DNA of 64,000 bases from an uncultured Candidatus Saccharibacteria bacterium (GTDB lineage Bacteria > Patescibacteriota > Minisyncoccia > UBA6257 > 1-14-0-10-44-23). Position numbers and translations under genes: made by a program. Numbering within the stretch: the first letter of the stretch is position 1; every line of letters starts with the position of its first letter. The DNA is taken from the NCBI GenBank assembly GCA_964641225.1, contig CAZXKC010000002.1, forward strand, positions 52,893 through 116,892, given 5' to 3'. Under the pieces are notes generated by a model. It saw only the letters and a program-made list of their open reading frames with translations, ran no database searches and had not been told where the DNA came from. Below, piece by piece: positions 1-64,000 of this stretch.

Positions 1-174
1 TGGCTGGCCCGAACTTGGCGGATCAAGATAAATTGTTTTTTGAAAGACCCGAGCATTACATCGAGCCTGACATTTTTACGCAAAACACCGTGGGCGCGCG
101 AAAAAGTTGAGCAGCTCTACGTGAAAAGTATTTCGCCCTCAGCTCCGGCCGAGTATGGCGACTTCACATTGTAA
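1..174 (+). CDS. 3' end of an unidentified CDS, partial and open to the window start
   Basis: Frame 1 is open from base 1 to TAA at 172-174 (…AEYGDFTL*). I recognise no motif. Confidence 0.25.
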
Positions 175-183
175 ATCGAGCGG

Positions 184-1039
184 CTATTTAAAATTGCTGA
201 TAAATTGCAGGGGATCGACTGAGATACCGTTCACTTTCAGCGAGAGGTGAAGGTGTGGTGCGCTGGCCAAGCCGGTTTCGCCAAGAGTGCCAACTATAGT
301 GCCTTTTTTGACCGTGGCGCCTTGTTTGACCTTGAGGGTGTCTAAGTTGGAGGTAGAGGGTGTAAATGCCCTGACCGTGGTCGATAATGACCGAATTGCC
401 ATAGACCGGGTCGACGTAGGCTTTCGAGACAACGCCAGCATTGATAGCGGCCACAGAACTGCCTTTGGGCATCACAAAGTCTGTTCCCAGGTGATTGATT
501 CTCTCTTCACCGGTCTGTCTAATCTCGCCAAACGGGCTAGAGATGTTGCGGTTGTTAGCCAGCGGCAACGCAAACGGGGTCCTGAACCGAGTTTCTTTAG
601 TGACGATTTGTACTCCGGTGTTTATCGTTGAATTTACGGTTGCTAAATTTTGTACTAATTGCTGCGGCGTTTGATTTAATTTTGGTGGCACTGGCAAGAC
701 AATCACGTGCGGAGTGCGTGCGGCGATCGTAATAGTTTTTGTGACGCTACCCGTTTTAAATTCTGCAATCATCTGTTGCGAACCTGTTTTTGCGGTGAGT
801 GCTATCGGTGCTATCACGCGCCAACCGGTTTGATAGGGGAAAGCGGTGAGGGCTACGCTATTTAAAGTAACTTTTGTAGGCTGCTCATCAAACTTTGCAA
901 TCAATGTCTGGCCTTGCTGCAATCGCGGCGTGAGTATCTCAACCGTAGCCGCATGAGCGGGTAGGGCGAGCAAGTTAAGAAAGAGTGGGATGAGAAGGTA
1001 TCGGCGCATATATAGTAAGACGAGCTTAAGGAGCTTCAT
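184..1039 (-). pseudogene. M23/LytM-family metallopeptidase carrying a +1 frameshift (possible pseudogene or sequencing error)
   Basis: ORF 188..1039 has a signal peptide and the M23 motifs HLGTDF…VIIDHGQGIYTLY. ORF 184..441, in another frame, supplies the C-terminal LDTLKVKQGATVKKGTIVGTLGETGLASAPHLHL motif. The frames join at about 343-348, where removing one C from the run ctctacCtcc restores IYTLYSNLDTLKVKQG. Confidence 0.8.
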
Positions 1040-1321
1040 GTTACCATGAGTTTAATTAAAGAGGGCGTGCTTCGTCAGCGCTTGAGTCAGTAGTTAGCCA
1101 TTATTAGCTTCACATATCATTATGAAGTCATTCTCATGCACGGATTTGGGTTCAACGACATGTAACTTTGTTGCTATGGGAAAGACTGAGGGGGAGGTAA
1201 TCGGAAAGATGAAGGCCATGGGTGAGGAGGGAATGAACGGGATGATGAAGCCAAAAGTTAAGACGGCATAGGTAGATATCCAAACTCCGGCGAAAGCCTG
1301 AGTTTGTGTTAAAATTACGCA

Positions 1322-1975
1322 ATGCGAGCAGTAATTTCTAAATTTTTCGGAGACATTGGCCGGATTTTTAGCGAAAAAAATCTCGTCTGGCACGGGGCCG
1401 CTATCGTGATTACATATATTTTGGTTGTAACTGGATTTGATTGGTGGATCGTAACGACGTTTGGTCAGAGCACGGTGCGCTCAGTCGCTTTCAGCGCCGG
1501 GTTCATTGGGTTTTACGCGCCGATCGTCGTACCGCTGATCTATCTTGCTGTGGGGTATGCGCGCCGTAATAGCCAGTTCACTAAAACAGGTTGGCTCATT
1601 GCCCAGGCGGAAATTACCGGGTTACTGCTTTCATCGTTTTATAAAGTATTCACAGGTCGACCGGGGCCAACTCAATTTCACGCTGTGCCGCCGGTTGACA
1701 TGAGTCATGTATTTCGATTTGGGTTCTATGAAGGCGGCGTGTTTTGGGGGTGGCCGTCGTCACATATTACAGTCGCCGTTGCTGGAGCCGTCGTATTGAT
1801 GCTGCTGTATCGTCATAACACGGTGGTGAAATATCTAGCCTGTGCGTATGCAGTCTATATGGCGCTGGCTGTTTCAATTACGTTCCACTGGTTTAGTGAC
1901 GGCGTCGCCGGAGTGATTTTTGGTACGATCGTCGGGTTGACTGTTTTAAAATCTGCAAAGAAAATAAACATGTAG
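1322..1975 (+). CDS. PAP2-family membrane phosphatase
   Basis: Multi-TM protein with the PAP2 motifs KVFTGRPGP (KxxxxxxRP), WPSSH (PSGH) and SITFHWFSDGVAG (SRxxxxxHxxxD). Confidence 0.8.
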   Translation: MRAVISKFFGDIGRIFSEKNLVWHGAAIVITYILVVTGFDWWIVTTFGQSTVRSVAFSAGFIGFYAPIVVPLIYLAVGYARRNSQFTKTGWLIAQAEITGLLLSSFYKVFTGRPGPTQFHAVPPVDMSHVFRFGFYEGGVFWGWPSSHITVAVAGAVVLMLLYRHNTVVKYLACAYAVYMALAVSITFHWFSDGVAGVIFGTIVGLTVLKSAKKINM

Positions 1976-1978
1976 CGT

Positions 1979-2911
1979 ATGGATAAGGGTTTTAAAACGG
2001 GCGCATTAATCGTCCTGCTTGCCGGAGCAGGGTATCATTTTCGTGCGCCGCTTGTCGAAATTGCGACGCGCCTCAGTCAGAGTGTGCTGCCCTGTTCAAT
2101 CCCAATAAGCTATAGCCTTGGACACTTTGATACACAATTTGGAATTTCAAAAACAGATTTTTTAACCGCGGTTGCCCGGGCTGAGGCGTTATGGGAGAAG
2201 GCCGCCGGAAAAGAGTTGTTTAGGTATGCAGACAATGGGGGATTAAAAATAAACGTAGTGTATGATTCTCGTCAGCAGACAACGCAGCAGCTGCAAGAAA
2301 TAGGATCAACAGTTGCCGGTGCGCGCGCGTCGTATGATGCAATGAAGGCGCAGTATGCTGATTTGAATAGTCAGTATCAGGCTGATAAGGTGCGGCTCGA
2401 GAATGATGTGGCTGATTTTAATGGGCGACAAGAGGCATACAATCAGGAGGTTGCTCAGTGGAATGCCAAAGGCGGGGCACCAAAGGGAACGTATGAGCAA
2501 TTGCAGGCGCAGCAGCGTGCGCTTAAGGTTGAGGCTGCGCGGCTAAAAGAGCGACAAGAGGCGCTTAATCAGCAGGTCGCTCATATAAACGAACGTGTTG
2601 CTGAGCTTAATAAGGCTGCCAAAGATTTAAATCTCAATGTCGATATCTACAACGAGGTTGGTGCATCGCGTGGCGAAGAATTTGAAGAGGGCTTATTTAG
2701 AAGTGATATCAGCGGCCGGCAGATTGATATTTATCAGTATGATAGTCAATCAAAGCTCGTGCGTGTCCTTGCGCACGAGCTTGGTCACGCCTTGGGGCTC
2801 GATCACGTTGATGACGAAAAGGCGATTATGTACCGCTTAAATTCTGGAACCAGCCAGACGCTGACGGCGTCCGACAATGCAGTTCTCAAGAGTTTGTGCC
2901 GGATTAACTAA
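1979..2911 (+). CDS. Secreted metzincin-type zinc metalloprotease with a coiled-coil region
   Basis: N-terminal hydrophobic segment, a long Q/A-rich coiled coil, and a C-terminal HELGHALGLDH (HExxHxxGxxH) zinc-binding motif. Confidence 0.75.
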   Translation: MDKGFKTGALIVLLAGAGYHFRAPLVEIATRLSQSVLPCSIPISYSLGHFDTQFGISKTDFLTAVARAEALWEKAAGKELFRYADNGGLKINVVYDSRQQTTQQLQEIGSTVAGARASYDAMKAQYADLNSQYQADKVRLENDVADFNGRQEAYNQEVAQWNAKGGAPKGTYEQLQAQQRALKVEAARLKERQEALNQQVAHINERVAELNKAAKDLNLNVDIYNEVGASRGEEFEEGLFRSDISGRQIDIYQYDSQSKLVRVLAHELGHALGLDHVDDEKAIMYRLNSGTSQTLTASDNAVLKSLCRIN

Positions 2912-3037
2912 TCCACAGGCATCTCTTGAAAAGGTGCTATACTAAATCTATATGGGACACTTAAAGGGTCACTAAAGCACTTGTGCTTAATCAAAAACAG
3001 CCCTCACGGGCTGTTTTTGATTTCCTGAATACATTTC

Positions 3038-4552
3038 TTATCGTGCGTTAAGCGCAGCCTGTGTGGCTGGACCAACGTAGCCTTTTGCATCTATGCCGCG
3101 GGCAGACTGGAATTTCATAACTGCGGCCTGAGTGAGGGCACCAAAGTGGCCAGTCACCGAACCAGAGAAGTATCCAAGGTCTTTAAGGCGCTGTTGTAGT
3201 GCGCTTACTTCGGCACCATCTGAGCCCACATCTAAGAACTGCGTGAAGGTGTATGAGCTGGCTGAGACGCTGGTATTGCTTGTTGCCGAGGTTGAGGCGC
3301 CCATGGCTGTAGCCAGTTGATTGAGTGCTGTTGCCATAACCTGAATCTGGGCAAGCATTTGAGTAAGCTGAAGCTGCATGGCTTGAATGACTGAGGTGAG
3401 AGAGGCACCCGTGTTGACTGGGGTAGTGACTGCCGGAGTTTGTGTAGTGGTCGTTGTCCCCGTCGTTGTTGTACTACCGGTGACCGTAATGTTGAACGTA
3501 TTGCATCCGCCCGAGGTTCCACAGACGGTCATTGATGAGGTGCCGGCTCCAGTACCTGTTAGCGTGATTGTGTTGCCGCTGAGTGTTGCGTTTGCTACCG
3601 CCGGAGCTGGATTTGAGGTGACAAAATATGAAGAGGCGGTGCCGCCAACCGTCACGGTGAGCGACTGACCAACCGCAAGGCTTGGACTCATGTTGCTGAA
3701 GGTGACGGCCTGGCTACCGCTGGTGCTACCGCCTGTTGCACTTACGGTAATATTGAGCGTTCCGCAGCCGTTTGAGGTTGAACAGATTGTAATCACCGAT
3801 GAGCCAATCTGGTTACCGGAGACGCTGATTTGGCTGCCATTGATTGATACGGGGACTGTGTCCGGCATCGTGTTGCCGCTGACATAGTAGCCCGAGCCAC
3901 CCGTAGCGGTGATCACGAGAGTCTGGCCGGGGACGATAGTTGCACTTTGGTTGCTGAATGAAAGACTACCGGAGCTGCTACCATTTGTACTCACTGTGAC
4001 GTTGATCGTTCCACAGCCGCCGGTCTGCGCACAGACAGTAATAGTGCTATTTCCTGCGGCTAAGGCTGACAGTGAGGCGATGCTTCCATTTACAGAGGCG
4101 GAGACAATCGTCGAGTTACTATTGCCGCCGAGGTAGTAGCTGCCGTTGCCGCCGGAGATCGTAATTGAAAGACTTTGACCGATTGTCATCGTCGGCGCAT
4201 TTTGGCTAAACGATAACGCGCTGCTGGTTGTCTGAGTTCCATCAGTTACGGTTACTGAGAGGTTAGTACAATCCGTCGAGGTATTAACGTAACAGATACT
4301 GAGCGTAGTTGAGCCGAGTGAGGCGCCTACGATGGTGATCTGTGTACCGTTTATCTGGATTGAGGCAACGTTCGGGTTTGACGTGCTCATGCGGTAGACG
4401 GCTGTGGCCGTCGCCGTTGAACTTACTGTTGTTGATTGGCCCAGTCCAATAGTCACCGAGGTCTGATTCAGTGCCGGAGCGGCAAAGGCAACCGATGCTG
4501 CGGACAGTAATGCTACTGTCGCGGTCGCAAAAATACTAAGATATCGTTTCAT
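3038..4552 (-). CDS. Secreted surface protein with about five Ig-like tandem repeats and a C-terminal peptidoglycan-binding (PG_binding_1-like) domain
   Basis: Signal peptide MKRYLSIFATATVALLSAASVAFA. Repeated ~75-aa S/T/G-rich units each end in C..TGGCGT.N.TV. The C-terminus reads LQQRLKDLGYFSGSVTGHFGALTQAAVMKFQSARGIDAKGYVGPATQAAL. Confidence 0.7.
   Translation of the reverse strand: MKRYLSIFATATVALLSAASVAFAAPALNQTSVTIGLGQSTTVSSTATATAVYRMSTSNPNVASIQINGTQITIVGASLGSTTLSICYVNTSTDCTNLSVTVTDGTQTTSSALSFSQNAPTMTIGQSLSITISGGNGSYYLGGNSNSTIVSASVNGSIASLSALAAGNSTITVCAQTGGCGTINVTVSTNGSSSGSLSFSNQSATIVPGQTLVITATGGSGYYVSGNTMPDTVPVSINGSQISVSGNQIGSSVITICSTSNGCGTLNITVSATGGSTSGSQAVTFSNMSPSLAVGQSLTVTVGGTASSYFVTSNPAPAVANATLSGNTITLTGTGAGTSSMTVCGTSGGCNTFNITVTGSTTTTGTTTTTQTPAVTTPVNTGASLTSVIQAMQLQLTQMLAQIQVMATALNQLATAMGASTSATSNTSVSASSYTFTQFLDVGSDGAEVSALQQRLKDLGYFSGSVTGHFGALTQAAVMKFQSARGIDAKGYVGPATQAALNAR
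3415..4450. repeat. Intragenic tandem repeats of ~225 bp encoding Ig-like modules of the surface protein
   Basis: The protein units (…SFSQNAPTMTIGQSLSITISGGNGSYY… / …SFSNQSATIVPGQTLVITATGGSGYY… / …TFSNMSPSLAVGQSLTVTVGGTASSYF…) recur in register. Confidence 0.6.
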
Positions 4553-4609
4553 AAATTATAAAATGTTAATAATAACGTTCTTGCATACTACTACTTAATT
4601 TTAGCACTT

Positions 4610-5836
4610 TTATTTCCACAAATTCCAGACGTGAGCGGCTACGTTGACTGGCGTACCTTCAAGCGGGAAGTGGTGTAAATCAATAAATGGCAAAGAATTG
4701 CATTCAATCACGCCCCACTGTTGTCTATTCGGATCTTGCGTGATGTCGGGGATGATAAAATCAAAGCCCATGACCGGAAAATCAACCAGTCGGCCAACTT
4801 CTTCTAATATTTTTTTTGTCTCCGGATGAGTGATTGCGATCTCCTCGGCTTTATATCCGCCATAGCCAATACCAATTTTCTCCATCACATCAATTGTTTT
4901 ACTCTGCGGTAATTTTGTCTCAAGCGTGTAGTTGTTGCGCGCCAAAAAATCCTCAATATACGGTGTTACGACAACCTCTTTTACTTCTGATTTGCGATGC
5001 TTATTTTTAAGTTCGATCAGCTCGCCAATGGTATGTTTACCATCGCCGGTGATGCGCGGTGGGTCGCCGCGCAGAACACCTACGAGCGTTCCGTTTACGA
5101 TCGTAGCACGGTACACGCTCCCAATGAGATGCTCCTCCATCACCAGACGCTCTGCGATCTGTTTAGCTGCCTTATATGCCTTTTTAAGCTGCTTTTCAGT
5201 ATAAATATACGTTGTGGTGTGCCGGCCCCGCGAGCCAAGCGCAGGCTTAATAATGACTGGTTTGCGCAGCATCTTAAAGACGCGCAACATCTCCTTCCAG
5301 GTTGTAAATCCGCCGCCGCGCGCGGCTGGCAGTCCTGCGGCTAGGATTTTTTCTTTGAGTTTAACTTTGTCGTCGAGCCACTGATTTGCGTCGGTATTTA
5401 AATGACGGGGAATTGGCAGGCTTTCAAAAAATATTGTTTCACCGTTAACGATCGCTGCATGAAAATCAGTCGGTTTACCGAACACTAGCATTTGTCTCAT
5501 CGGAATCCCGCGCGCCTGCGCCTCCTGCCAGATTACCTTTGAGCGACTGCTGCGGGATTTAGATATGTCGTCGTTAAAACGAATCACGCCCATTTTTTCA
5601 AAGGCATTGATAATGTAGGGCAGGGCATAGTGAAATGCCGGGTCAAAAAGTTTGCGCAGTCCAATTTTATATGCGAACTGGTCAATCGGATCCATTAACG
5701 CTGAAAAAATCTCATTTGTCTTAGCAAGACTGTGGGGGATTGGATTGTTGCCGCAGTAGTAGCATGGCCTCATGTTTTGAGTATACTTTATCCCGCGATC
5801 TAGACAAATTTGCATCAGCTCACGAAGGATCGCCAC
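4610..5836 (-). CDS. ATP-grasp family ligase (RimK / cyanophycin-synthetase-N-terminal-like); start codon uncertain
   Basis: VIIKPALGSRGRHTTT matches the ATP-grasp phosphate-binding pattern (VVKPxxGSxGxGV) and sits in a C-terminal grasp-like region. The annotated GTG start overlaps RNA-like element A; internal Met codons at 5815 and 5773 are alternative starts. Confidence 0.6.
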   Translation of the reverse strand: MAILRELMQICLDRGIKYTQNMRPCYYCGNNPIPHSLAKTNEIFSALMDPIDQFAYKIGLRKLFDPAFHYALPYIINAFEKMGVIRFNDDISKSRSSRSKVIWQEAQARGIPMRQMLVFGKPTDFHAAIVNGETIFFESLPIPRHLNTDANQWLDDKVKLKEKILAAGLPAARGGGFTTWKEMLRVFKMLRKPVIIKPALGSRGRHTTTYIYTEKQLKKAYKAAKQIAERLVMEEHLIGSVYRATIVNGTLVGVLRGDPPRITGDGKHTIGELIELKNKHRKSEVKEVVVTPYIEDFLARNNYTLETKLPQSKTIDVMEKIGIGYGGYKAEEIAITHPETKKILEEVGRLVDFPVMGFDFIIPDITQDPNRQQWGVIECNSLPFIDLHHFPLEGTPVNVAAHVWNLWK

Positions 5837-6044
5837 AAGGAGTAGGTTTACCTACTTCGAGGATGTCCCGACACAGAGATGATGCAAATTTGCCTGATCC
5901 CTTTGGGTTGCAGCCCGGCTGCCGCCTGATCTCGTTGCTCGCAAAAGCCCATGCTAAAGCATATTGTCTTTTGCGCACGCCGAGCCGGTCAGGCAGCCGG
6001 ATCAGCAACGCGGCGGAAAGATGCTCAGAGCATGGGGCTTAGCC
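5792..6044 (+). ncRNA. GC-rich structured-RNA-like element, copy A, of a two-copy family of unknown identity
   Basis: Shares the core ccgcgatctagacaaa … caaggagtag-hairpin-ctacttcgagga … gggttgc-hairpin … gagcaacgcgg with copy B. Helix sequences differ but remain complementary: A gacaaatttgcatc/gatgcaaatttgcc versus B gacaaaaacccgttag/ctaacgggtttttgtc, and A gtagg-ttta-cctac versus B gtagc-ttcg-gctac. Strand was inferred from the UUCG loop and a conserved G·U pair. Confidence 0.45.
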
Positions 6045-6062
6045 ATATTAAGGTATTGTATA

Positions 6063-6542
6063 ATGAAGCATATGGATGAACAAGAAATTATTTGGTCTTC
6101 GCCGGAATTCCATGTTGTAGAACGGAGCTCAAACTGGTATCTGGCTAGTTTAGTAGTTGCTGCCGCAATTGCTATATTTTGTTTGTTTCAGAAGAATTTT
6201 CTCTTTTTGCTCTTTGTGATCATCGCCGAGACAACGCTGCTTTTTATGACGAAACAAAAGCCGAAACTTTTTGGATATGAAATTACCAGTCAGGGGATTA
6301 CGGTTGATGATGTGCTGGTCTATAAATTCTCGGAAATGAACGGGTTTGCGATCGTTGATGACGGGGTCAGTATGTATGTTGAGCTGGTGATTCGGCCGAT
6401 AAAAAAGCTTGGTCAGTACGGCAAGATTTTATTGCCGCGGGTGATGACCGGTGAGGTGTTTGCAGTGCTTTCGCGATATACCTCGGAATTCAAATATGAG
6501 GAGACAATGACCGAGTCTATGATTAAGAGAATCGGGTTATAG
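6063..6542 (+). CDS. Membrane protein with bacterial PH-like (DUF304/YdbS-like) architecture
   Basis: Two N-terminal TM helices (WYLASLVVAAAIAIFCLF / LFLLFVIIAETTLLF) are followed by a beta-rich domain. ATG at 6063 (MKHMDEQ…) follows an AT-rich stretch. Confidence 0.55.
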   Translation: MKHMDEQEIIWSSPEFHVVERSSNWYLASLVVAAAIAIFCLFQKNFLFLLFVIIAETTLLFMTKQKPKLFGYEITSQGITVDDVLVYKFSEMNGFAIVDDGVSMYVELVIRPIKKLGQYGKILLPRVMTGEVFAVLSRYTSEFKYEETMTESMIKRIGL

Positions 6543-6562
6543 ACGTCAGTAGGTATATAGAT

Positions 6563-7054
6563 ATGCATGTTCAGGAACTGTATTGGAAAGCGCCTGACTT
6601 TCGAAGAGCCAGGAAGCGTGCCACCTGGCACAGCCTTACTATTTTTGTAGCCATTGGACTCGGGATTGTTGCATTCATAGAAAGTAGCATCCCGTTTTTT
6701 ATTGGGATTATTATTGTTGAATTTTTTATTCTGATCGGTTCAAAGCGAGGGCGGGTAATTACGGCGGAGTATAGAGTTGATCGCGTTGGATTATGGTATG
6801 GCTCTGAACTTGTATATCGACGCGAAGAGATTGTGCGTTTTGACATTAGAGATCACGGTGATGCGCTTGACGTTGTGCCGTGGTGTGAATTGATTTTAGC
6901 GGTGCGCGGTCGGCGGCCTAATATTCGGCGCATGCTTATTCCGCACGAGAAACGGAAAGAGCTTCGATCGTATCTTATCGATGCGTGGCAGATTCAGGAA
7001 TTTGAATACCGAATCGGCGCCATTGGGTTTCTTAGGCGCTTACTGGGGTTGTAG
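6563..7054 (+). CDS. Paralogous PH-like (DUF304-type) membrane protein
   Basis: Same architecture as the upstream gene: two TM helices followed by a soluble domain. The two genes are tandem. Confidence 0.5.
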   Translation: MHVQELYWKAPDFRRARKRATWHSLTIFVAIGLGIVAFIESSIPFFIGIIIVEFFILIGSKRGRVITAEYRVDRVGLWYGSELVYRREEIVRFDIRDHGDALDVVPWCELILAVRGRRPNIRRMLIPHEKRKELRSYLIDAWQIQEFEYRIGAIGFLRRLLGL

Positions 7055-7115
7055 AAACGACTTTACAGAAGTTGCCTTTTTTCACGTTTTCGTATAAAAT
7101 TCAAAAACTGTAAAC

Positions 7116-7180
7116 GCTCTTGTCGTTCCCGCCCCTGTAGGGGCGAGGCTCGCCCAAAGTATTGGGCGGCAATGGATACC
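7116..7180 (+). other. Partial duplicate of the tRNA-Arg 5' end, interrupted by a 41-nt GC-rich double hairpin
   Basis: gctcttgtcgttc (identical to tRNA positions 1-13), then ccgcccctgtaggggcgaggctcgcccaaagtattgggcgg, then caatggata (matching the D-loop). The intact tRNA lies 147 bp downstream. Confidence 0.5.
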
Positions 7181-7262
7181 CTTTTATAGTATTCTTGTTG
7201 AGAGGGTGCAAGTGTCAGTTTGGCGAATGCTTGGTGGGTTAGCATAGTTCGCGATAGTCAAA

Positions 7263-7334
7263 GCTCTTGTCGTTCAATGGATAGGACAGCCGCCTGCGAA
7301 GTGGCAAATGTAGGTTCGATTCCTACCGAGAGCA
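7263..7334 (+). tRNA. tRNA-Arg, predicted anticodon GCG
   Basis: Manual fold: acceptor GCTCTTG/CGAGAGC, D-stem GTTC/GGAC, anticodon stem GCCGC/GTGGC with loop CTGCGAA, T-arm GTAGG-TTCGATT-CCTAC, discriminator A. CCA is not encoded. Confidence 0.7.
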
Positions 7335-7705
7335 CACTGTTGTAAAAGACTCATTCAAAGAGTCGATATGCGTTTGTTTTGTAAGCTTCTGTGGAGGCTC
7401 TAGCCAAGCATGGGGTTCCCACCTCTCAATTAGATTTTTTTCACTCATAAGCACAAGTAAGCCCATTCAAATATAGCTTCTTGGTCTTTTGGTGGAAGGT
7501 TCTAGTAATGCATAGAATACAAGCTCTGAGATTCTGTATCTCAATAATGATCTATACAGATAGCCCCAGTCATCGCACGGTCTCCCGTGGGGCTTCCGTT
7601 AGTCCTGCCTAGATACTTTCTAAGAAACCCTAAGAAAAACTCCATATGGGTCGCCGTGGTGAGTCTTTTTTAGCTAAAATAAGAAAGATTTGGTAAAATC
7701 AATTT

Positions 7706-8284
7706 ATGAAAGAAATTATTGGCGTCATTGCGGTTATTCTAACTTTTGTGGCATATGTTCCGTATTATCGGGACATTCTTAAAGGAAAAACTCATCCACA
7801 CATATATAGTTGGTCGCTATGGGCGTTACTGACAATCTTACTCGTTGCCCTGCAGATTAAAGGTGGTGCTGGTCCTGCTACTTGGGTTACTGCTGCGGCG
7901 GGTCTTTTGTGTGTTGGAGTAGTTTTATTCAGTCTCAAAAGTGGGAAAAAGAACATTACTATATCAGATACGGTTGTAGCTATTCTGTCACTTATCGCAA
8001 TTGGTTTTTGGCTTATTGCTGATCAGCCGATAGTATCTATAACCCTGGTTATTGTTGCTGATATGTTGGCATTCATTCCAACGGTTCGTAAGTCGTACCA
8101 AGATCCTTATTCTGAAACATTATCACTCTATGTTACAAATGCACTACGATTTACTCTTGCACTATTAGCAGTGGAGCATTACACCTATCTCTCCACATCT
8201 TGGATTGTGGCTTGGATAATTGGAAATGCCCTACTCTCGATACTTCTCATCGTGCGACGAATGCAAATCAAGAGAAGTAATTAA
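7706..8284 (+). CDS. Polytopic membrane protein of unknown function
   Basis: 192 aa with about six hydrophobic helices. A clear ORF follows a 370-bp non-coding stretch. Confidence 0.55.
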   Translation: MKEIIGVIAVILTFVAYVPYYRDILKGKTHPHIYSWSLWALLTILLVALQIKGGAGPATWVTAAAGLLCVGVVLFSLKSGKKNITISDTVVAILSLIAIGFWLIADQPIVSITLVIVADMLAFIPTVRKSYQDPYSETLSLYVTNALRFTLALLAVEHYTYLSTSWIVAWIIGNALLSILLIVRRMQIKRSN

Positions 8285-8371
8285 AGACTTTGAATTTTAG
8301 ACAGTCACCTCGGCAGGCAGAACAAGAGCCGGAACACTCGTAAATTGGTTTCTAGCGGCGTACAATAGGGA

Positions 8372-8419
8372 GCACAAAACCAAAACACCTGCGCTAATGC
8401 AGGTGTTTTGGTTTTGTGC
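8372..8419. terminator. Perfect 20-bp-stem hairpin between convergent genes
   Basis: gcacaaaaccaaaacacctg-cgctaatg-caggtgttttggttttgtgc. Confidence 0.5.
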
Positions 8420-8440
8420 TTAATGAGTAACTTAAGGTGA

Positions 8441-8471
8441 GGCCGGGCTTAATCTCCGATTAAGCCCGGCC
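8441..8471. terminator. GC hairpin followed by TTT
   Basis: ggccgggcttaatctccgattaagcccggcc then tttgaatg. Confidence 0.45.
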
Positions 8472-8487
8472 TTTGAATGATGTGTCG

Positions 8488-9123
8488 TCACGAGATAAAG
8501 ACCTCGCGTACGCTTTCTTGCTCATTGTCGTCGAGCAGGCCTCGAATGCTTTCGTAGACGTCGTCCCAGGCTGAACGAAACTCTTCGGGCGTAATTCCGG
8601 CGCGCTTCGAGTCGTACACGCCTATGACATCGCCGTCCTCGGAAATCGATTCGACGAAGGTTGCGCGCTCGACAAGAGCTGCAACTCTGTGATGAGCTGC
8701 GCGAACCCGATCAAGCATCGCTGTGAGTTCTCGATCTGTTCGGTCGCGTCGAAGTCGAGACATGGCGGCGATGAATTTCGGAGGAATATCGCTCGGAACC
8801 TTTCCTTCGATGATCCCAGCCAGGCTTCCATAATAGCGCGCTTCAGCGGCAATCTTTTTCTCTCTGTAATCAACAGAAGCTACCTGCTTGATCTGTACCT
8901 CCGGAGTTGATACTGAGGCGGGCTGCTCCTGAATTTCGGCTTTGACGACCTCTTTCGGGCTTTCTAGATTGCGTGGCCGTGAGGCCGAGCTCGACTTTGC
9001 ATCTGTGCGCACAACCCCGGTCTGCTTGGTGTCCGAGGTCGAATCTACTGGATAGCGGTAGGCGAGTCCGCATACCAAGCCAAACAGGAAGATGAGGCAA
9101 AAACGAACGGATCGACTGAACAT
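8488..9123 (-). CDS. Hypothetical secreted protein on a GC-rich island
   Basis: Signal-peptide-like N-terminus MFSRSVRFCLIFLFGLVCGLA. The ORF is about 57% GC against a 45-50% background. I recognise no motif. Confidence 0.5.
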   Translation of the reverse strand: MFSRSVRFCLIFLFGLVCGLAYRYPVDSTSDTKQTGVVRTDAKSSSASRPRNLESPKEVVKAEIQEQPASVSTPEVQIKQVASVDYREKKIAAEARYYGSLAGIIEGKVPSDIPPKFIAAMSRLRRDRTDRELTAMLDRVRAAHHRVAALVERATFVESISEDGDVIGVYDSKRAGITPEEFRSAWDDVYESIRGLLDDNEQESVREVFIS

Positions 9124-9222
9124 GGCCCCCCTTTTCGTATATATGTCCTGTGTGCAGTAAAAATGCCGAGACCCAGCACAATTAATGCATGTACTCGTAA
9201 GGATCGCAAGTAGTAATGAATA

Positions 9223-10950
9223 TTACTGCTTCGTCTCAATGGCTTGCCCGAGTTCAGGGGAACAGGCGCGGATAAGTAAACCGATGCCGCTAGCGCCATT
9301 ATTAATGCTTTGTACGGCGTAATACGTTTTTGCGGCTGAGCCGATGAGCGGGTCGATCGGTAGCGCGGGTAAATAGGTTGGTACAAAGGTTGGCGCAAGG
9401 TTCAGACAGGCATTTGCGGTTGAGGCGGTGCTAGTTGTATTTACTGTTCCGCTGCCGCTATTTGAGAAGGCGACGTTTTGGAGTGTTGGCCCAAACGACG
9501 AGGTGTCGGTGTCAAAATATGTTTTGTATTGGAAATAGCGATTTACCGGAACATTTGTAAGTGTGAACGACGGGGTAGTTAGGCTGGCGCTGGCAAGGTT
9601 GTCGTAATAGGTTGCCGCAGTGCCGTCTGGTCCGATAAATGTCTCGCCGCTACAGGCGGAGTCGTTGCAGGAGCGTACCTGGTGGCGCAACTTGAGTGCT
9701 CCACGTTTGTAAAAATCTAAGATCTCCGGAGCCGAGAGCGTGCGGTTAAATAATGCAACTTCATCAATAAGGCCGTTGTACCAGGCGCGGTTGCTGCTAA
9801 TCGAGTCGGAGTTGCGACCAATGTCGAGGGCAGCGGTATTGCTGGCCCAGTTTAGCTGGCCATTGACGCGTGCTGTTGCGATATCTTGAACGCCGTTTAC
9901 GTATATAGTTACCGTTGTTGTGTTCCATGTGAGTGCGACGTGATACCACTGACCGCTGATTAAATTAGTCGTGCCCAGAAGTATCTGTTGCGAATTAGTT
10001 GAGCCGTTGTTCCAGCCAAGGTGCACCTTCAGATTGTGTGGCCCGCCGCTGTTTGTTCGAAAAATTTCAATACCATATCCGCCCGGAGTATTTAGGTTGG
10101 CGCCATAGTCTGGCTTGCGAATAACGCCCATACCAGTGTTTGCTGCAAGATTGAGAGTCGGCTGAATCCAGAGCATTACGCTACCACCCGTATTTGGTAA
10201 ATTAAGAGTTGCATTGTTGGCAATTGAAACGTAGTTATTTGATGTGCCGGGCCATGAGAGCGCTTTGTTAAGTTTGCCGGTTGCGTTATAGCCCACAGCG
10301 CCGTTTATCGTGCCGTTATTGGTATTGCCCGAGGTGTCTACGAGCGCGCCGCTTGTTTCGTTGAGGTGCAGCAGCATTCGATTGCCGGTCATCGAGGCAT
10401 TACCTGCAGGGTAGCTGGTTTCTGTGGCGGCTGCGTTTGGCAGTTCTTTATTGTGGGGTGCGCCAGGAGTCCAGCTGATCGTATTCCAGGTTTGGGCTGA
10501 GGCGGCATCTTTAATGCTGCTTGTATAGGTTCCAGTTTTTGCGGTCAGTCCGGCTGCAGTTAAATCAATTGCAGCTATCGGAGTATTCCACTGCGTAGAG
10601 GCATAGGTACCTGAGGCAAAGGTTATGAGGCTATTATCGAGAAATGAATTAATAACTGAGGCGAGCGTATCTGGCCCGCAGATTACGTTGCACGTCGAGG
10701 TTGCCGTGCCCAGCATCTGAAGCGTGGTCGTGACTCCGGCAGGGAAGGCGCCATTTTGTTCTATCGCGTATTGATTGAGAGCGCCCAGAATTTTTTGCAG
10801 ATCTCCGGAGCGCTGCGTGTTGTGTGCGGCACTAAAATTCCGTTTCGGATTAACGGCAATAATCGTAATCGTTGCCAGCATGGCAATAATTCCGATAGTT
10901 ACCAGTACCTCAAGAAGCGTGAAGCCATTTTTAGTTGTGATACTGCGCAT
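9223..10950 (-). CDS. Large type IV pilin/pseudopilin with a LamG/concanavalin-like domain
   Basis: Class III signal with prepilin motif KNGFTLLEVLVTIGIIAMLATITIIAV. The remainder is N/T/G-rich with LamG-like strands (…WYHVALTWN…VTIYVNG…). I chose the Met at 10950 as start rather than the ORF-track start at 11040. Confidence 0.7.
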   Translation of the reverse strand: MRSITTKNGFTLLEVLVTIGIIAMLATITIIAVNPKRNFSAAHNTQRSGDLQKILGALNQYAIEQNGAFPAGVTTTLQMLGTATSTCNVICGPDTLASVINSFLDNSLITFASGTYASTQWNTPIAAIDLTAAGLTAKTGTYTSSIKDAASAQTWNTISWTPGAPHNKELPNAAATETSYPAGNASMTGNRMLLHLNETSGALVDTSGNTNNGTINGAVGYNATGKLNKALSWPGTSNNYVSIANNATLNLPNTGGSVMLWIQPTLNLAANTGMGVIRKPDYGANLNTPGGYGIEIFRTNSGGPHNLKVHLGWNNGSTNSQQILLGTTNLISGQWYHVALTWNTTTVTIYVNGVQDIATARVNGQLNWASNTAALDIGRNSDSISSNRAWYNGLIDEVALFNRTLSAPEILDFYKRGALKLRHQVRSCNDSACSGETFIGPDGTAATYYDNLASASLTTPSFTLTNVPVNRYFQYKTYFDTDTSSFGPTLQNVAFSNSGSGTVNTTSTASTANACLNLAPTFVPTYLPALPIDPLIGSAAKTYYAVQSINNGASGIGLLIRACSPELGQAIETKQ

Positions 10951-11595
10951 ACTCCTAGTATAGCGCACGCACGTTATCGGTGAGCGCCTTCGTCCAGGAT
11001 GTTCGAACCTTTTGTCTCGATCCGAAGAACAGAGAGGCAATCGAAATGATGAGGGGCATGTTGAGGAGGATGGGCGGCAAGAGTGATCACTGCAAAGGCG
11101 CCTGAATGGCTGAGGGTCTCACAGAGTGAGACCCTTGTGGCGCGACGGGCATTGCCCGCGCAAACTTGCCACGCGGGCCTCGGCGGTTGTCACCCTAGTA
11201 ACTTGCCCATGCAGTACCACGGGCTGTCGAGTGACGGTTGCCGGTGCCAGACCTACTGTATCATTGTCATTCTCGCGCCGCAAACATCAGGGCTGTAGTG
11301 CCCTGTCTCTCTTCCGCAATCGTCTGAACCATGGCACTCTGTAGCGATGCAACTAACCGATGAGGACATCCGCAAGTTCCGGCAGATATGGAAAGAGGAG
11401 TTCAATGAAGAGATTACAGAAGGCTACACACGCCAGCGCGCAATAGCCGTACTCGAAATGATGGTGTTGATGCTTAAGCACCAGGCGAAACAGAGTTCAC
11501 CAAGTTCACAGAGTTCAGGAAGCGAGGAGTGATGTGGGTTGAAGCGATGAACTTCGGTGGTGAACACTGGACTTGAAGTTCACCAGAAACTCGAA

Positions 11596-11634
11596 GGCCG
11601 CCCGGTGGACGACATTCGAGTCGTGAGGGCGGCC
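11596..11634. terminator. Bidirectional GC hairpin
   Basis: ggccgcccggtggacgacattcgagtcgtgagggcggcc lies between convergent small ORFs. Confidence 0.4.
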
Positions 11635-11649
11635 CATGCTCTCTGGTCA

Positions 11650-11922
11650 TCAGGAAGTAGGCTCCGGGTTCTTGATCTTCTCCTTCGCCCCGATGAAAAC
11701 GAGGCTGAAGATCACGATCCAGAGGGCGATACCCAAGATGGCGCTCACAAGTTCGTTCGATCGCAGTTCCATCCACGATTGCAGAGCGAACACCCCGAGC
11801 AGTCCCAGGGTGATGACAGGCAGATTGCGTCTGCTGTCTCCGTAGAAGAAGAGTACGAAGCTGATCAGAAGGATCACCATGCAGGCGATGAACTCAGTAA
11901 TCGTAAGATCGGAGCGAGACAT
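11650..11922 (-). CDS. Small membrane protein (~90 aa)
   Basis: RBS aaaggggttcataATG, then MSRSDLTITEFIACMVILLISFVLFFYGD… with two TM helices. The ORF-track start at 12042 is probably too long. Confidence 0.35.
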   Translation of the reverse strand: MSRSDLTITEFIACMVILLISFVLFFYGDSRRNLPVITLGLLGVFALQSWMELRSNELVSAILGIALWIVIFSLVFIGAKEKIKNPEPTS

Positions 11923-12138
11923 TATGAACCCCTTTCTTGAGGCGCCGAAAACGTTCGGCTCGGCCCAACTCTCTAGACTTGTTATATAAGAGCACTGACT
12001 AGTGAAAATTGCAAATGGCGGCGATGTTGCCGATTGCGGCAAACCGCTACTGCTATCGGGCGAAAGCAGAGCGAGCTAAACTGGCCGCGAACCCTGAAAG
12101 GATGGGTGGAGTTGAAGTTTGCCGGAGTCGGCTATATG

Positions 12139-12209
12139 AGCGGGTAACGGGAGTCGAACCCGTGTTTTGACCTTGGCAAGGTCACATAATACCGTTATAT
12201 GATACCCGC
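12139..12209 (-). tRNA. tRNA-Gly (GCC)
   Basis: Minus strand: acceptor GCGGGTA/TACCCGC, anticodon stem TGACC/GGTCA with loop TTGCCAA, T-arm ACGGG-TTCGACT-CCCGT, discriminator T. Confidence 0.85.
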
Positions 12210-12291
12210 ATACGCTCTATGGCGGGCAAGCCCGCCGCGTAGGTTTCGTCAATTATTGTATTCGAAATAGCCCTCTGTTGCAAGCGCGGTC

Positions 12292-12504
12292 TTATTTAAG
12301 TGAGGGTGGTGCAGAGGTGGGACCAGTAACGTGTGGTGCGCCTATTGGGCCAACAAAGTCGTCTACGGGTACGGTCTGTCTCTGCGCGGTAGGCGAGACA
12401 AGTCCGCTGAATACGGGGGCAAGATAGAGCAGAATCATACCGAGTGCGACGAAAAAGATAACTACGCCCTTAAGAAATTTCTTACTGCCTTTTGTGAGTG
12501 CCAT
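12292..12504 (-). CDS. Small membrane protein
   Basis: 70 aa with one TM helix (VVIFFVALGMILLYLAPVF). Confidence 0.35.
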   Translation of the reverse strand: MALTKGSKKFLKGVVIFFVALGMILLYLAPVFSGLVSPTAQRQTVPVDDFVGPIGAPHVTGPTSAPPSLK

Positions 12505-12748
12505 AAAATGAGTATAACAGATTTGTAAAAAAATATGATCACAGCACTGCGACGCCTTCTCCGCGCGAGTACGCGCTCCGCGGTGTGCGCCTTGATGCTC
12601 GTTTTAGTTGCGTCTGCCTACCGGTAGGCAGGCCTGTCGCGGCGCAAAGGTTGCATCAAGGGCAGATATGCAAAGACCCACTGCCTCACGCAGCGGGTCT
12701 TGTACAGGTATTAGTATACCACGAATTCTAAAGAGGGGGCTGTGGAAA

Positions 12749-13024
12749 CTATTTCACAGCGTCTTTGAGGAGCTTACCAGCCTTAAATTTAGGAACCTTT
12801 GATGCAGCGATCTGGATTTTGGCTCCGGTTTTCGGGTTAACACCGGCGCGAGCGGCGCGCTTTGCAACCTTAAAGGTACCAAAGCCGGTGATACCGACCT
12901 CGTCGCCTTTCTTGAGTGCGGTGGTAATCGTATCAAAGAACCATTCAACGATCTCGCCAGCTTGTTTTTTTGTCTCAAGACCTGCTCCTTTGTAGAGCGC
13001 TTCAACCATGTCGTCCTTCTTCAT
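12749..13024 (-). CDS. hup: HU-family nucleoid DNA-binding protein
   Basis: MKKDDMVEAL…GFGTFKVAKRAARAGVNPKTGAKIQI matches the HU signature GFGxFxxxxRxARxGRNPxTGxxIxI. Confidence 0.9.
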   Translation of the reverse strand: MKKDDMVEALYKGAGLETKKQAGEIVEWFFDTITTALKKGDEVGITGFGTFKVAKRAARAGVNPKTGAKIQIAASKVPKFKAGKLLKDAVK

Positions 13025-13127
13025 AGAAATTATTTTTAATTTAGTAATGCTGGAATTATACACGAGGCCTTAGAAAACAAGCAATAGCGCGGATTTATGG
13101 CTGTGAATATCTTGTATTAAAAATAAT

Positions 13128-13164
13128 CCGGGCGGCACCAGCTGGTGCCGCCCGGATTAAAATC
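13128..13164. terminator. Rho-independent terminator, bidirectional
   Basis: ccgggcggcaccagctggtgccgcccgg is flanked by A/T runs on both sides. Confidence 0.6.
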
Positions 13165-13209
13165 ATTTTTTATCTTTATCTCGCGTACCAGGTAGTAGCG
13201 ACGCAAGCA

Positions 13210-13473
13210 TTAGTTTGGTTCGCGTAATTGTTCGCGCAACATTCTTTTGATTGCCCATGCGCCCTGACTTGTTTTCAGGTATCGTTCTCTGCGCCGAGCG
13301 TCTTCTTCGTTGCGATGCCCTTCAAAATAAATAACTTTCCATGGCGCATAGGGCGCAGTTGATTTGTTTTCTTTACGATTATGTTCTTCTAGGCGACGTT
13401 TCAAGTCGGTCGTAAGGCCAACATACAGCCCACGGTCTTTATTCATTAAGACATACACCGTGAAAAACATCAT
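13210..13473 (-). CDS. Small GIY-YIG nuclease-superfamily protein (YhbQ/UPF0213-like)
   Basis: FFTVYVLMNKDRGLYVGLTTDLKRRLEEHN carries the GIY…YVG…R…E motifs. Confidence 0.7.
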   Translation of the reverse strand: MMFFTVYVLMNKDRGLYVGLTTDLKRRLEEHNRKENKSTAPYAPWKVIYFEGHRNEEDARRRERYLKTSQGAWAIKRMLREQLREPN

Positions 13474-13489
13474 CGCACTTGCGTCGTCA

Positions 13490-15016
13490 CTACCTGGCGT
13501 ACTCAACTGCTCGAGTTTCGCGAATCACGTTGACTTTGATTTCACCCGGATACTTCATGTCCGTTTGAATTTTGTTTGCGATGTTACGTGCCATGTCGAG
13601 CGCGGCAAAGTCATCGATCTTTTCTGGAATTACGAATACGCGGATTTCGCGGCCGGCTGAAAGAGCGTAGGCCTGCTTAACTCCTTCAAACTTGCTCGTT
13701 ATTTCTTCCAGATCTTTAAGGCGCTTAATATATTGCTCGACGGTGTCGCGGCGAGCACCTGGGCGAGCAGCCGAGAGAATGTCGGCCATCGTAACGATGT
13801 ACGCCTCAGGCGAGGAGAATGGGTAGTCCTCGTGATGGCTTTCCATAGCAGTGATAACGGCCTGCTCTACGCCGTATTTAGCCAAAATTTTGCGACCAAG
13901 TTCAACGTGCGTACCTTCAACTTCGTGGCTGATTGCTTTGCCAATGTCATGGACAAGTGCGCCTTTTTTGGCGATATCAACATTAACGCCGAGTTCGCGG
14001 GCGACCATGCCGGCAATGTGGGCCATTTCAACTGAGTGCAAAAGCACGTTCTGACCATAGCTGGTGCGGAAGTGCAGGCGACCCAAAAGCTGGAGAATTT
14101 CCTTTGGAAAACCAGTAATACCGACTTCAAGCGTGGCCTGTTCGCCGATTTCCTGCATGCGGCGGATGAGCTCTGTTTTACAAGCCTCGACGGTTTCTTC
14201 GATGCGAGCAGGCTGAATGCGGCCGTCTTTAATCATTTTGTCGAGCGTCATACGCGCGATCTCGCGACGAAGGGGATCAAATGACGAAAGAATGATTGAC
14301 TCCGGTGCCTCGTCGATAATAATTTCAACACCCGTAGCTCGTTCAAGCGCCTTAATGTTGCGACCCTCGCGGCCGATGATTTTTCCTTTAATATCTTCTG
14401 ACGGCAGGTGGAATACTGAGGTGGTAACATCAGCAACCTGGCTGCGCGCGTAGCGCATCAGTGCGGTCGTGATAATTTCCGAGGTTTTCTTTTCAATTTC
14501 ATCGCGACGTTCGTGTTCTACTTTTTGAATCGTGGCGACCATGTCGGCCTTGTAGCGCTCCGTAATGTCTTTAATAATCATCGACTTTGCCTCCTCAGCC
14601 TTCATGCCGGTGATTTTTTCCAGGTGAGCGACGGCTTTGGCGTGTGTTGCGTCTGCGTCTGCTTTAAGAGAATCAACTTTTTTCAGCTCCTCCTGAAGCT
14701 TTGTTTCTCGAGAGGTGATATTGCTCGACTGTGATTCAAGGGTCTCTTCGCGCTTAATAAGGCGCTCCTCAGTTTTGTTGAGCTTTTCCGTGCGATCGCG
14801 TTCGGCTTTTTGACTCTCATTAAGAACCTCGGCCGCTTTTAATTTTGCGTCGGCAACAAGATGCTCGGCCTTTTTCTCTGCCTCGGCAAGCTTAACTTTT
14901 ATTTCTGCATCAACTGACGCTGCTGTCTTGCTGCTACGTGATTTACTGACAAAGAAGCCCGCCGCCGCTCCGACAACTAAAAATACCCAAACCAGTGGGT
15001 TGGAGAGAAAGTTCAT
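13490..15016 (-). CDS. rny: Ribonuclease Y
   Basis: N-terminal TM helix, a long coiled coil, a KH region (IIGREGRNIKALE), and an HD domain (HSVEMAHIAGMVARELG…VHDIGKA). Confidence 0.9.
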   Translation of the reverse strand: MNFLSNPLVWVFLVVGAAAGFFVSKSRSSKTAASVDAEIKVKLAEAEKKAEHLVADAKLKAAEVLNESQKAERDRTEKLNKTEERLIKREETLESQSSNITSRETKLQEELKKVDSLKADADATHAKAVAHLEKITGMKAEEAKSMIIKDITERYKADMVATIQKVEHERRDEIEKKTSEIITTALMRYARSQVADVTTSVFHLPSEDIKGKIIGREGRNIKALERATGVEIIIDEAPESIILSSFDPLRREIARMTLDKMIKDGRIQPARIEETVEACKTELIRRMQEIGEQATLEVGITGFPKEILQLLGRLHFRTSYGQNVLLHSVEMAHIAGMVARELGVNVDIAKKGALVHDIGKAISHEVEGTHVELGRKILAKYGVEQAVITAMESHHEDYPFSSPEAYIVTMADILSAARPGARRDTVEQYIKRLKDLEEITSKFEGVKQAYALSAGREIRVFVIPEKIDDFAALDMARNIANKIQTDMKYPGEIKVNVIRETRAVEYAR

Positions 15017-15220
15017 AAGTGATAAGGTCCCGTATGATATTCGTAGTCAAATAAGTGACCATGAAGGCAAAAGGGATGTAAGAATTAGCTAAATAATTAG
15101 AAAACTATCTTCATTAGTATACGCACTATATCAGAAAATGGCAATTGACAAATTTCTAGTATATAGTGATATTGGTTGCGGTTCTTTGATTTCTTAATTC
15201 AACCAAAAGGGAGGTGGTTT

Positions 15221-16372
15221 GTGTCTCGAACAAGAGGCAATTCGCTTCCGGCGGCTGTTGTTGCTGAGTGCGAAGAGTTGATCATTCAGTTTCGCGAGCA
15301 AGGACTCAAATTGCACGAAATTGGCGAAGAGCTCGGGATGACCAAAAACAGAGTTGGTCAAATGGCCGCCCGACTGATTCGGGAGGGGCGCTTGAAGTCA
15401 AAGTGGAGCACGTTTTGCGGTGAAGCTAGCGACCTAACGTTTCGTGAGAGGCTTCAAGGGCGCGATAGCAAGATTGTCGCTTTTGTAGCAGAAGGGCTTT
15501 GCGTTTCAGAGATCGCAGTGCGGCTCGGCCTTGCCTATAGTGGCGTGTATTCTGCTGTCCGGGGGCTTGTTCAAAGAGGATGTATACCCAAGCCAAAGTC
15601 AAAGCGGGGGTGGTACACGAGGAGCGGAAGGCCCTCTTTCGAGGAGAGAAACAAGGGGTCGATCGCGGTCATAATTGCGATGAAAAAGCAACGCGTAACT
15701 ACTAGAGAGATTGCTGGTGTCCTTAGAATTAGTTGTCGGCGCGTTCGGGAGCTTGCCGGAGAAATTTTGCAGTTGCGCGGTCCGGATATTTTCAAGCCAG
15801 ATGAAGCGCTTTGGATCGCCAAGGAGCTTTGTAGGATCACCGGATGTACTCCGGAATTTCTCAGGAATCTCTGTAAGCGAGGACTTATCCCATTCAGGCA
15901 AGACGACCCCGAAGGTCAGAGGATCTTCAATCAGGAGAGCTTGGTGGCTTTGGTGAAGCGGATGGAGGAGATTGGTCCTAGGAAGCGGGCCTGCCTCGCT
16001 TGTAAGACTGAATTCGTCGGTCGAGCTAATTTTTGCACTGTACGGTGCAAAAATCGTCATCGGTATCTGACCAGAGGAGAGTGGCAACCAGATTGTTCTC
16101 ATGGTTGGCGAAAGATTCTTTGGGAAAGGTTGCAGGGGTACGTTATTTCCGAAGCTGAAGATTGGATCGGTCTGACCGAAGCAGCTCAGCGTGCGGGGCT
16201 GAGTAAAAATCAATTGCTCTATCTTGAGGATATCGCAATTGTCGTGACTAGCCCGCATCCGAATAGGTTATGGTGTGGTCGACCGAAAAAAATGTACGCC
16301 GCAAGTCAAATGGCAATCATCAAGGAGGTGCACCAGCAGTTTCAGAAAAAACCAAGCTCATCTGCGAGCTAG
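15221..16372 (+). CDS. Multi-HTH regulatory protein with a C-terminal Cys-rich, zinc-ribbon-like segment
   Basis: RBS gggaggtg, then a GTG start. At least three HTH-like modules are present: LKLHEIGEELGMTKNRVGQMAARL, LCVSEIAVRLGLAYSGVYSAVRGL, VTTREIAGVLRISCRRVRELAGEI. The Cys-rich segment reads CLACKTEF…CTVRCKNRH. GC content is elevated. Confidence 0.5.
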   Translation: MSRTRGNSLPAAVVAECEELIIQFREQGLKLHEIGEELGMTKNRVGQMAARLIREGRLKSKWSTFCGEASDLTFRERLQGRDSKIVAFVAEGLCVSEIAVRLGLAYSGVYSAVRGLVQRGCIPKPKSKRGWYTRSGRPSFEERNKGSIAVIIAMKKQRVTTREIAGVLRISCRRVRELAGEILQLRGPDIFKPDEALWIAKELCRITGCTPEFLRNLCKRGLIPFRQDDPEGQRIFNQESLVALVKRMEEIGPRKRACLACKTEFVGRANFCTVRCKNRHRYLTRGEWQPDCSHGWRKILWERLQGYVISEAEDWIGLTEAAQRAGLSKNQLLYLEDIAIVVTSPHPNRLWCGRPKKMYAASQMAIIKEVHQQFQKKPSSSAS

Positions 16373-16382
16373 GTTCGCGAGA

Positions 16383-16414
16383 GAGGTCGTGTCTTCGGAT
16401 GCGACCTCTTTTCG
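16383..16414 (+). terminator. Rho-independent terminator
   Basis: gaggtcg-tgtcttcggatg-cgacctc followed by ttttcg. Confidence 0.6.
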
Positions 16415-16441
16415 TTATCTGAAAATGCTATACTTGTAGCC

Positions 16442-18004
16442 ATGGCTGATAAACCGATGTTGGTACTGGCGATCTTAGATGGCTGGGGAGTGGGTAGAAA
16501 GGATTTTACGAATCCGCTGGCTAAGGCGACACTGACAACAATTCCGTACCTTGAACAGCACTATCTGAGCGGCTCACTGCAGGCCTCGGGTATTGCAGTT
16601 GGCTTGCCCTGGACCGAGGTGGGCAACTCCGAGGTGGGGCATTTAACCATTGGCGCCGGCAAGGTGCTCTATCAACACTACCCGCGCATTACATTGGCGA
16701 TTGAACGTGGAGAGTTTCAAAAAAATTCTGTCTTTGTAGAGGCATTTGAGCACGTGAAGAAACATAGCTCTGCCTTAAACATAGCCAGCTTGTTAACCGA
16801 AGGGGCAATTCATGCCGCCTTTGATCATCTTGCAGCACTGATTCAGGCAGCGGCTGATAATGGAGTGAAGCAGGTTAATCTCCATTTATTTGCCGACGGT
16901 AAAGATAGTCGGCCGCATTCTGTTATATCGCTGCTTACAAAATTGCGCGATGTGACGGCTGCTGCCGGCGTTGGCACACTGGCGAGTCTCTCCGGGCGTC
17001 ATTTCGCACTTGATCGCGACAGTCATTACGACCGGACGCAAAAAGCCTATGATGCGATGGTGGGAACCATACCGGTTACCGATAAACCGGTTGAGTCGCT
17101 CATAAATACATTTTATGAAATTGATCAGAGCGATGAGTATTTTTTGCCGGTTGCGCTTGCTCCAAGCGGGCACTCTGTGGGGGATAACGATGCGCTGATT
17201 TTTTGCGATTTTCGCGAGGACTCAATTCGTCAGATCGCCGCTGCGTTTATAGAACCCGCATTTGATAAGTTTCCGGTGAAAAAATTTACTAATCTGTTTG
17301 TGGCGACGATGACCGAGTATACAAAGCATTTTAATGTGCCGGTCGCATTTCCGCCTGAGGATATTACGATGCCGCTCGGTAAGGTGCTCGCAGACGCACA
17401 GCTCAAGCAGTTGCTGATTGCGGAGACAGAAAAATATGCTCACGTGACGTATTTTTTCAACGGATATCGCGACGAAACTTTTAATGGCCAGACAAAAGTA
17501 CTTATTCCATCGCGCAACGTTGAGCGTCATGACCTCGAGCCGGAGATGATGGCGCAGACTATTGCCGACCGCGTTGTTGATGCGCTTACCAAGCATACCT
17601 ATGACGTCATTGTTCTGAACTTTGCTAATGCCGACATGATTGCACACACCGGCAATTTTAATGCCGCGATTACCGCCGCGCAGACCGTTGATGAGCAGCT
17701 GGGCAGAATCGTCAAAGCCTGCGAAGAGACCGATAGTTATCTTGTGGTGACCGCCGATCACGGCAACGTTGAGGTGATGCTTGATGTAATGACGGGGAAC
17801 CCGGAAACGTCTCATGATCCAAGCCCGGTGCCGCTGTATATTCTTGGGCCGGAATTTAAACATGCCGCCGCCGCTTCTGGGGTCTCTGCTGAAGGAGCAA
17901 TTGGCATCCTCTCTGACGTCGCTCCAACGATTTTGGAATTACTCGCACTTAAAAAACCAAACGAGATGACCGGTCAAAGTCTGCTCGGACTTTTAAAGTC
18001 ATAA
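16442..18004 (+). CDS. gpmI: 2,3-bisphosphoglycerate-independent phosphoglycerate mutase
   Basis: The N-terminus LVLAILDGWG and overall length (520 aa) are typical of iPGM. Confidence 0.85.
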   Translation: MADKPMLVLAILDGWGVGRKDFTNPLAKATLTTIPYLEQHYLSGSLQASGIAVGLPWTEVGNSEVGHLTIGAGKVLYQHYPRITLAIERGEFQKNSVFVEAFEHVKKHSSALNIASLLTEGAIHAAFDHLAALIQAAADNGVKQVNLHLFADGKDSRPHSVISLLTKLRDVTAAAGVGTLASLSGRHFALDRDSHYDRTQKAYDAMVGTIPVTDKPVESLINTFYEIDQSDEYFLPVALAPSGHSVGDNDALIFCDFREDSIRQIAAAFIEPAFDKFPVKKFTNLFVATMTEYTKHFNVPVAFPPEDITMPLGKVLADAQLKQLLIAETEKYAHVTYFFNGYRDETFNGQTKVLIPSRNVERHDLEPEMMAQTIADRVVDALTKHTYDVIVLNFANADMIAHTGNFNAAITAAQTVDEQLGRIVKACEETDSYLVVTADHGNVEVMLDVMTGNPETSHDPSPVPLYILGPEFKHAAAASGVSAEGAIGILSDVAPTILELLALKKPNEMTGQSLLGLLKS

Positions 18005-18008
18005 CGGT

Positions 18009-18581
18009 ATGCCAGAGAAGACGCTCATGCAAAAAATTTTTACGATGCGGCACATGGCGTATTTTGTGCTCGTCGCGTTTATTATCGTCGCGTCATATCT
18101 CTTAGTTGTCTCCGGTGTGCTCGACAAATGGGCGGCGCTGGGCGGCTGGTGGTTGATCCTCATGACCTTTGTGGGAGGACTGTGCTTTACCTCATTTTCA
18201 ACCACGCCGTTATCAGTAGCAATTTTTGTGGTGCTCGCGCGTGATGGCAACGTGCCGCTCTATCAAATCGCACTCTTAGGAGGCTTTGGGGCAATGCTGG
18301 GCGACGCCGGCTTGATAAGCACTGTGAAGATGAGTATTCTCGATGATTTGTTCGAATACTTTGTCCGTAAAACGCATGGAGCATTTGCTCAGTTCGCCAT
18401 AAAGCCCATTGTTCGTGTACTGGCGGTGGTACTAGGTGCGCTCGTGATTGCCTCGCCGCTACCTGACGAGGTTGGTTTGTCGATGATGGGTATGACGCAG
18501 TTGCCAATGCGTTACATTATGCTTGTCTCATTTGTGATCAATTCCGCGGCCATTGCCGGAATTATTTATTTTGTGCGATAA
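18009..18581 (+). CDS. Polytopic membrane protein of unknown function
   Basis: 190 aa with four or five TM helices, immediately downstream of gpmI. Confidence 0.5.
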   Translation: MPEKTLMQKIFTMRHMAYFVLVAFIIVASYLLVVSGVLDKWAALGGWWLILMTFVGGLCFTSFSTTPLSVAIFVVLARDGNVPLYQIALLGGFGAMLGDAGLISTVKMSILDDLFEYFVRKTHGAFAQFAIKPIVRVLAVVLGALVIASPLPDEVGLSMMGMTQLPMRYIMLVSFVINSAAIAGIIYFVR

Positions 18582-18625
18582 GAGAAACCTGTACGAAAGT
18601 ACGAATCTCGACGTATAATTGGTGC

Positions 18626-19714
18626 ATGACACCGATTTACTTTGGTATTTTATTGTTCGTACTCATCGCCGGTTTTGCCGTCCTACTCATGCATCTGCGC
18701 CGTTCAGGCGCCTCTAAAGACGAGGGGCAGGGTATGGTGTTGCTTCAGCAGCAGCTCCAGCAGCTGACCAGCGCCGTTGATTCCAAGCTGGGCGAGAGCC
18801 GTAAAGAGATGACTGAAAGCGTTCGCCATCAGTTTAGTCAGTCGCAGCAATTACTGCGCGAAATCAGCGAACAGATGAATAAATCGCTGGTTGATGTTAC
18901 GCGTGAGCAGACAAAAACAAACGAGCAGACTAAACAGTTCATGACAATTGCCGAGCAGCTTTCGAGCCTTGAGAAGGTACTCAAGCATCAAAAACAGCGT
19001 GGCAATCTGGGCGAGGCCTCGCTTGAGCTTATTTTGAGCAATATGCTCGCACCCGGGCAGTATAAAATGCAGCATCAGTTTAAAAATGGCGAGGTTGTTG
19101 ATGCAGTTATTCAAACTAAAGAAGGCTTGATTCCAATTGACGCTAAATTTTCATTAGATAACTACAACCGTGTTACGCAGGCGCTCGATGATCGTCAGCG
19201 CGAGGAATTAGAGAAGGTATTTCGTACTGATTTAAAAAAGCGTATCGATGAGACTGCTAAATATGTGCGGCCAGAGGAGGGAACGCTTTCGTTTGCCTTT
19301 ATGTTTATTCCTGCCGAAGGTATTTATTACGACCTGCTCGTGAACGAGGTTGGCGCGGTTAAAGTAAATACCCGTAATTTAATTGAATACGCTCAGCATG
19401 AAAAAAAGGTCATTATTGTCTCGCCGACAACCTTCTACGCATATTTGCAATCCGTGTTGTATGGATTTAAGGCGTTTAAAATTGAGCAGACGGCAAAAGA
19501 TATTATTAAGCGGGTTGATGACCTCGGTAAACATTTAAAGGCGCACGAGGATTATATGACGCGCCTTGGAAACGCAATGAGTACGACCGTCAATCATTAT
19601 AATGCCGCGTATAAAGAGCTTGGCAAAGTAGATAAGGACGTACTGCGCATCACCGGTGACGGAGTTGGGTTTGACGTCAAGCAATTAGAAAAACCCACCG
19701 TTGATAATGAATAG
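18626..19714 (+). CDS. rmuC: DNA recombination protein RmuC
   Basis: N-terminal TM helix, a Q-rich coiled coil, and a RmuC-like C-terminal block (…VIIVSPTTFYAYLQSV…). Confidence 0.8.
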   Translation: MTPIYFGILLFVLIAGFAVLLMHLRRSGASKDEGQGMVLLQQQLQQLTSAVDSKLGESRKEMTESVRHQFSQSQQLLREISEQMNKSLVDVTREQTKTNEQTKQFMTIAEQLSSLEKVLKHQKQRGNLGEASLELILSNMLAPGQYKMQHQFKNGEVVDAVIQTKEGLIPIDAKFSLDNYNRVTQALDDRQREELEKVFRTDLKKRIDETAKYVRPEEGTLSFAFMFIPAEGIYYDLLVNEVGAVKVNTRNLIEYAQHEKKVIIVSPTTFYAYLQSVLYGFKAFKIEQTAKDIIKRVDDLGKHLKAHEDYMTRLGNAMSTTVNHYNAAYKELGKVDKDVLRITGDGVGFDVKQLEKPTVDNE

Positions 19715-20426
19715 GGTGCAGCAAGATTTAATGTACGATAAAAAATGGTTTAGGTTTTTGAAGAAAACCTGGCTATTTCGATATATTCCTTTTGTTGAAA
19801 TGGCGTTTGGTAGCGGCTCACTTGCGGTAGGTAATGTTGATGAAGAATCAGATTTTGACGTACTGATTGGCGTGCGGGAGGGCAGAATTTTTACCGCGCG
19901 TTTTTGCGCAGCGCTACTGTTTGGCGTGTTTGGGTGGCGCAGGTCAAAGTTGGATCACAGCGTGGCTGCGAGCGACAAGATTTGCCTCAATCATTTTATG
20001 ACGCCGCAGACGTATCGGTTTCAACTGGAGTATAACGAGTACTGGAAGATGATGTATCAAGGGTTAGCTCCAATTTATGGCAGCGATGAAAAAGTGAAGG
20101 CATTCTTTGATGCAAACAGAGGCTGGGTAGGGGATTTTACGTACGAAGGCGATCTACGGCATCTACACAAAACATCTGCTCTAAAAAAACGTTTTTTTGA
20201 ATCTTTACTCGCTGGTAATTTTGGAGATTGGGTAGAAAAAAAGTTAAAAGCGTATCAAATACAACGAATCGAAAGAGGGTTGCCGCAAGAGCAGCAGGGT
20301 AAGGCGCCGCGCATTATTCGTGTATCTGGCAGTGCGCCAGCTCAGGTTGATTTGCCCCCGCTTATTAAATACACCGATACCGAGCTTGAGTTTCATCCTG
20401 ATCCGGTGCGAATAGAAATAGTTTAG
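19701..20426 (+). CDS. Nucleotidyltransferase-fold protein (MNT-like)
   Basis: GSGSLAVGNVDEESDFDVLIGV matches the polymerase-beta NTase motif hG[GS]…DhDhhh. Confidence 0.6.
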   Translation: MIMNRVQQDLMYDKKWFRFLKKTWLFRYIPFVEMAFGSGSLAVGNVDEESDFDVLIGVREGRIFTARFCAALLFGVFGWRRSKLDHSVAASDKICLNHFMTPQTYRFQLEYNEYWKMMYQGLAPIYGSDEKVKAFFDANRGWVGDFTYEGDLRHLHKTSALKKRFFESLLAGNFGDWVEKKLKAYQIQRIERGLPQEQQGKAPRIIRVSGSAPAQVDLPPLIKYTDTELEFHPDPVRIEIV

Positions 20427-20427
20427 T

Positions 20428-20469
20428 ATATATCACTATCTAGAACGGCCGTTCTAGATAGTGATATAT
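20428..20469. repeat. 42-bp perfect palindrome with a GGCC centre and no spacer
   Basis: atatatcactatctagaacgg|ccgttctagatagtgatatat begins directly after the NTase stop codon. No T-run follows. Confidence 0.8.
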
Positions 20470-20653
20470 TATAAGATAGGCGTTAATATTTTACGAAAGG
20501 TTTGCGCTATAATGAGGGTATGCCCCGTAATACAACCGCGAGCATTGCCTACGGCAATTAGATCGTGTGGGCACGATAGCATCGCACCTTTATATTGCAT
20601 GAGGAATGTATTCTATTACAAACTCTTAAAAACTCGCGGTTGATATACAGGGT

Positions 20654-21574
20654 ATGGCCAAGATTGATGAGCTTCTTCAGGATTATTTGGATTATTTGAC
20701 TGTCGAGAAGGGGCGCTCGCCAAAGACGAGGCGTAATTACGAGCATTATTTGCGCGTATTTTTTAAGGATGCCGATATCAAGAAAGAAACAGATATTACC
20801 GAGCGCGTAGTTAAATCATTTCGTGTGCGACTTTCAGAGCAGCAGAGCGGTCGTGGTGGCGTGATGAAAAAGGTAACGCAGAATTATTACGTGATCGCGC
20901 TTCGCAGTTTTTTGAAATATCTTGCCAAGCATGATCATAACGTGATTGCCGCCGACAAGATTGAACTACCGAAAATTGCACAGCGCCAGATTGATATTCC
21001 TGAATATAAAGAGTTTGATCGACTGATGAGCGCCCCAGAGGGCGAAAGCCTGCGCGCACTGCGCGATCGCGCCATCTTAGAGACACTATTTTCAACAGGC
21101 CTGCGTGTTTCTGAGTTATGTAACCTGAGTCGCTACCTTGATCTGAGTCGCGGAGAGATAACCGTACGCGGTAAGGGTGAAAAACTGCGCGTGGTGTTTT
21201 TTTCAGATAGCTGTAAGGCAACGATAAAAAAGTATTTAGATGCGCGCGGCGATGCTATGGAGTGGATGTTTGTCAGTCTCACACGGGTTCCGAAGAAATC
21301 GCAGAAGCCACCGAAGGTGATCGGCAAAATAACTCCGCGTTCTGTGCAAAACATGGTGAATTTTTATTCCCGCAAAGCCGGGCTTTCTCAGAAGGTGACG
21401 CCACACAAGCTTCGTCACTTATTTGCCACTGACTTACTGATTAACGGCGCCGACCTGCGTTCCGTTCAAGAACTGCTTGGTCACAGCAATATTTCTACCA
21501 CGCAAATTTATACGCACTTAACTAATAAACAATTAGGGGACGTGCATAAGAAATTCCATGGAAAGCGGACGTAG
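20654..21574 (+). CDS. xerC: XerC/XerD-family tyrosine recombinase
   Basis: N-terminal SAM-like domain (LQDYLDYLTVEKGRSPKTRRNYEHYLRVFF). C-terminal catalytic motifs HKLRHLFATDLL…LLGHSNISTTQIYTHL. Confidence 0.85.
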   Translation: MAKIDELLQDYLDYLTVEKGRSPKTRRNYEHYLRVFFKDADIKKETDITERVVKSFRVRLSEQQSGRGGVMKKVTQNYYVIALRSFLKYLAKHDHNVIAADKIELPKIAQRQIDIPEYKEFDRLMSAPEGESLRALRDRAILETLFSTGLRVSELCNLSRYLDLSRGEITVRGKGEKLRVVFFSDSCKATIKKYLDARGDAMEWMFVSLTRVPKKSQKPPKVIGKITPRSVQNMVNFYSRKAGLSQKVTPHKLRHLFATDLLINGADLRSVQELLGHSNISTTQIYTHLTNKQLGDVHKKFHGKRT

Positions 21575-21610
21575 ACTAATAGGGTTTTTTGCGACATAAT
21601 AGCCTTTATC

Positions 21611-21692
21611 GCTCTCGTGGTGAAATTGGCAGACACGCCACCCTTAGGAGGTGGTGCCGCAAGGCATGGAGGTTCAAGTCCTCCCGAGAGCA
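21611..21692 (+). tRNA. tRNA-Leu (TAG)
   Basis: Acceptor GCTCTCG/CGAGAGC, anticodon stem CCACC/GGTGG with loop CTTAGGA, long variable arm TGCCGCAAGGCA, T-arm GGAGG-TTCAAGT-CCTCC, discriminator A. Confidence 0.85.
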
Positions 21693-21703
21693 CCCTGAAA
21701 ATC

Positions 21704-21727
21704 AAAAACGCCCTTGCGGGCGTTTTT
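21704..21727 (+). terminator. Rho-independent terminator
   Basis: aaaaacgcccttgcgggcgttttt. Confidence 0.6.
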
Positions 21728-21743
21728 GATTTGATACCAATTA

Positions 21744-22091
21744 CTAACCTTGTCCGAGCAACTGCGCAACTACGAACGATACTCCTTGTGCCAAGAAGGC
21801 GACGGCGATGGCAACTACTGCGTAGATGATGCGCTGGTGAGCTGCTTTAACTTTTTCTTCGTCACCACCAGAGGTCAGGTAAGCGAAGGCGGCCCAGATG
21901 ATCATCAGTACTGCGACAACGAGTAAAATAGTGAACAACCAGCGGATGACGGTGTCAAAAATACCAAGAACTCCTTCAAAGCTACGAATGCCTGGAGGCG
22001 GAGTCGTTGTCGGGATATCGATAGCCATAGCAGCTAGAGGCATAAAGGCTACGAATGCAATTGCGCTGATCGCGAGAATCTTTTTCTTCAT
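21744..22091 (-). CDS. TrbC/VirB2-like (T4SS-pilin-like) small secreted protein, a singleton copy
   Basis: Signal peptide followed by two TM segments around a short SGG..E loop (…IRWLFTILLVVAVLMIIWAAFAYLTSGGDEEKVKAAHQRIIYAVVAIAVAFL…). The same motif recurs in the 24583-27867 array. Confidence 0.6.
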   Translation of the reverse strand: MKKKILAISAIAFVAFMPLAAMAIDIPTTTPPPGIRSFEGVLGIFDTVIRWLFTILLVVAVLMIIWAAFAYLTSGGDEEKVKAAHQRIIYAVVAIAVAFLAQGVSFVVAQLLGQG

Positions 22092-22210
22092 ACGTTGTTA
22101 TTAATTTGTAAAACTTAATTCGTTAATTCAAGTATAACATATCTCTATGTGTATATAGCGGATTCGGTGGATAACGTACAGTTTGAATAGGGAATTTTTT
22201 GATCATTTGA

Positions 22211-22412
22211 CCTAGAGCCTGCTGAGAAACCCCCTCCGTACCGCGTTGCTCAGCCACAACGGCTGGCAACCCTCTGGGATCCGACAAAAACCCGTTAGCC
22301 CTTTGTCGGCTCGTCCTCGAAGTAGCCGAAGCTACTCCTTGCGGCGAGTCTTCTCGGTCTAACGGGTTTTTGTCTAGATCGCGGTTGAAGGGGGTTTCCC
22401 GGCAGGCTCTAA
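22211..22412 (-). ncRNA. GC-rich structured-RNA-like element, copy B
   Basis: On the minus strand the closing helix is agagcctgc-cggGAAACCCCCT paired with AGGGGGTTTC-tca-gcaggctct. Internal helices are gacaaaaacccgttag/ctaacgggtttttgtc, ggagtagc-UUCG-gctacttc and gttgc-cagcc-gttgt-ggctg-a-gcaac. It aligns to copy A with compensatory substitutions. Confidence 0.45.
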
Positions 22413-22435
22413 ATGCCACTAATATGCGCTAATAC

Positions 22436-22464
22436 TTGACAAAATAGATATAGTATGCTATACT
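22436..22464 (+). promoter_or_regulatory. Consensus sigma70-type promoter upstream of the GC-rich two-gene island
   Basis: TTGACA, then 17 nt (aaatagatatagtatgc), then TATACT (a TATAAT also overlaps at 22464-22469). Confidence 0.55.
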
Positions 22465-22713
22465 ATAATTCGTCAGTCGTGTACCTTGAAAACCTAGGTA
22501 TAGAGCCGTTTTTAGCGGTTTTATGCAATACCTTGCTCTAATTCGTCACGAAATGGGAATCGTATAGCTGATAATGCATAGTCAGCTATACAACTCCCGT
22601 TTCGTGTTAAGTTTGGTTCCTTGTGGAGCCAGCACGGATGGGGCAAGGGCTCTAGTGGCCCGACGCGGGCAAAAGAATGGCCCGCGTTAAGCGGCCATTG
22701 GAGGAGAAAGAAC

Positions 22714-23772
22714 ATGAGTGCAGGACACGGTAGTGGCGGTGGCAAGGGGATGGCGATCTTCGGACTGGTCATCCTGACCACCGTAATCGCCGTGCTCTTC
22801 ATGGTCTTGCCGGAGGAATACCAGCTGCTGATCGGCGCCATCGCGCTTGTCGCAGGGCTCGGACTCACGGCAGTCATCTTCTGTGCGAAGAGCGTTGTCT
22901 TCAACAAGGCAGGGCATGCTCTGATCCAGGAGGAGTTTGGTGATCCCGTAGGAGACGTGAAGAGAAGCCCGGGACCCGCATGGGTTCCGGCATATCGCCG
23001 ACCGATCGTGGTGCACGAGGAGATCAAGACCCTCGATACTACGATCAGGATCGTCACCAGCGGCAGCGCTCAGCCGATTCCCGGACTCTCGATGCTCGCT
23101 AGTCTGCCCGAAGGGCTCGCGATCGAGATTGATGGCTTCATCCGCTATCGGGATTCGGCCACGGTGCTCGACGCCATGGGCAATCCTCAGGTTCTCAGAG
23201 TCAGCAGGCAGAACAGGGAGACTGCGATTCGGCACGCCAGCGAATCGGTGGGCACTATGATCGGCTCCGGATATACGATGGGGGACATCCTCCTGCATCT
23301 TCCGGAGGTCGACAAGATCCACAAGTGCCGACTCGAGCTCTCTCGCATGCCCAATGACGACTCGAGGTTCCTGGATCACTACGGCGTTCGTCGTCCTGTG
23401 CCTCACAAGCTGCCGGACTTCTTCCGTCGTAACCACGCCCGAGTTGACGAGTGGATCGAGCGGTGGGCGGCCACTGAGTCTTCCAGGACCGAAAAGGATG
23501 TCGCGGTCGAGATCATCGAGACCGGAATCCGCAGGGTCAGGCTGCCTCCCCAGATCGACGCTCTCAATCAGCGTAGGGTCTACGGCATCGTCTTCGGCGA
23601 GCTCGTCAAGTCTTACGTTGACGACTACGGAATGACGCCTGCTGAGGCCAAGATCAGCGCTGCTCAAGTGCTGGGGTTCGATGCCCAGACGCGCGAGGTT
23701 CGTTCAACCGGAACTGGCAGGGGTCGTAACATCAACGTGATCGATGGCGGTCACGGCGGTTCGCACCACTAG
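22714..23772 (+). CDS. Hypothetical membrane protein on a GC-rich island; two N-terminal TM helices then a ~280-aa soluble domain, possibly SPFH/band-7-like
   Basis: RBS ggaggagaaagaacATG. Sequence runs MSAGHGSGGGKGMAIFGLVILTTVIAVLFMV…LLIGAIALVAGLGLTAVIF…. GC content is about 60%. The SPFH assignment is tentative. Confidence 0.5.
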   Translation: MSAGHGSGGGKGMAIFGLVILTTVIAVLFMVLPEEYQLLIGAIALVAGLGLTAVIFCAKSVVFNKAGHALIQEEFGDPVGDVKRSPGPAWVPAYRRPIVVHEEIKTLDTTIRIVTSGSAQPIPGLSMLASLPEGLAIEIDGFIRYRDSATVLDAMGNPQVLRVSRQNRETAIRHASESVGTMIGSGYTMGDILLHLPEVDKIHKCRLELSRMPNDDSRFLDHYGVRRPVPHKLPDFFRRNHARVDEWIERWAATESSRTEKDVAVEIIETGIRRVRLPPQIDALNQRRVYGIVFGELVKSYVDDYGMTPAEAKISAAQVLGFDAQTREVRSTGTGRGRNINVIDGGHGGSHH

Positions 23773-23807
23773 CGTAGTTCACTTCACAGAGAAAGGAATT
23801 CGGAAAG

Positions 23808-24407
23808 ATGACTGAAGCACACGCGCCGCATGCTGAAGAAGAGCACGGCCACGACGCTGACGAACCCGTCTTCGAGACGGCTCCTACCTTCTGGGACGAG
23901 CAGAAGAGCTGGCTCGTGCCGGTCCTCGTGATTCTCATCACGCTGGCCTTCGTTGTTCCGATCGTCTTGCTCCTGAAGGCGCATGCGAAGGCGAAGCAGG
24001 AGGCACTCAAGCAGGTGCCCGCGGCCGTCCAGCCGCAGGCGACTCAGCAGTACGGCGTGCCGGTGGCTGCGCCACAGGTCGTCGAGATGCCCCAGGACGA
24101 GGTCTACCCGCGCGATATCGCCGGCGGCAAGACCTGGGAGAAGATCTACGGCGGCACCCGGGCGAAGGTCCGGCGGCCGGCCAACGGGTATGTCCAGTGG
24201 CAGGACGTGCTCATCAGTACAGACGGGAAGAGTTGGCAGAACTTCCCGGACGGTCGTAACAACTACGACCACACGCTCGCCGAGCAGTCCGGAGTCTTCG
24301 ATATCCGGGCCGTCGATGAAACGATTCCGTTCAATCGCGGAATCAGGGTGGTGATCGCCGACCATCCGCTGCCCGATCCTCCCGGTGCGGGAACGATCGT
24401 CAAGTAG
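23808..24407 (+). CDS. Hypothetical single-pass membrane protein on a GC-rich island
   Basis: RBS gaaaggaa. An acidic, His-rich N-terminus precedes a TM helix (WLVPVLVILITLAFVVPIVLLL) and a Q/P-rich extracellular part. It is co-oriented with the upstream gene at a 35-bp gap. Confidence 0.5.
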   Translation: MTEAHAPHAEEEHGHDADEPVFETAPTFWDEQKSWLVPVLVILITLAFVVPIVLLLKAHAKAKQEALKQVPAAVQPQATQQYGVPVAAPQVVEMPQDEVYPRDIAGGKTWEKIYGGTRAKVRRPANGYVQWQDVLISTDGKSWQNFPDGRNNYDHTLAEQSGVFDIRAVDETIPFNRGIRVVIADHPLPDPPGAGTIVK

Positions 24408-24480
24408 GGCAGTTAGTCAGCGTATCGCGAGACACAAGAAAGGAGGCGAAATTAAGCCGTCGTGTCTCGCAGCAAGAAGG

Positions 24481-24513
24481 GCCCCGATGACCGCAAGGTT
24501 GTCGGGGCTTTTT
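24481..24513 (+). terminator. Rho-independent terminator
   Basis: gccccgatgaccgcaaggttgtcggggc followed by ttttt. Confidence 0.6.
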
Positions 24514-24535
24514 CTATTGGAGAGGGAAATAAAAC

Positions 24536-24562
24536 CGGGCGGCCTGAGTAGGCCGCCCGGAA
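24536..24562. terminator. Bidirectional GC hairpin (ccgggcggc…gccgcccgg family)
   Basis: ccgggcggcctgagtaggccgcccgg, with an A/T-rich flank on the minus side, downstream of the pilin-like operon. Confidence 0.5.
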
Positions 24563-24582
24563 AGATCTTTGCCGATCTATAT

Positions 24583-25080
24583 TTAAAACTTGATATTTGG
24601 GTTGAGCTGAATGCTGCCGTACTTTGTGTTGACGTTGATGCTGGCGTTTACATTGCCATTCTGGTTTCCGTTAAGACCATTTTGGCCAACTGCGCTGCTG
24701 CCGTCGCTGACGAGCTGGTATACAACAAATACAATGCCTTTTGAAAGAAGAGCGACGGCAATTGCTACTGCGGCGTAAATGATCATCTTGTGGGCTGAAG
24801 CAACGGCCTCTTCTGCGCCTCCTGAGAACATGTATTTGTAGGCCGCAAAGATGATCCACATCACGGCGAGTACGAGCAGGAGGATAAACATCCAGTTGGC
24901 GATCGTAACGATCAGGCCCTGAATGCCGCTTAAGCCATCACCGCTTTGACCTAAGATTGTGTTTTGCGCGCAGGGGATCGGGCCGCTACAGTCTTGCGTA
25001 ATGTTTTGCTGCGCAAAGGCAACGACGGGCAACAAGAATGTTGCAAGAGAGGCCGCTACAGTTGTAATAAATGTTTTCAT
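24583..25080 (-). CDS. T4SS-pilin-like (TrbC/VirB2-like) protein, array member 5
   Basis: Signal peptide, then …IANWMFILLLVLAVMWIIFAAYKYMFSGGAEEAVASAHKMIIYAAVAIAVALL…, then an N/G-rich tail. Confidence 0.6.
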   Translation of the reverse strand: MKTFITTVAASLATFLLPVVAFAQQNITQDCSGPIPCAQNTILGQSGDGLSGIQGLIVTIANWMFILLLVLAVMWIIFAAYKYMFSGGAEEAVASAHKMIIYAAVAIAVALLSKGIVFVVYQLVSDGSSAVGQNGLNGNQNGNVNASINVNTKYGSIQLNPNIKF

Positions 25081-25092
25081 GCAGATGATAAA

Positions 25093-25821
25093 TTAATTTA
25101 TATTACGGCCATCGAGTGGCCGAATCTCGCCTCCGCTGACACACATAACTGGTCTGCGGCCGTTGGAGCACTGCTGAACCTCGGCGGTGTGTCCTGGAAT
25201 ACTGTAAGGTACAAGTACCGACTGCTTGCCGTCGCTTAAGGTTATATTACTCAAGCTGCCAAAAGTTTGTCCATCCATAATCACAGCAGGGTATTTGGTT
25301 ACGTAACTACCCGAGCTATCTTTGTCGTTGCTGCAGTAGTCGACGAAGACGTCGGTCAGTGTCGGGTGAGGTACTTTAAAGAAGCCGACACCTGGATTTG
25401 CGCAGATTCCCGGAGTAGGGCCTAGCGCAGAGGTTGCCGGCGTTGAGGTTGCCGAGGTCGAGGTGGTGCCACCGCTTCCGCCAAGCACAAAGCGCTGTAC
25501 CGTAAAGACGATACCTTTAGCGAGTGTGCCGACGGCAATAGCGACGGCGGCGTACATCAGCATCTTGTGCGCAGTGCTGACACCTTCTTCGCTGCCACCA
25601 CTAAACAAGTATTTGTAGGCTGCGTAGACGATAAAGGCAACGGCCAGAACAATTAAAAGAGTGAAAAACCAGTTGATGACGGTGTTGATGAGCGCAAGTA
25701 CAGAATCTTCTCCTTGCGGCAGACTGTCTGGTAGTTGTTGGACGCCGCTGACTTGAGCCATTGCTAAGGCAGGAGAGAGAGTCAGGAGCGTAAGTGTCAG
25801 AGCAGTAAAAAGTTTTCGCAT
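25093..25821 (-). CDS. T4SS-pilin-like protein with a Cys-containing C-terminal extension, array member 4
   Basis: …VINWFFTLLIVLAVAFIVYAAYKYLFSGGSEEGVSTAHKMLMYAAVAIAVGTL… plus a ~120-aa tail. Confidence 0.6.
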   Translation of the reverse strand: MRKLFTALTLTLLTLSPALAMAQVSGVQQLPDSLPQGEDSVLALINTVINWFFTLLIVLAVAFIVYAAYKYLFSGGSEEGVSTAHKMLMYAAVAIAVGTLAKGIVFTVQRFVLGGSGGTTSTSATSTPATSALGPTPGICANPGVGFFKVPHPTLTDVFVDYCSNDKDSSGSYVTKYPAVIMDGQTFGSLSNITLSDGKQSVLVPYSIPGHTAEVQQCSNGRRPVMCVSGGEIRPLDGRNIN

Positions 25822-25825
25822 ATGA

Positions 25826-26230
25826 TTACACCTTTGTTACAAAGTTTTGTACGAGCGAAACTAATCCGCGCGAAAGGGTTGCAACAGCGACTGCGATAGC
25901 GCCGTACATAATCATTTTGTGCGCTGTGCCGACATTTTCGCCGCCACCGGCTGTTAGGTAAATAAAGGCGGCGTAGATAAACATGATGATCGCTACCGAG
26001 ATAAAGATGGTGAACATCCAGTTGATGATTTTGTTGATCAAGCCAATTACTTTTTCTTCAGTATCAAGTACGCCTTCGGTGTTGCCGGCACCGTTTGGTG
26101 GTACCTGCTGCACATTGGTCGGGCTACCGTTTGGTGGTACCTGCGTTGTTTGCGCTGTGGCAATAAATGGTGAAGCGATCAGAATACCTGCAGAAAGACC
26201 GGCTGCTAAAAGAACAAGAGTTTTTTTCAT
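25826..26230 (-). CDS. T4SS-pilin-like protein, array member 3
   Basis: …IINWMFTIFISVAIIMFIYAAFIYLTAGGGENVGTAHKMIMYGAIAVAVATL…. Confidence 0.6.
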   Translation of the reverse strand: MKKTLVLLAAGLSAGILIASPFIATAQTTQVPPNGSPTNVQQVPPNGAGNTEGVLDTEEKVIGLINKIINWMFTIFISVAIIMFIYAAFIYLTAGGGENVGTAHKMIMYGAIAVAVATLSRGLVSLVQNFVTKV

Positions 26231-26236
26231 ACTCTC

Positions 26237-26620
26237 TTATAGGGATGGAGTTAATAATTTTTGAACGATTGCAACAATGCCTTGAGCCGCCAGGATGATT
26301 ACGTATCCGATAACAGTATACACAATTGTGTTACGTCCGGTCGCAAACTTTTCCGGATTGCCGGCGGCAAACACCATTTGAAATGCACCAAAGATAACGA
26401 TCAGCGGAACAAGAATCGTGATGATTTTAACGGCTTGTGTAAAGAAATTTTTTAACAGACCTGGTAGGGTTGCATTTGCTCCTAGGGGATTACAGAGCGT
26501 AATCTCGCCATGAGGGCCCGGCGGGCAGCTTGTGTCGTCGGCTGCAAAGGAAACAGAGCCTACGCTTATAATACTAAGCGTGAGTAAGCCTGCAGCAATC
26601 GCTAATAATGCCTTATTCAT
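26237..26620 (-). CDS. T4SS-pilin-like protein, divergent array member 2
   Basis: A signal peptide and two C-terminal TM segments (…ITILVPLIVIFGAFQMVFAAGNPEKF…VIGYVIILAAQGI…). Confidence 0.5.
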   Translation of the reverse strand: MNKALLAIAAGLLTLSIISVGSVSFAADDTSCPPGPHGEITLCNPLGANATLPGLLKNFFTQAVKIITILVPLIVIFGAFQMVFAAGNPEKFATGRNTIVYTVIGYVIILAAQGIVAIVQKLLTPSL

Positions 26621-26628
26621 TGCACTTA

Positions 26629-27867
26629 TTATAACCCACTTGGTCGGAAGACGGTAGCAACCCCCAGTGCATCAAAGATAAATTTAATAACGAGGTAGGA
26701 GACGGAGACATAGACCAAGCCCAAGATTGCTGTTTTGGCAACGGTGATGCCTTGGCTTACTTTCTCGCTGCTGCCGCCGGAGGTCATCACTTTAAAACCA
26801 GCGTAACCGATCATCAGGAAGATAATCGGCAAAATAATAACCGTCAGCCACTTGATGATGTTTTTAATCAGTTGCACGAATGCGTTCAGGCCGCAGGCGC
26901 CTGGTGTGTTTGGGGGAAGGACGGGGTCACACTGAGGGACTATGCCGCCGCCGGAATTTGTGTTGCTGCCGACTACGCCCGTATTAAGTTCTCTCAGGGC
27001 AACTTTAATACCATCTATACACCCACTTGTGTAGCTATTATTGTAGTCAATTTGTTTGTAGCCCTCGTTAATCGGAAGTTTATATTTAGCTTGTGGTGCT
27101 GTTGTGCAGTTTATGCCTAGTGAGTCGCCCTTAGTAATGACTTCGCGGTATCCATCTACGCAGCCAACTCTGTATCCCAGTGCCATTACGTCTGTGTCAG
27201 AGCCAACGAGTGTATTACAATTTCTGATTTTTGAAGAAATTGCCTGCATTTCTGCAGTAAAAGGAATGGAAACAAGCGGTATGCTGTTTCTGTAGTCTTC
27301 GTATGACCTGTTGTATCCTGCAAGACAGCCGCGGTTAGCGATGACATCAGTGTTATTGCAGATCGAGAAGGAGTCGGGTTTTTTGTCGGTATTAACCTGG
27401 TCGATATAGCCGTCAATGCAGCCTTGATTAAATCTGTTCTGCTCTGCGCTGCCAATAAGTGGGTTCGAGCTTGCATATTCACTGGCTTTATTGGTGAGCT
27501 GCTGGCAAATCCGAGCAACATCATCAAGCGTCATCTTTCGGTCTGCAAGTTTTGAGCTGGCAGTGACCGTATACAGCTCAGAGCCTTTCGCAAAGCCGTC
27601 ATAGCAGCCGTTTACCCAGTCAGTGGCATTTGCTCCTGAAGGAGCGGCAATTCGTACACAAAAAGAGTCCTTATCAGTCGCTCCGGTAATCGCGCGAGTG
27701 CAGCCGCTGGTGTATCCCTGTTGATAGCTTTGAGGGTTGCTGCTATTTGGAGTAGGGCAGGTTGCTGCGTCTGTTATCGCGGGAGTGTGTAACACTGCTG
27801 ATGCAAGAAACATTGCTGCAATGCTTGTGCGTACAATATATCTAGCTATTTTTTGAATTCGACGCAT
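26629..27867 (-). CDS. Large Cys-rich secreted protein with a C-terminal T4SS-pilin-like module, array member 1
   Basis: A ~330-aa Cys-rich extracellular region with repeated C..GY / GC.DGY motifs is followed by …IIKWLTVIILPIIFLMIGYAGFKVMTSGGSSEKVSQGITVAKTAILGLVYV…. Confidence 0.55.
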   Translation of the reverse strand: MRRIQKIARYIVRTSIAAMFLASAVLHTPAITDAATCPTPNSSNPQSYQQGYTSGCTRAITGATDKDSFCVRIAAPSGANATDWVNGCYDGFAKGSELYTVTASSKLADRKMTLDDVARICQQLTNKASEYASSNPLIGSAEQNRFNQGCIDGYIDQVNTDKKPDSFSICNNTDVIANRGCLAGYNRSYEDYRNSIPLVSIPFTAEMQAISSKIRNCNTLVGSDTDVMALGYRVGCVDGYREVITKGDSLGINCTTAPQAKYKLPINEGYKQIDYNNSYTSGCIDGIKVALRELNTGVVGSNTNSGGGIVPQCDPVLPPNTPGACGLNAFVQLIKNIIKWLTVIILPIIFLMIGYAGFKVMTSGGSSEKVSQGITVAKTAILGLVYVSVSYLVIKFIFDALGVATVFRPSGL

Positions 27868-27868
27868 A

Positions 27869-29182
27869 TTATTGCGCGGCTTTACGCTGCATAAGCGTGG
27901 TTATGTTTTCTTCCGCAAGTTTAAGCGCCTGCTCAATTGGCATCTGGGTTGCGTTGATCAGATCGATCATCTTGGTAAAGATGTAGTCAATGCTTGCGTC
28001 ATCAATTTTTGGCCAGCTCTGCGCAGTGAGAGCCTGACGCACAAATACGCCGATTTGCGGGTCGTTAAGGTTTGGCGTGATTAGTTCTCGTAGCGCCGGT
28101 GGGCGGCTAACGGCATTAAGGTATTTTCCGTTTGCCGTCGGCTCGAGGGTTGAATTTAAAATAAATTGCCAGGCAAGATTTGGGTCGGCTGTTTTTGAGG
28201 AGACGGCCAAGCCCCAGTAATTAGCATAGCTGATTGATTTTTTTGCCTGCGAAAACTGAGGAATTGGGATAACGCTGAAGGTTAAAAATGGATTCTTAGC
28301 TTTAATTGAGGGGATTTGATAGGCATAGTTAAAAATCATAGCCACTTTTTCTTCAGTGAAGGCGTCGAGTGAGTAGTGCTGCGCGCTATCCCAGGTATAT
28401 TGCGGCAGACGAGGATTCGCAAAGTCAGTATAAAACTGCACAGAGGCGGCGCCATTGGTTGCAGTTGCGAAGGTGGCTCGTGTTATTTGCGGACTGACCA
28501 TTTGTACGCCAAGTTGTAGCATGATTGCATTAAGCAGATCAGTGGCTTCATTGATATTGTTTGAACTGCCGCCAATAGCCGCCGCGGCTTGAGTGATCCG
28601 GCCCAGATTATCAGTCTTGCGCAGCTGCGGGATCATGTTTAAGAACTGCTCCCAGGTTGTAGGTGGCTGAGCAATGCCTGCCGCATCAAACATTTTTTGG
28701 TTATAAAACAGCGACAGTGTATCGATATATAACGGCAGTGCGTATGTTTGCCCGCCGGTCGTAAAGTCTTGCTCTACAATAGAAGGAAAGGCCGCACGTA
28801 ATGTTTCAATTGGGAAGTCTTTAGTCGGAAGCGGGACAACTTTGTCGTTGTGTTTAAGCAGCCAGCTGTTTTTAAACATAAAGACGTCCGGACCACTTCC
28901 TGCAGCAAGCGCATTAATTAAATCTTGTTCGTAGGTCCGGTCATCTATTTTTCGGTAGGTAATTTTTACCTGTGGATTTTTGGCAATAAAGTCGGCTATC
29001 AGCGTGCTGTTAACGGCCTGTTCAGTATCAAATACTCCCCACACGGTTAGGTTGCCTTTGAGGGTGCTGATGTTCTGCGTACTGCGTAAGCCCGGAATAA
29101 CACCTGTAAAAAGTAAAATAACTACGAGCGCAATTAGGAGAACGCCCCCAATTAAGATGAGTTGAGTTTTAGAAAATTGCAT
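27869..29182 (-). CDS. Membrane-anchored extracellular solute-binding protein (SBP family-1-like), orphan
   Basis: N-terminal TM anchor, then a typical SBP_bac_1 start …LKGNLTVWGVFDTEQAVNSTLIADFIAKNPQVKITY…. Its stop overlaps the start of the gene downstream on the minus strand. No permease or ATPase gene is adjacent. Confidence 0.6.
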   Translation of the reverse strand: MQFSKTQLILIGGVLLIALVVILLFTGVIPGLRSTQNISTLKGNLTVWGVFDTEQAVNSTLIADFIAKNPQVKITYRKIDDRTYEQDLINALAAGSGPDVFMFKNSWLLKHNDKVVPLPTKDFPIETLRAAFPSIVEQDFTTGGQTYALPLYIDTLSLFYNQKMFDAAGIAQPPTTWEQFLNMIPQLRKTDNLGRITQAAAAIGGSSNNINEATDLLNAIMLQLGVQMVSPQITRATFATATNGAASVQFYTDFANPRLPQYTWDSAQHYSLDAFTEEKVAMIFNYAYQIPSIKAKNPFLTFSVIPIPQFSQAKKSISYANYWGLAVSSKTADPNLAWQFILNSTLEPTANGKYLNAVSRPPALRELITPNLNDPQIGVFVRQALTAQSWPKIDDASIDYIFTKMIDLINATQMPIEQALKLAEENITTLMQRKAAQ

Positions 29183-29321
29183 GAAAATTTACAAATAAAT
29201 TCTCACCCCATGACATAGCCCGCACGGGCTTATCTTTTCGGGGTAACTCAATTTATTGTAGCACAATCTCAGTTAGATAGGCTTCGCCATCTAACGGGAT
29301 GAACGGCAGTAATTCTTCTGC

Positions 29322-31796
29322 TCAGAAGCAGATAATTCCGATGACCTGGTCGCCCTTCTCAACATTCATGATGCGTACGCCTTGTGTTGCGCGCGAGGCC
29401 GTTCTAATCGAGGCGATTTCAGTGCGGATAACCTGGCCTTTTGCTGAAAGCGCAATTAATTCTTTTTCCGCCGATACAACGCGCGCATCCATAACCGGAC
29501 CGGTTTTTGTAGTCACTTCAGCCGTCTTAATACCTGATCCACCGCGGCTTTGCAGGCGATATTGTCCAAGTGCTGTTTGTTTCCCGTAGCCATTAGACAT
29601 AACTACGAGTAGACGATGATCTTTTGAGTCAGTTTTAGTGATCAAATTCATCGAACTGACAAAATCCTTTCCTTTGAGTTTGATGGCAGTAACACCCGAG
29701 GCGGTGCGACCCATTGCGCGAACTTGTTTTTCAGGGAAGCGAATAGACTGGCCGTCGTGCGTGGTGATAATTACTTCATCGCTGCCACCCGAAAGATTGA
29801 CCCATTTGAGTTCGTCTTCTTTGCGCAGGCCGATTGCGATAATGCCTGATTTACGGACGTTCTGGAAGTCAGCCAAGGCTGTTTTTTTGATCATGCCTTT
29901 GACTGTTGCCATCATCAAGAACTGATTTGCCAGATCTTTTTCTTTGACTGTATTCGGGTAGGTGATGATTGCATTAACGCGTTCCTCAAGCGGCATTTCT
30001 AAGAAGTTGTGAACAGGCTTGCCCTTGCTTTGGCGGCTAGCAGCAGGAAGTTCCCAAACCTTTGTTTGGAAGACGCGGCCGCGATCAGTGAAGAATAAGA
30101 TATTGTCGTGCGTGTGGGCAAAGGAAATGTGAGCGATAAAGTCGTCGTCGGCAACATCAGAGCCGATTAGGCCCTTGCCGCCGCGATTTTGTACTTTAAA
30201 GCTGCCTGGCGGAACGCGCTTAATATAGCCGCTCTGCGAAAGAGTAATGATTGTTTCTTCGTTGGCGATCAAGTCTTCTTCGGCAAAATCTTTGATGCCG
30301 CCGGCAACCAGCCGAGTGCGTCGTTCATCGCCAAAGCGCTCTTTAACCTCCTTAAGTTCAGTTTTAATCACCGTGAGAATTTTTGCCGCACTTTTGAGGA
30401 GCGATTCAAGGTCTTCAATGAGCGCTCGCTTTTCTTTGAGCTCGTTTTCGATTTTATAACGCTCGAGGCTAGCCAGCGTTGCCAGCTTGGTGTCCAAAAT
30501 TGCCGTTGCCTGTAAGTCGCTAAACTTAAACTGCTTCATCAAATTCGTGTGTGCCTCTTCGCGATTTTCTGCTTTGCGGATTAGCGCGATAATCTTGTCG
30601 ATATTTGAAAGCGCCTTTTCAAGACCTTCTAAAATATGTTCACGCTCTTTGGCTTTTTTCAGATCAAATTCTGCGCGGCGTTTAACGACGAGTTTGCGGT
30701 GTTCGATAAAGGCAACCAGCATGTCTTTAAGCGACATGACTTGAGGCTGTAGTCCGCCGTCGCCGAGGGCCACCATGTTCACTGCAAAGTTTTTCTGCAG
30801 ATCAGTGTACTCAAAGAGCTGGTTTAAGATTTTTTGCGGGTTGGCATCATTTTTTAATTCAATAACGATCGACATACCATGCTTGTCGCTCTCGTCGCGG
30901 ATGTCCCGCACGCCTTCAATTTTTTTGTCGGTGACCAGTTCAGCCATGCGCATCAGCAACTCTGATTTATTCACCTGATACGGAATCTCGGTGATTTCAA
31001 TGTCGTAGCCCTTGCCGCCTTTGCGTTCTTTGATTTCTGCCACGCCGCGCATAGTAATCGGACCCTTGCCGGTTGTGTAGGCTTGCAAAATGTCTTTTTT
31101 GTTGTAAATTACGCCGCCGGTCGGGAAGTCTGGGCCTTTTACGAATTCAACTAGTTCTTCCGTGGTTGCCTTTGGGTTATCGGCTAGATGCAGTGTCGCG
31201 TCTACGACCTCAGTCAAGTTGTGCGGCGGAATGTTTGTCGCCATACCAACGGCGATACCGGCTGTACCGTTGAGCAGCAGGCTTGGTAATTTCGTCGGCA
31301 AAAATTTTGGCTCCTGTTTCGTGCCCGAATAGTTTGGCGCCCAATCGACTGTTTCTTTATCGATGTCACCTAGGAGCGCCTCTGAGACACGCGCAAGTTT
31401 TGTTTCGGTGTAACGATATGCAGCCGCCTCATCGCCGTCGATAGAACCCCAGTTGCCCTGGCCAATACACAGCGGGTAGCGGAACGAGAAGTCTTGCACC
31501 ATGCGGACAATCGTCTGGTAAATCGAGGAGTCTCCGTGCGGGTGATATTTACCCATGACCTCACCGACGATGTCGGCTGATTTTCGAAATTTTGCATCAG
31601 CAGTTACCCCCGAGTCCCACATGCCCCAGAGAATACGGCGTTGCACCGGCTTTAATCCGTCGCGTACATCCGGAAGTGCACGGGCGACAATAACGCTCAT
31701 CGCATAATCTAAATACGATTCCTTGAGTTCCTCGGTAATCTCGCGCGGCTCTATGTCTTTGGGCTGCTTTGGTTTTGTTTCTTCTGTGTCGGCCAT
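29322..31796 (-). CDS. gyrA: DNA gyrase subunit A
   Basis: …[28 protein letters not shown]…[10 protein letters not shown] (active-site Tyr region). 824 aa. Confidence 0.9.
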
Positions 31797-31802
31797 ATTG
31801 GT

Positions 31803-32114
31803 TTATTGACTAGTTGAGGTGGTGGTCGTTGGCGTCAGTTCTAATGGTGGCTGCGAGGTTTTTTCTTTAAAGTAGTGAATCGTGTTGCTAATTCCATTTT
31901 TAAAATCCGAGAATCCTTGTTTGAAAGTGGTGCTAATCGAGGAGAACATCATGCTGCTACTTGATTCCTGCGGTGCTGCTACGCTCGAGGTAATATGTTT
32001 AATGCCTCCTATCCATATAATGAGTACGAAGACGCCTGATAGGGAGGATAAGATGATCAGCCAGCGCACCCGCGTTTTCCGATCAGCCTGTTGAATGGTA
32101 TCAAGTGAGAGCAT
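31803..32114 (-). CDS. Small membrane protein
   Basis: TM helix (WLIILSSLSGVFVLIIWIGGI), then an S/T-rich tail. Its stop lies 6 bp from the gyrA start. Confidence 0.45.
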   Translation of the reverse strand: MLSLDTIQQADRKTRVRWLIILSSLSGVFVLIIWIGGIKHITSSVAAPQESSSSMMFSSISTTFKQGFSDFKNGISNTIHYFKEKTSQPPLELTPTTTTSTSQ

Positions 32115-32119
32115 GGCTA

Positions 32120-32755
32120 TTAGAGTGTAAGAAGTGCAACCTGCATTTTTTCTCCGAGCTCCTTCTTTTTAATTGAAACTTTTTCTACCGGCTCGCTCTT
32201 GAGGCCAAGTTGCTTGAGAAAGTCCGCCGCATCATCGCTTTTTCGTTTTAGTCCGGCTACCTTAAAGAATGAGGGGATTACGAGTCGCGGATCAATTTGA
32301 CGTATTAATTTTGCCGCCGCCTCTTGGGTGATATATGGAGCGCCGCCGCCGGGCACAATTAAAATATCAATATCGCCAAGCTCTTCGAGAATCTCCGGAT
32401 CATTGAATTCTGCGAGATGACCAAGTAGTCCTACCGAAAGATCATCGGTTTTGATTTTAAATACGGAGCGCAGCATCTCTTTATCGCTGCCTCCTTTGAG
32501 CGGCCAGCCCGTAATTTGAATCCCTTTTACCTCGTATTCGCCCGGACCGGCGATTACAACAGCGCCATCGTCGTCGTGCGTCCCAACAGGCTTTTCGTCT
32601 TCCGGCGAAATCGGATTTAGCAGAGTCTTGAGGACAATATCTGTTTTAAAACGCGGCGCAGAAAGACCGGTGTAGTTTTCGATCGGATCGGTCGTGATCG
32701 TTACGCCATTTTCAACAATTTTAAAGCACCCCTCGCCGTACCAGTTTATGGTCAT
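32120..32755 (-). CDS. UPF0173/YtkL-like metallo-beta-lactamase-fold protein with an apparently degenerate HxHxDH motif
   Basis: N-terminus WYGEGCFKIVENGVTITTDP and C-terminal …DILIVPGGGAPYITQEAAAKLIRQIDPRLVIPSFF… fit this fold. THDDDG stands where HxHxDH is expected. Confidence 0.45.
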   Translation of the reverse strand: MTINWYGEGCFKIVENGVTITTDPIENYTGLSAPRFKTDIVLKTLLNPISPEDEKPVGTHDDDGAVVIAGPGEYEVKGIQITGWPLKGGSDKEMLRSVFKIKTDDLSVGLLGHLAEFNDPEILEELGDIDILIVPGGGAPYITQEAAAKLIRQIDPRLVIPSFFKVAGLKRKSDDAADFLKQLGLKSEPVEKVSIKKKELGEKMQVALLTL

Positions 32756-33008
32756 AGTAGACAGTAGTTAGTAGTATAGTAGTCAGCAGATGCAAAAACA
32801 ATGAATCTATTTTAGCAAAAAAAGACGAAAGGCGCAACTTTATTTTTTGACCGGCAGTGAAAATGTGAGCATGATTTTTACGTAGAAAAATCGTTTTTTT
32901 GCTCAGCTTTTCTTATTTATCGACGATACCCGATTTTGACAAAATATATCACTTATGATATATTATTTTCCACTCTGCGCCATGGTGGCGTTGAGTAGGG
33001 AGGTTTTC

Positions 33009-33332
33009 GTGAAAGATCGAAGGGTATGGATTGAGTTGGTCATTCTGGTCGCATGCATCGTCGTTCTGGTGGCCGTGCCGGAGCTGATCAGGTTCCGCCT
33101 ACCGCTGGTATCGGCGGCGCTGGTTGTGGCGCTGATTGTCGGCGTCTACCGGTGTCTCTTCAAGCAGCCGTCCTGTGCGATGCGCGAGCAGACGGCTCGG
33201 TTCGCACGGGGAGAGCTGGGGCATGAGCATTTCGAACACGCCTCATTCCATCTGGGGAGGTGTCAACGTTGCAGTTCTGATTTCGGCGAGATCTCCAAGG
33301 AGAAGATGCACTTCGAAGGGAGTGCATCATGA
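33009..33332 (+). CDS. Hypothetical small membrane protein with a C-terminal CxxC…H-rich segment, on a GC-rich island
   Basis: RBS gggagg, then GTG. Hydrophobic helices VILVACIVVLVAV / ALVVALIVGVY, then …HEHFEHASFHLGRCQRCSS…. Confidence 0.4.
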   Translation: MKDRRVWIELVILVACIVVLVAVPELIRFRLPLVSAALVVALIVGVYRCLFKQPSCAMREQTARFARGELGHEHFEHASFHLGRCQRCSSDFGEISKEKMHFEGSAS

Positions 33333-33742
33333 AGGCGAGCTTGAATCTGTGCACAGTACTGCTTCTGGTGGGCGTGGCAGGTGGGTATGCCATGGGCAGC
33401 CACGACTTCACCCCGCCGGACGCTCAGGCAACGATCACCTCGTTGACTGCCGATCTCAAGGTGCAGAAGGAGCAGGTCGCGTCGCTCACCGCACTGCTGG
33501 CGACCTACCGGAGTCGCGTTGGCTACCTGTGCATCTCGCTCAAGTCGGTTCCTCCGGGGATGAACAAGCTCGATGTCTCTCCCAGGGGTATCTTCGCGGT
33601 CTGCACGCAGGCTCTCGAAGAGACGCGTGAGCCGCGGGCCAAAACCATCGACGTTCTCGAGGTTGACCCCGAAGGCAAGCTCATCGGCATCTATGTGCCG
33701 GGCATGCAGGCGGTGATGATCGGTATACCACCCGGGAAGTAA
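33329..33742 (+). CDS. Hypothetical secreted protein on a GC-rich island
   Basis: Signal peptide MKASLNLCTVLLLVGVAGG. The ATGA overlap with the upstream gene suggests translational coupling. GC content is about 60%. Confidence 0.5.
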   Translation: MKASLNLCTVLLLVGVAGGYAMGSHDFTPPDAQATITSLTADLKVQKEQVASLTALLATYRSRVGYLCISLKSVPPGMNKLDVSPRGIFAVCTQALEETREPRAKTIDVLEVDPEGKLIGIYVPGMQAVMIGIPPGK

Positions 33743-34462
33743 GGAAGGAGTGATTATGCAGCATGATATCTCGTGAATTGTGCGACACGATGCAGTGAGT
33801 TCGCACGCAGCACTGTAGGGCCGTCCAAAAGACGGCCTTCAGTATTTTTATACGATGTATTTGAGGAGGTGTTTTGTACCCCTTGACAATAATTTAAAAG
33901 GGTGCTATGATGTAATTACATCGCTTTGCCAGGCGATTGATCGCGTGTCCGTGTGGACACGTATTCGTATTCGGCAGGTGATATCCTCAAGAGGAGGAAG
34001 CCCATGAGGACGCATTCGTTGTCTCCGCCGTGCTCGCGCACGGACATGTTCCTCGAACTCTGAACGACGCCGGCGCCACGACCACGTTTCCATCGCGATT
34101 CTGAACAGGCTTCGAGCGTTCGCTCGATCGCTTCCTGGAAGGGTCCAAGATGGAACGCCACCAGTGCCATGGTGCACAAAAGAGAAGGGAGAAGACACGT
34201 GATCCATCGCATGCATCTGTTCTAGATGAGCGTCGTGCAACAAGCACGACGCGCCAGGCTCCAACATCCCAGAGGGGAAGAATCATGCGTGCGCAGGGCA
34301 AGTGATCTGAGCACCGATTAGCAGGAGGGGCTTGCCAAAGATTATGCCGAAAGGTGTAATCCCGGTTGTTTCGGAAATGTCCTGCTTTAAAGGTTTTATC
34401 AGGCCGCACTGCGCCCGGAAACTCTACGAGAGTCTCCGGGCGCAGCTACTTTTGGAATTAGA

Positions 34463-34487
34463 AAAAACCGCCCTTAGGCGGTTTTTT
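34463..34487. terminator. Bidirectional rho-independent terminator; the thrS stop codon sits inside the hairpin loop
   Basis: aaaaaaccgcccttaggcggtttttt. Confidence 0.65.
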
Positions 34488-36222
34488 CGTTGATCTCCAT
34501 TTTCAGGCGCTTAACCAGATCCTGCACAGAAAGTTTTCCTAAATCTTCAGCGCGGCGTTTGGCCGCAACTGTCTTTGCATTCATTTCTTCTTCGCCAACA
34601 ACCAGTGCATACGGAATTTTTTCCATTTGCGCGGCACGAATTCGTTTACCAAGAGTTTCAGATGCATCTGCGAGCTCGGCGCGAATGCCGGCGGCTTTTA
34701 ATTCTTTTAGAACCTGTTCTCCATAGCTTTGGAATTTTTCTGACACGGCGATAATGCGCGCCTGTACGGGGGCAAGCCAGAGAGGGAAGTGCCCGGCGTA
34801 ATGTTCGATAAGAATCGCCATAAAGCGTTCGAGTGAGCCGGAGATCGCGCGGTGGACCATGACGGGGCGCTGCTTGGTTCCATCGGCGGCGGTATATTCT
34901 AATTCAAATCGTTCCGGCTGATTAAAATCAAGTTGCGCGGTTGCTAATTGCCACTCGCGTCCAATCGCATCTTTAGCCATGAAGTCAATTTTTGGTCCAT
35001 AGAAAGCAGCCTCTCCGACTCCGAGTTCGTATTCTTTTCCGAGTGACTTAAGAACATCTTTCAGAGCATCAACAGATTTTTCCCACATCGCCTGAGTACC
35101 CAAATATTTTTCCGGTTTTGCCGGATCATTGACCGACAGGCGAATGCGCAGCGGCATGTTAAAGGCGTTGTAAAAAGCCGTGATTGTATCGTGAATTGCT
35201 TTGACCTCGTGTTTAACCTGATCCATGGTGCAGAAAATATGCGCGTCGTCTTGAGTAATCGAACGCACGCGAGAAAGCCCGGCGAGTTGACCGGTGTTTT
35301 CATCGCGGTAGACGGTGGTTACCTCAGAGTAGCGAATAGGTAGATCGCGATAGCTGCGCGGTTTTGAGGCATAAATTTGCGTGTGATGCGGGCAGTTCAT
35401 CGGCTTCATGATAAATGCATCCTCGCTTTTTTTACTGGTGACGTGGAAAATATCATCGGCAAATTTATCGTAATGGCCGGAGGCTTTGTAGAGATCGGCT
35501 TTAGCCATGTGCGGAATAGTCACGCGCTGGTAGCCATGTGGCTCCATCAAACCCCAGACAAATTCCTGCAGTAGTTGACGCAGTAGTGTTCCGCGCGGCG
35601 TAAACATCGGCAGGCCTGAGCCAACGAGCGGGGAGAAGGTGAACAAATCTAATTCTTGACCTAGCTTTCTGTGATCGCGTTTTTCCGCCTCGGCTATCAT
35701 GGTCAGATATGCATCAAGGTCGGCCTTGGTTGCAAATGCTACGCCGTAAATACGGGTGAGTTGCGCATTTTTTTCATCACCGCGCCAATAGGCGCCGGCG
35801 AGTTTGGTGAGCTTAAACGAATCCGGATCAATCTCTGAGGTATTTTCAATGTGGCCGCCGCGGCAGAGATCTTCAAAGATCTCGCCGGTTTTGTAGCTGG
35901 TTAACGTACGCCCTTCCTTTGTATATTCTTCAATTAAATCGAGCTTAAATGGCTGCTGCGCATATTTTCTACGTAACTCATCGGCATTCATCTCGGTTCC
36001 GGAAAAGGCAATCTTGCCGCCGACAAACTTTTTCATCTGCTTCTCTAAGTCTTTCAGGTCAGCGTCGCTGATCGGCTGGGCAAATTGGAAATCATAATAA
36101 AATCCGTTTTCGATCACAGGGCCGATACCGAGCTTGGTGTCGGGCCATTTTTTTAACACCGCTGCAGCGAGCAGATGGGCGAGTGAGTGGCGAATATTGT
36201 CGAGATTGTGTTCGGAGTGCAT
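34474..36222 (-). CDS. thrS: Threonine--tRNA ligase, short N-terminus
   Basis: …RHSLAHLLAAAV… (editing-domain region), class-II core, and C-terminal anticodon-binding domain. 582 aa. Confidence 0.9.
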   Translation of the reverse strand: MHSEHNLDNIRHSLAHLLAAAVLKKWPDTKLGIGPVIENGFYYDFQFAQPISDADLKDLEKQMKKFVGGKIAFSGTEMNADELRRKYAQQPFKLDLIEEYTKEGRTLTSYKTGEIFEDLCRGGHIENTSEIDPDSFKLTKLAGAYWRGDEKNAQLTRIYGVAFATKADLDAYLTMIAEAEKRDHRKLGQELDLFTFSPLVGSGLPMFTPRGTLLRQLLQEFVWGLMEPHGYQRVTIPHMAKADLYKASGHYDKFADDIFHVTSKKSEDAFIMKPMNCPHHTQIYASKPRSYRDLPIRYSEVTTVYRDENTGQLAGLSRVRSITQDDAHIFCTMDQVKHEVKAIHDTITAFYNAFNMPLRIRLSVNDPAKPEKYLGTQAMWEKSVDALKDVLKSLGKEYELGVGEAAFYGPKIDFMAKDAIGREWQLATAQLDFNQPERFELEYTAADGTKQRPVMVHRAISGSLERFMAILIEHYAGHFPLWLAPVQARIIAVSEKFQSYGEQVLKELKAAGIRAELADASETLGKRIRAAQMEKIPYALVVGEEEMNAKTVAAKRRAEDLGKLSVQDLVKRLKMEINEKTA

Positions 36223-36496
36223 AAACGTAAGTGTAGCGGGAAATACGGGCTATTTCAATGCGGCGATGAGCATGCAGCGTTTTATAAGTTCCTTGTTATT
36301 GAGTTCGTCCCATGCTGTGAAAGGTCGAAGCGTATTAATATCTTAATCACACTACATGGCAACACAAGCGCAGCGAGAGGCGGCGCGTCGCAATATAAAG
36401 AAGGCTCAGGCGGCTCGCCGCCGAGGTGGATCACAGAATAATCGGAATACTGGTACTAATAGTCGTAGAAATGATGATATGTAATATCACATAACG

Positions 36497-36525
36497 AAAA
36501 CAGCCCTGCAGAGATGGGCTGTTTT
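36497..36525 (-). terminator. Rho-independent terminator of dnaE
   Basis: aaaacagccctgcagagatgggctgtttt. Confidence 0.6.
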
Positions 36526-36530
36526 CGTTA

Positions 36531-39500
36531 TTAGGCAATTTCTTTTACCTGATCGCAGACCAGTGAGGTCTCGCCATTCCTAAAGTTGAGTTTGCCGATA
36601 CATACAATAATTGCACCCTCTTTAAAGCAGGTTTGATTCTTCGTAAATATTTCTGAGAAGACGACCACCTCAACCGTACCTGAGTGGTCCTCGAGTTTTG
36701 CAAAACACATCGGCTTACCGGTTTTGGTAATAATCGATTTTACGGAATTGATCATGCCGCAGACGCGATAATTTTTAACCGTTGAGCGCTCAACGAGCAT
36801 GTCTTTAATCTTCGTTGGTTTCATTGTTTCAATCTGAGCCGCCGCTACGGTCAGCGGGTGATTGGAGACATAGAGTCCGAGTAATTCTTTTTCCCAGGCT
36901 AATTTTTCTTTATTCGTTGCCTCGGTTGCCGGTTTTAGTTGCAGCGCCTTTGACGCAGCTTTTGAGGTAAACGCATTACCGAATAAGTCGGCGGTTTGCG
37001 GAGCGGCGATTTTACGTGCTGCTTGGGCATATTTTGTGATGTCGTCGATATTAGCGAGCAGGGTATTGCGATCTATCGTAAATCCATCGAGCGCTCCGCA
37101 TTTAATCAGCGACTCAAGCGATTTTTTATTTAAATCTTTGTGTTGTACGCGCGTGAGTAATTCATTGAAGGTTGCAAACTCACCGCCGCGGCTGCGTTCC
37201 TCGATAATTGCTTTAACGATATTGGTGCCAACATTTTTAACCGCCTCAAGACCAAAGCGGACGTTGATTCCTTCTGGTGCAAATGCGGAGGAGCTTTTGT
37301 TGATATCCGGAGGTAAGACCTGCACGCCAGATTTTTTCGCCTCGCTGATCAAGAAAGAGATGCGTTCAATGTCTGAACTTTCTGAATTGAGCAGTGCGGT
37401 TATAAATTCCGTCGGATAATGCGTCTTTAAGTAGGCCGTTCGGTAGGCGATCATCGCGTAACAGGCGGCGTGAGAGCGGTTAAAACCGTAGCGGGCAAAC
37501 GGCGGGAAGAGTTCCCAGATAATGCGGGCGGTGCGTTCTGGAATTCCATTTTTTACCAAGCCGGCAATTAATTTTGCCTCTTGCTCATCAAGCAGTTTTT
37601 TAATTTTTTTACCGATCGCTTTTCGGAGCGTATCAGCCTCTGCGAGCGAGTAGCCGGCCAAATCTGAGGCAATCCGCATCATCTGCTCTTGGTAAATACC
37701 AATGCCGTAGGTTTTTTTCATGATCGGCTCGAGCTTTGGGTGTTGATAGGTTACCTGCTCTTTGCCGTATTTACGATTAATATACGATGGAATCAGTTCC
37801 ATTGGGCCTGGGCGGTAGAGCGCCACCATCGCGATAATGTCCTCGAGCTCGGTTGGCTTTAACTCCTTTAAATAGCGACGCATGCCGCCGGATTCTAACT
37901 GGAATACACCCACGGTGTCGGCGCGCTGGAACAGCTCAAAGGTTGCCTTGTCGTTAAGCGGCAACTTGCTCATATCAATCAGATCTCCGGTTTTTTCTTG
38001 AACGAGTCGGATCGTGTTTTCGATGATCGTCAGGTTTTTGAGTCCCAAGATATCCATTTTGAGCAGACCAAGATCCTCGATTGCATGCATTTCAAATTGA
38101 GTCAGGGTCACGTTTTCATCTTGCGGCGCATGCTGAAGCGGTACGCGTAGTGGTAGCGGTTGTGCGGCAATCACGGTACCACAGGCGTGGACTGAGGCAT
38201 GGCGTGCAACGCCCTCGAGCTTTCGAGCCGCATCGATTAACTTTTTTGCGCGCTCATCGCTTTTATAAATCTGCGCAAGTTCATCGACTTCGGCGAGTGC
38301 CTCATCTAAATCTTTGTTAAACGGAATTAATTTTGCCAGGCGATCGCAAAATGCTAATTCAATATCGAGTGCGCGGCCGACGTCACGAATCGAAGCGCGC
38401 GCCGCCATAGTTCCAAACGTAATAATATGTGCGACACGATCTTTGCCGTATTTTTCCTCCAGATAACTAAAGACCTCGTCACGGCGGACGTCGGTGATAT
38501 CTACGTCGATATCTGGCATTTGAATACGCTCCGGGTTAAGGAAGCGCTCAAAGAGCAGTTCGTAGTGAATCGGGTCAAGATCGGTGATGCGTAATATGTA
38601 AGAAATAATTGATCCGGCGGCAGAACCACGGCCAGGGCCGACAACGACGCCGCGGTCTTTTGCCCAGTTAATAAAATCTTGGACGATCAAAAAGTAATCG
38701 GCAAAACCGGTTTTTTCGATAATACCCAGCTCATATTCAATACGGGTTTTCGTAATCTCATCGACAACCGGATAGCGGTCAGGCGTGCGTTCTTTAACGA
38801 GCTGACGAAGATATGCCTTAGAATCACTGCCGTCCGGTGTATCAAATTTTGGCAGCAGAATTTTTCCCAGCTCTAGTTTAAAGTTACAGGCCTCGGCGAT
38901 TTTTGCGGTGTTTTGAATTGATTCGGGCAGATCAGAAAACGTGTATTCCATCTGCAGGCCGCTCATCACTGAAAAATCATCGGTGAGCGTGAATTTTTTC
39001 GGATCATTTACTTTTTTGCCGGTCTGAATTGCCAGCAAAATATCGTGCACGTCTTTATCTTCGCTGGTTAAATAATGACTGTCTTGAGTGGCAACCAGGG
39101 GAGCGCCGGTCTTTTTAGAAAGTGCGACGAGGTGCGGATTAATCTTTTCAATATCCGGAATTTTCGGGTGGCGACCGATTTCAATATAATAATTTTCTGC
39201 GCCAAAAATATCCTGATACTCGCGGATAACTTTTTCAGCCTGGACGAGATCGTTTTTGAGTGTGGCCTGTGCTAGCTCGCCGCCCAAACAGGCCGAGGTG
39301 GCTATAAGCCCTTCGTGGTGCTTTCGCAGCATGGCTTTGTCCATACGCGGCTTATAATAGAAGCCGTGCAGCCAGCTTTCGGTAACTAATTGCAGTAGAT
39401 TTTTCCAGCCGGCTTCATTTTTGACTAATAAGATGAGGTGATAGTATCGTTCCTCGCCGTTGGTGCCTGTACTGGTTTTGTCTGTGTGATCGCCCGGCGC

Positions 39501-39719
39501 AATATAGGCCTCAACGCCCATGATGGGTTTGATGCCGGCCTTTGTGCATTCTTGATAAAATTCAACGGCGCCGTATAAATTGCCGTGGTCGGTGATCGCC
39601 AGCGAGGTCATGCCGAGCGCTTTTGCTCGGGCAACTAAATCAGGTATTTTACTCATCCCGTCGAGTAGGGAGTAGTGGGTATGAGTATGAAGGTGTACAA
39701 ATTGAGAGGTGTCTGCCAT
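36531..39719 (-). CDS. dnaE: DNA polymerase III alpha subunit
   Basis: PHP domain VHLHTHTHYSLLDG. 1062 aa. Confidence 0.9.
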   Translation of the reverse strand: MADTSQFVHLHTHTHYSLLDGMSKIPDLVARAKALGMTSLAITDHGNLYGAVEFYQECTKAGIKPIMGVEAYIAPGDHTDKTSTGTNGEERYYHLILLVKNEAGWKNLLQLVTESWLHGFYYKPRMDKAMLRKHHEGLIATSACLGGELAQATLKNDLVQAEKVIREYQDIFGAENYYIEIGRHPKIPDIEKINPHLVALSKKTGAPLVATQDSHYLTSEDKDVHDILLAIQTGKKVNDPKKFTLTDDFSVMSGLQMEYTFSDLPESIQNTAKIAEACNFKLELGKILLPKFDTPDGSDSKAYLRQLVKERTPDRYPVVDEITKTRIEYELGIIEKTGFADYFLIVQDFINWAKDRGVVVGPGRGSAAGSIISYILRITDLDPIHYELLFERFLNPERIQMPDIDVDITDVRRDEVFSYLEEKYGKDRVAHIITFGTMAARASIRDVGRALDIELAFCDRLAKLIPFNKDLDEALAEVDELAQIYKSDERAKKLIDAARKLEGVARHASVHACGTVIAAQPLPLRVPLQHAPQDENVTLTQFEMHAIEDLGLLKMDILGLKNLTIIENTIRLVQEKTGDLIDMSKLPLNDKATFELFQRADTVGVFQLESGGMRRYLKELKPTELEDIIAMVALYRPGPMELIPSYINRKYGKEQVTYQHPKLEPIMKKTYGIGIYQEQMMRIASDLAGYSLAEADTLRKAIGKKIKKLLDEQEAKLIAGLVKNGIPERTARIIWELFPPFARYGFNRSHAACYAMIAYRTAYLKTHYPTEFITALLNSESSDIERISFLISEAKKSGVQVLPPDINKSSSAFAPEGINVRFGLEAVKNVGTNIVKAIIEERSRGGEFATFNELLTRVQHKDLNKKSLESLIKCGALDGFTIDRNTLLANIDDITKYAQAARKIAAPQTADLFGNAFTSKAASKALQLKPATEATNKEKLAWEKELLGLYVSNHPLTVAAAQIETMKPTKIKDMLVERSTVKNYRVCGMINSVKSIITKTGKPMCFAKLEDHSGTVEVVVFSEIFTKNQTCFKEGAIIVCIGKLNFRNGETSLVCDQVKEIA

Positions 39720-39834
39720 ACATTTATTTTTAGCTTTTCGTGTGTATCACGAGAAACTAACAGCTGTAGTATAACGTACGGATTGCTGTAACACAACCGC
39801 CGGTTACTGCGTCTTACTGATAGATATCCTGCCT

Positions 39835-41247
39835 ATGAATTATCTTAAATTTATTAGTTTTTCTATCCTTGCGGGATTAGTTGTACCCGCAGTTGCCGTC
39901 GCGCAAATGTACTCAGGCTCAATCAGCGGAGGTATGTTTACGTCTACCGTAGTTACTCCATCATTTGATAGCAATCACGCCGACGATATTCTCACGCAGA
40001 TCAATAATTTCACAATTCAGGCGATTAATTACAATCAATCGGGCGGCTCTGCCGTAATAACTGCAACTGGGGAGGTGCAGGTTCAGTGTTTTGCCTATCC
40101 GTGTTACCCGCAGACGAATACCTATTATATCCGCACATTTTCTACGACGAGTTTTCTCTTAAAAAATCGCGCATGGGCAACGCTTAGTGCGCTTGCCGTC
40201 GGCGATCGCATCAATGCTTATGGATACCTCGATCGCGATGATCAGGTGATGGACGCACTGATTGTGCGTGACTTAGATAAACCTGCTGTCGCCCAGTATG
40301 TACAGATCGATAACGTTCAGGTGCAGAACGTACCCGGCCCGTATGCGCCAACCAGTTTTACGGTATCGGAAAACACTCAGTATTGTCCGTATCAATTTTT
40401 TGGCGGCGTCTGTCCATTTACGACGGGCAACAGTCGCACATATCAAATCCAGGTTAGTTTTTCAACAACGTTGCTCTACGCAAATCGCACCGCAATGCCG
40501 CTGCCAGAGATACGAGCAGGCGATAGAGTAAATGTATACGGAGTATTGAATCCCACCACAAACACCGTTGATGCAACGGTGATCCGAAATCTTTCGCGCG
40601 ACGGAAATATTTTTACGCCGCCTCCTATGAGTACCAATCAGGCGCCGGTGATAACCTCGGTCAGTGGGCCAAATTTTTTACCGCTCGGTCAGAACGGAAC
40701 ATGGACAATTAGCGCCTATGATCCAGATACTACGCAGCTTACGTATTATGTACGATGGGGCGATGAGCTGTATGGATATGGCAATAATGCAGCGGCTGTT
40801 CCGCAGCTACTTACTCAGACCGGCACCTTTACTCATGCGTATGCTATGGCTGGAACATATACTGTTACGTTTACCGTCGCTGATCAGTACGGAAAACAAG
40901 CAACCTCGACGCTGACGGTAACCGTTAGTGGTAGCGGGCAAATTTCAGTGCCGCAATTAAATCAACTTTCGCCAATTTACGGCCCCGTCGGAAGCTATGT
41001 TACTGTTTATGGTTCTGGGTTTGCCTCGACGGGCAACATTGTTTATTTCGGATCGGGCGCGATTACCGGCGTAAGCTCGTATGACGGGAAAGCGCTCAGT
41101 TTTTTGGCGCCTCAATACCTGAGCCCGTACTGCGCTCCGGGCATGTACTGTGCGCAATATGTTGTAAACGTTACGCCGGGAACATATGAGGTCTCAATTG
41201 ATAACGGATTTAGTAGAAGTAATGTGGTGACGTTTGGGGTGCAGTAG
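39835..41247 (+). CDS. Secreted protein with a duplicated N-terminal domain, a PKD-like domain and an IPT/TIG-like C-terminus
   Basis: Signal peptide. Internal duplication (…VGDRINAYGYL… versus …AGDRVNVYGVL…). PKD-like TYYVRWGDELYGYG…GTYTVTFTVADQYG. C-terminal GPVGSYVTVYGSGF. Confidence 0.55.
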   Translation: MNYLKFISFSILAGLVVPAVAVAQMYSGSISGGMFTSTVVTPSFDSNHADDILTQINNFTIQAINYNQSGGSAVITATGEVQVQCFAYPCYPQTNTYYIRTFSTTSFLLKNRAWATLSALAVGDRINAYGYLDRDDQVMDALIVRDLDKPAVAQYVQIDNVQVQNVPGPYAPTSFTVSENTQYCPYQFFGGVCPFTTGNSRTYQIQVSFSTTLLYANRTAMPLPEIRAGDRVNVYGVLNPTTNTVDATVIRNLSRDGNIFTPPPMSTNQAPVITSVSGPNFLPLGQNGTWTISAYDPDTTQLTYYVRWGDELYGYGNNAAAVPQLLTQTGTFTHAYAMAGTYTVTFTVADQYGKQATSTLTVTVSGSGQISVPQLNQLSPIYGPVGSYVTVYGSGFASTGNIVYFGSGAITGVSSYDGKALSFLAPQYLSPYCAPGMYCAQYVVNVTPGTYEVSIDNGFSRSNVVTFGVQ

Positions 41248-41262
41248 AAAGAAGATTTTTAT

Positions 41263-41300
41263 CCGGGCGGCGCACAAGCGCCGCCCGGTTGCTTTTTGAC
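41263..41300 (+). terminator. Rho-independent terminator (ccgggcggc…gccgcccgg family)
   Basis: ccgggcggcgcacaagcgccgcccgg followed by ttgcttttt. Confidence 0.6.
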
Positions 41301-41384
41301 TTTGCCTCATGAAAATCGTTAGAATACTAGCATCCCGGTACGAATGCATGGCGCGTTCGATTAGGGGTAGGGGGGGTAGCGAAG

Positions 41385-41525
41385 ATGACTAAGGGGCAGC
41401 TGCGCGATATCGGTTCGATCGCCGGTATTGTTCTTTTCTCCGGAGCGATCCTGTTCGCCGTCGCGATGGCCATTAGCTCGTGCGGTTCGAGCAGTGTGCA
41501 AACGAAGATCGCCGCCAGTAAGTGA
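41385..41525 (+). CDS. 46-aa single-TM peptide on a GC-rich island
   Basis: RBS ggggggtagcgaagATG. MTKGQLRDIGSIAGIVLFSGAILFAVAMAISSCGSSSVQTKIAASK*. Not in the ORF track (<60 aa). Confidence 0.35.
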   Translation: MTKGQLRDIGSIAGIVLFSGAILFAVAMAISSCGSSSVQTKIAASK

Positions 41526-41560
41526 TCGTTGTGTAAGTTCGACAATCACCGCATCAGTCT

Positions 41561-41598
41561 GGGGCGGCGCCCACGCGCGCCGCCCCGACAGAGATTTT
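41561..41598 (+). terminator. GC hairpin terminator, first copy of a duplicated terminator motif
   Basis: ggggcggcgcccacgcgcgccgcccc followed by gacagagattttt. Confidence 0.5.
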
Positions 41599-41698
41599 TA
41601 TATTGTTGCCTCGCCAGATTGGCGGTTTTAATAAAAAATTGTTAGGGTAAGGATGTCTGCGGGAGGTTGTTCCCGTGGCAGGCAACAAGGAGAGAATC

Positions 41699-42181
41699 AT
41701 GAAGCGACCTTTGTCGAAGGGGATGCGTACGGCGATCATCGGATTGGCGTCGATGTGTATGCTCTTCGGACTCGCACTCGGACTTGCGATCGGGCTCGGT
41801 CATCCGGCGCAGGCGCAGGAGGCGCCGCAGATGGTCCGTGTCGGCACGAAGGTGCCGGACGAGTTCCTTCTCAATCGCCACACTCTCGCGGGGGTCATCG
41901 AAGCGGCTACAAAGAGCAACGAATTCGTGATGTGCTCTATGAGCCCGGGATCGGTGTGGTTCCATGACGGAGAGCTGTATGTCTGGGATGGGCCTGGGAC
42001 GACCGTAGAGCTGGGAGAGACTTTGAGCGTTCCTGTCGAGGTGGGTCCGAAGGGAGAGCTTCAACTCTACATCCGGCGTTCCCGTCCGACGGTCTGGTAT
42101 CGCGACCAGAGTTACAATCCCTTACAGAAGAAGGCCATGAAGGTGACGCAGATCATCGTCGTGGAAGACGGCAGGAAGTAG
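41699..42181 (+). CDS. Hypothetical secreted protein on a GC-rich island
   Basis: RBS aaggagagaatcATG. Signal peptide MKRPLSKGMRTAIIGLASMCMLFGLALGLAIGLGHPAQA. The mature part is beta-rich and matches no motif I recognise. Confidence 0.55.
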   Translation: MKRPLSKGMRTAIIGLASMCMLFGLALGLAIGLGHPAQAQEAPQMVRVGTKVPDEFLLNRHTLAGVIEAATKSNEFVMCSMSPGSVWFHDGELYVWDGPGTTVELGETLSVPVEVGPKGELQLYIRRSRPTVWYRDQSYNPLQKKAMKVTQIIVVEDGRK

Positions 42182-42210
42182 CTCGCCGCAAGGCGAGTCG
42201 CGGTCTGATC

Positions 42211-42248
42211 GGGGCGGTGTGCAACCGCCGCCCCGACAGAGAGAATAA
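42211..42248 (+). terminator. GC hairpin terminator, second copy, sharing the ccgccccgacagaga tail
   Basis: ggggcggtgtgcaaccgccgcccc followed by gacagagagaataattt. Confidence 0.5.
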
Positions 42249-42314
42249 TTTGCGCATTTTTTAATAATCTGGTATTCTCTTTTTCATTACTAACTGCTAC
42301 CAATCACTTGTACT

Positions 42315-42470
42315 ATGGGTTCACTACCTCCCAAACATCCTACCAGCGGTAAAGTTCGCCGCCGCCGCAGTCACTTGGCCTTAAAGCCGCTTAATATTGT
42401 TGCTGATAAGGACACAAAGATGCCGACCTTCCCGCACAAAATTATCCCAAAGAAGTGGACCGCAAAATAA
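42315..42470 (+). CDS. rpmF: 50S ribosomal protein L32 (missed by the 60-aa ORF track)
   Basis: MGSLPPKHPTSGKVRRRRSHLALKPLNIVADKDTKMPTFPHKIIPKKWTAK* fits the bL32 pattern (PK+KTS+S+R.RR.H). A terminator aaaaacggagctcatggctccgtttt follows. Confidence 0.65.
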   Translation: MGSLPPKHPTSGKVRRRRSHLALKPLNIVADKDTKMPTFPHKIIPKKWTAK

Positions 42471-42526
42471 GAACTTAAAAACGGAGCTCATGGCTCCGTT
42501 TTCGGTTTTCATATACTATATAGAAC

Positions 42527-42958
42527 ATGGCTTCACGACAGCTCGCACGCTCAATAGTCCTGCAATCCCTCTATGAATGGGATTTTTATGCTCAAAAAAG
42601 TGGACTCGACGAAATAATCGAGCGCAACACAGCAGAGTTTGGTCCGGGTCTTGAAAAAGAAAAGGAATTTATTTCAAAGCTCGCGCACGGCATCGTGGAG
42701 CATATGACTGAGCTCGACAAAATGATTGTTGAGGCTGCACCTGAGTGGCCGATTGAACAGATCGCGGTAATCGATAGAAATGCGCTACGTATTGGACTTT
42801 ATGAATTAAAGTATTCAGATAGGAAGGAGGTGCCGGCGCCGGTTGCCATTGATGAGGCGATCGAGATAGCAAAAAATTACGGCGGTCCGAATTCCGGTAA
42901 GTTTATCAATGGCGTTCTCGGAACGGTCTATCACGCAATGCAAGCAAAAGAAAAATAA
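42527..42958 (+). CDS. nusB: Transcription antitermination factor NusB
   Basis: [20 protein letters not shown]… gives a NusB-fold N-terminus. 143 aa. Confidence 0.8.
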
Positions 42959-42961
42959 TCT

Positions 42962-43651
42962 ATGAAAGGCGTTAAACTACAAGAAACAATTAAATACGAA
43001 TTTAAAAACGAGGCACTGCTTAATGAGGCGCTCACGCACCGTTCGTATTTAAATGAGCATCCGGAGTGGAAGTTGCCGCACAATGAGCGGCTTGAATTTT
43101 TGGGTGATGCGGTACTCGAACTCGTCGTAACTGAAGAGTTGTTTAATCGTTATCCCGAGAAAGAAGAGGGCTGGATGACCTCGGTGCGCGCTGCGCTGGT
43201 CAACTACGTTACGCTCGCTGACGTTGCGCGCGGCGTTGGCATTGATGGAGCTGTTCTACTTTCGCGTGGTGAGTCAAAAGATGCCGGCCGCGCTCGCGAG
43301 GTAATCTTGGCAAACGCACTTGAATCGTTAATCGGCGCTGTGTATCAAGATGGCGGCTACAACGCGGCTAAAAAGTTTATTAATAGCTGCATCACCAGTC
43401 GGCTTGAAGAGGTAATTCGTAAAGAGTTGCACGTTGATGCTAAGAGTCTACTGCAAGAGAAAGTCCAGGCATCGCTGAAAGTTACGCCGGTCTACAAAGT
43501 ACTTGAAAGTGTTGGACCAGATCATAAGAAACAATTTACCATCGGTGTATATTTTGGCGACAAGTTGATTGCGCAGGGAAGTGGTCCGAGCAAACAAGAC
43601 GGCGAGGTTGATGCGGCAAAGAAGGCGCTAGAGACAATGAGTACAAAGTGA
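42962..43651 (+). CDS. rnc: Ribonuclease III
   Basis: RNase III signature ERLEFLGDAVLELVV and a C-terminal dsRBD. Confidence 0.9.
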   Translation: MKGVKLQETIKYEFKNEALLNEALTHRSYLNEHPEWKLPHNERLEFLGDAVLELVVTEELFNRYPEKEEGWMTSVRAALVNYVTLADVARGVGIDGAVLLSRGESKDAGRAREVILANALESLIGAVYQDGGYNAAKKFINSCITSRLEEVIRKELHVDAKSLLQEKVQASLKVTPVYKVLESVGPDHKKQFTIGVYFGDKLIAQGSGPSKQDGEVDAAKKALETMSTK

Positions 43652-43804
43652 TATATGCGTGTTCCTCCTATATTGCCAATACCAATGCTGATCAAGCGGC
43701 CTTGGCTTTGTTTTTTCTTAGGAATCATCTCCTTAGCAATCGCGTTATATTTCGGAATTTTGAAGGGGTAGCTTACTGGTCGTAGGTTTAGTACAATATA
43801 AGAG

Positions 43805-46006
43805 ATGTATTTAAAGCGCCTAGAGCTGCTCGGTTTTAAATCGTTTGCAAATAAAACAACGCTGGAATTTCCCAGTGGCGTTACTGCCATTGTTGGACCA
43901 AACGGCAGCGGTAAGTCAAACGTGATCGATGCACTGCGCTGGATTTTGGGCGAAAGTTCAGCGAAAAATATCCGTGCCGAGAAAAGCGAAAATTTACTGT
44001 ATTCCGGAACGCTGACCAGGCCTCGTTCTAGCTTTGCCGAGGTAAAAATTACGTTTGATAACAGCACGCACTTTTTCCCCGTTGATTACACGGAGGTCGC
44101 AATTCGCCGGCGTGTGACGCGCGATGGAACTTCAGCCTATTTTATCAACGACGGCGAGGTACGCATGCGCGATATCGTCGACTTTTTTTCAAAAGTTCGT
44201 CTTGGCACCAAAGGTTTTTCGATTATCAATCAAGGCAACGCCGATTTATTTATTAAAGCCTCGCCGATTGAGCGCCGTGTGATGCTTGAAGAGGTGCTTG
44301 GGCTCCGGCAGTACCAGATCAAGCGGCATGATGCAGAAAATAAACTTGAGGCGACAAAGGTAAATCTTGATAAGGCAAAGGCGCTGATAGAAGAGTTATT
44401 GCCGTCGTTGCGTATTTTGCGCAGACAGGCCGGTAGATTTGAAAAGCATGACCAGGTAAAGGCCGAACTTGCTCAGTTTGAAGGCTTATATTTTGGAGCC
44501 AAATTATTTGAACTCAAAATAGATGAAGAAAAGATCGCCCCACAGGTGGCACTGCTTGATGAGCAGCTTGCCGGGAAAGAAAAGGAGCTTGCTGGTCTGC
44601 GCGAAGAGCTTGCAACCGTCGAAAAGCGTCAACCGTCGCCCGGCGCCAGCGATGCTCGGTATGATGAGTTTAAACATAAACAAACCGAATTACTGAATCG
44701 TCGCGGGCAGATTCAAAAAGAATTAGGTCGTCTTGAGGCGGAGATTGAATTTTTGTTGTCTCGACCAAAGGCAAGCGTAAAGGAGGCCGAGCTGCTTGCG
44801 GTGGTTAAGGATGCAAAAGAGGCGGTTGCGAAGGCGCTTTCGGCCGATGATCTGAGCGCTATTAAAACCTTGCTTGCAGCGCTTGCTGAAAAGATTGAAG
44901 GCGTGCTTGACGGAGGCAGTCGCGAAGCAAAAAATCGCCATGACGAACTCTCTGGAGTCAGGAAACAACTTTCTGTAGATCTTGAGCAGCTAGAAAAGCA
45001 TTTGCAGGAGCTTGGCACCATGGAAAATAAGCTCGCCGGCGAGATGCGGCAATTTAACGTTATTTTTAAAGCCGCCTTTGAAAAGGTGCAGGCCAAGCAA
45101 AATGAAATTAATGCACTCGAGACTCAAAAGAGTCGCCTGCAATTTGAACGCGAAAAAATAACTATGCGTCGCGGCGAACTCGAGCACCAGGCAAAGCAAT
45201 CTGGTCGTAGTCTTGCTGATTTTACCGTGCAGCAGTCACAGGAGGTTGGTCTGGCAGACGCAGAGCGCAAAATGCTGCGCCTACGCGGTGAGCTCGCTGC
45301 AATCGGCGATATTGATCCGGCGATGATCGCTCAGGCAAAGCAGATGGAGGAGCGCTACGCATTTTTAGAGCAGCAGATAACAGACCTTGAAAAGGCAGGC
45401 ATTGATCTTAAAAAATTGATTACCGATCTTAAAAAGAAACTGCACGAAGAATTTACGAAGTCTCTCCATAAGGTAAACGATGAGTTTAATAATTATTTCC
45501 GTTTAATGTTTAGCGGCGGCAAGGCAAAATTGCATTTGGAGAAGAAAGAAAAGAAAGAGGTATTAGAGGGAATAGAGGACGATAGAGGTACTAGCGCGGC
45601 TGATGCCGCAGCGACATCAGCCGCGCAGGAGCAGGAACCGGAAGAGGCCGGCTTGGAAATCGAACTTGCCATCCCGCGTAAGAATATTAAGGGTCTTGAT
45701 TTGCTTTCAGGGGGCGAACGTAGCCTGGTTTCAATCGCCGTATTATTCGCGCTCGTCGCAGTTTCTCCGCCGCCATTTTTGGTGCTCGACGAGGTAGATG
45801 CGGCACTGGACGAAAATAACACCAAGCGGTTTGCGAACTTGGTTGAAAACTTTGGCGGCAAAACACAGTTTGTGATTGTTACCCACAACCGCGCAACGAT
45901 GAGTGCTGCGAATGTTTTGTACGGCGTCACCATGGCTGCCGACGGAACAAGTAAATTGCTTTCGATCAAATTAGAGGAGGCGGAAAAGGTAGTCCAAAAA
46001 ATGTAG
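43805..46006 (+). CDS. smc: SMC-family chromosome segregation ATPase, unusually short (733 aa)
   Basis: N-terminus MYLKRLELLGFKSFANKTTLEFPSGVTAIVGPNGSGKSNVIDALRWILGE (Walker A). Coiled coils. C-terminus LSGGERSLVSIAVLFAL…FLVLDEVDAALD (ABC signature plus Walker B). Confidence 0.8.
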   Translation: MYLKRLELLGFKSFANKTTLEFPSGVTAIVGPNGSGKSNVIDALRWILGESSAKNIRAEKSENLLYSGTLTRPRSSFAEVKITFDNSTHFFPVDYTEVAIRRRVTRDGTSAYFINDGEVRMRDIVDFFSKVRLGTKGFSIINQGNADLFIKASPIERRVMLEEVLGLRQYQIKRHDAENKLEATKVNLDKAKALIEELLPSLRILRRQAGRFEKHDQVKAELAQFEGLYFGAKLFELKIDEEKIAPQVALLDEQLAGKEKELAGLREELATVEKRQPSPGASDARYDEFKHKQTELLNRRGQIQKELGRLEAEIEFLLSRPKASVKEAELLAVVKDAKEAVAKALSADDLSAIKTLLAALAEKIEGVLDGGSREAKNRHDELSGVRKQLSVDLEQLEKHLQELGTMENKLAGEMRQFNVIFKAAFEKVQAKQNEINALETQKSRLQFEREKITMRRGELEHQAKQSGRSLADFTVQQSQEVGLADAERKMLRLRGELAAIGDIDPAMIAQAKQMEERYAFLEQQITDLEKAGIDLKKLITDLKKKLHEEFTKSLHKVNDEFNNYFRLMFSGGKAKLHLEKKEKKEVLEGIEDDRGTSAADAAATSAAQEQEPEEAGLEIELAIPRKNIKGLDLLSGGERSLVSIAVLFALVAVSPPPFLVLDEVDAALDENNTKRFANLVENFGGKTQFVIVTHNRATMSAANVLYGVTMAADGTSKLLSIKLEEAEKVVQKM

Positions 46007-46007
46007 T

Positions 46008-46358
46008 ATGACCTTCGAGAATTCTTTAGAGCCATTTGATGAAGCGCCAGTACGCCGTTCTATGGAGCTTGCAAGCCAGAAGTGCGCTGAAGCGCTGGAT
46101 TCGTTGGCTCTTTATAAAAAGATGCTCAATGCAAAGACGTTGGAAGCATCGCAAGAGGCTCTTGTGGCATTTCAGAGCCAATTAATAGTAGCAGGCGTTG
46201 AATTGGCGACGGCCGAAGAAGATATTCGGATAGCACAAGAGAATGGAGAAAATGTTACCCAAGATCTTATTAAGCTTGTGGAGGATCAACGCAGAGAAAT
46301 TATGGAGTTAGAAGAGGCTTTTGTCGTGATTACTATGGATAGATCTAATAAGCAGTAG
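46008..46358 (+). CDS. Hypothetical acidic coiled-coil protein, start-stop coupled to smc
   Basis: 116 aa. Its ATG lies 2 bp after the smc stop. No recognisable motif. Confidence 0.5.
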   Translation: MTFENSLEPFDEAPVRRSMELASQKCAEALDSLALYKKMLNAKTLEASQEALVAFQSQLIVAGVELATAEEDIRIAQENGENVTQDLIKLVEDQRREIMELEEAFVVITMDRSNKQ

Positions 46359-46373
46359 TTTGATAAGCCGCAT

Positions 46374-46401
46374 TGACAGGAAGTTATTTTTCGCGTATTA
46401 T
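46374..46401 (+). promoter_or_regulatory. Sigma70-type promoter upstream of rpsP
   Basis: TTGACA, then 17 nt, then TATTAT. Downstream lies the direct repeat ttcataattcg-ttattcataattcg. Confidence 0.5.
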
Positions 46402-46498
46402 TTCTCGCATTGCTGATGTTGCTGTGCGGGCCTCCCCGCGCTGCTAGAGCGATGTCTGCAACGCTTAATTCATAATTCGTTATTCATAATTCGATCCA

Positions 46499-46783
46499 AT
46501 GCTTTCAATTCGATTAAAACGTATCGGTAAGAAACACCAGGCGGCTTTTCGTTTGGTTATCGGTGAGCGCCGCAGCAAGCTTAAGGGCGATTCGCTCGAG
46601 GATTTGGGATGGTACAACCCGCGTGTTAAAAAAGGAGAGTTTAACAAGGAGCGTGTGAACTACTGGCTTGGCGTTGGTGCGAAAGCCTCCGACACAGTGC
46701 ACAATCTGCTGGTAACTCACGGAGTGATCACTGCAGAGAAGCGTGCAAATCACGAGATCAAGAAGGTGAAAGAGAAGAAATAG
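46499..46783 (+). CDS. rpsP: 30S ribosomal protein S16
   Basis: MLSIRLKRIGKKHQAAFRLVIGERRSKLKGDSLEDLGWYNP. Confidence 0.9.
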   Translation: MLSIRLKRIGKKHQAAFRLVIGERRSKLKGDSLEDLGWYNPRVKKGEFNKERVNYWLGVGAKASDTVHNLLVTHGVITAEKRANHEIKKVKEKK

Positions 46784-46795
46784 GAGTTGAATATG

Positions 46796-46835
46796 TCCGG
46801 GCGGCGCGCAAGCGCCGCCCGGATTCGTTTGCGTA
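46796..46835 (+). terminator. Rho-independent terminator (ccgggcggc…gccgcccgg family)
   Basis: tccgggcggcgcgcaagcgccgcccgga followed by ttcgtttgcgtatttt. Confidence 0.55.
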
Positions 46836-46901
46836 TTTTGTAATTTTTGTTTAGAATAATTTTATTATCAGAAAAAGGTCGTTTCGACAGAACATGATTG
46901 T

Positions 46902-47357
46902 ATGGCAGAAAAGTTTCTTGATCAGGAGTTTTTAGATTATTTAGTAAAGTCTATCGTTGATCACCCGGAGGAGGTCAAAGTTGAGCGCAGTATCGATGAC
47001 TTGGGGGTATTGCTTCGCCTGAAGGTTCATAAGGAGGATATGGGTCAGGTAGTTGGTCGGCAGGGTGCGACGGCAAAGGCGATTCGTTCGCTGCTTCGTA
47101 TTGTCGGCATTAAGCACCAGGCACGCGTGAATTTAAAGATTGAAGAGCCGGAGGGTTCAACCCACGTTCGTCCGGAAACTGCTCCTCGTCCGATTGCTCC
47201 ACGTCAGACGCAGACAACGTCATACGGCGCAGGAGGCGCACCCGCCTTCGCTGAAGCTTCGGCGGGCAAGCCCGCAGCGCGCGTAGAAGATTCCGGGCCC
47301 TATGTCCCGAGCACTCCGAAGTTTGACGGTCCGATCGCAGATGAACTGAAGTTCTAA
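46902..47357 (+). CDS. KH-domain RNA-binding protein (YlqC/UPF0109-like) with a C-terminal extension
   Basis: …KVHKEDMGQVVGRQGATAKAIRSLLRIV… is a KH GxxG core. It lies between rpsP and trmD, as in many bacteria. Confidence 0.8.
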   Translation: MAEKFLDQEFLDYLVKSIVDHPEEVKVERSIDDLGVLLRLKVHKEDMGQVVGRQGATAKAIRSLLRIVGIKHQARVNLKIEEPEGSTHVRPETAPRPIAPRQTQTTSYGAGGAPAFAEASAGKPAARVEDSGPYVPSTPKFDGPIADELKF

Positions 47358-47368
47358 GAATGATTTTG

Positions 47369-47394
47369 CAAAACCGCCTTCGGGCGGTTTTGTG
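47369..47394 (+). terminator. Rho-independent terminator
   Basis: caaaaccgccttcgggcggttttgtg. Confidence 0.6.
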
Positions 47395-47407
47395 TTAAGA
47401 TAAAAAT

Positions 47408-47665
47408 ATGAAGCATAAGATTTTGTTTTGGCTAGGCATACTATTTTTAGTAATTGCAGTTCTATGCGCAGTCTCCGTTTTCACGATTGAGCGACATGTT
47501 GAGCTTGGTGGATTGATCACTGCACCTGCTGGTTTCTGCGCTGCAATAATTGGTTTCATGCTGCTTATATTGGCGACTAATTCAGGGAGTAGGCTGCGGT
47601 CCCGGATTATGTGGAGTATTTTTTGTCTTAGTCTCGTAGTTCTTATCGCTCAGTGGATATTGTAG
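47408..47665 (+). CDS. Small membrane protein
   Basis: 85 aa with three hydrophobic helices. Confidence 0.4.
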   Translation: MKHKILFWLGILFLVIAVLCAVSVFTIERHVELGGLITAPAGFCAAIIGFMLLILATNSGSRLRSRIMWSIFCLSLVVLIAQWIL

Positions 47666-47710
47666 GGTATTGATTGCATTTTTAATTTTATCGTGGTAAA
47701 ACTATGTACC

Positions 47711-48376
47711 ATGATGAAATTCGATATTCTAACGATTTTCCCGAAAATGCTCGACTCGTACATCTCCGAGTCGATTTTAAAGCGCGCCCAGGAAAAGAAA
47801 CTGATTAAGATTGTGGGACACGATATTCGAGCCTTTTCAAAAGATAGGCACAAAAAGGTGGACGACCGGCCATATGGCGGCGGCGCAGGGATGGTAATGA
47901 GCTTTCAGCCAATTGCCGATGCTGTTGCTAAACTAAAAACTAGAAACAAGAAACTAAAAACAAGAATAATTTTATTTTCAACCCGCGGAAACGTATTCAC
48001 AAATAAAGATGCAAAGAGGCTCGCAAAATACGATCAGCTCATTTTTATCTGCGGCCGTTACGAGGGAGTTGATCAGCGTGTCGCAGAGTATGTTGCTGAC
48101 GAGGAAATTTCTTTAGGTGATTACGTTATTACGGGCGGAGAGCTTGCTGCCGGAATCGTCATTGACGCAGTTTCACGTCAGATTCCTGGCGTGCTTGGTA
48201 AAACCGAATCACTCGAGGAGCAACAGGGAAGTTATCCAACATACACGAAACCGGAGATAATCAAAGACAAAAAGAAAACGTTGCGCGTGCCAAAGGTTTT
48301 AACAGAAGGAAATCATAAGTTGATTAACGAGTGGCGCGCTCAAAACGGCCTGTCGCGTGAGAGATCGAATTCATAA
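47711..48376 (+). CDS. trmD: tRNA (guanine37-N1)-methyltransferase
   Basis: MMKFDILTIFPKMLDSYISESILKRAQEKKL…YGGGAGMVM. The ORF-track start at 47693 is a GTG; ATGATG at 47711 is more likely. Confidence 0.9.
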   Translation: MMKFDILTIFPKMLDSYISESILKRAQEKKLIKIVGHDIRAFSKDRHKKVDDRPYGGGAGMVMSFQPIADAVAKLKTRNKKLKTRIILFSTRGNVFTNKDAKRLAKYDQLIFICGRYEGVDQRVAEYVADEEISLGDYVITGGELAAGIVIDAVSRQIPGVLGKTESLEEQQGSYPTYTKPEIIKDKKKTLRVPKVLTEGNHKLINEWRAQNGLSRERSNS

Positions 48377-48488
48377 AGTCGTTGTTTCGCACGCGGGGGA
48401 TAAGCTAGGCTTGCAAGCGTTTTTTGTTAGGCGTATCCTAAGAGTGGAAGTCATTTTATGCGGCTATTTCTAGGGTGAGTCAGGGGTA

Positions 48489-48517
48489 TTGACTTTTTCT
48501 ACTAATAGGTGTATAAT
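48489..48517 (+). promoter_or_regulatory. Perfect-consensus sigma70 promoter driving a GC-rich island gene
   Basis: TTGACT, then 17 nt (ttttctactaataggtg), then TATAAT. A ~170-nt leader with hairpin ttcggacgg…ccgtccgaa follows. Confidence 0.6.
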
Positions 48518-48693
48518 ATATGCTAGTTCATTGAAAGCCAGTTTTTGGTTTGTTCTTCGTTTTCGGACGGGAATTCAGTGCTTTTAGGAGCTTTGAGTTT
48601 CCGTCCGAAATCCACGCGAACTTGAAGAGTCGACCTTGGGGGGTCGAACAGGTTCAGGGGGGATGAAGGACATCACTGTGCTGGGGGTGAGAG

Positions 48694-49083
48694 ATGCGTA
48701 AGAAGTCGTTGCATGCGTTTGCGGTAGCGGTCGCTATTGCCGCCGGTTCGTCAGAGGCGCTTGCAGAGCGCGATCCGGCAGAAGGTTGGCTCCGAGCAAA
48801 CGGCGTGTCGCATGCCGAAGCTCGGCTGCAGTCGGTGACGTGCGAGGCGGTCGTCAAGTGCGTGCGCAAGCTCTCGGGAAGGTCTCGATTCGAGGAGGCG
48901 GACGAGTTCACGGCGCGTGACCACGAACTGCGCGTGGAGCGGCGCGAGCGCCGTCTTTACGCCAAGCGCTATGCGCACGTCAATCTGAGCAGGTCGCTCG
49001 GAGAGACGACGCTGGCGGAGGTGATCGCCGACCTCAAGCGCAGTGAGCGACCCGTCATCGTTCGACGAGTGCTGGTCGCCTGA
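48694..49083 (+). CDS. Hypothetical secreted Arg/Glu-rich protein on a GC-rich island
   Basis: Signal peptide MRKKSLHAFAVAVAIAAGSSEALA. GC content is about 62%. No known motif. Confidence 0.5.
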   Translation: MRKKSLHAFAVAVAIAAGSSEALAERDPAEGWLRANGVSHAEARLQSVTCEAVVKCVRKLSGRSRFEEADEFTARDHELRVERRERRLYAKRYAHVNLSRSLGETTLAEVIADLKRSERPVIVRRVLVA

Positions 49084-49159
49084 AGTAGCTCGAGGAGCAT
49101 TCGCAGCTCCTCGACAATCGGCCCCGCGCGGTACACGCCGCGCGGGGCAGGGAGGGAAG

Positions 49160-49342
49160 ATGACACGAAGCAAGGTGCTCGAGGAGGCGCCAGCAGAAAT
49201 TGCTCGGCGACCTCGACTCTATGCTCCGACGCTCTGGTCGCGCATCAAGAAGATGTTCGATCGCTCTGGGCGGTCGGCAATCGACAGGTGGAAACGGGAC
49301 GCCCAGCGTGGCGTTCAGAAGGGAGATTTCACGGGGCTGTAA
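49160..49342 (+). CDS. Hypothetical small basic protein (60 aa) on the same island
   Basis: RBS gggagggaagATG preceded by hairpin ccccgcgcggtacacgccgcgcgggg. MTRSKVLEEAPAEIARRPRLYAPTLWSRIKKMF…. Confidence 0.3.
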   Translation: MTRSKVLEEAPAEIARRPRLYAPTLWSRIKKMFDRSGRSAIDRWKRDAQRGVQKGDFTGL

Positions 49343-49371
49343 TACTAAGGTGTTGCGGCCCCTTAGTGTTT

Positions 49372-49400
49372 ATTGACCTTTTGGCGCGTTTCCTGTATAT
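49372..49400 (+). promoter_or_regulatory. Consensus sigma70 promoter of rplJ-rplL
   Basis: TTGACC, then 17 nt, then TATATT. Confidence 0.6.
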
Positions 49401-49550
49401 TATCCACATCCGTAGAAAGGTGGTGAGCGAAAGCTCTTAATCTCCACCCGAGGAACGTCCAGTTACTTTTTTGTAATTGTTTCGGACCCTACGGCCCATA
49501 CGGGTCGTTTTTTATTAAAAACCCGGGTCGAATAAAAAAGTTTCGTATCT
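49401..49550 (+). promoter_or_regulatory. Structured 5' leader of rplJ (candidate L10-L12 autoregulatory leader)
   Basis: A ~150-nt leader with stem ccacatccgtagaaaggtgg and gaccctacggcccatacgggtc. The placement is canonical for the L10 leader. Confidence 0.35.
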
Positions 49551-50135
49551 ATGCTTACAAAAAAACAAAAGCAGGAGCACGTCGCAATGAGCTCAAAGCT
49601 CGTTACGGCAAGTAAGTCACTCGTGTTTGCCGATTTTACCGGTGCACCGACCAAAGAGGTTAACCGTCTCAAGGTTGAACTCAAGAAGGCCGGCGCAACG
49701 TTTAAGGTCGTCAAAAAGCGATTGCTTAAAATTGCCCTTAAAGAGGCTGGTATTCCAACCGATGCCCTCGAAGGCAAGAGTCAGGCGGCAACCGTGTTTA
49801 GCCCAGGTGATTTGACCTCAGTTGCCGGACCAATTTTCAAGTTCAGTAAAGAGCTTGCAAAGAGTAAGGTTGATTTCAAAGTACTTGGTGCGTATGACAG
49901 CGACCGCAAGGCTGCAATCAGTGTTGCCGAGTTTAACGTAATTGCTAAACTTCCGAGCCGCGAGGTTCTTCTTGCTCAGGTTATCGGCACGATGTCTGGT
50001 CCGCTCCGCAAGTTTATGATCGCTTTGCAAGAAATTGCGAAGAAGAAAGGGGAAGGTGCTCCGGCAGCTTCATCTGCGCCAGTCGCAGAGGTAGCCGCGC
50101 CTGCGCCCGAGGCTCCAGCCACACCCGCAGTCTAG
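49551..50135 (+). CDS. rplJ: 50S ribosomal protein L10
   Basis: …KSLVFADFTGAPTKEVNRLKVELKKAGATFKVVKKRLL… with an Ala/Pro-rich C-terminus. Confidence 0.9.
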   Translation: MLTKKQKQEHVAMSSKLVTASKSLVFADFTGAPTKEVNRLKVELKKAGATFKVVKKRLLKIALKEAGIPTDALEGKSQAATVFSPGDLTSVAGPIFKFSKELAKSKVDFKVLGAYDSDRKAAISVAEFNVIAKLPSREVLLAQVIGTMSGPLRKFMIALQEIAKKKGEGAPAASSAPVAEVAAPAPEAPATPAV

Positions 50136-50173
50136 TAAAGAAAAAGTAGTATTAAGTAAAAATTATTAATTAT

Positions 50174-50545
50174 ATGGCAGATTTTGACACAATCATCAGC
50201 GCCGTTGAGAAGCTCACAGTAGCTGAACTCAGCGAGCTCGTGAAGAAGATGGAGGAGAAGTTTGGTGTTTCAGCCGCTATGATGGCGGGTCCGGCCGCAG
50301 GTGGCGCAGCTGGCGGTGAGGCTGCTGAAGAGAAGACCGCGTACGACGTTGTTATTAAGTCGGGCGGCGAACAGAAGATCCAGGTCATCAAGGTTATCCG
50401 TGAGGCCACTGGTCTTGGTTTGAAGGAGGCTAAGGATATCGTTGACGGTGCTCCGAAGGCCGTTAAGACCGGCATGGCCAAGGCTGATGCTGATGAGCTC
50501 AAGAAGAAGCTCGAGGATGCAGGCGCAACCATTGAATTGAAATAA
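50174..50545 (+). CDS. rplL: 50S ribosomal protein L7/L12
   Basis: [35 protein letters not shown]…[26 protein letters not shown]. Confidence 0.95.
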
Positions 50546-50554
50546 TGTTCTTAC

Positions 50555-50586
50555 AAAAAATCCCCGTACTATGCGGGGATTTTTTG
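50555..50586 (+). terminator. Rho-independent terminator
   Basis: aaaaaatccccgtactatgcggggatttttt. Confidence 0.65.
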
Positions 50587-50590
50587 TTTG

Positions 50591-50662
50591 TGCGTCTTGC
50601 TGGGATCGGACCAGCGGCCTTCTCAATGTGAATGAGACGCTCTACCACTGAGCTAAAGACGC
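50591..50662 (-). tRNA. tRNA-Val (CAC)
   Basis: Minus strand: GCGTCTT-TA-GCTC-AGTGGTA-GAGC-G-TCTCA-TTCACAT-TGAGA-AGGCC-GCTGG-TCCGATC-CCAGC-AAGACGC-A. Confidence 0.8.
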
Positions 50663-50686
50663 GTGGTGCAAGTATACAAAATCTAG

Positions 50687-51393
50687 CTACTTCTGCAAAG
50701 TCGATGTAATAAAATTATCGAGCAGTCGATCGCACTGTTGTTGCATCAGTTTTTCATTTTTTCTTGCCGCTGCCCTCAGAATATTCTCGTCAATTTCGTT
50801 TTCTTCATGAACCCATGCTTTATCAATCTCGGTCTGATTTTCAATCATTGCTGGCGTGAATTCAAAATGGAAAAGTGTGCCATATGCATTTTTATAACGG
50901 AATGCTTGATTTGTGCAGAGCGGGGAGGTGGCTAGTAGCGTTGCGCCAGTCGGCAGATCAAATGCGTCACCATGCCACTCCAGTACAGTTACCGGTGACG
51001 TAAATCCGGAAAAGAGAGGATCCTTTTTCCCGTCTGCCGTAAGTTCTATCTGGTAAAAACCAACTTCTTTGGCACGCGCGCCGTTTTGATATTTTTGAAA
51101 ACTTTTGCGCCCAAACAATGAGCAATCAATTGGCTTCCGAGGCAAAATCCAATCATCGGCAATGAGCCTATATTATCTTTGATAAATACCTCTTCATCTA
51201 CTTTTGATGGATATTTTTCATAAACACCCATAGGTCCGCCCATGATAAGTAAGGCATCATAGTCCTTCGCTTCAGGGATTTTATATGGCTCCCACAATTT
51301 TATTACATCGAGCGCGATATTATTCCGTCTCGCGTAATCACCAATAAGGCCGGGATGTTCGTGCGCAACATGTTGAAAAACAAGCCATTTCAT
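50687..51393 (-). pseudogene. Class-I glutamine amidotransferase (GATase1) gene with a frameshift in a homopolymer run
   Basis: Frame A (51046..51393) ends …PMIGFCLGSQLIAHCLGAKV (GxCxG active-site Cys). Frame B (50687..51145) continues …ARAKEVGFYQIELT…HGD…. Adding one A to the aaaa run (plus-strand tttt at 51083-51086) gives KNIKNGARAKEVGFY in one frame. Confidence 0.7.
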
Positions 51394-51889
51394 ATAAAAA
51401 TTTTATCATAAAATGAACACGGGCCGCCAAGGTAGGCGGCCCATGCAGTTCGTAAGTCCGAGGACTCCGAACGCAGCGTGCTCAGGCTAGCGTACCAGGT
51501 GCCCTACGCTAGCGAGTGAGTCGAGACTTGCATTTGCAAGTATCAGGCTCTTCAGGAGAAGAGTTTCTACGGCGTGAAATACGTCCGGTAGAAAGACCGC
51601 GACCGTCACAAGAGCAATTACGAAACCGATAGCTCGCGACATGTACGGGTGTACAGGGTGAGTGGTTAGAAATCGCGTGACGACCGCGATTCGTTCAGTA
51701 ATTTTGAACGAACTCCCTCCTGCATTCGGGTAACATCAAAGGATGCAGCGCGAATGCAGGAGAGATGCGGTAGCGGAGATTATGTTAAGGAGCTCTCGGT
51801 GTTCCGGGCACTATATCATATATGATATATTTCGTGCCAGCCGTCTCTGCTATCTTGTGCAACGGGCTATATTTGATATTGTTACTGCC

Positions 51890-52144
51890 ATGCTCACTCT
51901 TATTATCTGGATCTTCATCGGTATTATTGCGCTGACAATTTTGTATTATATCGGCGCCTTTATCTTTGCATTTTTGGGTGTTAAAAAAATCCTTACCTGG
52001 GCAACAGACGAGGCAAATCAGTTGCCAAAAGATTATGCTAAGTTGCGTAAGGAGGTTAAAAATGAAGGCAATAATCACTCGGAGTCGTTTGAGTCGTTTC
52101 TCAAAGGAGTGTTTGTACGCTGGTACGACAAGTTGTTTAAATAG
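51890..52144 (+). CDS. Small membrane protein (~84 aa)
   Basis: MLTLIIWIFIGIIALTILYYIGAFIFAFLGV… I chose the internal Met because the upstream part of the ORF-track frame runs through GC-rich non-coding-like sequence. Confidence 0.4.
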   Translation: MLTLIIWIFIGIIALTILYYIGAFIFAFLGVKKILTWATDEANQLPKDYAKLRKEVKNEGNNHSESFESFLKGVFVRWYDKLFK

Positions 52145-52156
52145 AGTGCAAGAAAC

Positions 52157-52185
52157 TAAAAACCGCCCCTCAGGGGCGGTTTTTA
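52157..52185. terminator. Bidirectional rho-independent terminator
   Basis: aaaaaccgcccctcaggggcggttttt. Confidence 0.65.
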
Positions 52186-52194
52186 GTGTGCGAC

Positions 52195-53838
52195 TTATTC
52201 GTAGCTGATAGTTAAGATGGAAAGCGGTAGCACGTTTTGGCTTAACTTGTGGAGTTGGCCTGCGGTATCCGTCCAAAGCGCATCCGTGCCTTCAGACATA
52301 GTAATGCCAAGCGCGTCTGCTGAACCTGCTGCGTTGTTGAAGTTACTCGAGTTAATGACCAGTTGAATTGATTTAGTAGTACCTGCAGAAAAGGTGTAGT
52401 TAGGAGAGAAGGTTACTGAACAACCTTTTACAGTTGGTGTGCAGGTCTCGAAACCAATCGTCTCTCCAAAGTTTGCGCCTGTCATAGTATCGCGCAGACT
52501 GATGGTAAAGGCGGGCGTGCCATTTGCCACAGCCTGACCCTGTAAATTTAGTGTGAATTTTTTCAGGGTAAGCTGTTGTGTGGCAGCGAAACTTATCAAC
52601 GACATCGTTTGTCCGCGGGCTGCTGAGGTTATTGGTTGGCTGTTTCCAATGATCGAGAGCTTAGTGTCTACAGTTGCCGTACTCGGATCGATGACAACAA
52701 CCGGGGGAGTTTCGCTCGGCGGTAAGACGGTCGGCAGCACGGTGATTTTAATATCTTTTTTGTCTAACCCGCCGCGACCATCGTAGACCATAACAGTGAT
52801 CGTTCTGTCGTATGCGGCAGAAACAATCGGCGGAGTCCAGGTGAACACGCCGCCAAGACCGGTGAGCGAGGCACCCGTTGGCATATTTGTTGCCATATAT
52901 ACGAGTGAATTGTTGTCTTCATCGGTCGCTGCAACGGTGAACATAAGAGTTTTGCCGCCCATTACGCTCTGGTTGCCGATAGTGTTTAATTTCGGTGAAC
53001 GATTTGGATCGGGAATAAAAATTTTATCAAGAATGCGGTAGCCGCTGCTTGGTTGGCCATACACTTTCTGAGCGATGTCGATTTCCCAGGTGCCATCAGC
53101 GGGCATGCTTGGGAAGGTAGCGCTATAGACTTTAAAGTGTCGATCGGCCTCCTGGTCACCCGACTCGGGCACATTGTCAAAGCGCATGCCAAGTTGCGGG
53201 CTGACATAATACGGAATACCACCCGGAACCTGGATTGAGTTGTTGCCATCAAGTGTGTGAGTGCGGCTGTACGCGTCCCAGCCATATCCGTCTATATCAG
53301 TTCCCGGAAGGAAGCTTGCAACAATTGAGACGGGAACTTTTGTTCCGCCCTTTTTAATATAGTAGGCCTTGAAGGTATGGCGATAATTTTTAGTCAGATC
53401 AAGTCCTCCTGTGGTTGTATCAATAGTCGCACCCCGATTAACGAACAGCTTACCGGCCTTCGGGCTAAATAAAAGTGCACCAACGGCTTGACCAGGAACA
53501 AGATCGCTTCCTGCCTGAAAATATTGTCCATTAGTATTCATGCTGGGCGTTGGCATAGAGTATGTACCTGCCGCATCAATTTTTTTGCTGTTTTGTAAGT
53601 TATCGGAAATCCATGCGGCGTTGCCGTATGTCCACGTTGAAAGCATTCGTGAGCCTGTCTCCACGGGGCCCGTGATGATAAATTTTTGCGCTGCGGCATC
53701 AACTGTCTGCAGGGAGGTTATTGATTGATTGGCGACATACAAAATTGTCATCGCCATGCCTGTAACCATTCCAATCATCAGCCATGCAAACGCGCCATGC
53801 ATGTGCATGCGGTGGATTCCTTTTTTATGGTGTTCCAT
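52195..53838 (-). CDS. Membrane-anchored surface protein with a cadherin-like 'putative Ig' domain
   Basis: N-terminal TM helix (AFAWLMIGMVTGMAMTILYV). …FTVAATDEDNNSLVYMATNMPTGASLTGLGGVFTWTPP… fits the dystroglycan/cadherin-like Ig domain pattern. Confidence 0.55.
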   Translation of the reverse strand: MEHHKKGIHRMHMHGAFAWLMIGMVTGMAMTILYVANQSITSLQTVDAAAQKFIITGPVETGSRMLSTWTYGNAAWISDNLQNSKKIDAAGTYSMPTPSMNTNGQYFQAGSDLVPGQAVGALLFSPKAGKLFVNRGATIDTTTGGLDLTKNYRHTFKAYYIKKGGTKVPVSIVASFLPGTDIDGYGWDAYSRTHTLDGNNSIQVPGGIPYYVSPQLGMRFDNVPESGDQEADRHFKVYSATFPSMPADGTWEIDIAQKVYGQPSSGYRILDKIFIPDPNRSPKLNTIGNQSVMGGKTLMFTVAATDEDNNSLVYMATNMPTGASLTGLGGVFTWTPPIVSAAYDRTITVMVYDGRGGLDKKDIKITVLPTVLPPSETPPVVVIDPSTATVDTKLSIIGNSQPITSAARGQTMSLISFAATQQLTLKKFTLNLQGQAVANGTPAFTISLRDTMTGANFGETIGFETCTPTVKGCSVTFSPNYTFSAGTTKSIQLVINSSNFNNAAGSADALGITMSEGTDALWTDTAGQLHKLSQNVLPLSILTISYE

Positions 53839-53947
53839 AGATATTATTTTTTTTGATTACCTTTTAGTATACAACACCTAGCTGCTCGTATATTCAGATT
53901 CTGTGTGCAGCAGCGTCAGTGGTGCACAGGATATACACAGTTTTGCT

Positions 53948-53975
53948 TTGACAGCGGATGCCGGTGTGGGATAAT
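53948..53975 (+). promoter_or_regulatory. Sigma70-type promoter of the dcw (mraZ) operon
   Basis: TTGACA, then 16 nt, then GATAAT. Confidence 0.5.
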
Positions 53976-53986
53976 CGTCAATGTAA

Positions 53987-54013
53987 GTGGGGAACTGTGG
54001 AGAAAGGTGGGGA
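53987..54013 (+). promoter_or_regulatory. Three direct GTGG(G/A)GA repeats on a 10-bp phase; candidate MraZ operator
   Basis: GTGGGGAactGTGGAGAaagGTGGGGA lies immediately downstream of the -10 element. E. coli MraZ binds GTGGG-type repeats with 10-bp spacing. Confidence 0.5.
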
Positions 54014-54415
54014 TAAGCCGCATTTCAGGGGATAACTTCTTGATTTACTGTTCGGGCAGCGCATGTCGATGCCGGGCTGGCATCGCATCCTATGCTCTCG
54101 CGCCGTCGCGCTGCGAGAATTGCCCGAGACAGCAAATCTTCGAAGTTTAACGAGGGGACAACAGAAAAAGTTGTCAGCAAAGAGCAGGACGAATACGAGC
54201 GCCTTCGGTAGCGATATTTCATTAACGCCCGTTGTGCAAGCTTAGGTGAGGACCATTTGTTCTGCTCTGTGCTCCAAGAGGCACAAAATTAAAAGTTAAG
54301 CGTTCGCAAGCTCACGCTTTCAAGGATCGCCGTCTCGTTTCTTAGTAACGAAACTCGCGGCACGCGCCTTGATGCGTTTTCTTAGAGCCTGCGGCGCAAA
54401 GGAATTATCAAGGGC

Positions 54416-54847
54416 GTGTTTATAGGCGAATACAAACACTCTATAGATGATAAAGGCCGCGTCGCCATCCCGGTGAAGTTTCGGTCTGATTTGAGTCATG
54501 CCGCGGTAATTACGCGCGGACTCGATCACTGTCTGTATGTATTTACCGCGACGGCGTGGCAGGAGATTGCCGGAAAAATTAAAGCCTTGCCGATGACAAA
54601 TGCAAACGCTCGCGCATTTCAACGATTGATGCTTGCTGGCGCAGTTGAAGTTGAACTTGATACTCAAGGCCGCGCACTGATTCCTGATTATCTTCGTGAA
54701 TATGCGAAGCTTGGAAAACAAACTGTGATTGCCGGTGTGTATGACCGTATTGAAATTTGGAACGAGGCTGCGTGGAACGAATATAAAACAAAGACTGAGG
54801 CGGCAGGCGATGAGATCGCGGAACGATTAGGCGAACTTGGTATATAA
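54416..54847 (+). CDS. mraZ: Transcriptional regulator MraZ
   Basis: MFIGEYKHSIDDKGRVAIPVKFR… with two SpoVT/AbrB-like halves. First gene of the dcw cluster. Confidence 0.9.
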   Translation: MFIGEYKHSIDDKGRVAIPVKFRSDLSHAAVITRGLDHCLYVFTATAWQEIAGKIKALPMTNANARAFQRLMLAGAVEVELDTQGRALIPDYLREYAKLGKQTVIAGVYDRIEIWNEAAWNEYKTKTEAAGDEIAERLGELGI

Positions 54848-54918
54848 AAACGATTGCGACCCACGACGAACGACTGAATCGCTTGAGTCGCTCGTCGTGG
54901 GTCGCCAGTCAAAACACA

Positions 54919-55893
54919 ATGGCCCACATCCCAGTTCTTTTACATGAGGTTCTTGAGGTGCTCAGTCCTAAAGTAGGCGAGCAGTTTGCAGATGGCACAC
55001 TTGGCGCCGGCGGACATGCACGAGAAATATTAATGCGCATAACGCCCGGGGGAACGTTGCTTGCTGTTGATCGCGATACTCGTGCTGTGCAGGCTACGGC
55101 AAAAACGTTGCCGCATGACGCAAAGACGCGAGTGCTCGTAGAGGCCGGAAGCTATGCGCGCATTCCAAAGTTTATGCAGCAATTTGGAATTGCTAAGCTC
55201 GACGGGCTTCTGCTAGATCTTGGTTTTTCATCAGAGCAGATTGTCGGTGGTACGCTCTCAGGTCGCGGGTTTAGTTTTATGACCGACGAGCCGCTGCTGA
55301 TGACCTACGACGATGAAACTCCGCCGTTAGCACAGGTTCTTGCCGAGCTTTCTGTAGCTGATCTGGCCGCAATCATTCGCGAGTATGGCGAGGAGCGCTA
55401 TGCGGACAAGATTGCGCAGAGTATTTTAGAGCGGGCAAAGAGCCAGGGAATTGCAACGACCGGTGCATTGGTTGAAGCGATCAAGGCTGCCGTGCCGAGT
55501 AATTACGAGCAAGGGCGCATTCATCCGGCAACGCGTACGTTTCAAGCGCTACGGATTTATGTAAACAGTGAATTAAAGCAGCTCGAAAATTTGCTCGCAG
55601 AATTGCCAAACATTATGGCGCCAGGGGGTCGAGTGGCGATAATCAGTTTTCACTCACTCGAGGACAGAATCGTGAAGCATTATTTTCAAGATTTTGCGCG
55701 AAATAGGGAAGGGCGTTCGGTGGAAGGAATCTATAACAAGATGAATTCCAAGTCTGGGGAGACACCGAACTCCTTCTCTGCGTCGCGCGACGCAGAACTC
55801 ATAACTAAAAAACCAATCACCGCCTCGGATGCAGAGCTTGCTGTAAATCCGCGCGCGCGTTCGGCAAAGCTCAGGGCAATTACTTTTTTATAA
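54919..55893 (+). CDS. rsmH: 16S rRNA (cytosine1402-N4)-methyltransferase RsmH
   Basis: MAHIPVLLHEVLEVL…DGTLGAGGHA… I chose the internal Met; the ORF-track start at 54883 adds 12 residues. Confidence 0.85.
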   Translation: MAHIPVLLHEVLEVLSPKVGEQFADGTLGAGGHAREILMRITPGGTLLAVDRDTRAVQATAKTLPHDAKTRVLVEAGSYARIPKFMQQFGIAKLDGLLLDLGFSSEQIVGGTLSGRGFSFMTDEPLLMTYDDETPPLAQVLAELSVADLAAIIREYGEERYADKIAQSILERAKSQGIATTGALVEAIKAAVPSNYEQGRIHPATRTFQALRIYVNSELKQLENLLAELPNIMAPGGRVAIISFHSLEDRIVKHYFQDFARNREGRSVEGIYNKMNSKSGETPNSFSASRDAELITKKPITASDAELAVNPRARSAKLRAITFL

Positions 55894-55897
55894 CGCA

Positions 55898-56233
55898 ATG
55901 ACAATTTCTCATTCAAATCCAACGCGATACGCAACCGGTGCCATCAGAATACTGCTTGGTGTCATTGTGATTTCATGTCTTTCCAGCATCTTTTTATATA
56001 ACCGGATGGTGCAGGCGCGTAGGGCCGACAATCAAATTACGAAAGTTGTAGATCAGCTGAAGGTTGAAAATGCGAAATTGAAAAATGATTTATATACGAT
56101 GATTGATGGTCGCTCGCTCACCATGCACGCTGAACGTTTGGGGTATATTAAAGATAGCAATCCGGCCTATATTACGTTTCTTGCTGATGGGTCGGTCCGC
56201 GAGGGAGCTACGGTTTCATTGTTAGAGCGATAA
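55898..56233 (+). CDS. ftsL: FtsL-like cell-division membrane protein
   Basis: TM helix (AIRILLGVIVISCLSSIFLY) followed by a coiled coil (VDQLKVENAKLKNDL). Sits between rsmH and ftsI. Confidence 0.5.
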   Translation: MTISHSNPTRYATGAIRILLGVIVISCLSSIFLYNRMVQARRADNQITKVVDQLKVENAKLKNDLYTMIDGRSLTMHAERLGYIKDSNPAYITFLADGSVREGATVSLLER

Positions 56234-56238
56234 CATAT

Positions 56239-57879
56239 ATGAGAGTTCGTTTTGGTTTACTTGTCGGATGCACGATCTGTGTTTTTTTGTTTCTAGCCGG
56301 TACGCTTTACAATATTCAGGTGCGCCACGCAGATCGGTATGAAGCGCGCGCAAAGGCGCAGCAATTACTTAACAGTGATCTTATACCTGAACGCGGCACT
56401 ATCTCTTTGCTTGATAAAGATGGTAGATCAATTCCGCTTGCAGTCAATCAGGATTACAATATTATTTTTGCCGTACCGAAAGAGATTGATGATACAACAG
56501 AGACTGGTAGCCGTGTTGCTACGCTGCTGGGTCTTGCGCCAGAGACGATTATCGCCAAGTTGAATAAGGCAAGCTCAGGCGCTTTGTATAAGGAGCTTGT
56601 GGTAAAGGCAACCGATAGCGATGCCCGCGCGATTGATGCGGCGGAGATTAAAGGAATTTATACAACTACTAAGCGAGGCCGGCACTATCCGTTTGGTTCG
56701 GTTGCTGCTCAGGTTGTCGGCTTCGTAAGTCAGCCTGACGAGTTGTCGCCATTTACGGGCCAATACGGAATTGAGAAACAATTTGATGCGATGCTGCTCG
56801 GTACGCCGGGCGCTGTGGGTGAGAAGGGGGTGATAACGCCGCCAACTCCCGGTGAAAATATTCAGCTGACTATCGATCAATATGTTCAGCAGCATGCGCA
56901 GGAGATACTCGAGAATTTGGTAAAAGATAAACGAGCTAAAAGCGGATCAATTATTGTTGAGGATCCGGTAACCGGAAAAATTTTAGGACTGACTAATTAT
57001 CCGACCTTTGATCCTAATGAATACGGTAAAAGTCCGCTTGAAGTATTCACCAATCCTGCGGTGCAAGGGTTATATGAACCTGGTTCTGTATTAAAGCCGC
57101 TGACCATGGCGATTGGTATTGATACAGGCGTTATTACCCCAAACACCACGTATTATGATCCGGGTTATTTTACCGCCAATGGCAAAACCATTAAAAATTG
57201 GGATTTGCTTGCACACGGAATGCTGACAATGACCAACGTCATCGAGCAGTCGATTAACACCGGTGTAGTCTTTGTTGAAAAGAAAATCGGACACTCACGG
57301 TTTTATGACTATTTACTGAAATTTGGATTAAAAGATCTGACAGGTATTACGCTGCCGGGTGAGGCGGCAGGTAGGCTCACGCCACTGGAAAAATATCCGC
57401 GTGATATTAACTTTGCAACCGCCTCGTATGGGCAGGGAGTTGCCGTGACGCCGATTCGGATGATCGCTGCTATGTCGGCAATCGCCAATGGCGGCATGAT
57501 GGTGGAGCCATATATTATTGAAGGTGCGCATACGCCGCCGCCACGCACTATTGTGAGTCCGCAAACAGCACGACAGGTAACCGATATGATGGTTTCGGCG
57601 GTAGATAAGGCAAAGGTGGCAGTGATTCCGCAGTACACGGTTGCCGGTAAGACCGGCACTGCATTTGTTCCGGATTTTGTCAGCGGCGGCTATAGCGACA
57701 AGGTTATCAATACCTATATTGGGTTTGCTCCGGCGTATAAACCGCGATTTATTATCCTGATTAAATTAGATCAACCTGAGAATGCGCCACTAGCCGGTAC
57801 GACGGTCGTCCCTGCGTTTCGTGAGTTTGCCGAGTTTTTGCTTAACTACTATACCGTCGCGCCTGATAAAGTTCAGTAG
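56239..57879 (+). CDS. ftsI: Peptidoglycan D,D-transpeptidase FtsI / PBP2-class penicillin-binding protein
   Basis: N-terminal TM helix. Motifs SVLKP (SxxK), SIN (SxN) and KTGTA (KTG). Confidence 0.85.
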   Translation: MRVRFGLLVGCTICVFLFLAGTLYNIQVRHADRYEARAKAQQLLNSDLIPERGTISLLDKDGRSIPLAVNQDYNIIFAVPKEIDDTTETGSRVATLLGLAPETIIAKLNKASSGALYKELVVKATDSDARAIDAAEIKGIYTTTKRGRHYPFGSVAAQVVGFVSQPDELSPFTGQYGIEKQFDAMLLGTPGAVGEKGVITPPTPGENIQLTIDQYVQQHAQEILENLVKDKRAKSGSIIVEDPVTGKILGLTNYPTFDPNEYGKSPLEVFTNPAVQGLYEPGSVLKPLTMAIGIDTGVITPNTTYYDPGYFTANGKTIKNWDLLAHGMLTMTNVIEQSINTGVVFVEKKIGHSRFYDYLLKFGLKDLTGITLPGEAAGRLTPLEKYPRDINFATASYGQGVAVTPIRMIAAMSAIANGGMMVEPYIIEGAHTPPPRTIVSPQTARQVTDMMVSAVDKAKVAVIPQYTVAGKTGTAFVPDFVSGGYSDKVINTYIGFAPAYKPRFIILIKLDQPENAPLAGTTVVPAFREFAEFLLNYYTVAPDKVQ

Positions 57880-57923
57880 CTTTTTTAGAGTCTTTTCGTC
57901 TATTATTGAAGTATAGATAGGGT

Positions 57924-59225
57924 ATGGCAGAACAATCAAAAAAAGCGCTGTTGCGCGTCATTGAGTGGTTGGCGAAAAAAACAGTGGCGCGCTTTAAGCC
58001 TGTTGTAATAGGAGTAACCGGCAGCGTCGGGAAAACCTCGACCGTAGAGGCGATCGCTACTGTGTTAGCTAACAAGAGGCGTATTCGTGCTAGTCATACA
58101 GATTTCAGCGGTGAATACGCGATTCCGCTTGCTGTGCTTGGGGCCTGGCCAGAGGAGGATCTTCAATTAGTTGATCCATGGACTGCTTCGGGCCTCTCGT
58201 CGGGAAAGAGAACGCGTTTTTTGCTGCGCGTTATTATCGTAAGTTTTTTTAAATATATATGCGGGATCAAAAAAATGTACCCCGAGGTATTAGTGTTTGA
58301 ATATGCTTCGCAAAAGCCGGGCGATCTTGCCGCTCAACTGGATATTGTCAGACCAAACATTAGCGTAGTAACGGCTGTTGGAGATGCGCCGGCACACGTT
58401 GAGTCATATGTCTCAGCTGAGGCCGTTGCAAAAGAGAAGGCGCGCCTTGTCGAGTCCTTGCCCGCAAGTGGACTTGCGGTGCTGTGTGGTGATGAATTGC
58501 GCGTCAGCGTGATGGCTCAAAAAACACGCGCAACCGCACTGACATTTGGCTTTGCTGAAAGTTGCGATGTGCGCATTATTGATTTTGAAAACAAGATTGA
58601 GTCGCGCGACGGCCTCCTGAAACCGATCGGCATAACCTTTAAGCTTGGTTATGATGGAGCATTTGTTCCTGTGCGTATTAGCGGTAGTCTTGGATCTCCT
58701 GCCTCCTACGCCGCTGCAGCGGCCGCCTGTGTTGGCTTGGCATTTAATTTAAATCTAGTCGATGTATCGCAGGCGCTCGCATATTACAAACCGCCGGCCT
58801 CACGCATGCAGTTTTTACGCGGTATTCATAATTCTGTGCTTATCGATGACTCCTATGATGCCTCGCCGCTCTCTATGCGTATGGCCATAGAGACGGTCAA
58901 AGAAATTAAAGCAAAGCGGACTATAGCCGTACTCGGCGATATGCGTGAGCTTGGAGAATTTTCACTGCCGGCGCATAAAGAAATTGCCGCATTTGCAGCA
59001 AAAATATTCGATGTGATTGTTGCCGTTGGCCCGCAGGCAACTCAGTTTGCTGAAGCTGCGGTTAAGGCGCGCATACCCAAAAAGAATATTTTTTATGTTA
59101 TTCATGTTGAAGATGCGCTTACGCAACTTCCCGGTCTTATCCAGGCAGGAGATGTAGTGCTTATTAAGGGTGATCGCGCGATGCAACTTGAGAAAGCAGT
59201 TCAGGCGCTGACTCCTAAGATTTAG
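57924..59225 (+). CDS. murF: UDP-N-acetylmuramoyl-tripeptide--D-alanyl-D-alanine ligase
   Basis: Mur ligase P-loop GVTGSVGKTST and the MurF-type DDSYDASP (DDSYNAN) motif. Confidence 0.75.
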   Translation: MAEQSKKALLRVIEWLAKKTVARFKPVVIGVTGSVGKTSTVEAIATVLANKRRIRASHTDFSGEYAIPLAVLGAWPEEDLQLVDPWTASGLSSGKRTRFLLRVIIVSFFKYICGIKKMYPEVLVFEYASQKPGDLAAQLDIVRPNISVVTAVGDAPAHVESYVSAEAVAKEKARLVESLPASGLAVLCGDELRVSVMAQKTRATALTFGFAESCDVRIIDFENKIESRDGLLKPIGITFKLGYDGAFVPVRISGSLGSPASYAAAAAACVGLAFNLNLVDVSQALAYYKPPASRMQFLRGIHNSVLIDDSYDASPLSMRMAIETVKEIKAKRTIAVLGDMRELGEFSLPAHKEIAAFAAKIFDVIVAVGPQATQFAEAAVKARIPKKNIFYVIHVEDALTQLPGLIQAGDVVLIKGDRAMQLEKAVQALTPKI

Positions 59226-59282
59226 GAAGAAAATAGCTTAGCTTGTCTAAAACAGGTAAATTTTGTATTATCTAAGCGTTCT

Positions 59283-59355
59283 GCTCTCATCTTCTAATGG
59301 CTTAGGAAGCGCCCCTCTCACGGGCGAAATCCGGGTTCGATTCCCGGTGAGAGCG
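59283..59355 (+). tRNA. tRNA-Glu (CTC)
   Basis: Acceptor GCTCTCA/TGAGAGC, anticodon stem CGCCC/GGGCG with loop CTCTCAC, T-arm CCGGG-TTCGATT-CCCGG, discriminator G. Confidence 0.8.
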
Positions 59356-59363
59356 CACTGGTT

Positions 59364-59645
59364 TTAAAAAAGGATATAGCTGCTTCCGTTGTCGCTTGAT
59401 ACCGGTATAAGCAAACGTACAACCAAAACAGGTACGACGACTAGTAACGCGAGTAAAAATATTTTTGCATTTGATGCTTGTTGTGCACAGAGTTTTTTGG
59501 CGATAATTGAGCCGGCGATGCTCGTATATAGAAGTGAGATGGGCAAAAAAATGAAGCTTTCCCAGCCACCGAAATACACGCCAATAACAATTGTAAGAAT
59601 GATTGCCGGCGTTAATAGGGTGACGTAGTAATGTTCTGCTTTCAT
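59364..59645 (-). CDS. Small membrane protein
   Basis: 93 aa with three hydrophobic helices. Confidence 0.4.
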   Translation of the reverse strand: MKAEHYYVTLLTPAIILTIVIGVYFGGWESFIFLPISLLYTSIAGSIIAKKLCAQQASNAKIFLLALLVVVPVLVVRLLIPVSSDNGSSYILF

Positions 59646-59652
59646 TATTTGA

Positions 59653-60657
59653 ATGATACCACGAAGGTGGTATGCTTTAATTATGCGATCAAAATCAAAG
59701 TTTTTACACTATCTCGTGTTTTTGTTAGTTGTTTCTGCGGGCGCACTGATTTATTTTCTACATATCTTCTACCCGCATATGTTTGGGCGGCCATCTGCTA
59801 TGCCTGCAGAGCCTGTGAGCATAACTCAAGATTTAGATGCTGTTACGGAATCCGATTTTAAGCCGGTTGCATCTGAAGCGAGTATTTTTGAGAAAGGTAT
59901 ATATGCCGACACGCGAGCTACGGGCTTGACGTTTATGGCCCCAGAAACCTGGAGGCTCGCCGCAACCGAGCAGCGGAGCCGCTTTGAAACACGATCAAGC
60001 CTGCAATCGCCAGACTTTAATCAAATTATTCATGAAGATAGCGATTTTGCGTATGCTGAACTAAAATCCGGAGCTGAAATTACCGTCTCAACGTTTTGGC
60101 TGCCGGGTAGTCAGACTATTGCTGACATTCAAAAATTTAATAGTCTTGGGCGCGATACCGGACCTGTCCTTACTAACGAACAGGTGGTGAGGATTCAAGG
60201 TAAAGATGCGTTGCTGTATGACGGGACGAGTTCGAGTGATAGTTCACTTTGGCACCGCCTCGATATTTTGAATGTATTGCAACAGGGGCCGACTACGACC
60301 ATCAGTTTAGTAGCTACAATTCAGATTCATTACAAAACAGGCGATGGCAAGGCGGTATTTAATACTATTCTTGATACGCTTATTATCAATAATCACTACG
60401 CCGAATGGACAAGGCGAGATGGTACAGTATATTTCCGAGGGGTAGCACTATCACATCTAGACGCAGCTACGTTTGCGATTAATGATCCGGGGTATTACGG
60501 TGAATGTGGTAGCGGGCCGTCTGTTCGCGATAAGAATGGGTACTATATTCCGAAGGATTTTTATCTATACAATTTTAATGATCCGTCCAAATATATATTC
60601 GAACGTGTGACTGAGCAGCAGTTGAAGCAATTTTATGCAGTTGAAGGGTGCGGTTAA
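59653..60657 (+). CDS. Membrane-anchored DKNYY-domain protein
   Basis: N-terminal TM helix (FLHYLVFLLVVSAGALIYFL). C-terminal …DGTVYFRGVALSHLDAATFAINDPGYYGECGSGPSVRDKNGYY…. Confidence 0.55.
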   Translation: MIPRRWYALIMRSKSKFLHYLVFLLVVSAGALIYFLHIFYPHMFGRPSAMPAEPVSITQDLDAVTESDFKPVASEASIFEKGIYADTRATGLTFMAPETWRLAATEQRSRFETRSSLQSPDFNQIIHEDSDFAYAELKSGAEITVSTFWLPGSQTIADIQKFNSLGRDTGPVLTNEQVVRIQGKDALLYDGTSSSDSSLWHRLDILNVLQQGPTTTISLVATIQIHYKTGDGKAVFNTILDTLIINNHYAEWTRRDGTVYFRGVALSHLDAATFAINDPGYYGECGSGPSVRDKNGYYIPKDFYLYNFNDPSKYIFERVTEQQLKQFYAVEGCG

Positions 60658-60661
60658 AATT

Positions 60662-61249
60662 ATGCCCAAAGCAATTATCTTTGATGCAGATGGAGTCTTG
60701 ATAAACGCTGAAAGATTTAGTGCGCAATATCAGCGCGATTTTGGCGTTCCTAACGAAGTAATGCTGCCCTTTTTCCTTGGACCGATGCAGGAGTGTCTGG
60801 TTGGTAAAAAAGATTTAAAACAGGAGATAATGGGCCATCTCAAAGAATGGAAGTGGGAAAAATCAGTAGACGAATTTTTACAGTATTGGTTTAAGGCTGA
60901 GCACAAGCTTAACCAGCCGCTTTTCGATTACATCCAAGGATTAAAGAAGCGTGGCATTATTTGCTGCCTTGGAACAAATAATGAAAAGTATCGGACGCAG
61001 TATATGCTGAATGAAATGGGTTTCAGTAATATTTTTGATAAAGAGCATATATTCTCATCGGCAAACGTTGGGCACAAAAAACCCTCGCAGGATTTTTATG
61101 CTCATGCATGTAATGTATTGAAGTTAAATCCTAGTGAGGTTGATTTCTGGGACGATGATCCAAAGAATATTGAGGGTGCAAAAATGTACGGGTTAAAGGC
61201 CCGTTTATATACCTCATTAGAAGAATTTAAGAAGTGCTATGAGCAATAG
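60662..61249 (+). CDS. HAD-superfamily hydrolase
   Basis: MPKAIIFDADGVL (motif I DxDG) and a C-terminal …FWDDDPKNIEGA (motif IV region). Confidence 0.75.
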   Translation: MPKAIIFDADGVLINAERFSAQYQRDFGVPNEVMLPFFLGPMQECLVGKKDLKQEIMGHLKEWKWEKSVDEFLQYWFKAEHKLNQPLFDYIQGLKKRGIICCLGTNNEKYRTQYMLNEMGFSNIFDKEHIFSSANVGHKKPSQDFYAHACNVLKLNPSEVDFWDDDPKNIEGAKMYGLKARLYTSLEEFKKCYEQ

Positions 61250-61670
61250 GATCCAATTCACCGTTGCTGTTGATTTATTCGTCGTCCGAGACGGAAAGTT
61301 GTTGCTGGGCAAGCGGCAAAATACCTTTGGCGCAGGCTTTTGGGGATTGCCCGGCGGGCATTTGGAAAAAGATGAAACGATTGAACAGGCAGCATTACGA
61401 GAATTAAAAGAGGAGACCGGGCTTACGGCTGCTTCTGCGCAATTTGCCGCTGTGTTTAACAATAACAATAGGGAGGAACCCTATATCCACTTTGGACTAA
61501 TTGCAGTTGGTGTTTCAGGGGAGCCAAAAGTCATGGAGCCAAATAAATTTACAGCCTGGGAGTGGTTTGATTTGAAAGATTTACCAAATAAAGATATTCT
61601 GTGGGTTCACACGCCGCTTATCAAAGCGTTCAAGAAAAAAATCCCGCTCATTGATCATGAAGTTAATTAA
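61239..61670 (+). CDS. NUDIX hydrolase
   Basis: Nudix box GLPGGHLEKDETIEQAALRELKEETGL. Confidence 0.8.
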   Translation: MSNRIQFTVAVDLFVVRDGKLLLGKRQNTFGAGFWGLPGGHLEKDETIEQAALRELKEETGLTAASAQFAAVFNNNNREEPYIHFGLIAVGVSGEPKVMEPNKFTAWEWFDLKDLPNKDILWVHTPLIKAFKKKIPLIDHEVN

Positions 61671-61977
61671 TATTTTATTTCTTATCGCAGTTGTTGTGCT
61701 CGGGGTCGCCGGAGCCTATGCGTATTTTCATTTGTCGCCAACAAACGAGTTGATTTTGCATTTTACGCAGGCCGGCCAGCCGGATTATACCGGGTCGCAG
61801 GTAGACGTAATCGGTGCCGTGGTAACTGGGGGAGTCGTGTTGCTGCTCAATTATTTGCTCGCGCGTTCGCTGTCAAAAAGAGAGGGATTTTTCGCTCTTG
61901 GGCTTAGTATCACTGGCTTAATGGTCGCCCTCTTGCTTTTTGTAGCCGTATTTGTTATTGTAGTCAACAACCAATAA
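61651..61977 (+). CDS. Small membrane protein
   Basis: 108 aa with three TM helices. Confidence 0.45.
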   Translation: MIMKLINILFLIAVVVLGVAGAYAYFHLSPTNELILHFTQAGQPDYTGSQVDVIGAVVTGGVVLLLNYLLARSLSKREGFFALGLSITGLMVALLLFVAVFVIVVNNQ

Positions 61978-62004
61978 AAGTCCTTTGAGGCATTTTTTAT
62001 TTAT

Positions 62005-62313
62005 ATGTTCGCAGTAATTCACACAGGAGGAAAGCAATATCGCGTGCAGCCGGGTGACAAGCTCAAAATTGAGAAACTGCCAGGCGTAGCAGGTGACACA
62101 GTAACCTTTGACCAGGTATTTTTGACCGTTGATGGTGAGGCTATGAAGCTCGGTACTCCGGTTGTTGCCGGTGCAGCCGTTTCAGCCAAGATCGTTCAGC
62201 AGGGTCGTCACGATAAAGTGATCGTCTTCAAGTACAAGAGCAAGACCCGCCGCCGCACAAAGAACACTCACCGTCAGCCGTTTACGGAGGTGGAGATTAC
62301 GGGGATCAAATAG
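62005..62313 (+). CDS. rplU: 50S ribosomal protein L21
   Basis: MFAVIHTGGKQYRVQPGDKLKIEKL. Confidence 0.9.
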   Translation: MFAVIHTGGKQYRVQPGDKLKIEKLPGVAGDTVTFDQVFLTVDGEAMKLGTPVVAGAAVSAKIVQQGRHDKVIVFKYKSKTRRRTKNTHRQPFTEVEITGIK

Positions 62314-62319
62314 TTTTTA

Positions 62320-62347
62320 CAAAAATCGCCTTCGGGCGATTTTTGGT
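62320..62347 (+). terminator. Rho-independent terminator
   Basis: caaaaatcgccttcgggcgatttttgg. Confidence 0.65.
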
Positions 62348-62426
62348 TGACGAACTACAATTTTTTGCGTATGAATAGTGGTGCGGTGTGTAGCCGCAAC
62401 ATCTTCATAAACAAACGAGGTGTCCA

Positions 62427-63446
62427 GTGACTAGGATCCGTGGCGTGGACTTCGGGCCGGTCTGGGGCGCTTCGGGCGTCCAGAAGTTCTTCGGTGACTC
62501 GTGGCCGCATCATGAGCGCTTCAAGAGGTGGTTCCCCAAGGGCTTTGACATGACGGGCATGACTTTTGTCGCCAAGACCATGACGACAAAGGCGCTCAAG
62601 GGAAACATGCCCAGTGACGACCAGGACAATCCTTACGAGGCAAGGCCCCGGTGCGTCGTCGTCAACCCGCTCTCATTTCTTCGCGGAGTGGCGCTTAACG
62701 CTGTCGGTCTGACAAACCGCGGCGCGCGAGCCCTGTTCGCAGATGGGCGGTGGCATGAGCGGACCGAGCCCTTCTTCATTTCGTTTGCCCCACAGGGCAA
62801 GACGCTGTCGGCGAAGATCGAAGACGCCAGGGAGTTCATTCGTATCTGTCAGTTCTGCCTTCCGTTCCATGTTCCGGCCGGTCTTCAGCTCAACCTCTCT
62901 TGTCCCAACACCGGAGAGAATGTCAGCGACAGCGGACCGCTGGTGAATGAGGCGCTCGCTCTTCTGGACGAGTTCAAGGTTCTTTCGGTTCATCTGCGGA
63001 TCGTCGTGAAGATCAACGTCCTGATGCCTGCAGAGGCGGCGAGGCGAATCTCGCTGCACATTGCTTGTGACGGGCTTTGCATTTCCAACACGATTCCGTG
63101 GGAGGCATTGCCAAGTCTTGGTATCAATCGGTTCCTGCTGTTCGGAACAACAACTTCTCCGCTGCGCAAGCGGGGATTTGAACAGAGCGGTGGACTTTCC
63201 GGAAAACCGCTTCTCCCTCTAGTAGAACGTTGGGTGCGTCATGCGCGCAGCGTCGGCGTCCTCAAACACATCAACGCTGGAGGCGGCATCCTGTCGCCAA
63301 GTGATGTCTACCGCCTCAAGGATGCGGGAGCCGATAGCGTTTCGCTCGGAGTCATCACCATGCTCCGTCCCTGGCGTGTACAGGAAACAATTCGCGCCGC
63401 GCATCAAGTGTTTGATGGCAGTTGTTGGTGTCCCGGTCCGCACTAG
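62427..63446 (+). CDS. Dihydroorotate-dehydrogenase-family (PyrD-like) TIM-barrel flavoenzyme, GC-rich
   Basis: RBS gaggtg, then GTG. DHOD-family motifs NLSCPNTGE, SGGLSGKPLLPL and NAGGGI. GC content is about 60% against the ~47% flanks. Confidence 0.65.
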   Translation: MTRIRGVDFGPVWGASGVQKFFGDSWPHHERFKRWFPKGFDMTGMTFVAKTMTTKALKGNMPSDDQDNPYEARPRCVVVNPLSFLRGVALNAVGLTNRGARALFADGRWHERTEPFFISFAPQGKTLSAKIEDAREFIRICQFCLPFHVPAGLQLNLSCPNTGENVSDSGPLVNEALALLDEFKVLSVHLRIVVKINVLMPAEAARRISLHIACDGLCISNTIPWEALPSLGINRFLLFGTTTSPLRKRGFEQSGGLSGKPLLPLVERWVRHARSVGVLKHINAGGGILSPSDVYRLKDAGADSVSLGVITMLRPWRVQETIRAAHQVFDGSCWCPGPH

Positions 63447-63513
63447 CTCAAGTCAAGACCCGTCTGACGGTCTCTCAAGGAGAGGCTCGTCGCAAGGCGG
63501 GTCTCTCTCTATT

Positions 63514-64000
63514 TTAGTTTCGATTCTTTAGTGCAGCGCTTAGCGTGTCTTCATCCGCGAATTCAATTTCTCCACCTGTCGGAATACCGCGGGCGAGGCG
63601 GGTGATTTTTTCAGAAACTCCTTTGAGCTGTCCGGCGACTACTTCGGCGTTGAGGTCGCCATAGGTTGTTGGCGAAAAGCCGATGATAACCTCCTTAAGT
63701 AACGTACTATCTTTTAACACTGCAAGTCGGCGTTTGTGATCCGCAGTTAAAATGCCATCTTTGGGTAGATCGCCGAGTACGAGGTAGCGGCCCTTGAAGG
63801 CTTTTGTTTTTTCAATCGTAAGCACATCAGTTTCTTTTTCAACGATCGCAACGATTGTTTGATCGCGGCGCGGGTTGGTACAGATCGTGCACTTTCCTGA
63901 TTCGAGCGTATCAATTCTAAAACACTGCGTGCAGCGTTTTAGAATTGCCATCTCAGCAATTGTTTTTGCCAGTTCCTGCGCCTCAACCGCAGGCATCCCG
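63514..64000 (-). CDS. recR: Recombination protein RecR, N-terminus beyond the window end
   Basis: C4 zinc finger CTQCFRIDTLESGKCTICTNP and a Toprim domain (…VVTADHKRRLAV…). The HhH region must lie upstream of base 64000. Confidence 0.8.
   Translation of the reverse strand, partial: GMPAVEAQELAKTIAEMAILKRCTQCFRIDTLESGKCTICTNPRRDQTIVAIVEKETDVLTIEKTKAFKGRYLVLGDLPKDGILTADHKRRLAVLKDSTLLKEVIIGFSPTTYGDLNAEVVAGQLKGVSEKITRLARGIPTGGEIEFADEDTLSAALKNRN

Follow-up and report, generated by a model that had tools for sequence, protein, structure and literature searches.

The spacer between the divergently transcribed genes dnaE and rpmF of this Saccharibacteria genome is probably the site of a variable islet, restricted to this lineage, in which genes for exported ORFan proteins are followed by terminator/insulator hairpins. 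In the window, by which we mean the whole 64-kb stretch of DNA analyzed, the islet consists of two independent one-gene units, each with its own sigma-70-like promoter, ribosome-binding site (RBS), open reading frame (ORF) and two-tier GC hairpin. The hairpins form one family defined by the outer stem GGGGCG/CGCCCC, to which this sub-lineage adds a lower tier, TCTG/CAGA. Most likely, they end transcripts and guard the mRNA at its 3' end; read-through into the promoter of the 160-aa gene and, further on, into that of rpmF would thereby be prevented. Attachment to other bacteria is the way of life of Saccharibacteria, and exported proteins, mostly ORFans, are their likeliest contact tools. At this locus, a small set of exported genes changes fast while its position stays the same, and conserved promoters and leaders and a single hairpin family surround it. 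Similar islets in CPR genomes could be sought from this starting point, and the locus may serve to test how terminators and insulators are maintained in tiny genomes.

Organization of the GC-rich block

The block and its borders contain the following features (window coordinates).

39835-41247: gene for a 470-aa PKD-domain protein (Pfam PKD_4/PKD), left of the block
41263..41288, + strand: terminator hairpin of the PKD gene, CCGGGCGGCGC-acaa-GCGCCGCCCGG, 11-bp perfect stem, dG -27.2, CCGGGCGGC family
41296..41325, + strand: sigma-70-like promoter of the small ORF, TTGACT-18-TAGAAT, 10/12 consensus match (consensus match only)
41385..41525, + strand: 46-aa ORF with one hydrophobic (TM) segment and a strong G-rich RBS
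41554..41592, + strand: hairpin 1, upper stem GGGGCGGCGC/GCGCCGCCCC, lower tier pairing with GACAGA, TTTTT at 41595-41599
41561-41586: upper stem-loop of hairpin 1, GGGGCGGCGC-ccacgc-GCGCCGCCCC, then GACAGAGA, then TTTTT
41619..41648, + strand: promoter of the 160-aa gene, TTGGCG-18-TAGGGT, containing AAATTGTTAGGGT
41649..41698, + strand: leader of the 160-aa gene, ~50 nt, with stem-loop CGGGA..TCCCG and AAGGAG ribosome-binding site
41699..42181, + strand: 160-aa ORF, signal peptide ending AQA/QE, AAGGAG upstream
42181..42198, + strand: gene-proximal hairpin of the 160-aa gene, GCAA tetraloop
42204..42240, + strand: hairpin 2, TCTG-(A)-TCGGGGCGGTG / CGCCGCCCCGA-CAGA, with GA to 42242
42209-42236: upper stem-loop of hairpin 2, TCGGGGCGGTG-tgcaac-CGCCGCCCCGA, then CAGAGA
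42249..42278, + strand: rpmF promoter, TTTGCG-18-TATTCT with TG upstream, right border of the variable region
42315..42470, + strand: rpmF (ribosomal protein L32; Pfam PF01783, L32p), 90% nucleotide identity to the related genome L006

The ORFs, hairpins, RBS and shared 3' stretch all lie where the first-pass annotation had placed them. The block is less GC-rich than the ~62% given there: its overall GC content is 58.4%, with a peak of 60.7% in 300-nt windows, compared to 48.7% for the window and genome. This excess sits at third codon positions, with GC3 of 0.70 in the 46-aa ORF and 0.74 in the 160-aa ORF vs ~0.50 in core genes. On the left, the block is bounded by the terminator hairpin of the PKD gene. 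The small-ORF promoter looks like an ordinary promoter of the window genome, since its -10 region recurs at 47725-47740. We rejected a promoter common to both window units: at the level of fit of the small-ORF promoter to the islet motif (3 mismatches), 16 sites were found and 18 are expected by chance.

The 46-aa ORF shows an in-frame GC3 periodicity like that of a coding region, and its promoter, G-rich RBS and terminator are consistent in direction. The hydrophobic segment ends in a lipobox-like AISS/C, with 14 residues after the Cys. Database comparison of the product gave insignificant matches only, to lipoprotein signal regions, and none of the fetched loci described below encodes a homologue. 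Candidate identities are a very short lipopeptide, a small membrane peptide or what is left of a larger gene for an exported protein.

The 160-aa gene is real. An exhaustive HMMER search against 1.84 billion representative proteins recovered two true homologues of its product (39% and 31% identity), both syntenic at the dnaE/rpmF site of two other MAGs, and one further, spurious match to a repeat protein. A word-indexed search of 5.8 billion proteins returned nothing else and a metagenome search for the family found nothing; there was likewise no match in Pfam, NCBIfam and PHROG(s). The mature protein comprises an alpha/beta domain of ~120 aa, the core of which was modeled by AF2 with pLDDT of 75-88, and fold comparison of the model gave no match. 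Judging from sequence, both the 46-aa and the 160-aa product are predicted to be exported.

What the two units share is the hairpin. A 17-nt exact repeat, CGCCGCCCCGACAGAGA, occurs at 41578-41594 and 42226-42242 as the 3' arm of both GC hairpins, and ranks second in length among exact direct repeats of the 64-kb window. With the 5' arms counted, ~29 of ~37 positions match, the common 5' side being GGGGCGG and TCTG. The identical 3' tail noted on first inspection holds as an exact repeat but not as an unpaired tail, since folding pairs the CAGA (in GA.CAGA) with the upstream TCTG(A)TC as a lower stem tier. Each hairpin is thereby a two-tier structure of ~37 nt, and one A bulges out of the stem in the fold. 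Outside the hairpin, neither DNA nor protein comparison of the units rises above shuffles, so a whole-cassette duplication that would still be detectable was rejected.

Hairpin 1 begins 29 nt and hairpin 2 23 nt after the respective stop codon. The former folds at -28.9 kcal/mol (z -4.45) and the latter, in tandem with the gene-proximal hairpin, at -43.7 kcal/mol (z -5.1), both outside all 200 shuffles. In hairpin 1, TTTTT begins 2 nt past the lower tier; 3' of hairpin 2 there is only a scattered T-rich stretch (GAGAATAATTTGCGCATTTTTT), with a similar situation at its orthologues in the related genomes L006, L010 and L011. Comparison with RNA families gave sub-threshold chance matches only. 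We infer that hairpin 1 terminates transcription of the small ORF intrinsically and insulates the promoter that follows, and that hairpin 2 serves as terminator/insulator directly upstream of the rpmF promoter.

Variation at the dnaE-rpmF site among relatives

Eighty metagenome loci were fetched via NusB (58-76% identity). Among all fetched loci, rpmF was present in 61 and the start of dnaE in 43. The divergent dnaE/rpmF arrangement is common, with a gap of 102 to 4086 nt in relatives, and the contents of this gap are unrelated, among them rnhB, various ORFans and, on one strand or the other, signal-peptide proteins. None of the NusB-fetched metagenome loci encodes the 160-aa family. Because the gap content varies and the family is missing from the fetched loci, the block is accessory and lineage-restricted. 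It is also native to the lineage, not a contamination. Relatives without the block do exist, as the first-pass annotation had proposed to check. For example, in L009 the dnaE-rpmF distance is 461 nt, with the rpmF promoter intact and no hairpin. Relative to this "empty" site, the right edge of the block falls within ~10 nt of the end of hairpin 2, and relative to L006 the left breakpoint lies near the promoter -35, outside the hairpin. The rpmF promoter is kept in relatives with and without the block (five-genome alignment), and rpmF is followed by nusB, rnc and smc.

We searched 185,579 species genomes for the pattern GGGGCGG-N(6-16)-CCGCCCCGACAGAGA and found it 3 times. One occurrence is syntenic and belongs to a Saccharibacteria MAG (L002/L006, GCA_964549935.1). 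The remaining two stand alone in GC-rich MAGs that are not related, and were put down to chance. The pattern matches L003, L004 and L005 were attributed to chance: each is a single site, and at least two fall within sequence that looks coding, on GC-rich contigs of unrelated origin. Some Logan contigs end in the L002 hairpin, which was ascribed to the palindrome breaking the k-mer graph and was not counted as repeat evidence. Both the NusB of the window and the L002 protein are present in the sample SRR14271332.

The order in L006 is divergent dnaE, a 165-aa homologue of the secreted protein, a short TTCG-loop hairpin, TCTGATCGGGGCGGCGC-cgcgc-GCGCCGCCCCGACAGAGA, the rpmF promoter, rpmF and nusB. 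The TTCG-loop hairpin has a different stem and occupies the same place as the GCAA-tetraloop hairpin of the window. Between the window and L006, DnaE is 88%, NusB 80% and the secreted protein 28% identical, and the DNA of the secreted-protein gene matches at 55%, which is noise level. Hairpin arms and tail are identical between the two, and the promoter core AAATTGTTAGGGT is exact. The same hairpin with its tail at the orthologous place in a related MAG bears out the view that the resemblance is no coincidence. The L006 hairpin upstream of rpmF is 94% identical to window hairpin 1 over 34 nt and less close to hairpin 2. L006 carries a further hairpin, GCGGGGCGGCGAGC..GCTCGCCGCCCCGC, after a separate 44-aa ORF with GC3 of 0.87.

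The second homologue lies between dnaE and rpmF of L010 (GCA_034680565.1), within an array of six ORFan genes encoding 256 (~200 from the preferred ATG), 161, 170, 66, 225 and 141 aa. The homologue is the 161-aa gene, whose unit ends in a hairpin with the GGGGCG outer stem, GGGGCG-a-CTAGCGG-tat-CCGCTAG-g-CGCCCC, then GATTTTTTT. The first three units (A, B and C) have a common promoter/leader sequence, TTTTTAATTGACT...AAATTGTTAGGGT...GGACAGGAGGA. Paralogy among the islet proteins of L010 was dismissed, as neither hhalign nor Smith-Waterman alignment with shuffles detected any mutual similarity. At the end of the array, directly before the rpmF promoter, stands CGGGGCGTCG-cttaca-CGACGCCCCG, without the CAGAGA tail. 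The L010 hairpin at 9882-9912 is followed by TTTTTTT, and one L010 stem position is changed on both sides from G-C to U-A, a compensatory change. In a fourth genome, L011, GGGGGCGG..CCGCCCCC occupies the same place before the rpmF promoter, and no clear ORF or recognizable secreted-protein gene precedes it at this locus. Overall, the number of units differs between genomes, with none of this kind in L009, one in L006, two in the window and six ORFan genes in L010. The motif AAATTGTTAGGGT of the 160-aa gene promoter is exact in the orthologous units of L006 and L010, and the leader stem-loop CGGGA..TCCCG recurs in both, although the consensus fold of the leader is weak (-4.5 kcal/mol, with 4 pairs showing two-sided changes).

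In each of the three genomes, the islet genes have a higher GC3 than their host. The synonymous codon usage of the block genes fits the L010 islet-gene model best and the window core genes worst, while the PKD gene and rnc show the opposite fit. Two other ORFan islets of the window (22621-24407 and 32955-33742) behave like the block. The high GC3 of the block genes matches that of islet genes in a GC-richer relative. GC3 is still high despite the far-diverged proteins, which argues against long residence in place; synonymous sites of islet proteins so far diverged would be expected to have reached host bias by now. The lack of homologues outside these MAGs argues against a distant donor. The simplest way to reconcile the retained high GC3 with the missing outside homologues suggests that units are exchanged among higher-GC relatives via recombination in conserved flanks. 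This is the weakest step in our account, and composition in three genomes is its whole basis.

Conservation of the hairpins and alternative origins

We aligned seven hairpins from four related genomes. The six pairs of the outer stem GGGGCG/CGCCCC are invariant in 7/7, and two-sided changes keep pairing at 4 of the 11 consensus pairs, all but one of them in the inner stem. The outer half-sites are 12 to 19 nt apart; this varying distance, together with the invariant outer stem, favors a folded strand over a DNA operator with fixed spacing. Among the positional orthologues of hairpin 2 (L006, L010 and L011), the outer stem is invariant and the inner changes are compensatory. All hairpins except that of L011 lie shortly downstream of a same-strand stop codon. 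Regarding the check proposed in the first-pass annotation, hairpins with this outer stem also follow further ORFan genes of high GC in the related genomes, and ~750 kb of related sequence has no housekeeping terminator with the tail motif. The best reading of these similarities is that the two copies of the window are alike through common descent and selection on both structure and sequence.

Several observations support a role as terminators/insulators: the position and strand of the hairpins relative to stop codons, their stable folds, the T-runs of hairpin 1 and of the L010 hairpin at 9882-9912, the tandem arrangement with a tetraloop hairpin, and the location directly before the next promoter in every case. 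Others count against it. The U-tract expected directly 3' of the stem is poor in hairpin 2 and its orthologues, which sets them apart from canonical intrinsic terminators, and the hairpin of L011 has no clear ORF ahead of it. Moreover, ordinary termination works without a fixed stem sequence, and at the orthologous rpsP-khpA spacer the hairpins of the three genomes are unrelated. The invariance of GGGGCG/CGCCCC thus exceeds what termination demands and hints at something more. Why the stem sequence, beyond the structure, stays constant across sites and genomes is the point worth a specialist's time. The question is compounded by a second, uniform terminator family of the window genome, CCGGGCGGC..GCCGCCCGG, which the first-pass annotation had rightly set apart and which is present in four copies. 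It is this excess of stem conservation that keeps integron-like and REP-like explanations alive.

If the hairpins were recombination sites, a hairpin-recognizing recombinase would slot unrelated ORFs into a dnaE-rpmF array in the manner of integrons and attC. The varying number of units at one site would fit such a process, as would the L010 units A, B and C, which combine a common promoter/leader with proteins of no detectable similarity, the right edge of the block so close to a hairpin when set against the empty L009, and the bulged A in the stem. However, the attC core AAC..GTT is absent (arm sequences TCTGATCGGGGCGG / CCGCCCCGACAGA), the units come with conserved promoters of their own, which integron cassettes usually lack, the left breakpoint relative to L006 avoids the hairpin, and neither 20-kb locus (L006, L010) encodes an integrase. 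The window's only tyrosine recombinase lies 20 kb off and is Xer-like, scoring 229 bits for XerC and 107 bits for integron integrase, for which the cut-off is 265. The same pattern would also arise if exported proteins diverged fast after a tandem duplication. We therefore regard an integron proper as rejected and recombination sites in general as improbable. Lower still is the probability we give to an integron-like array without an integron integrase, in which ORFs would be slotted into a frame of promoter/leader and GGGGCG hairpin with the stem as recombination or recognition site. If true, this would imply fast turnover of surface and secreted proteins in an epibiotic bacterium, and a shared pool of GC3-rich genes feeding the dnaE-rpmF hotspot and perhaps other islets.

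Alternatively, the hairpins could be REP-like or miniature mobile palindromes that spread by themselves and tend to land at gene ends. The striking uniformity of terminators in the window speaks for this idea: four CCGGGCGGC..GCCGCCCGG copies and two GGGGCGG copies occur in 64 kb (two tail-bearing and six with a GGGCGG..CCGCCC core), vs 0.03 expected for the shared core. In addition, none of the 90 related loci contains the CCGGGCGGC family, and orthologous spacers of relatives bear other hairpins, the rpsP-khpA spacer having unrelated hairpins in the three genomes. Yet tail-bearing copies number only two per 64 kb in the window and one per 20 kb in L006, a GTAG-type REP signature is absent, and no Y1/RAYT-type family was found among the ~35 window ORFs scanned. 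A MITE or insertion sequence was rejected because no direct repeat flanks either the hairpins or the block. Inner stem and loop differ by compensatory changes, unlike those of fresh copies, and four genomes keep the copy before rpmF in the same position, which indicates vertical retention instead of mobility. A REP-like origin is in our judgment unlikely, if somewhat less so than recombination sites. The earlier proposal of element-associated terminators survives insofar as the hairpins are tied to a variable, atypical islet; no sign of a recently inserted mobile element was found.

The first-pass annotation had described the block as an insertion, and recent horizontal import from a high-GC organism, e.g. 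the actinobacterial host of the epibiont, with the donor's terminators, has to be considered. Composition points that way (GC of 58% vs 48.7%, GC3 well above that of core genes, codon usage that fits the window core genes worst), and many relatives lack the block. Against this, the protein searches described above returned only the two syntenic homologues and the spurious repeat protein, so no homologue is known outside the same locus in these MAGs. Plasmids and viral contigs gave no match, and a phage or plasmid origin was rejected. No donor genome has the hairpin as a repeat, the species-genome search having yielded the related Saccharibacteria MAG and two chance-like single matches. The site itself has no integrase, transposase or target duplication, the Xer-like recombinase being 20 kb away. 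Finally, promoter, leader and hairpin are kept at the same locus while core proteins differ by 12-28%, which makes the unit old in the lineage. Recent import appears improbable, about on a par with recombination sites. A diversity-generating target (DGR) was rejected too: no template repeat was found when 41300-42300 was compared to the window (blastn word size 7), and there was no reverse transcriptase among the scanned window ORFs. We found nothing specific in the literature. A lineage-restricted islet of exported ORFan genes with terminator/insulator hairpins is the reading we prefer.

Comparison with known systems

Integron attC sites consist of R''/L''-L'/R' boxes with RYYYAAC ... GTTRRRY. 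The islet resembles integron cassettes in having a variable number of unrelated small genes at one site, each with an imperfect bulged hairpin, and differs from them in lacking attC core motifs and an intI/attI/Pc platform and in having units with their own promoters. REP/BIME palindromes are thought to stabilize mRNA and terminate transcription. Like them, the hairpins of the window are short imperfect palindromes at gene 3' ends with several near-identical copies per genome, but very few copies were seen, neither a GTAG-type signature nor, among the window ORFs scanned, a RAYT gene was seen, and one copy is positionally conserved.

Parallels are also found with intrinsic terminators, including their tandem and U-poor forms. 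Here too, a GC-rich stem-loop stands a few tens of nt after the stop codon on the strand of the gene, hairpin 1 has a T-run, and the 160-aa gene is followed by two tandem hairpins, the first with a stable GCAA tetraloop. In contrast to intrinsic terminators, the outer stem of the window family is invariant across sites and genomes, and hairpin 2 and its orthologues have no proper stem-adjacent U-tract. Flexible islets at hotspots likewise occupy a fixed site between core genes, here dnaE and rpmF, with variable content, atypical composition and ORFan exported proteins. The dnaE-rpmF islet differs from these in its very small size (0.9-4 kb), in the absence of a tRNA or integrase at the window site, and in that its units are joined by common regulatory sequences and a common terminator family.

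GC3-rich ORFan islets and their surroundings

Besides the dnaE-rpmF block, the GC-rich islet with two exported-ORFan units that each end in a GGGGCG/CGCCCC-type hairpin, the window carries further GC3-rich ORFan genes encoding membrane or signal-peptide proteins. These are listed here with the genes neighboring the first pair.

20654-21574, Xer-like tyrosine recombinase, directly upstream of tRNA-Leu
21611-21694, tRNA-Leu
21744-22091 (minus strand), pilin-like conjugal-transfer/T4SS_pilin gene
22621-23772, GC3-rich ORFan
23808-24407, GC3-rich ORFan
24583-25821 (minus strand), pilin-like conjugal-transfer/T4SS_pilin gene
32955-33332, GC3-rich ORFan
33329-33742, GC3-rich ORFan

GC3 reaches 0.73-0.81 in the first pair, and none of the products of 22621-24407 and 32955-33742 had a match in Pfam, NCBIfam or PHROG. 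Their codon usage is closer to that of the islet genes of L010 (GCA_034680565.1, with six ORFan genes between dnaE and rpmF) than to the core genes of the window. Since the codon usage of these ORFans is L010-islet-like, a single compositional pool seems to feed several islets, the dnaE-rpmF block among them.

The ORFans at 22621-24407 lie downstream of the recombinase and tRNA-Leu and are flanked on both sides by the pilin-like genes. The region 20654-25821 could be an integrated element, or else an islet lying within the native type IV system. Just beyond it, the longest exact direct repeat of the window, the 19-nt ACCGTTTGGTGGTACCTGC, occurs at 26090-26108 and 26126-26144 (36 nt apart), within a minus-strand ORF (25826-26230) whose pilin-like match is weak.

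Hairpins at gene ends

Near-identical palindromes with the consensus tCCGGGCGGC-N-GCCGCCCGGa were found at gene ends at 13128-13155, 24535-24560, 41263-41288 and 46796-46823; between the copies at 41263 and 46796, the 26 nt of the palindrome are identical except for one base in the loop. These palindromes are specific to the window genome (0/90 related loci), and at the orthologous rpsP-khpA spacer L010 and L006 (Saccharibacteria MAG GCA_964549935.1) have unrelated hairpins.

Two independent Logan contigs, L007 (7160-7187) and L008 (2300-2333), stop in the loop of the L002 hairpin, from the same MAG as L006. The palindrome probably breaks the k-mer graph there, a warning for assemblies of these hairpin loci.

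Unit leaders and the dnaE-rpmF spacer in relatives

In L010 (8470-10006), promoter and leader segments are 85-90% identical across three tandem units, and their ORFs (about 200, 161 and 170 aa) showed no detectable similarity to one another. A small stem-loop, CCCG..CGGG or CGGGA..TCCCG, precedes GGACAGGAGGA in these leaders.

Upstream of rpmF in the window, AGAGAGAATA (42238-42247; the 3' tail of the second hairpin and the next bases) is complementary to TATTCTCTTT in the rpmF promoter -10 region (42273-42282). L006 has a 6-nt version, and the complementarity may be due to chance. L009, a relative without the block, carries a ~120-nt insert with several hairpins (400-535) between the rpmF promoter and start; it is not in the window, L006 or L010, and partial likeness to it occurs in L010 at about 18350-18410, ahead of a khpA-like gene.

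The dnaE-rpmF spacer of another relative, L011 (5990-6290), comprises in order a promoter-like site, a GGGTTCAAATCCCGCCACCGGCTCCACCA piece resembling a tRNA/tmRNA 3' end, a GC-rich stretch of ~200 nt that includes GGATTCG, and a closing GGGGGCGG hairpin. ARAGORN returned no match in this spacer and its Rfam tmRNA score was low (8.7 bits); its content may be what is left of an att site, a unit that has decayed, or an RNA not recognised as such.
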